A DNA stretch of 13,232 bases, taken from NCBI GenBank assembly GCA_024405635.1, contig JAKSOL010000035.1:1-13232 (forward strand), read 5' to 3'. This document shows positions 1-13,232 of this stretch, one piece after another. The position numbers were made by a program, and so were the translations under genes. Under the pieces are notes generated by a model. It searched no databases and was not told the origin of the DNA. It saw only the letters and a list, made by a program, of their open reading frames with translations. The DNA is from Salinivirgaceae bacterium. GTDB lineage: Bacteria > Bacteroidota > Bacteroidia > Bacteroidales > SZUA-534. How positions within the stretch are numbered: the stretch's first letter is position 1; each line of letters begins with the position of its first letter.

Positions 1-50
1 TCCCTATTTTCTTTACTTTGAGCACTTTTTTTTATATCGAACTCACGTTA

Positions 51-2525
51 TTAGAATCGTATCTGCATCTTTGCCAAAATACCAAATGGCAACGCATCGG
101 GATGGTCTAAGTAGCTTAAGCGCCACACAGCATCAACTCGAAATACCTTAAAGATGTTTTCAATTCCAAAACCTGCCTCTGCATACGGTTTGTTGAGTAC
201 ATTTAGGTTTGTAGGAAAGAACAAGTCGTCGCTTGTGCGGTGAGTAAAATCGCCAAACAGAATTTTAGTTGTGGCTACCTCGCGCCATTTTAGTCGGCGC
301 ATAAGTGGTATGTGGTCAAAAAAGAATCCCTTAAAGTGATGCTCGGCCATAATGGTCAAATACTTATCGCTCACAAATTCGTAGTAGTTCATCAGGTTAA
401 AGGCATAATCGTCGTAGGCATAAGTTTGATTACCCTCGTGCAATTGTTGAAAAGGGAACGGAGCCTTACCCAACGTTATTCCCGCATCAACCACATATCT
501 GAAATCGCCCAAAGGATTTACGGGGAAAGTATGGTCAACGCTTGCGTGTATTTTACAATAACGGAACTCGCTACCTAACACATTGGGGACTCCAAAAGTG
601 GCGCCAAATGTCAACACTGGATATTTGGTGCCTAAACTGCGACGCTCAAATTTGCCCATAATAAATTTCTCGTTAAAGGCCAAACGCAAGTTAACCGACA
701 CCTCGCTAGTATTCAGTTTGTTAACACTTATTGTGTCGCCCGATTCGTCGGCTTTTAAGAATGGTACTGTTTCTGATGCATAAATACGTTTGTTGCGCAC
801 CTTAAGTTTTGTAGAAAAGCCAAGGAACCACTCGTGGTCGTAGTATCCGCCCATTTCGTTCACCTCAGTCAACTTATCGTTTTGCTTTCGGGCCAAAATT
901 GATGACAAAATATTGTCGGTAAGGAAAGCGTAATCGGTTAAACCAAGTTGCTCATTATCATGAAAATAGTACATGTTAGCACAACGGCGTGGCGACACAC
1001 TAAACATTTCGGTTGCGCCTAATCCGTATTTAAATTTTCTGTCGCGTGTACCGTATGCAACATGACCATACAGCATGTGGCGAGTACTAAACATGTTGCT
1101 TGTTCGAGCGCTCAACTTAAACCTACTTCCCTCAATAGGGTTAAAACTATATAATGTATAATATGGGCCTATTTCAATGTAATCTTTTACCCAATAACCA
1201 GTTACCAAAGTCTGAACAAAAGTTACAAAGTTGTTGAACAGCGGCACATTTTTCACCTCGTCAACCATTTGATAAATATTTTGTTCACGAACTGATAATT
1301 CCTCGTGCCGCATTGAATTCCACTCGTCGGCACTTTTTTCAAGCGCACTGTCAAGCATCACCGTTTCGGTTGGCATTCCAACTGTAAATGTTTTTTCGTC
1401 AAAGTTTGGATGCAAATCTATGTTGGTGTACGACGTTGTTTTTCGGCCAAAGAAACCATATTCCTTATCGGTTAGTGCAAAGTCCAAAAAAAGTTCCTGT
1501 TTCTTGGGAAACCACACCGAATCGTCAACAAAAGTAAACGACTGCTCGGCAACAAAATCACTCACAAAGTTTATGTTTACGCCGTCGGCTATGCGAATTT
1601 TATAACTCTCAATGGCAAATGTTGTGTCGTGAACCCAAAAATAGCCTGTAAAAGTAGGTTCTTGTTTGCGCTTTGGCTTAAACGAAATTTGATAGCACCA
1701 ATGGCCATCGCGATAAGCGCTATCGAGTAAATAGTATTTGTAGTACAACTGGCCAACATTAGCAATTGGGCTAACCATATCGTGTCCAAGAATTGGAACA
1801 AAATTGTCGTACAGATTAAAGTCAAGATACATTTTTCCAGTAAACTCCGACACCAAATCGTCTTCCATTCCCGAAATGCGATTAGCCTTTATCACCTCTT
1901 TTTCGTGCTTTGGACTTTTTTGGAAACTATAATCTGAAACTGTTTCGGTTATAAAAACCGGGAGGAATGTTTTACCTGTAATTGCCGAAGTATCAATGTA
2001 ATCGAATATAAACTGAAATTGTTTAAACATTTTTTTCTGCTTATAGTCTTCGGTCACATTGTTTATATCAACCTCCATTTTGTTATAAACCTCGTACTTG
2101 TATTTTTCTTGGCGAACGGGATTGTTGCGTTTACGGTTATCGTTAATTTTTCGCAGAATGCGGAAAGCTGGATTTTCGCCAGGACGTACCACAATCTCGT
2201 CAAGTTGAACATTTTCGGGTTGCAATTTCACCGTAACCTCCTGATACGAGCCATTTTGTACTGCTCGACTATAACGATTATATCCCAAGCACGACACTAA
2301 CAAACTATCGGCTTTGGTTCGGGTCTCAATAAAAAATTCGCCTTCAACTCCAGTAATTGTACCTATTGATGTGTTTTTTAGTACCACGTTAACAAACGGC
2401 AAAGCCTCGCCAGTTTCGGCATCAACCACAGTGCCGCGAATACGAGTAACCTGAGCCATTGCGCTATTACAAAGCACAATAGCCAAAAATGCCAATAGTA
2501 ATATTAGCCTTTTTGCTAAATTCAT
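51..2525 (-). CDS. DUF5686 / carboxypeptidase-like regulatory domain-containing outer membrane protein (Bacteroidota)
   Basis: 824-aa ORF; signal peptide ending AMA|Q; N-terminal IRGTVVDAETGEALPFVNV...GTITGVEGEF...VSCLGY is a typical CarbopepD_reg_2-like domain; YEVYNKMEVD, LPVFITET and PYAEAGFGIENIFKVFRVD motifs plus C-terminal Phe fit a DUF5686 beta-barrel family. Confidence 0.85.
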   Translation of the reverse strand: MNLAKRLILLLAFLAIVLCNSAMAQVTRIRGTVVDAETGEALPFVNVVLKNTSIGTITGVEGEFFIETRTKADSLLVSCLGYNRYSRAVQNGSYQEVTVKLQPENVQLDEIVVRPGENPAFRILRKINDNRKRNNPVRQEKYKYEVYNKMEVDINNVTEDYKQKKMFKQFQFIFDYIDTSAITGKTFLPVFITETVSDYSFQKSPKHEKEVIKANRISGMEDDLVSEFTGKMYLDFNLYDNFVPILGHDMVSPIANVGQLYYKYYLLDSAYRDGHWCYQISFKPKRKQEPTFTGYFWVHDTTFAIESYKIRIADGVNINFVSDFVAEQSFTFVDDSVWFPKKQELFLDFALTDKEYGFFGRKTTSYTNIDLHPNFDEKTFTVGMPTETVMLDSALEKSADEWNSMRHEELSVREQNIYQMVDEVKNVPLFNNFVTFVQTLVTGYWVKDYIEIGPYYTLYSFNPIEGSRFKLSARTSNMFSTRHMLYGHVAYGTRDRKFKYGLGATEMFSVSPRRCANMYYFHDNEQLGLTDYAFLTDNILSSILARKQNDKLTEVNEMGGYYDHEWFLGFSTKLKVRNKRIYASETVPFLKADESGDTISVNKLNTSEVSVNLRLAFNEKFIMGKFERRSLGTKYPVLTFGATFGVPNVLGSEFRYCKIHASVDHTFPVNPLGDFRYVVDAGITLGKAPFPFQQLHEGNQTYAYDDYAFNLMNYYEFVSDKYLTIMAEHHFKGFFFDHIPLMRRLKWREVATTKILFGDFTHRTSDDLFFPTNLNVLNKPYAEAGFGIENIFKVFRVDAVWRLSYLDHPDALPFGILAKMQIRF

Positions 2526-2528
2526 TTC

Positions 2529-3260
2529 TTACTTACGTAATACGAAATTTTTACCAAGATAAACACGACGCACCTCTGGGTCGTTGGCAAGTTCTTCGGC
2601 AGTTCCCGACATAAGAATTCGTCCGTCGTACAACAAATATGCTTTATCTGTAATTGCCAGAGTTTCAGCCACATTGTGATCGGTAATAATAATACCAATG
2701 CCCTTGTCTTTAAGTTTTCGAACTATTGACTGAATGTCTTCAACCGAAACAGGGTCAACACCAGCAAAAGGTTCGTCGAGCAAAATAAAGTGAGGATCGA
2801 TTGCCAAGCAACGGGCAATTTCAGTTCTACGGCGCTCGCCTCCCGATAGCTGAATACCAAGACTTTTGCGCACCTTGCCCAAACTAAACTCTTCAATCAG
2901 CGACTCAAGTTTCTCTTTTTGTTGAGCTTTTGTAAGGTCAGTCATCTCCAAAATAGACTTAATGTTATCCTCAACACTCAATTTACGAAAAACCGATGCC
3001 TCTTGCGCCAAATAACTAATTCCACGCTTTGCTCGCTGATAAATAGGCTCTTTGGTAATATCAACTCCATCAAGATATATTTTGCCGCTATTGGGTGTTA
3101 CCAACCCAACAATCATGTAAAATGAAGTTGTTTTGCCTGCACCATTTGGACCTAGCAAGCCAACAATAGTACCTTTTTCGCACTCAAAGGTCGAATCTTT
3201 CACCACAGTGCGACTGCCATATTGCTTAACCAAATGCTCGGTTACAAGTTTCATTGCCAT
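2529..3260 (-). CDS. lptB: LPS export ABC transporter ATP-binding protein LptB
   Basis: Walker [21 protein letters not shown], signature [13 protein letters not shown], Walker [18 protein letters not shown] and C-terminal VRRVYLG are all LptB-characteristic. Stop lies 3 nt before the start of the DUF5686 gene, suggesting an operon. Confidence 0.95.
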
Positions 3261-3296
3261 AGTCCAAGTAATGTATTATTGTTTTTGAAGCGGTCA

Positions 3297-3304
3297 CAAA
3301 AGTA
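3297..3304 (-). promoter_or_regulatory. Bacteroidota sigma-70 -7 element for lptB operon
   Basis: Minus strand reads TACTTTTG, an exact TAnnTTTG consensus, 36 nt upstream of the lptB start. Confidence 0.6.
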
Positions 3305-3458
3305 AGAAACTTTGGGTGTTTTACCCCACTGAAAACTTTTTTATGTCTTAAAGTTTTCAAAATGTCAAAATAACACCTTATTACATTTATTATCTACACT
3401 TTACAGGTATCATTTAGATACTCTACAAAAACCATATTCGTTATTTACGTTAAAAATT

Positions 3459-3466
3459 TACATTTG
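3459..3466 (+). promoter_or_regulatory. Bacteroidota sigma-70 -7 element for tRNA-Thr
   Basis: TACATTTG matches TAnnTTTG, 10 nt upstream of the tRNA 5' end. Confidence 0.65.
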
Positions 3467-3476
3467 CAGCCGCAAA

Positions 3477-3549
3477 GCCGATATAGCTCAGCCGGTAGAG
3501 CAGCGCATTCGTAATGCGGAGGTCGCGAGTTCGAGTCTCGCTATCGGCT
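3477..3549 (+). tRNA. tRNA-Thr(CGT)
   Basis: Acceptor stem GCCGATA/TATCGGC; D arm GCTC-AGCCGGTA-GAGC; anticodon arm CGCA-TTCGTAA-TGCG with CGT at 3510-3512; T arm GCGAG-TTCGAGT-CTCGC; CCA not encoded. Confidence 0.95.
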
Positions 3550-3554
3550 CTTTC

Positions 3555-3596
3555 AAAGCGTTTTCCCTTCGTTGGGCAAACGCTTTTTTGTTTTTC
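3555..3596 (+). terminator. Intrinsic terminator after tRNA-Thr
   Basis: AAAGCGTTT(T)CCC...GGG(C)AAACGCTTT hairpin followed by a T-rich tract. Confidence 0.75.
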
Positions 3597-3779
3597 ACTT
3601 TTTTTCAAAAAAAACATTTATAAAGTATTTTTTTGAATCTATTGTATTTCAACATTTTAAAACCATCAATACTCGTCGCAAGCTAGTAACAGCAACCATT
3701 TCCAATTGTTTTAGCACAATTTTTGCGCAATAGCAATACACATAACAAGTAGCAAATAAATAACTAAACATACATTATT

Positions 3780-5480
3780 ATGACCCATAAAAAATTAACC
3801 CCAGAAATCGGCATTGCTAGCAAATACGTGCTCACAGCAAAAGACGAAAATGGAGTTTTGTCGGCTATTGAATTTCAAAACACTAAGGACTTTAACTTTG
3901 CATACGACATTGTTGACGAATTGGGACGCACCAAGCCAAACAAATTGGCCATGCTACACATTGCAAAAGATGGGACCGAACGTCGCCTTTCGTTTGCCGA
4001 CATGATGGAAAACTCAAACCGTGTTGCCAATTTTCTTACCCAAATAGGCATAAAAAAAGGCGACCGTGTTATGCTTGTACTAAAACGCCACTATCAGTTT
4101 TGGTACACCATTTTGGCAATCCACAAAATAGGAGCAATAGTAATTCCTGCTACCAATTTGCTTGTAAAAGAAGATTTTGAATACCGATTTAAAGCAGGTA
4201 AAATTGATGCTGTTTTTTGCACAGCCGAAGACAAAGTTGCCGAAGAGATTGACAAAGCCACCGAAGAATATACCAACCTTAAAGCAAAGGTGCTTGTTGG
4301 CTCAAGAAAAATTAATGGTTGGCTCGACTTTGACCAAAGCATACAAAACCAATCAACCGAATTTGCGCGTCCTGAAGATGCTGCATGCGGCAACGATCCA
4401 ATGTTAATGTTCTTTACTTCGGGAACCACTTCGTATCCAAAAATTGTGTGCCACAGCCACACCTACCCTCTTGGTCATTACGTAACAGCACGTTTTTGGC
4501 AACAAGTTGATCCAGAAGGCATTCACTTTACCATTAGCGACACCGGTTGGGGAAAAGCTCTTTGGGGCAAACTATACGGACAATGGCTATGCGAGGCAGC
4601 TGTTTTCACTTTCGACTTTGAAAACTTCCACGCTAACCAAATAATGCAGATGATTCAAGATTACAAAATCACAACCTTCTGCGCTCCTCCTACCGTATAT
4701 CGAGTTTTGGTTCACATGGATTTGAGCAAATACGACCTTTCAGCTTTAAAACATGTTTCTACTGCAGGCGAGGCTCTAAACCCTGAAATATTCTACAAGT
4801 TCTTAAAGCAAACCGACATGAAGATTATGGAAGGATTTGGACAAACCGAAACTACCTTAACAATATGCAACCTTAACGGCATGGAACCACGCCCTGGTTC
4901 AATGGGCCGCCCTAGCCCACAATACAACGTTAAAGTTATGCGTCCCGATGAATCGTTTTGCGATGTTGACGAAACTGGCGAAATTGTGATTGAAATTGGC
5001 GAGCACGCACCCGAAGGCTTGTTTTTCAGCTATTTCCTTGACGATAAACGCACCGAAGATGTATGCTACAATGGTTATTATCACACTGGCGACACCGCTT
5101 ACATGGATGCCGAAGGTTACTTGTGGTACGTTGGACGCACCGACGATGTAATTAAATCAGGAGGTTACCGTGTAGGTCCTTTCGAAATTGAAAGCGAAAT
5201 AATGAAATTGCCATACGTGCTTGAGTGCGCAGTAACTTCGGTTCCCGATGCTATTCGTGGCCAAGCTATTAAGGCAAGCGTTGTTTTAACTCCAGGCACC
5301 GAGCCTTCCGATAAATTGAAAACTGAAATGATTAAGTTCTTCAAATCGACATTGGCCTCGTACAAACGCCCAAAAATTGTGGACTTTGTACCTGAATTGC
5401 CTAAAACAATCAGCGGTAAAATTCGCCGATCGGAAATTAAAGACAAAGACTGGGAAGAACAAAAGCACAAATTGAACTAA
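3780..5480 (+). CDS. AMP-forming acyl-CoA synthetase (acetate/short- or medium-chain acid--CoA ligase family)
   Basis: 566 aa; AMP-binding motif FFTSGTTSYPK, SDTGWGKA, GFGQTET, YHTGD, GRTDDVIKSGGYRVGPFEIE and catalytic Lys motif LPKTISGKIRR. Substrate cannot be determined from sequence. Confidence 0.9.
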   Translation: MTHKKLTPEIGIASKYVLTAKDENGVLSAIEFQNTKDFNFAYDIVDELGRTKPNKLAMLHIAKDGTERRLSFADMMENSNRVANFLTQIGIKKGDRVMLVLKRHYQFWYTILAIHKIGAIVIPATNLLVKEDFEYRFKAGKIDAVFCTAEDKVAEEIDKATEEYTNLKAKVLVGSRKINGWLDFDQSIQNQSTEFARPEDAACGNDPMLMFFTSGTTSYPKIVCHSHTYPLGHYVTARFWQQVDPEGIHFTISDTGWGKALWGKLYGQWLCEAAVFTFDFENFHANQIMQMIQDYKITTFCAPPTVYRVLVHMDLSKYDLSALKHVSTAGEALNPEIFYKFLKQTDMKIMEGFGQTETTLTICNLNGMEPRPGSMGRPSPQYNVKVMRPDESFCDVDETGEIVIEIGEHAPEGLFFSYFLDDKRTEDVCYNGYYHTGDTAYMDAEGYLWYVGRTDDVIKSGGYRVGPFEIESEIMKLPYVLECAVTSVPDAIRGQAIKASVVLTPGTEPSDKLKTEMIKFFKSTLASYKRPKIVDFVPELPKTISGKIRRSEIKDKDWEEQKHKLN

Positions 5481-5499
5481 TAAGTGTTTATATAAACCG

Positions 5500-5531
5500 A
5501 AAAGCCTCCAAGTAATTGGGGGCTTTTTTTT
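5500..5531. terminator. Bidirectional intrinsic terminator between acyl-CoA synthetase and the convergent cassette array
   Basis: AAAAGCCTCCAA-GTAA-TTGGGGGCTTTT hairpin with a T9 run on the plus strand and A4 on the other side; 20 nt after the synthetase stop. Confidence 0.85.
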
Positions 5532-6026
5532 GTTGACAAGATTACATCTTTAAGTACACGCTCGCCAACTTCGTCAAGTTCGCATTTCAAGCACCAATCG
5601 GTATAATCGGACATATTTACGCGCCGCCATAGATTGGAATTCTCATCATACTGGTAATACATCTCATCATAATCTTCGCTACTCCAAACTTTATCAGCAA
5701 CAAAATACCCCCATTAATCAATTTATAGTAGTATCTGTACGAACCTGGTGCATACTCGTACATACAAGATGCATCGTATTGCAATTCTTTCTTATTGTTT
5801 ACTAAATAGGTTAATTTATTACTTTGAACCTTATCCCAATTATTGCGGTTTTCCCAACATTTGTCTTCATAGATTTTTACTTCCCCCTCACTCTCATCCG
5901 CCAAGAACCCAAACAGCCCGCTGCCATGTTTCTCGTGCATCCAAGTCCACTGCCAGTGGTTGAGAGTGGTGCCACCGTTGTAATCCATCAGGTTGTCGGT
6001 GGTGCCTTCGGGGGCAAGGTAGTTGC
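5532..6026 (-). pseudogene. Degenerate third orphan CT cassette (metallopeptidase-module tail plus unique CT, frameshifted and truncated)
   Basis: Translates NYLAPEGTTDNLMDYNGGTTLNHWQW, matching the 8167..9924 and 10891..13179 proteins, then diverges. No HExxH and no genuine start. Apparent frameshift at the C5 run 5708-5712 joins ORF 5617..5988 to the frame of ORF 5477..5662, which runs into the terminator. No downstream partner gene. Confidence 0.7.
5947..6026. repeat. Copy C (80 bp) of the metallopeptidase-module direct repeat
   Basis: Aligns without gaps to 9673..9752 (5 mismatches by manual count) and 12034..12113 (9 mismatches). Confidence 0.93.
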
Positions 6027-6093
6027 CGCTTCGCTCTCGGTGCAGACGACGGAGTGGATTACATGGGAGAGGGTCGAGGAGATGGAAACTCTC

Positions 6094-6501
6094 TTATCTG
6101 CTGCCTTCAATTATCGCAAGCATCTCGGCTGGTGTAACAACGACAGGAGTTTTCGGAAAGTGTTTCTGATTGCCTGTTACCAGATATGCATCCTCTTTGC
6201 TTAGTGTAACCTCATAGAATATGCGGTCGTCCTCGTCTGGCATTATGGCATCGTATGGTATGCGTTCAGAGTCAATGCCATGCTCCTTTATTATGGAAAT
6301 CATAGCCTCGACAAGCTCTGGGGCAAACCGGAATTTGTCGCGCGAGAGGACCTCCTGGTACTCTGTTATTATATCGGAATGGTACAACGTAATAATCTTG
6401 CCTTCCAGAATACAAGATATAAGTTGCCTGATGATTGAAGTATCCGATTTGGACAGAAGTGCAGATACCAGAACGTTAGTATCTATTACGGCATGAATCA
6501 T
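6094..6501 (-). CDS. PIN-domain toxin of a type II toxin-antitoxin system (PIN_3-like family)
   Basis: 135 aa; AVIDTNVLVSALL, EYQEVLSRDKF, DEDDRIF and LVTGNQKHFP are conserved PIN acidic motifs; ATGA overlap with the upstream antitoxin. Confidence 0.9.
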   Translation of the reverse strand: MIHAVIDTNVLVSALLSKSDTSIIRQLISCILEGKIITLYHSDIITEYQEVLSRDKFRFAPELVEAMISIIKEHGIDSERIPYDAIMPDEDDRIFYEVTLSKEDAYLVTGNQKHFPKTPVVVTPAEMLAIIEGSR

Positions 6502-6794
6502 ACGGTCTTGTTTTTGCGTTCTGCCCTACATTCCGCAATTTCGGCATTGATTTCTTCAAGCGTCATTTCGGGTTCATTGAGGTGCGCTTGGCGATTCTCC
6601 TCCATAAGGCGATTGAAACGCTCTGTGGAAGTTTCCTTTACGCTTATCGTGAACGGGATACTGCGTGTTTCTGCTACCGCACGCATAAAGATGTTCATGG
6701 CGGTGTTAGCGCTCATTCCAAACTGTTTACAAAGACTGTCGAACGTTGCTTTCAGTTGTGCGTCTGTACGCACTGTCATTGTTGTTTGTGCCAT
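6498..6794 (-). CDS. RelB/DinJ-family antitoxin
   Basis: 98 aa; ribbon-helix-helix N-terminus TTMTVRTDAQLKATFDSLCKQFGMSANTAMNIF...IPF; C-terminal MTLEEINAEIAECR; 4-nt overlap with the PIN gene. Confidence 0.88.
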   Translation of the reverse strand: MAQTTMTVRTDAQLKATFDSLCKQFGMSANTAMNIFMRAVAETRSIPFTISVKETSTERFNRLMEENRQAHLNEPEMTLEEINAEIAECRAERKNKTV

Positions 6795-7036
6795 AAATGA
6801 ATGTATTATGAAGTCAGTATGCTTTCTTTTTGCATGCTAAGTTATATGTTATTTTTTAAACAACTTCAACTTCACTCGCTTTTTACCTCTGGTTTAACAC
6901 TTTTATGCCTTGAATCGCACGAAATGCCCAAGTGCACCTCGTCTTTTGAAAACATCAAACGATATTTGACAATGATTAATGATTAATACGTTTTACGTTC
7001 TATATTCTATCCAACTGCTACGCCACCACAACCGTA

Positions 7037-7061
7037 GTCACCCCGATGAAAATCGGGGTCC
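7037..7061 (+). repeat. REP-like palindrome GTCA-CCCCGAT-GAAA-ATCGGGG-TCC
   Basis: Perfect 8-bp stem ACCCCGAT/ATCGGGGT (7040-7059) with a GAAA tetraloop, starting with GTCA, no U-tract; single copy in the window. Confidence 0.5.
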
Positions 7062-7187
7062 CCACATCCAACGGCCAACCGCTAATGTTTAATGTGGCGC
7101 AATTTTTACTGGTTTATGGGTAGAGGTTGAAACTTTGCCTTTAGCCTCGACGTAGCGAAAGACAATAAAGAGAATGGAGGAAGATTA

Positions 7188-8150
7188 CTACTTAAGTCTA
7201 CTTTTATGTATAAATCCTCTCTTCTCATCATAAAATCTAACGACTTCAGCCCAATTCGTATCTTCTGTCCAATATACATAAACACCCTTGCCTTGAGGTA
7301 GAGTATATAATACCTCTGAACTTGCAGAAGGTTCCTTCCTGACATTAACAAAACCATCAGGGTCATTTACGACTTTCCTCTCTACCAATATTTTCTTCTT
7401 TACATCTACCAGTCTCATATATCCATCCGGCTCAAGTTTCAATACATATCTATTTGCCCAATTAGGATTAACATTCTCTTTCTCTTCCACGTCATCATCC
7501 TCGTCATCATCCTCGTCATCATACACAGAATTTTTGTAAGCCCACAAATCATACATATAAATAGTTTTGTCACGATCTATGAATGAACGTCTAGTATCTT
7601 GTGATAAATTAACTCCAGAAAGCATTTGCTGGGTTGACCTTTTGAATGTCAATAACTGAAAATAAGCAGCACCAGGCACATCGGGGTTATCAGGTCTATA
7701 AATAAATCTCAAGAGAATAGCGACAACATCATTTGGCAACTCTATCTTTGCTTCTGCATAAATAGATAACGACAATTGAGTTTCATCTCCAACATCTTCA
7801 AGATCTCGACAGGTCATCAAGAAATCAGAAGATATGAAAGATCCATCCTTCTTAAAGTGAGGAGGTGGTGTTTTCATATCATAAAGAGCATCAAATTGCT
7901 CATTCTTTATATGGTTGTATACATTCTTTGGCCCATTTTGAGGCTCCTCATACAAAATATTCCTTCGATATTCTTCTTCAGATATTGGTACCGGCAATTC
8001 ACCTTCTATGAATAGTCGATTTATGTCTCCCCACCCTATCGTAGCAATCTTAGCAAGAAATCTCTCAAACTCCTGCTGCATAGGAGTCTGTGAATTAACA
8101 CTTGTTTGCAACAATAGCACAACAATTATTGTCAATAACACTCGTTTCAT
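7188..8150 (-). CDS. Exported protein with C-terminal bacterial SH3 (SH3b) domain; putative immunity protein of the C39-like CT
   Basis: Start better placed at ATG 8150 (MKRVLLTIIVVLLLQTSVNS|Q, a signal peptide, 16 nt after the upstream stop) than at 8204. C-terminal VNDPDGFVNVRKEPSASSEV...NWAEV...RGFIHKSRLK (7191-7370) is SH3_3-like. Immunity role inferred from position only. Confidence 0.75.
   Translation of the reverse strand: MKRVLLTIIVVLLLQTSVNSQTPMQQEFERFLAKIATIGWGDINRLFIEGELPVPISEEEYRRNILYEEPQNGPKNVYNHIKNEQFDALYDMKTPPPHFKKDGSFISSDFLMTCRDLEDVGDETQLSLSIYAEAKIELPNDVVAILLRFIYRPDNPDVPGAAYFQLLTFKRSTQQMLSGVNLSQDTRRSFIDRDKTIYMYDLWAYKNSVYDDEDDDEDDDVEEKENVNPNWANRYVLKLEPDGYMRLVDVKKKILVERKVVNDPDGFVNVRKEPSASSEVLYTLPQGKGVYVYWTEDTNWAEVVRFYDEKRGFIHKSRLK
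7490..7522. repeat. 12-bp tandem repeat (CGTCATCATCCT x2.75) encoding acidic DDEDDDEDDD tract
   Basis: Units at 7490-7501, 7502-7513 and partial 7514-7522. Confidence 0.85.
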
Positions 8151-8166
8151 ACTTATTATTATTTGT

Positions 8167-9957
8167 TTACTGTTTCTTATTTTCTTTTTTTGAGAATACC
8201 ACATAATACTTCAACATGCCTCCATGAGCAGTATAATATGTAATATTTTCAGTAATAGGTTTACCATTCTTATCCACTACTACATTATTTTCTCGATCTG
8301 TTTTATTGCCAATTTCTGTTCTTGTGAGATATTCATTTCTTCCAGGTATTGACCTATCATTTATCCAATCCTTTACGTAATAGTCTTTTTTCTGATCTTC
8401 AGGCAAATCTTTTCCATCATTATCTATTAGGTCGGATTTATATATCTGGTTTCCTCTTACTTCATATGTGCCACCACGGCCGCTTGACTTTGACACATCT
8501 ATTTCGTCCCATGTTAGTGTACAATTTGAGCCATTATAATAACTTGAATTTTGAATATTTGTTCCATTAGTCGACCCTTGATACGACTCACCATGGTCAG
8601 GTTTTAATTCTCTGTATGCCATAGAAGATACATTGCCATAAGGGTCATCAACAACTATATTATCATTGCTAATTGCTTGAATCCTAACAATATGTCCTTT
8701 ATTGTTATACATTGAAAGAATTACACCTTTACCTTCACTTAATGCTTTATTTATAGCATTAATTGTATTTGTATTCTTTTTTGAAGAATTTACCATAGTT
8801 ACGGTCATTTCAACTCCTAGATAATTGGCAATTTGTTCCCACAATTCAGATTTCGTCCTATCTAAAGTAAAATTCTTCTTTACCCTAACAATATCCAATA
8901 TATCCTCAAAATCCTTATCTTTTTCAGAGGTAACATCAAACCCATCTTCCACAAGTTTATTATAAACATCTTCCTTAGAAATCCCCAACATTTCAAAAGC
9001 CATTGCCACTGACGTTAAGTTACACATGCGATCAGCTTCATATTTCCTATCTTTTTCTGTTTTTACTTCTTTACTCACAGATTTATTTTTATAACTTGGA
9101 TTATTATCCCTCTGATTATGATACGGCACTTTCTTCTGAAGCTCAAGATACAATTCTCCACGTTTTGTTTCGTCTTCAACATTTGAAATGCCGTTACGGA
9201 CTATTGCTATCTGTTGTGGTGTCAGTTCATTCATTGTCATCAGATATTCCCAACTTACAAACAACCAATTTGCAAGCTCATCAGCGTATTCTTCTTCAAC
9301 AAGTATTTCGAGTGCATTAGTGCTTTCGTTTTCAGTGTAGGTTGTAAATATAAACTTAATATACGAGCCTTCCTTTTCAAATGCATAATCACACTTTTCA
9401 ACTGCACAACTGCTTTTGTTACAGTTTATTGCCACATCTTCAAAAGCATGTTTCGCAATTGCTACATCTATTGTTTTGTCTCCCAATGGGTATTTGTGAG
9501 ACTCAAAGCCTATACCTTTAGTATCAATTGTGCAGAAGTTTTCCAGTTTGGCATTAGCATTGTGAATGGTTGCCAAAATTTGGTTCACTATGGCATCATT
9601 TTCATTCATCTCCGCCCCACTCTCGTCTTGCGCCCACTTCAGCCAAACTCTTTTGGGGGCATGAACATCTTGCCACTGCCAGTGGTTGAGAGTGGTACCA
9701 CCATTGTAGTCCATCAGGTTGTCGGTGGTGGCTTCGGGGGCTAGGTAGTTGCTTTGTGCAAAGGTGTGCTCCAAATGAAATGCTCCATGAGCTATCTCGT
9801 GGGCTATGGTACGGGCATTTGTGAGTTCTTTGTAGATAAAGCCATACTGATAGCCACGAGGCATATAGCCTGATGTTACGGTGTATCCATCGGTTTCGTT
9901 TAGGGTTACGGCATCTTCTACCATAAACAGATAGACGGTCTCGGCGTTAAGGCCTAG
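8167..9957 (-). CDS. Orphan toxin cassette: duplicated Zn-metallopeptidase module plus papain-like peptidase C39-like CT
   Basis: First ~106 aa nearly identical to an internal segment of the 10891..13179 ORF. CT has VPYHNQRDN (Q271), MCNLTSVAMAFEMLG (C301), GHIVRI (H411) and DDPYG (D427), numbered from ATG 9924, the C39-like catalytic set. The frame opens after TAG at 9958-9960; ATG 9924 is an internal Met of the carrier, so independent expression is uncertain. Confidence 0.75.
   Translation of the reverse strand, partial: LGLNAETVYLFMVEDAVTLNETDGYTVTSGYMPRGYQYGFIYKELTNARTIAHEIAHGAFHLEHTFAQSNYLAPEATTDNLMDYNGGTTLNHWQWQDVHAPKRVWLKWAQDESGAEMNENDAIVNQILATIHNANAKLENFCTIDTKGIGFESHKYPLGDKTIDVAIAKHAFEDVAINCNKSSCAVEKCDYAFEKEGSYIKFIFTTYTENESTNALEILVEEEYADELANWLFVSWEYLMTMNELTPQQIAIVRNGISNVEDETKRGELYLELQKKVPYHNQRDNNPSYKNKSVSKEVKTEKDRKYEADRMCNLTSVAMAFEMLGISKEDVYNKLVEDGFDVTSEKDKDFEDILDIVRVKKNFTLDRTKSELWEQIANYLGVEMTVTMVNSSKKNTNTINAINKALSEGKGVILSMYNNKGHIVRIQAISNDNIVVDDPYGNVSSMAYRELKPDHGESYQGSTNGTNIQNSSYYNGSNCTLTWDEIDVSKSSGRGGTYEVRGNQIYKSDLIDNDGKDLPEDQKKDYYVKDWINDRSIPGRNEYLTRTEIGNKTDRENNVVVDKNGKPITENITYYTAHGGMLKYYVVFSKKENKKQ
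9606..9942. repeat. Copy B (337 bp) of the metallopeptidase-module direct repeat
   Basis: Ungapped match to 11967..12303 (offset 2361); 16 mismatches by manual count, all within 9606-9742; 9743..9942 is 200 bp of perfect identity. Confidence 0.97.
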
Positions 9958-10019
9958 CTAGATGTGGAGCTTAATAATCTCCTTGTTTGCGAGACGGGAG
10001 AACAAGCCGAACGGTAAGC

Positions 10020-10922
10020 TCACTTTTCAATTTCTGTAACATAATAGAACCATAACAATCCCCCCATTTCACAGCCAATATCATAACCCAATTTATTTAT
10101 CACAAAAGATTCAACTTGTTTTAAATACTGCGCTTGGCCGCTACTAGATGCATTCTGATTGATGAAATCTTTTACGCTTTTGTTGGAATTCAAAATCAAA
10201 GGCACTTCATCTATATCATCAGTTGACACATAGTACAGACATTCATCTTGAATGTAATTTTTAAATAAATCACAGAATATTTGTTCTTGAAAATACAAAT
10301 GTCGCAACCAGTATATCAAAAACCACTTCGAACTGTAGCATGCACATGTATATCTATCATAATAATAAACATCCTTTTTATATTCCTCTATGAGCGATTC
10401 TATTATTCGATTGTTACATGTCCGAGATAGATTTTTAACAAAATACTCTTTTTCTGAAAAAACTACTGATGCGATAAATTTTTCCACTAAGTCATTAATC
10501 GTAACGCTATCCCCTAGCATCGCATTTGCCCACAAAGGATAGTTTTTATTAGGTTTTATCGTATCATTCACCATCGTCCTTAATAAAGGATATCTATCCC
10601 ATTGGATATCATAATTCTTTGCAAACTTTTTTATTAGCTCTTGATCTCCGTAATTAACCATGGTCAACTCCAAATCATACGAGTTATTACTTGAGTCTGC
10701 TATTGATGACAATGCTAAGCAATAGACGTCATTATCAGTAATATACACACTATGATTTGATTCAAGATTGTTCCTAATCAATTTGTCAATATCACTTCCT
10801 TTCTTTTTGATAATAACATCTTGAGCCAAAATACAATAACAATTAAAAAAGAGAAACGCTATACAACATATGCGTTTTATTACAAAGTCGCTAACGAACA
10901 ATTTTATCCCATTGTTTTTCAT
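10020..10922 (-). CDS. Exported hypothetical protein; putative immunity protein of the carrier's CT
   Basis: ~300-aa AT-rich ORF overlapping the end of the upstream ORF; hydrophobic N-terminus ending KRICCIAFLFFNCYCILA|Q. Start uncertain (10931 or 10922). No recognisable domain; role inferred from position. Confidence 0.6.
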   Translation of the reverse strand: MKNNGIKLFVSDFVIKRICCIAFLFFNCYCILAQDVIIKKKGSDIDKLIRNNLESNHSVYITDNDVYCLALSSIADSSNNSYDLELTMVNYGDQELIKKFAKNYDIQWDRYPLLRTMVNDTIKPNKNYPLWANAMLGDSVTINDLVEKFIASVVFSEKEYFVKNLSRTCNNRIIESLIEEYKKDVYYYDRYTCACYSSKWFLIYWLRHLYFQEQIFCDLFKNYIQDECLYYVSTDDIDEVPLILNSNKSVKDFINQNASSSGQAQYLKQVESFVINKLGYDIGCEMGGLLWFYYVTEIEK

Positions 10923-13232
10923 AACTATCATCCTTTCTAATTTTTAACTGTCTATTTCTCAATTTGCGAGCACCAGAACTATCGTAATAAAGCATAATAT
11001 TGTCTTGATTTACAGCATCTCCTCCAAGATCTAACAATCCAAAAGGACTACGATGAAGCCTCTCATGAACAATCACCTTATTTATGTCATTTGATTTATG
11101 TTTTATAATCTGTGGCGCGGTTGATATTCCTGCAAGGTTCCTCCAAACTAAAACAGTGTCAGAATATTCCCTTAAAACAGGGGTCCCAAGATATAAAGTA
11201 TCATTTTTTACATCTATTATGGTCAGTGTTTCTGTAGAAATATCTCCAATGAAAAGCTTATTAATCTGTTTATTCCTAATCTTATCATCTTGGTGTTTAA
11301 TAATAATTACCGTATCACCAACAGATATTGACCTTTTAAGTCTATATGATCTATGAATATCTGTATTTATCACCACAATGGATTCGTTCCTGTTGTTAGA
11401 ATAGTTTCCATTATTAAGTATACGTAATAATTCAGGATTATCACCTTCGGTGTAGATATCAAGAAATCCGTTATGGTTAATATCAAATGACAATTCATTT
11501 CTTGTAACTGAGAAATCCCCTATTCTAATAACAGCTTGACTAAACATTTTTTGTATGGCATCTTTATCTATATTGTCTAGATTCTGATTAATGCCATGTA
11601 TGTACAAGTTTGTACTAACTGAATTATATGAACAAATTCTTACTTTGTTTACAATATTTCCATTAATGCTATCCGTATGTATTTGAAGCATACTTGACCT
11701 AGCATAGTTAGTAAGAGATTTTATTGTTATATCATAGCCATCATGAACGCCAATGCTATCTACAACCATTTCAAAATCATTAGACACATTGTTGCTCATA
11801 CTGAAATACAACTTCACATTAGGGAAGTGAGTAGAGACATGAAATTTCGTTTCATTCATACATTCAACAGAAACATAATTATCATCGGTATTATCCATAA
11901 AATCTAAACCGTAATTTGTTTGTTCTGTCTCTGTAATAAAAACTTTTATTGTTTCATTATCAGTTCTCATCTCCGCCCCACTCTCCTCCTGCGCCCACTT
12001 GAGCCAAACTCTTTTGGGGTCATGCACGTCTTGCCACTGCCAGTGGTTCAATGTCTCACCACCGTTGTAGTCCATCAGGTTGTCGGTGGTGCCTTCGGGA
12101 GCAAGGTAGTTGCTTTGTGCAAAGGTGTGCTCCAAATGAAATGCTCCATGAGCTATCTCGTGGGCTATGGTACGGGCATTTGTGAGTTCTTTGTAGATAA
12201 AGCCATACTGATAGCCACGAGGCATATAGCCTGATGTTACGGTGTATCCATCGGTTTCGTTTAGGGTTACGGCATCTTCTACCATAAACAGATAGACGGT
12301 CTCATTATCGGTGCCTAATTCTTCGAGCTTGGTTATGGCAGCCTTTTGGTCGGTGTTATATACACCAATCACACCACTACCACCATGAGTAAAGTTGGTG
12401 CCGTTGGTGTAGTCTATCTCAATTGCTTCACTGACAGTTACATCAAAATCCACCATCAGTTTTGCAAAAATAGCATCAAGACCTTTCTTTAAGGTTTCAG
12501 CAGAAGGAACATTGCTTTTACCGATTGGTACTAGGCATATTTTGCGTGTTACTTTATCGTAACACATCACGTTAACTTTTCCTACTAAGGTTGTGTCTTT
12601 GTAGGCATATATGGCTAATGTATCATGGTCGCCAAATCCTGTTATGCTTAGTTCTCCGTTATTGCATATCACAGGCACACCTCGTTCCGTTTTGAAGGTG
12701 ATGTTTGTATAAGGGTCGGCATTCAGTTTTACTTTGGCATAACTCTCTATGCAAGCGTAAGCAGGTCGATAGTTGCCAGCTCCTATGCTTAGGAAACGTT
12801 GTGCGTAGTTTTGTGATGCTGTATGGCTTTTGTAGGAGTCGTAAGTATCAAACAAATAATCGCCTATGCTTGTGAATGTCACATTGCCCGTTGTAGCCAT
12901 CAGGCTGTCTTTTTCAGCACTGCGTTGGGCTAATAGTGTTTTATTGCCACCAGTTTGTTTGTATTCAGTGACGCCCATTAATTGCCCTTTGCTGTCTATC
13001 ACTAGTTGCTCGCCATTGGATGATTGTACTAGTGTGCGACTTTTTGAACCAACATTTGCTGTTATGTCTTTTTCATTTCCGTCGGCATCTACTGCTATAT
13101 AATGTCCTTTTTCGTTTATGTATATGGTTGCAAAGTTGGTGCTGAGCTTGACGGTGTCGCGTATGGTGTTGTCCACCACAATAATGCTATCGGCCTGCGC
13201 AAAGGTTTGGATTGGCGCAAGGAGGAAGAGGA
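10891..13232 (-). CDS. Putative polymorphic toxin carrier (5'-partial): conserved region, metzincin-like module, and variable CT with a second HExxH motif
   Basis: Frame is open from GTG 13179 to the window edge (..LFLLAPIQTFAQADSIIVVDN). HEIAHGAFHLEH (HEIAH at 12148-12162) plus Met-turn-like DNLMDY; junction ESGAE|M at 11970; CT of ~359 aa has HERLH (11053-11067), FGLLD, DNIMLY and QW. Confidence 0.75.
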   Translation of the reverse strand, partial: LFLLAPIQTFAQADSIIVVDNTIRDTVKLSTNFATIYINEKGHYIAVDADGNEKDITANVGSKSRTLVQSSNGEQLVIDSKGQLMGVTEYKQTGGNKTLLAQRSAEKDSLMATTGNVTFTSIGDYLFDTYDSYKSHTASQNYAQRFLSIGAGNYRPAYACIESYAKVKLNADPYTNITFKTERGVPVICNNGELSITGFGDHDTLAIYAYKDTTLVGKVNVMCYDKVTRKICLVPIGKSNVPSAETLKKGLDAIFAKLMVDFDVTVSEAIEIDYTNGTNFTHGGSGVIGVYNTDQKAAITKLEELGTDNETVYLFMVEDAVTLNETDGYTVTSGYMPRGYQYGFIYKELTNARTIAHEIAHGAFHLEHTFAQSNYLAPEGTTDNLMDYNGGETLNHWQWQDVHDPKRVWLKWAQEESGAEMRTDNETIKVFITETEQTNYGLDFMDNTDDNYVSVECMNETKFHVSTHFPNVKLYFSMSNNVSNDFEMVVDSIGVHDGYDITIKSLTNYARSSMLQIHTDSINGNIVNKVRICSYNSVSTNLYIHGINQNLDNIDKDAIQKMFSQAVIRIGDFSVTRNELSFDINHNGFLDIYTEGDNPELLRILNNGNYSNNRNESIVVINTDIHRSYRLKRSISVGDTVIIIKHQDDKIRNKQINKLFIGDISTETLTIIDVKNDTLYLGTPVLREYSDTVLVWRNLAGISTAPQIIKHKSNDINKVIVHERLHRSPFGLLDLGGDAVNQDNIMLYYDSSGARKLRNRQLKIRKDDSYEKQWDKIVR
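11967..12303. repeat. Copy A (337 bp) of the metallopeptidase-module direct repeat
   Basis: Direct repeat of 9606..9942; encodes ETVYLFMVED...HEIAH...WQW...ESGAEM. Confidence 0.97.

Follow-up and report, generated by a model that had tools for sequence, protein, structure and literature searches.

A probable polymorphic toxin/immunity locus in a Salinivirgaceae bacterium, with a metzincin module before variable tips

The 13,232-nt stretch of a gut Bacteroidales (Salinivirgaceae) genome analysed here (GCA_024405635.1 JAKSOL010000035.1:1-13232; the window) repeats one zinc-peptidase module in front of C-terminal regions that differ from copy to copy. This raises the question of what such an array encodes, and of what a peptidase does where the constant and variable parts meet. 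The reading that we favour, with a probability of about 0.72, is that the window is a polymorphic toxin/immunity locus of a Bacteroidota family related to the TANFOR toxins, working by the mechanism proposed below; we infer the toxicity, the immunity, the role of the protease and the export route. Every feature in Table 1 is encoded on the minus strand. The window would hold the distal part of the locus, and gene A runs off the contig at its start.

Table 1. Features of the window, listed from the contig end inwards.
Feature	Position	Strand	Basis
Gene A, short form of the toxin, 779 aa, open at contig end	10891-13230	-	ORF
Metzincin catalytic domain of A, residues 222-412, HEIAHGAFHLEH + TDNLMDY	11995..12567	-	structure comparison
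Repeat copy in A, proposed recombination anchor	11967..12303	-	95.3% identity to 9606-9942; GC 0.50
CT-A, 359 aa, rare tip bearing a HERLH...NIMLYY motif of its own	10894..11970	-	homologue P0185
immA, 303 aa, candidate for immunity to CT-A, N-terminus resembling a signal peptide	10020-10931	-	ORF, position
Orphan cassette B, 585 aa	8167-9924	-	homology to A starts at 9942
Peptidase_C39_2-like domain of CT-B, B residues 265-429	8638..9132	-	PF13529, E 1.2e-8
immB, candidate immunity gene for CT-B, 338 aa	7188-8204	-	ORF, C-terminal SH3_3
RelB/DinJ antitoxin	6498-6794	-	RelB, E 1.1e-9; TIGR02384
PIN toxin	6094-6501	-	PIN_3, E 4.7e-19; TIGR00305
Remnant cassette C	5477..6093	-	module core 5947-6026; C-terminus seemingly over two frames

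Cassettes A and B have 337 nt in common, which encode the C-terminal part of the module, and each bears HEIAHGAFHLEH...DNLMDYNGG..LNHWQW...ESGAE. The initial annotation had counted three copies of a repeat of about 112 aa. Two of them, in A and B, stood; of the third, copy C, no more than the final ~55 module residues remain and the HExxH part is lacking, so that the window holds two copies and one shorter remnant. The core of C, about 80 nt long, is 94% identical to B and 89% to A and encodes NYLAPEGTTDNLMDYNGGTTLNHWQW...ADESEGE; a profile of the module aligns to C from position 150 of 201, and to B only from position 86. The C-terminus of C is apparently split between the frames 5617-6093 and 5477-5713, and neither a signal-peptide gene nor any other gene follows it. 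Its boundary type resembles those of the paralogues C4 and C14 (85-86% over 108-120 nt).

The regions downstream of the module differ from it in composition and from each other in sequence, as had been proposed. Both modules have a GC content of 0.50, against 0.31 for CT-A and 0.34 for CT-B (0.40 genome-wide), and the best BLASTP match between the two tips has an E value of 0.99. The genes that follow are also AT-rich (immA 0.31, immB 0.36) and show no relatedness to each other. An assembly artefact as the source of the repeats could be ruled out for this contig, because the copies have different flanks within one contig and because parts of the array are also present on contigs of three other studies; these contigs carry immB with the CT-B tip, and all diverge at 9227 into the same other sequence.

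About 10 residues of the signal peptide of gene A fall beyond the contig end. Its start was compared with a 97-aa ORF of the same genome (L004 8266-8559) and with the relatives P0002, P0003 and P0008, in which a signal peptide stands immediately before DNTI[RK]DT. The order in gene A is signal peptide, beta-rich trunk, metzincin, an acidic linker (..WAQEESGAE) and CT-A. An AF2 model of the protein had a pLDDT of 81.9, with a low-confidence linker after residue 407. In VIA-align comparisons the peptidase domain of this model matched adamalysin-type proteinases with Z 12.5 (rmsd 3.1, 164 residues aligned) and ulilysin with Z 11.3, and Foldseek returned fragilysin, ADAMTS and archaemetzincin, with profragilysin at E 2e-6. 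Judged by the model, the shared anchor that had been described as a zinc-peptidase module is thus a complete adamalysin/pappalysin-like metzincin domain. It has the catalytic fold of fragilysin (the Bacteroides fragilis toxin), adamalysins and pappalysins, but only 9-16% identity to them, and it lies within a larger trunk and is followed by a variable toxin domain. The zinc motif, HExxHGxxxLxH, occurs in 176 of 184 stored relatives and differs from the classical HExxHxxGxxH in that the third histidine is one residue further on. NLMDY is a candidate Met-turn by reading of the sequence; its methionine is leucine in some relatives (P0028, P0031, P0040). In the relative P0099 Pfam places Peptidase_M43 on the module itself.

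CT-A had no Pfam match, and its single homologue, P0185, is 51% identical, keeps the motif and sits on another trunk type. Atlas searches pointed to M43, astacin and reprolysin clusters with scores of 0.80-0.91, as leads only. With its own motif, CT-A is probably a second metzincin-like peptidase. The gene that follows, immA, overlaps the end of gene A by 41 nt and hit no family above the cut-off in Pfam or NCBIfam; the layout suggests that it encodes a cognate, exported immunity protein for CT-A. Neither immA nor immB matches a known immunity family in these databases. The claim that A and B are each followed by an unrelated signal-peptide gene held for the two ORFs; the signals themselves were read from the sequence and not by a predictor.

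In cassette B, the final two thirds of the metzincin module are joined through an adapter to a tip that resembles C39 cysteine peptidases (36 bits against a PF13529 cut-off of 24). The cassette has neither trunk nor signal peptide, and its stop-bounded frame, 8167-9957, is closed 11 codons upstream of the first ATG. The earlier description of B as a silent orphan cassette is therefore plausible, B being silent as a toxin. Tips related to CT-B occur on other trunks (P0020, P0036, P0049, P0025, L043, L048, L067). The likely start of immB is an internal Met at 8150, which would give the signal peptide MKRVLLTIIVVLLLQTSVNS, and its C-terminal SH3_3 domain was matched at E 6.2e-9. At L043, the gene after the CT-B-like tip is related to immB (phmmer E 1.7e-6).

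A search with the module profile returned 2042 cluster representatives at E<=1e-3 and 301 at E<=1e-30 (Bacteroidota), and the family was present in 12 of the 401 sampled genomes. Full-length members have 900-2139 aa, with the module at about residues 700-940. Their C-termini are not invariant. Single-linkage clustering sorted 158 of them into 33 similarity clusters, which do not equal 33 toxin types since a shared adapter joins many C-termini. Pfam recognised a C-terminal family in 10 of 44 shorter relatives (AHH, EC869-like, M15_4, DUF5675 three times and reprolysin-like four times) and in 11 of 30 long ones (ART, M23, PT-HINT with WHH, PT-HINT alone, RES, MafB19 deaminase, M15_4, DUF5675 and three metzincins), and none in 33 and 19, respectively; in the remaining shorter relative, P0099, the match lay on the module. 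Hence variable tips on a constant trunk, among them accepted polymorphic-toxin domains, are a property of the family, as the initial annotation had supposed from this one locus.

The orphan arrays recur as well. Two or more module copies were found in 10 of 79 sources, and 16 internal orphans start at profile positions 2 to 159. One complete genome from the same taxonomic order has a full-length gene and then at least six orphans, each beginning TT.NLMDY and each with a small gene after it. The closest locus found, L005, is 64% identical and carries the genus name Prevotella.

This layout resembles that of Rhs, CdiA-CT and MafB loci, in which a full-length gene and its immunity gene are followed by 5'-truncated cassettes with immunity genes of their own, and in which the cassettes keep a conserved stretch upstream of a variable tip of different base composition. 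The orphans of Rhs, CdiA and MafB work by recombination that places alternative tips behind the trunk. The anchors differ, however. The shared stretch here is the C-terminal subdomain of a metzincin fold (the candidate Met-turn region and the last helix), and YD repeats, a VENN or DUF637 pre-toxin motif, a CdiB-partnered TPS domain and MafB-N are missing from A and B in Pfam and NCBIfam searches at E<=0.01. None of the window's proteins matched Rhs/YD, VENN, haemagglutinin, Hint, PAAR, VgrG or LXG models of Pfam and NCBIfam. The lack of Hint holds for the window and not for the family, in which PT-HINT was present in 2 of the 30 long relatives.

A closer relation is to the TANFOR polymorphic toxins of Bacteroidetes, a class reported in 2020 and hypothesised to be linked to type IX secretion (T9SS) (Jana, Salomon & Bosis; PMC7073777). 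At their N-terminus, the long forms carry a divergent TANFOR-like domain followed by Fn3. TIGR02542 (TANFOR) was the top or sole N-terminal match in 27 of 36 long forms (E 3e-13 to 0.08), although none reached the curated cut-off of 67 bits (best score 49.8). Of the genome's own two long forms, C8 matched at E 0.03 and 15 bits and the other had no TIGR02542 match. On these sequences, the long forms probably belong to the TANFOR toxins or are close kin of them. The families further agree, as far as the parts of the report covered here go, in being confined to Bacteroidota, in a Sec signal peptide, in toxin domains that vary at the C-terminus (AHH, WHH, deaminase, peptidoglycan hydrolases) and are followed by a putative immunity gene, in the T9SS of the host genome and, for some of the relatives here, in an SprB-repeat gene with a T9SS sorting domain directly upstream (PMC7073777). 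Gene A differs in that it has no TANFOR or Fn3 region, its signal peptide joining the middle of the trunk directly, and no NCBIfam hit. The metzincin was found in only 2 of 7 TANFOR-matching ORFs of the sampled genomes, so that the module marks a subset of TANFOR toxins and not the entire class.

The main text of that report contains neither 'metallo' nor 'orphan'; its table of 339 TANFOR proteins has three 'metallo' entries, at least two of them in neighbouring genes, and does not contain 'Prevotella'. The parts of PMC7073777 covered here do not mention a metzincin that serves as pre-toxin module and proposed recombination anchor, 5'-truncated orphan arrays, a short form, or the conserved partner genes described below (the outer-membrane barrel of about 26 strands, the Fn3 protein and two other families).

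These partner genes bear on export. The relatives have as conserved neighbours the ~26-strand outer-membrane barrel, an Fn3 protein, two proteins of unassigned family and an SprB-repeat T9SS cargo. An SprB-repeat protein with a Por_Secre_tail lies directly upstream in 14 loci of relatives, and the SprB/CTD family is present in 15 of the 28 loci with full 20-kb context. None of the partners is in the window, and the same is true of 7 of these 28; the SprB-repeat neighbourhood is missing from the window since the contig breaks off where gene A begins. The genome itself has a T9SS (GldK 590 bits, SprA 2473 bits, 32 Por_Secre_tail matches). For the export route, which the initial annotation had left unassigned, the neighbours of relatives provide concrete leads.

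The mechanism that we propose is as follows. The product of gene A would be brought to the periplasm by its Sec signal peptide, as read from the sequence, with a constant trunk ending in a complete metzincin and an acidic linker joining it to a toxic, variable tip, CT-A; immA would supply the exported cognate immunity protein, as the layout suggests. Cassette B would be a stored alternative, made up of the 3' part of the metzincin, the C39-like tip and its own exported ImmB, and cassette C a decayed third one. The 337-nt identity of 95% would allow homologous recombination between the A and B cassettes, which may place CT-B and immB behind the trunk of A, replacing CT-A and immA. Mobile cassettes would fit the contigs of other studies that diverge at 9227, the CT-B-like tip with an immB relative at L043, the CT-A homologue on another trunk type, and the lower GC of tips and immunity genes. 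Orphan immunity genes could protect against neighbours that bear the corresponding tips. Passage of the outer membrane would probably depend on the barrel, the Fn3 protein, the two unassigned proteins and the SprB T9SS cargo.

The likeliest role of the metzincin, at somewhat less than even odds, is to cut the tip free or to mature the protein, either on the cell's own surface or at a target cell; we assign this from its placement immediately before the tip, and the zinc motif is retained across the family. In the parts of Zhang et al. 2012 covered here (PMC3482391), a processing function is given to peptidases that precede the toxin domain, the releasing or processing ones being HINT, ZU5, caspase-like, papain-like and PVC-metallopeptidase. 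The module shares with these the position for autoproteolytic release, directly before the toxin domain, but has an adamalysin/pappalysin-like metzincin fold; neither 'metzincin' nor 'pappalysin' occurs in the first 300,000 of the 357,715 characters of that paper. The PVC-metallopeptidase is there tied to contractile injection systems, whereas the proteins here would be Sec-exported.

Alternatively, the metzincin could be an effector itself, degrading surface or periplasmic proteins or a receptor of the target, or serving as a second toxin common to all variants. The retention of the catalytic motif in those 176 of 184 relatives fits this, secreted toxins and sheddases (fragilysin, adamalysins) are its closest matches in fold, and the parts of PMC3482391 covered here describe peptidase families with members in both roles, processing and toxic. 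In some relatives the metzincin stands beside PT-HINT, an accepted releasing domain, which would make a second releasing peptidase redundant. We nevertheless consider an effector role unlikely, as toxin activities of the class are C-terminal and variable and the metzincin is internal and invariant. It also has no immunity gene of its own, since the orphans keep only its C-terminal part and yet each has a downstream gene, and several relatives bear a second, different metzincin at the tip.

Much less probable is that the family is not an interbacterial weapon and that its members are secreted hydrolases of several domains which remodel the cell wall or break down nutrients, the downstream genes being periplasmic inhibitors or unrelated. 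Peptidoglycan-type hydrolases are numerous among the tips (C39-like, CHAP, M15, M23, DUF5675), and immA and immB lack known immunity relatives. However, AHH, WHH and EC869 nucleases, a MafB19-type deaminase, ART and RES are found among the tips as well, polymorphic toxins typically have such arrays of truncated orphans, each paired with a small gene, and the AT-rich cassettes occur in differing contexts in other samples. That the proteins are cargo of a T6SS or contractile injection system, or T9SS cargo of the usual kind, sorted by a C-terminal domain, is hardly credible despite the T9SS of the genome, given their Sec signal peptides, the absence of PAAR, VgrG, Rhs, DUF4157-type and Por_Secre_tail matches from A and B (Pfam/NCBIfam), the location of all 32 Por_Secre_tail matches outside the window's contig, C29, and a variable C-terminus that is hard to square with a C-terminal sorting signal.

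Between immB and the remnant C, the RelB/DinJ and PIN genes form a type II toxin-antitoxin pair that stands outside the toxin family.

The locus is a polymorphic toxin/immunity array with one short-form toxin gene read as expressed (gene A), one intact spare cassette (gene B) and one decayed cassette (remnant C). It lies on contig C29, 13.2 kb long and identical to the window, in a genome of 2.66 Mb with 40% GC. Gene A extends past the contig end. At its visible start, ..LFLLAPIQTFAQ/ADSIIVVDNTIRD.., a signal peptide ends, as comparison with a 97-aa ORF of the same genome and with the relatives P0002, P0003 and P0008 indicated; in these three, the signal peptide stands immediately before DNTI[RK]DT. 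The 97-aa ORF, on contig C23, stops after a signal peptide and ~60 residues from the beginning of the short-form trunk (the constant part before the tip); it is the truncated start of another short-form gene. In gene B, a stop closes the frame 11 codons upstream of the first ATG, and both trunk and signal peptide are absent. The tips CT-A (residues 421-779 of A) and CT-B (from residue ~106 of B, the tip alone from ~230) would be toxic, and the products of the candidate immunity genes immA and immB would neutralize them. Searches of Pfam and NCBIfam returned nothing for A or immA, and when the CT-B sequence was compared with solved structures, the only matches were to superoxide dismutase, at chance level (E 0.18 or worse). 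Between immB and remnant C there is a RelB/DinJ antitoxin and PIN toxin pair (GC 0.45), which abuts C at its 5' cut; the pair may be an insertion in the array, or may contribute to its stability.

Positions of the array features in the window and of example genes at other loci
Location	Feature	Position	Strand
Window	Ordinary genes: outer-membrane protein, LptB, acyl-CoA synthetase	51-5480	
Window	Remnant C	5477-6093	-
Window	RelB/PIN pair	6094-6794	-
Window	immB	7188-8204	-
Window	Gene B	8167-9924	-
Window	immA	10020-10931	-
Window	Gene A	10891-13230	-
L004 (contig C23, own genome)	97-aa ORF	8266-8559	-
L003	F1 barrel, example	199-1926	-
L003	F2, ~690 aa with Fn3 repeats, example	1932-3980	
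L007	F4, ~305 aa, example	14803-15720	
L078	F5, ~1530 aa, example	13542-18134	
L060	Small recurring gene	7175-7612	
L032	Small recurring gene	13359-13928	
L078	Small recurring gene	13023-13526	

Genes A and B have 337 nt in common at 95.3% identity, and this segment is the ~112-aa module on which the initial annotation had built its array. The claim of three copies holds for A and B but not for C, in which only ~80 nt are in common, encoding NYLAPEGTTDNLMDYNGGTTLNHWQW and without HExxH. Protein comparison bore out that the C-termini are unrelated after an acidic boundary (ESGAE or ESEGE), and they are indeed more AT-rich, with a GC of 0.31-0.34 against 0.50 for the module; the downstream genes have 0.31-0.36. 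When residues 1-445 of A were modelled with AlphaFold (pLDDT 81.9), Foldseek matched the model to profragilysin, ADAMTS, archaemetzincin and snake-venom proteinases. In VIA-align, residues 222-412 superposed on adamalysin-type domains with Z 12.5 and rmsd 3.1 over 164 aligned residues; for ulilysin, Z was 11.3. Therefore, the catalytic domain is a complete metzincin, and the module is its C-terminal part. The zinc motif, HExxHGxxxLxH, departs from the classical metzincin form in that its third histidine is shifted by one residue towards the C-terminus. Pfam Peptidase_M43 matches the module of one relative. The PVC-metallopeptidase family, which we take to be Pfam DUF4157, was considered and set aside; a Pfam search of the window proteins gave no DUF4157 match. 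In the model of A, the variable region begins directly past the last helix of the metzincin, in a low-confidence linker (residues 407-445), and the metzincin may release the tip. Zhang et al. 2012 (PMC3482391) give the general rule that peptidases before a toxin domain are processing enzymes; the word 'metzincin' is absent from the part of that text searched.

A word-based search gave 45 relatives, of which all named ones are called hypothetical; with a profile of the module, the number of cluster representatives at E<=1e-3 was 2042. The module lies at about residues 700-940 of full-length proteins, which are 900-2139 aa long, and 176 of 184 relatives analysed have HExxHGxxxLxH. Single-linkage clustering of 158 C-termini of at least 120 aa resulted in 33 clusters, including known toxin domains, so the family with swappable tips that had been proposed is real and was correctly interpreted. 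The two largest clusters are joined by common adapter regions, beyond which the tips differ; B falls in the second. A Pfam family was found in the C-terminus of 10 of 44 shorter relatives, an eleventh having its match on the module, and of 11 of 30 long relatives; the named families were AHH, WHH with PT-HINT, CDI EC869-like, MafB19 deaminase, ART, RES, M15_4, M23, DUF5675 and second metzincins. Species-level genomes contained 444 candidate stretches encoding a relative (Bacteroidales, Cytophagales, Flavobacteriales and Lewinellaceae), and the module occurred in 12 of 401 genomes sampled evenly across the phylum. Cultured strains with a full system include Breznakibacter xylanolyticus DSM 6779, Ohtaekwangia koreensis DSM 25262 and Marivirga tractuosa. 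In the Salinivirgaceae genome itself, additional copies occur on contig C4, as one 1290-aa gene and two truncated ones, on C8 (1601 aa), and on C14 and C23.

Whether the family had already been described was left open in the initial annotation. Long forms begin with a signal peptide, a domain that matches the TANFOR model TIGR02542 in 27 of 36 cases, all under the curated cut-off, and then Fn3; in 14 loci a protein of ~2300-2600 aa with SprB repeats and a type IX secretion (T9SS) sorting domain is encoded directly upstream. This domain order and upstream gene are the picture that Jana et al. 2020 (PMC7073777) draw of TANFOR polymorphic toxins. The toxin class is in print; added to it here are the partner genes, the orphan arrays, the short form and the metzincin as anchor. 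A term search of the main text of that paper found neither 'metallo' nor 'orphan'; in its table of TANFOR proteins, two of the three 'metallo' occurrences are for neighbouring genes, and 'Prevotella', the genus named on the closest locus here (L005), is absent. Judged from its listing, a literature search for TANFOR found only this paper to treat the class in substance, and searches on T9SS or Bacteroidota toxins found no follow-up. The module was present in 2 of 7 TANFOR-matching ORFs of the sampled genomes; therefore, metzincin-bearing toxins are a subset of the class. TIGR02542 matched 4 of the 401 genomes at E<=1e-5 and none above its cut-off, and is too narrow to define the class here. 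The module profile catches members that it misses, such as short forms and divergent long forms under the cut-off.

The layout of orphan C-termini with candidate immunity genes also recurs, with a small gene after each cassette, in a complete genome of the same order. There, at least six cassettes come after a 1564-aa gene and the gene downstream of it. Every cassette starts at ..TT.NLMDY.., a cut identical to that of remnant C, and has a small gene after it. At least two module copies were found in 10 of 79 sources, and the starts of the 16 internal orphans fall at profile positions 2, 27, 44-46, 75, 85-86, 150 and 159 of 201. Within the orphan array of the complete genome (G243 contig C1, 3.038-3.065 Mb, L095-L097), one gene of 240 aa is present in three copies and one of 247 aa in two, with near-identical minus-strand ORFs between cassettes; this array grew through whole-unit duplication.

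When we clustered the neighbours of 79 loci, five co-oriented families emerged. These are F1 (~575 aa, 32 loci), F2 (~690 aa with Fn3, 23 loci), F3 (SprB repeats and a sorting domain, 21 loci), F4 (~305 aa, 15 loci) and F5 (~1530 aa, 12 loci). The typical gene order is F3, toxin, immunity, F4, F5, F2, F1. At least one family is present in 21 of the 28 loci with full 20-kb context, and in 25 loci the toxin gene has F1 or F3 as its direct neighbour, at a distance of -3 to 381 nt. The model of F1 is a large all-beta barrel (pLDDT 77.7) whose nearest structures are MtrB (TM 0.54), the FimD and PapC ushers and LptD. The F1 protein of L003 is an outer-membrane barrel of about 26 strands that is kept across relatives. 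Pfam and NCBIfam hold no family for F1, F4 or F5; F1 gave only sub-threshold hints to OmpX and PEP-CTERM outer-membrane models, and F4 is helical, with weak atlas leads to HEAT repeats. In the PMC7073777 supplement, Pedobacter TANFOR genes are preceded, at 2 nt, by a gene for a 571-aa protein with a signal peptide, which fits the F1 barrel by size and place only. A TANFOR-like N-terminus common to F1-F5 was rejected, a local profile of the long-form N-terminus having matched, among the partners, only the Fn3 repeats of F2. Small unrelated genes also recur at these loci; they encode a 23S rRNA intervening-sequence protein, which lies between barrel and toxin gene in 5 loci, IS200-like transposases and an ORF6N-domain protein. 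The window has none of F1-F5. Elsewhere in the same genome, which has a T9SS, the C14 array has F1 and F2 on its downstream side, and the C4 gene has F4 on its upstream side. Complex prediction with its barrel (residues 24-575) and a long-form N-terminus (34-300) gave 0.48, 0.00 and 0.00 in three runs and carries no weight either way.

Export may proceed via the partner proteins. A bolder reading, to which we give roughly one chance in four, is that the metzincin toxins and their co-oriented neighbours form a dedicated, undescribed contact-dependent toxin delivery system of Bacteroidota. The neighbours are the MtrB/usher-like barrel, the Fn3 protein, the helical ~305-aa protein, the ~1530-aa protein and the SprB-repeat T9SS cargo. 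The barrel would carry or anchor the Sec-exported toxin at the surface, beside the T9SS-displayed adhesin, and the built-in metzincin would sever the tip on contact. Short forms such as gene A would be a reduced variant that relies on this machinery in trans. To our knowledge, only TANFOR toxins have been proposed to connect type IX secretion with bacterial warfare, and so far the middle region of these proteins has been a blank. Three handles on toxin delivery and diversification are now available, both in gut and rumen Bacteroidales and in the Cytophagales and Flavobacteriales of soil and sea: a conserved metzincin, complete and placed exactly at the variable-tip junction, spare cassettes cut within the metzincin domain, and a large outer-membrane barrel that accompanies the toxin gene with three other proteins without known function.

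The B cassette is mobile. The CT-B tip and immB were found on contigs of three independent studies, all of which diverge from the window at 9227, near the adapter-tip junction of B, into the same other sequence; at L043 an immB relative lies downstream of a CT-B-like tip. The single homologue of CT-A, 51% identical, is on a trunk of the other boundary type and retains the HERLH..NIMLYY motif. Tips may be switched by recombination at the 337-nt repeat (11967-12303 and 9606-9942), which would delete 2361 bp and put CT-B behind trunk A. Furthermore, 300 nt of the gene A trunk (12873-13172) are 99.3% identical to the long paralogue on contig C8 (59177-59476), although the two proteins share only ~54% identity overall, which points to recent gene conversion between paralogous trunks. 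This near-identity is probably behind the contig break 60 nt further on. RNA-library contigs over 12266-13172 could not be assigned to gene A because part of this region is 99% identical to the C8 paralogue. Among assembled contigs from four sequencing runs none spans 9854-11950 (immA, CT-A and part of the module of A), and among those from one RNA run none spans CT-B or immB, from which neither absence nor silence can be read. In the acidic stretch of immB, at 7490, contigs from two other studies are missing 12 nt of an Asp/Glu-rich repeat, a length polymorphism in this candidate immunity protein.

Follow-up and report, generated by a model that had tools for sequence, protein, structure and literature searches.

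The window, that is, the whole stretch of 13,232 nucleotides analysed here, is a polymorphic-toxin locus of a Bacteroidales bacterium, with one toxin gene of the expressed type (gene A), two silent cassettes (B and C) and three different tips. The features to which we refer throughout, with the constant region of metzincin domain and acidic junction called the module, are as follows.

10891..13230 (-): toxin gene A (P0001), an ORF of 779 aa that is 5′-open at the contig end
11995..12567 (-): metzincin-fold catalytic domain, residues ~222-412, placed by AlphaFold and a fold search
12127..12162 (-): predicted zinc-binding motif HEIAHGAFHLEH (H357, E358, H361, G362 and the third ligand H368)
12067..12081 (-): Met-turn NLMDY (N384-Y388), its conservation counted in 146 representatives
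11971..11991 (-): acidic junction motif QEESGAE (Q414-E420), the constant part stopping after E420
10894..11970 (-): variable tip CT-A (residues 421-779), with a HERLH motif of its own at 11053-11067
10020..10931 (-): candidate immunity gene for CT-A (303 aa, N-terminal signal or anchor), assigned by position only
8167..9924 (-): orphan cassette B, the last ~110 residues of the module (from MVEDAV...) and tip CT-B
7188..8204 (-): candidate immunity gene for CT-B (338 aa, signal peptide, C-terminal SH3_3 domain)
5617..6042 (-): orphan cassette C, a chimeric module remnant and a short tip, with the acidic motif at 5881-5901

Gene A runs from the tail of a signal peptide (...TFAQA|D) through beta-rich domains to the metzincin domain, the acidic junction and the variable C-terminal tip; the short-form relatives P0002 and P0009, which are complete, have full signal peptides at their start. 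From the zinc site to the junction the translation of P0001 reads ...TIAHEIAHGAFHLEHTFAQSNYLAPEGTTDNLMDYNGGETLNHWQWQDVHDPKRVWLKWAQEESGAEMRTDNE..., and positions 11968-12162 (-) encode HEIAHGAFHLEH...DNLMDY...WQW...QEESGAE|M. As the codon of H357 lies at 12160-12162 and that of M421 at 11968-11970 (both -), this interval covers exactly the stretch from HEIAH through the first variable residue. A single relative of CT-A was found (P0194, 51% identity), which stands behind the other module subtype, and CT-A otherwise leads, weakly, to zinc peptidases. The candidate immunity gene for this tip shares the last 41 nt of gene A, and Pfam and NCBIfam searches found no family match for its protein.

In cassette B, HEIAH lies at 9787-9801 and QDESGAE|M, its junction, at 9607-9630. 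Copies A and B are 95% identical in DNA over 300 nt (11967-12266 vs 9606-9905), a match that stops at the GAEM codon, and the tip beyond it, CT-B, matches Peptidase_C39_2 (E 1.2e-8). In copy C (ORF 5617-5988) the DNA alignment leaves only SNYLAPEG...WQW in common with A and B, and the sequence after WQW is TWMHEKHGSGLFGFLADESEGE|V. The first-pass annotation had noticed that the acidic motif persists in copy C despite the divergence of its DNA. The diverged tail belongs to a second module subtype, which the genome has on contigs C4 and C14 as well, so that copy C is a chimera and not a decayed copy. The distance of 21-22 residues from WQW to the boundary, given at the same time for the three copies, is correct as well, with 21 in A and B and 22 in C.

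The metzincin domain

A fold search was needed because the family profile gave no metallopeptidase when run against PDB sequences (one chance match, E 0.2). Residues 222-412 are modelled by AlphaFold with pLDDT mostly above 85 (two models), and VIA-align superposes them on adamalysin (1dth, Z 13.3, 160 aa, 3.3 Å) and on ulilysin (2cki, Z 12.9, 167 aa, 2.9 Å). An unbiased search of the PDB (VIA-align, 48,161 chains) returned metzincins at all of ranks 1-24 (Z 9.5-13.3), and Foldseek and a second VIA-align run agree on this fold. By these alignments the domain has the catalytic fold of the metzincins, which is defined by a five-stranded sheet, an active-site helix and a C-terminal helix below a Met-turn. 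A likeness of the pro-domain to that of profragilysin was considered and dropped: Foldseek aligns 313-334 columns, but with an rmsd of ~16 Å and a TM of 0.26-0.35, and VIA-align aligns the catalytic domain only.

At the level of sequence, no Pfam or NCBIfam model (including Reprolysin_3/4/5 and Peptidase_M43) reaches its curated cut-off for the module. The window protein scores 14.4 bits against Reprolysin_5, for which the Pfam gathering threshold is 27; sub-threshold matches to this model occur in 9 of 19 family members (best E 4.4e-4) and to Peptidase_M43 in 3 of the 19, while the metzincin model TIGR03952 is matched below threshold in 8 of 32.

Conservation was assessed in a set of 150 cluster representatives, 146 of which could be aligned and were used for the residue counts. 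H357, E358, H361, G362, H368, F370, N384, D387, Y388 and W399 are invariant (146/146), L385 occurs in 145 of the 146 and M386 in 140, with Leu in the other six, and H365 is variable (N in 55, G in 38, R in 13). The loop past the Met-turn (389-397) has H or K at 396, and the edge strand is placed at ~332-335. The Met-turn-like DNLM that the first-pass annotation had pointed out can be recognized in these counts, with N384, D387 and Y388 among the invariant residues and M386 close to them. The family motif is HExxHGxxxLxH and not the metzincin HExxHxxGxxH/D, with Gly directly after the second His and the third His one residue further along. This longer spacing, also noticed in that annotation, is a trait of the family, as HExxHx6H is found in 148 of the 150 representatives (HExxHx7H in the other two), and since the three His and the Glu are present the motif has changed in spacing without being lost. 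The sole clear catalytic loss is NEICH in P0029, an N-terminally truncated, orphan-like copy.

Judged from sequence and structural models, the domain truly has the metzincin fold, its zinc site and Met-turn are complete, and it is predicted to be active, with H357, H361 and H368 as predicted zinc ligands, E358 as predicted general base and M386-D-Y388 as predicted Met-turn. The metzincins gain with it a distinct branch with HExxHx6H spacing. Its HTF after the third His and its M-x-Y turn are features that we take to be pappalysin-like.

The acidic junction and the tips behind it

The junction has the consensus [WFL]-x-Q-D-E-E-E-G-E and lies ~8-15 residues past the last helix of the domain, the tip beginning with the next residue. 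Information amounts to 2.2-3.5 bits per position at 414-420 and to at most 0.87 bits from 421 on. Among the 146 representatives, position 416 is E in 117 and D in 26, position 418 is E in 108, D in 18 and G in 16, and position 420 is E in 114; position 421, the first past the boundary, varies (M 25, A 23, N 20, S 20, Y 13). A lack of conservation of the junction among homologues had been named beforehand as one ground for refuting the proposal of cleavage at this site, and the motif is in fact kept across relatives of only 30-45% identity, with conservation stopping exactly at the boundary. In AlphaFold model 1 the linker has pLDDT below 50 from residue 407, and in model 2 the mean pLDDT is 61 for residues 415-424 and below 50 beyond; the assignment of residues 420-422 in this block of model 2 as a short strand is a weak hint in favour of self-cleavage. 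Conservation of the motif in a stretch that lacks a confident AlphaFold model suggests a functional constraint and not one of packing. A complex prediction of the catalytic domain (215-406) with the linker peptide (407-440) and zinc had a score of 0.00, which weighs neither way.

The module always stands directly before the variable part, at least 200 aa follow it in 171 of 189 proteins, and the ten proteins that end just past the junction are mostly fragments. When 140 proteins are clustered by BLAST, their modules fall into 1 cluster and their tips into 42. A given toxin tip can occur with different module subtypes, the join falling exactly behind the last Glu, and one tip family (WTTDGHYY...) follows the terminal Glu in no fewer than four tail subtypes. 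Peptidoglycan hydrolases (C39-like, M15_4, CHAP) are among the tips of the family. The sharp boundary between constant and variable parts can be explained by recombination alone.

A large family that includes the TANFOR-class toxins

The module is the universal pre-toxin domain of a very large Bacteroidota family, which includes published TANFOR-class toxins. The family comprises at least 1,280 clusters in Bacteroidota (profile E<=1e-10, clusters at 50% identity), and the module profile matches both of the Ohtaekwangia koreensis TANFOR proteins of Jana et al. 2020 (E 1.7e-90 and 8.4e-128), in which the module is at the expected place. Cultured bacteria that carry the module include O. koreensis DSM 25262, Marivirga tractuosa and Breznakibacter xylanolyticus DSM 6779. 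Among 32 long relatives, 14 have an N-terminal match to TIGR02542, all below the 67-bit cut-off. P0001 has no match to this model of the TANFOR domain, being a short form without the N-terminal ~470 aa that include TANFOR. A TIGR02542 search of 151 genomes of the phylum at E<=1e-8 gave no matches, the controls likewise being without a match.

In the sections of the paper drawn on here, the TANFOR class is described as having a Sec signal peptide, an FN3/Ig-like middle, variable C-terminal toxins and immunity genes downstream, with SprB and CTD enrichment near the toxins (Jana et al. 2020; PMC7073777). As far as those sections go, this layout matches the module loci in export signal, FN3/Ig-like middle, variable tips, immunity genes and SprB-repeat/T9SS-CTD neighbours, and the present locus has the variable tips, downstream candidate immunity genes and orphan cassettes of the class. 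Three neighbours of the module are conserved across Bacteroidota families: one combines SprB repeats with a T9SS sorting domain, one (~570 aa) is a putative outer-membrane barrel and one (~670 aa) is an FN3 protein. The main text of Jana et al. 2020 contains no occurrence of metallo, protease, peptidase or zinc (PMC7073777), and in its Supplemental Data 1, among the matches listed, metallo or Peptidase_M appears only in the neighbour-gene columns or as a non-catalytic M14-associated domain (PMC7073777). A link of MicroscillaN to the module was not found in the portions of the literature drawn on.

The toxin class is already published, TANFOR-class toxins having so far been described by their N-terminal domain and tips only. 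As a search marker the module is the better choice, covering at least 1,280 clusters with short forms without TANFOR among them, and the rule that the tip starts after the terminal Glu helps in mining toxins and immunity genes from the Bacteroidota of guts, soils and waters.

Possible roles of the protease, and known release systems

The best-supported reading is that self-cleavage by the metzincin near the acidic motif frees the tip, which is plausible and, in our judgement, evenly poised between right and wrong. The toxin would first be exported by Sec and then displayed on the surface or delivered. The metzincin, acting on its own polypeptide or on a neighbouring molecule, would then make a cut at the acidic motif or no more than a few residues away from it, thus freeing the toxin tip; a cut just before the conserved hydrophobic residue 412 (W/F/L) would be equally possible. 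All that the enzyme recognizes would belong to the constant, non-primed side of the junction, so that any cassette recombined behind the motif would stay cleavable, and the 3′ half of the module may double as a homology arm in cassette exchange. Metzincins usually select a hydrophobic P1′ residue, and variability at this position, as seen just past the boundary, is uncommon among their cleavage sites. In the sections used here, Zhang et al. 2012 infer releasing peptidases, including the zincin PVC-metallopeptidase, from their position directly before the variable tip (PMC3482391), and the same placement of a peptidase domain directly before a variable toxin domain is found in the module family. 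Activation of a toxin by a peptidase from the same locus, in this case a secreted S8 peptidase, has been demonstrated in S. aureus, according to the part of the report that we draw on (PMC13556192).

The wider proposal is that TANFOR-type contact toxins across Bacteroidota are all set free by one previously unrecognised family of metzincins, which would cut their own chain at a fixed QDEEEGE tag on the constant side and so release, without a scar, whatever toxin cassette has recombined behind it; it may well hold, though we lean slightly against it. If true, it would (i) give the first metzincin known as a self-releasing peptidase in polymorphic toxins and (ii) offer, for the first time, a way into the mechanism of a toxin system that is tied to type IX secretion and SprB-like adhesins and is possibly exported, in a two-partner-like manner, via the conserved barrel protein of ~570 aa. 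With a metzincin that appears from its sequence to be active and a universal acidic motif before the tip, the mechanism can be tested with one point mutant.

It is also conceivable, if rather unlikely, that an active metzincin works on other substrates and that the acidic motif only marks where the constant region ends, whether as a flexible joint, as a boundary for recombination or as a site that another factor reads; candidate substrates would be envelope proteins of the target cell, cut to let the tip through, or partner proteins of the producer, for instance the SprB-like adhesin and the ~570- and ~670-aa proteins. The neighbour genes conserved across Bacteroidota families suggest delivery roles for the constant region, so that the protease could act on such substrates, and the SprB/CTD enrichment, as given in the sections cited, points the same way (PMC7073777). 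The variable P1′ at the boundary, a linker without confident docking in the models and the peptidoglycan hydrolases among the tips, which must cross the target outer membrane, also fit this reading. However, it leaves unexplained why a run of six linker positions holds 2.2-3.5 bits across relatives at 30-45% identity and why the protease always abuts the tip.

That the acidic tail regulates the protease, as a latency or pseudo-substrate segment whose carboxylates would reach the zinc, much like the aspartate switch of some metzincin zymogens, or by binding Ca2+, with any release taking place elsewhere or by another enzyme, seems improbable to us. The Glu/Asp run is within reach of the catalytic domain, and model 2 has moderate confidence and some secondary structure at 416-422; yet the models give no sign of zinc contact, the metzincin latency segments known to us are N-terminal pro-peptides, and the exact position of the motif at the cassette boundary is a better fit to a role in processing or joining. 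Strongly disfavoured, finally, is the view that the HExxH arose by chance, or that the domain is inactive and survives only as an arm for recombination: HExxH alone is common and the orphan copies hold only the 3′ part of the domain, but the full metzincin fold is present, and zinc ligands, general base and the Asp and Tyr of the Met-turn are kept in 146/146 representatives and its Met in 140/146.

Compared with known metzincins, the module is like adamalysin/ADAM and the pappalysins (ulilysin, mirolysin) in its catalytic fold (Z 11.5-13.3 over 160-167 residues) and shares with them HExxH, the third His and the Met-turn, at a sequence identity of 10-16% only; those are free secreted proteases, whereas the module is embedded in a toxin carrier. 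Rhs (DPxG...) and CdiA (VENN) proteins resemble it in having a short conserved motif as the exact boundary between constant and variable parts and as recombination point, from which its acidic Glu run differs in sequence and chemistry. The Rhs motif is in addition a self-cleavage site, by aspartyl autoproteolysis, and VENN is not, to our knowledge, known as a cleavage site. The PVC-metallopeptidase is, like the module, a constant zinc peptidase directly N-terminal of highly variable tips, for which autoproteolysis was inferred, and is described in the sections used here as a small zincin with HExxHxxQ...E that is tied to phage-tail-like injection systems (PMC3482391). Membership of the module in PVC-metallopeptidase/Tox-MPTase was rejected, as the signature given there (HExxHxxQ-E) differs and there are no Pfam matches. 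The module is set apart from the PVC domain by its metzincin HExxHx6H and Met-turn, its place in Sec-exported, T9SS-associated toxins and its defined acidic junction motif.

The toxin locus and its module copies

The window is one entire contig (C29), and its locus has the standard polymorphic toxin layout of toxin gene, immunity genes and silent cassettes.

Features of the locus (window coordinates)
10891-13230, minus strand: gene A (protein P0001, 779 aa), its 5′ end cut by the right end of the contig
10020-10931: ORF after gene A, 303 aa, with an N-terminal signal or anchor
8167-9924: ORF of copy B, sharing 300 nt with copy A at 95% identity (9606-9905 vs 11967-12266)
7188-8204: ORF after copy B, a candidate immunity protein of 338 aa with a signal peptide and a C-terminal SH3_3 (bacterial SH3) domain
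5617-5988: ORF of copy C (cassette 5617-6042), sharing with A and B only SNYLAPEG...WQW, then reading TWMHEKHGSGLFGFLADESEGE and, past the boundary, V

The range 11968-12162 has the codons of H357 (12160-12162) and M421 (11968-11970) at its two ends and translates as HEIAHGAFHLEHTFAQSNYLAPEGTTDNLMDYNGGETLNHWQWQDVHDPKRVWLKWAQEESGAE followed, past the boundary, by M. In the DNA alignment, the match between copies A and B begins near ETVYLFMVEDA and stops at the GAEM codon. The tail of copy C is of a second module subtype, which paralogues on contigs C4 and C14 also carry, so that copy C is a recombinant between the two module subtypes of this genome; the switch falls immediately after WQW, and the chimera is evidence for recombination within the module. 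What the first-pass annotation had read from the sequence holds throughout, including a conserved/variable boundary 21-22 residues after WQW.

The tip of copy B (CT-B) matches Peptidase_C39_2 (E 1.2e-8), while family-model searches found no family for that of gene A (CT-A). CT-A has its own HERLH motif (window 11053-11067, P0001 residues 722-726) and may itself be a zinc-peptidase toxin; its single relative found, in protein P0194, is 51% identical. Protein-atlas leads for CT-A (scores 0.80-0.90) point to metzincin-type families and to clusters with VgrG or Rhs fusions.

The candidate immunity protein of cassette B carries a long acidic run, DDEDDDEDDDVEEKE. The interval between its gene and cassette C (6094-6794) contains a gene for a PIN-domain toxin (6094-6501; PIN_3, E 4.7e-19), overlapped on its upstream side by a 98-aa ORF (6498-6794); together they resemble a toxin-antitoxin pair that has been inserted. 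Eight copies of the module occur in this genome, spread over four contigs (C4:2-9190, C8:57610-62418 and C14:54383-56314 among the sites); C4 contributes a 1,301-aa gene with two cassettes, and C8 a gene of 1,603 aa. Since the copies are mostly at contig ends, these repeats probably broke the assembly. A fragment in a horse-faeces Paludibacteraceae MAG (L077:3-164), 96% identical to P0001 residues 368-421, points to a close relative of this organism in herbivore guts.

Fold and active site of the pre-toxin domain

No Pfam or NCBIfam model reached threshold for the module of P0001, and the family profile had no match among PDB sequences. AlphaFold models were built for residues 1-470 (model 1; 40-row alignment, mean pLDDT 79.7) and 215-440 (model 2; 82 rows, mean pLDDT 85.9). 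Foldseek matched profragilysin, ADAMTS, adamalysins and archaemetzincin (E 2e-6 to 3e-4), and VIA-align on this list gave adamalysins at Z 12.4 over model residues 222-412. In a VIA-align comparison with 48,161 chains, independent of Foldseek, ranks 1-24 were metzincins only, among them atrolysin (1dth, Z 13.3, 160 aa, 3.3 A), ulilysin (2cki, Z 12.9, 167 aa, 2.9 A, 16% identity), ADAM8, PAPP-A, mirolysin, fragilysin and archaemetzincin. Sub-threshold sequence matches to Reprolysin_5 (9/19 members), Peptidase_M43 (3/19) and TIGR03952, a Bacteroides metzincin lipoprotein model (8/32), agree with this fold. By its predicted structure, the pre-toxin domain is a real metzincin.

When all 1.84 billion cluster representatives were scanned with HMMER, 1,793 clusters matched at E<=1e-3 (1,280 at E<=1e-10, 102 at E<=1e-30); nearly every match stops at position 204-207 of the 208-residue query, which is where the junction lies. 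Among 150 listed proteins, 148 read HExxHx6H and two HExxHx7H. In the 146 of these that were aligned (two of those left out being too short after the motif), H357, E358, H361, G362, H368, F370, N384, D387, Y388 and W399 are invariant, and M386 is kept in 140. The longer spacing proposed in the first-pass annotation is thereby borne out, the third ligand, H368, lying one residue beyond the canonical HExxHxxGxxH position; H365, which its string might suggest as a ligand, is not conserved. An initial search had found HExxH in 50 of 52 proteins; one of the others is an N-terminal fragment ending before the module, and the second reads NEICH. This replacement of HEICH, in the N-terminally truncated, orphan-like copy P0029 (residues 1-120), is the sole clear zinc-ligand loss seen and fits relaxed constraint in silent cassettes. 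Judged from the aligned residues, the active site is intact and invariant.

The acidic junction and proposed release of the tip

The acidic motif noticed at the boundary is conserved among homologues: positions 414-420 carry 2.2-3.5 bits each (n=146), falling to 0.87 at 421 and lower still beyond. The commonest residues are D 85 and E 25 at 415, E 117 and D 26 at 416, E 80 and S 29 at 417, E 108, D 18 and G 16 at 418, G 93, A 27 and S 23 at 419, and E 114 at 420; with a conserved hydrophobic residue at 412 (W 83, F 37, L 18), the consensus is [WFL]-x-Q-D-E-E-E-G-E, then anything. At least four different tail subtypes have, behind their terminal Glu, a tip of the family starting WTTDGHYY, and CT-A recurs in P0194 behind the other module subtype, homology resuming a few residues past the motif. 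For 140 proteins that keep the full module and have a tip of 150 aa or longer, BLAST clustering puts all the modules together and divides the tips among 42 clusters; at least 200 residues follow the junction in 171 of 189 proteins.

The metzincin domain would cut at or near this motif and free the tip, a self-release to which we give an even chance. It is suggested by the pre-toxin position, which fits the positional rule that Zhang et al. 2012 (PMC3482391) apply to HINT, caspase-like, papain-like and PVC-metallopeptidase domains, and by the strong conservation of a junction that lies in a stretch without confident modelling. If recognition took place entirely within the constant part, any cargo could be accommodated. 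Self-release is disfavoured by the variable P1′, if the cut is after E420, and by the low pLDDT of the linker, which in model 1 stays under 50 from residue 407 onward and in model 2 has 10-residue block means of 76 (405-414), 61 (415-424) and about 42 (425-434), residues 416-419 being modelled as a short helix and 420-422 as a strand. With a cut before hydrophobic residue 412 the tip would keep an acidic tag, and the usual metzincin preference would be matched better.

The same intact active site could belong to a protease acting on other substrates, for which the variable P1′ leaves room and to which the conserved junction lends nothing; this we regard as rather unlikely. A regulatory role of the acidic tail is improbable, and an inactive scaffold, given the invariant residues, is barely credible; a small remainder of the probability is assigned to none of these readings. 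Self-release at or near the junction is the reading retained here.

The toxin class and comparison with known systems

In the long relatives a signal peptide and a conserved YPVQVTTQLTPPYS-like stretch make up the N-terminus, with FN3 domains and an HExxH near residue 830-880 further on; 14 of 32 match TIGR02542, the N-terminal domain of the published TANFOR toxins, all below the curated cut-off. The protein studied here is a short form with its own signal peptide and without the TANFOR and FN3 part, its residues 7-420 being homologous to about 480-900 of long forms. Two TANFOR toxins of Ohtaekwangia koreensis appear in Supplemental Data 1 of Jana et al. 2020 (PMC7073777), and both carry the module at the expected position (E 1.7e-90 and 8.4e-128).

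Many family loci contain a conserved pair of genes for a signal-peptide protein of ~570-580 aa and an FN3 protein of ~670-680 aa (e.g. L015:14503-18226; L072:6168-7883; own genome C14:48201-51982, equal to L011:202-3983). The former has weak outer-membrane barrel model matches in one of three copies scanned; in Cytophagales the 570-aa gene is directly upstream of the toxin, with a protein of ~1,540 aa downstream. These genes could form a dedicated export or presentation apparatus. Of 74 loci, at least 11 encode directly upstream of the toxin gene a 2,600-2,800 aa protein with SprB repeats and Por_Secre_tail, the T9SS C-terminal sorting domain (e.g. L015:618-8489, L034:466-8490).

SprB-repeat/T9SS-CTD genes are likewise noted as neighbours of TANFOR toxins by Jana et al. 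2020 (PMC7073777), as in the loci here. The words metallo, protease, peptidase and zinc appear nowhere in the main text of that paper, and its table has, among the matches listed, no catalytic metallopeptidase within TANFOR proteins; no description of a metzincin in TANFOR-type toxins was found in the literature searched, subscription papers lying outside its scope. The toxin class and the concept of a releasing peptidase are already known. New are the recognition of the pre-toxin domain as a metzincin, its near-universal occurrence among the recovered proteins, TANFOR-less short forms included, the HExxHx6H variant and the acidic boundary motif.
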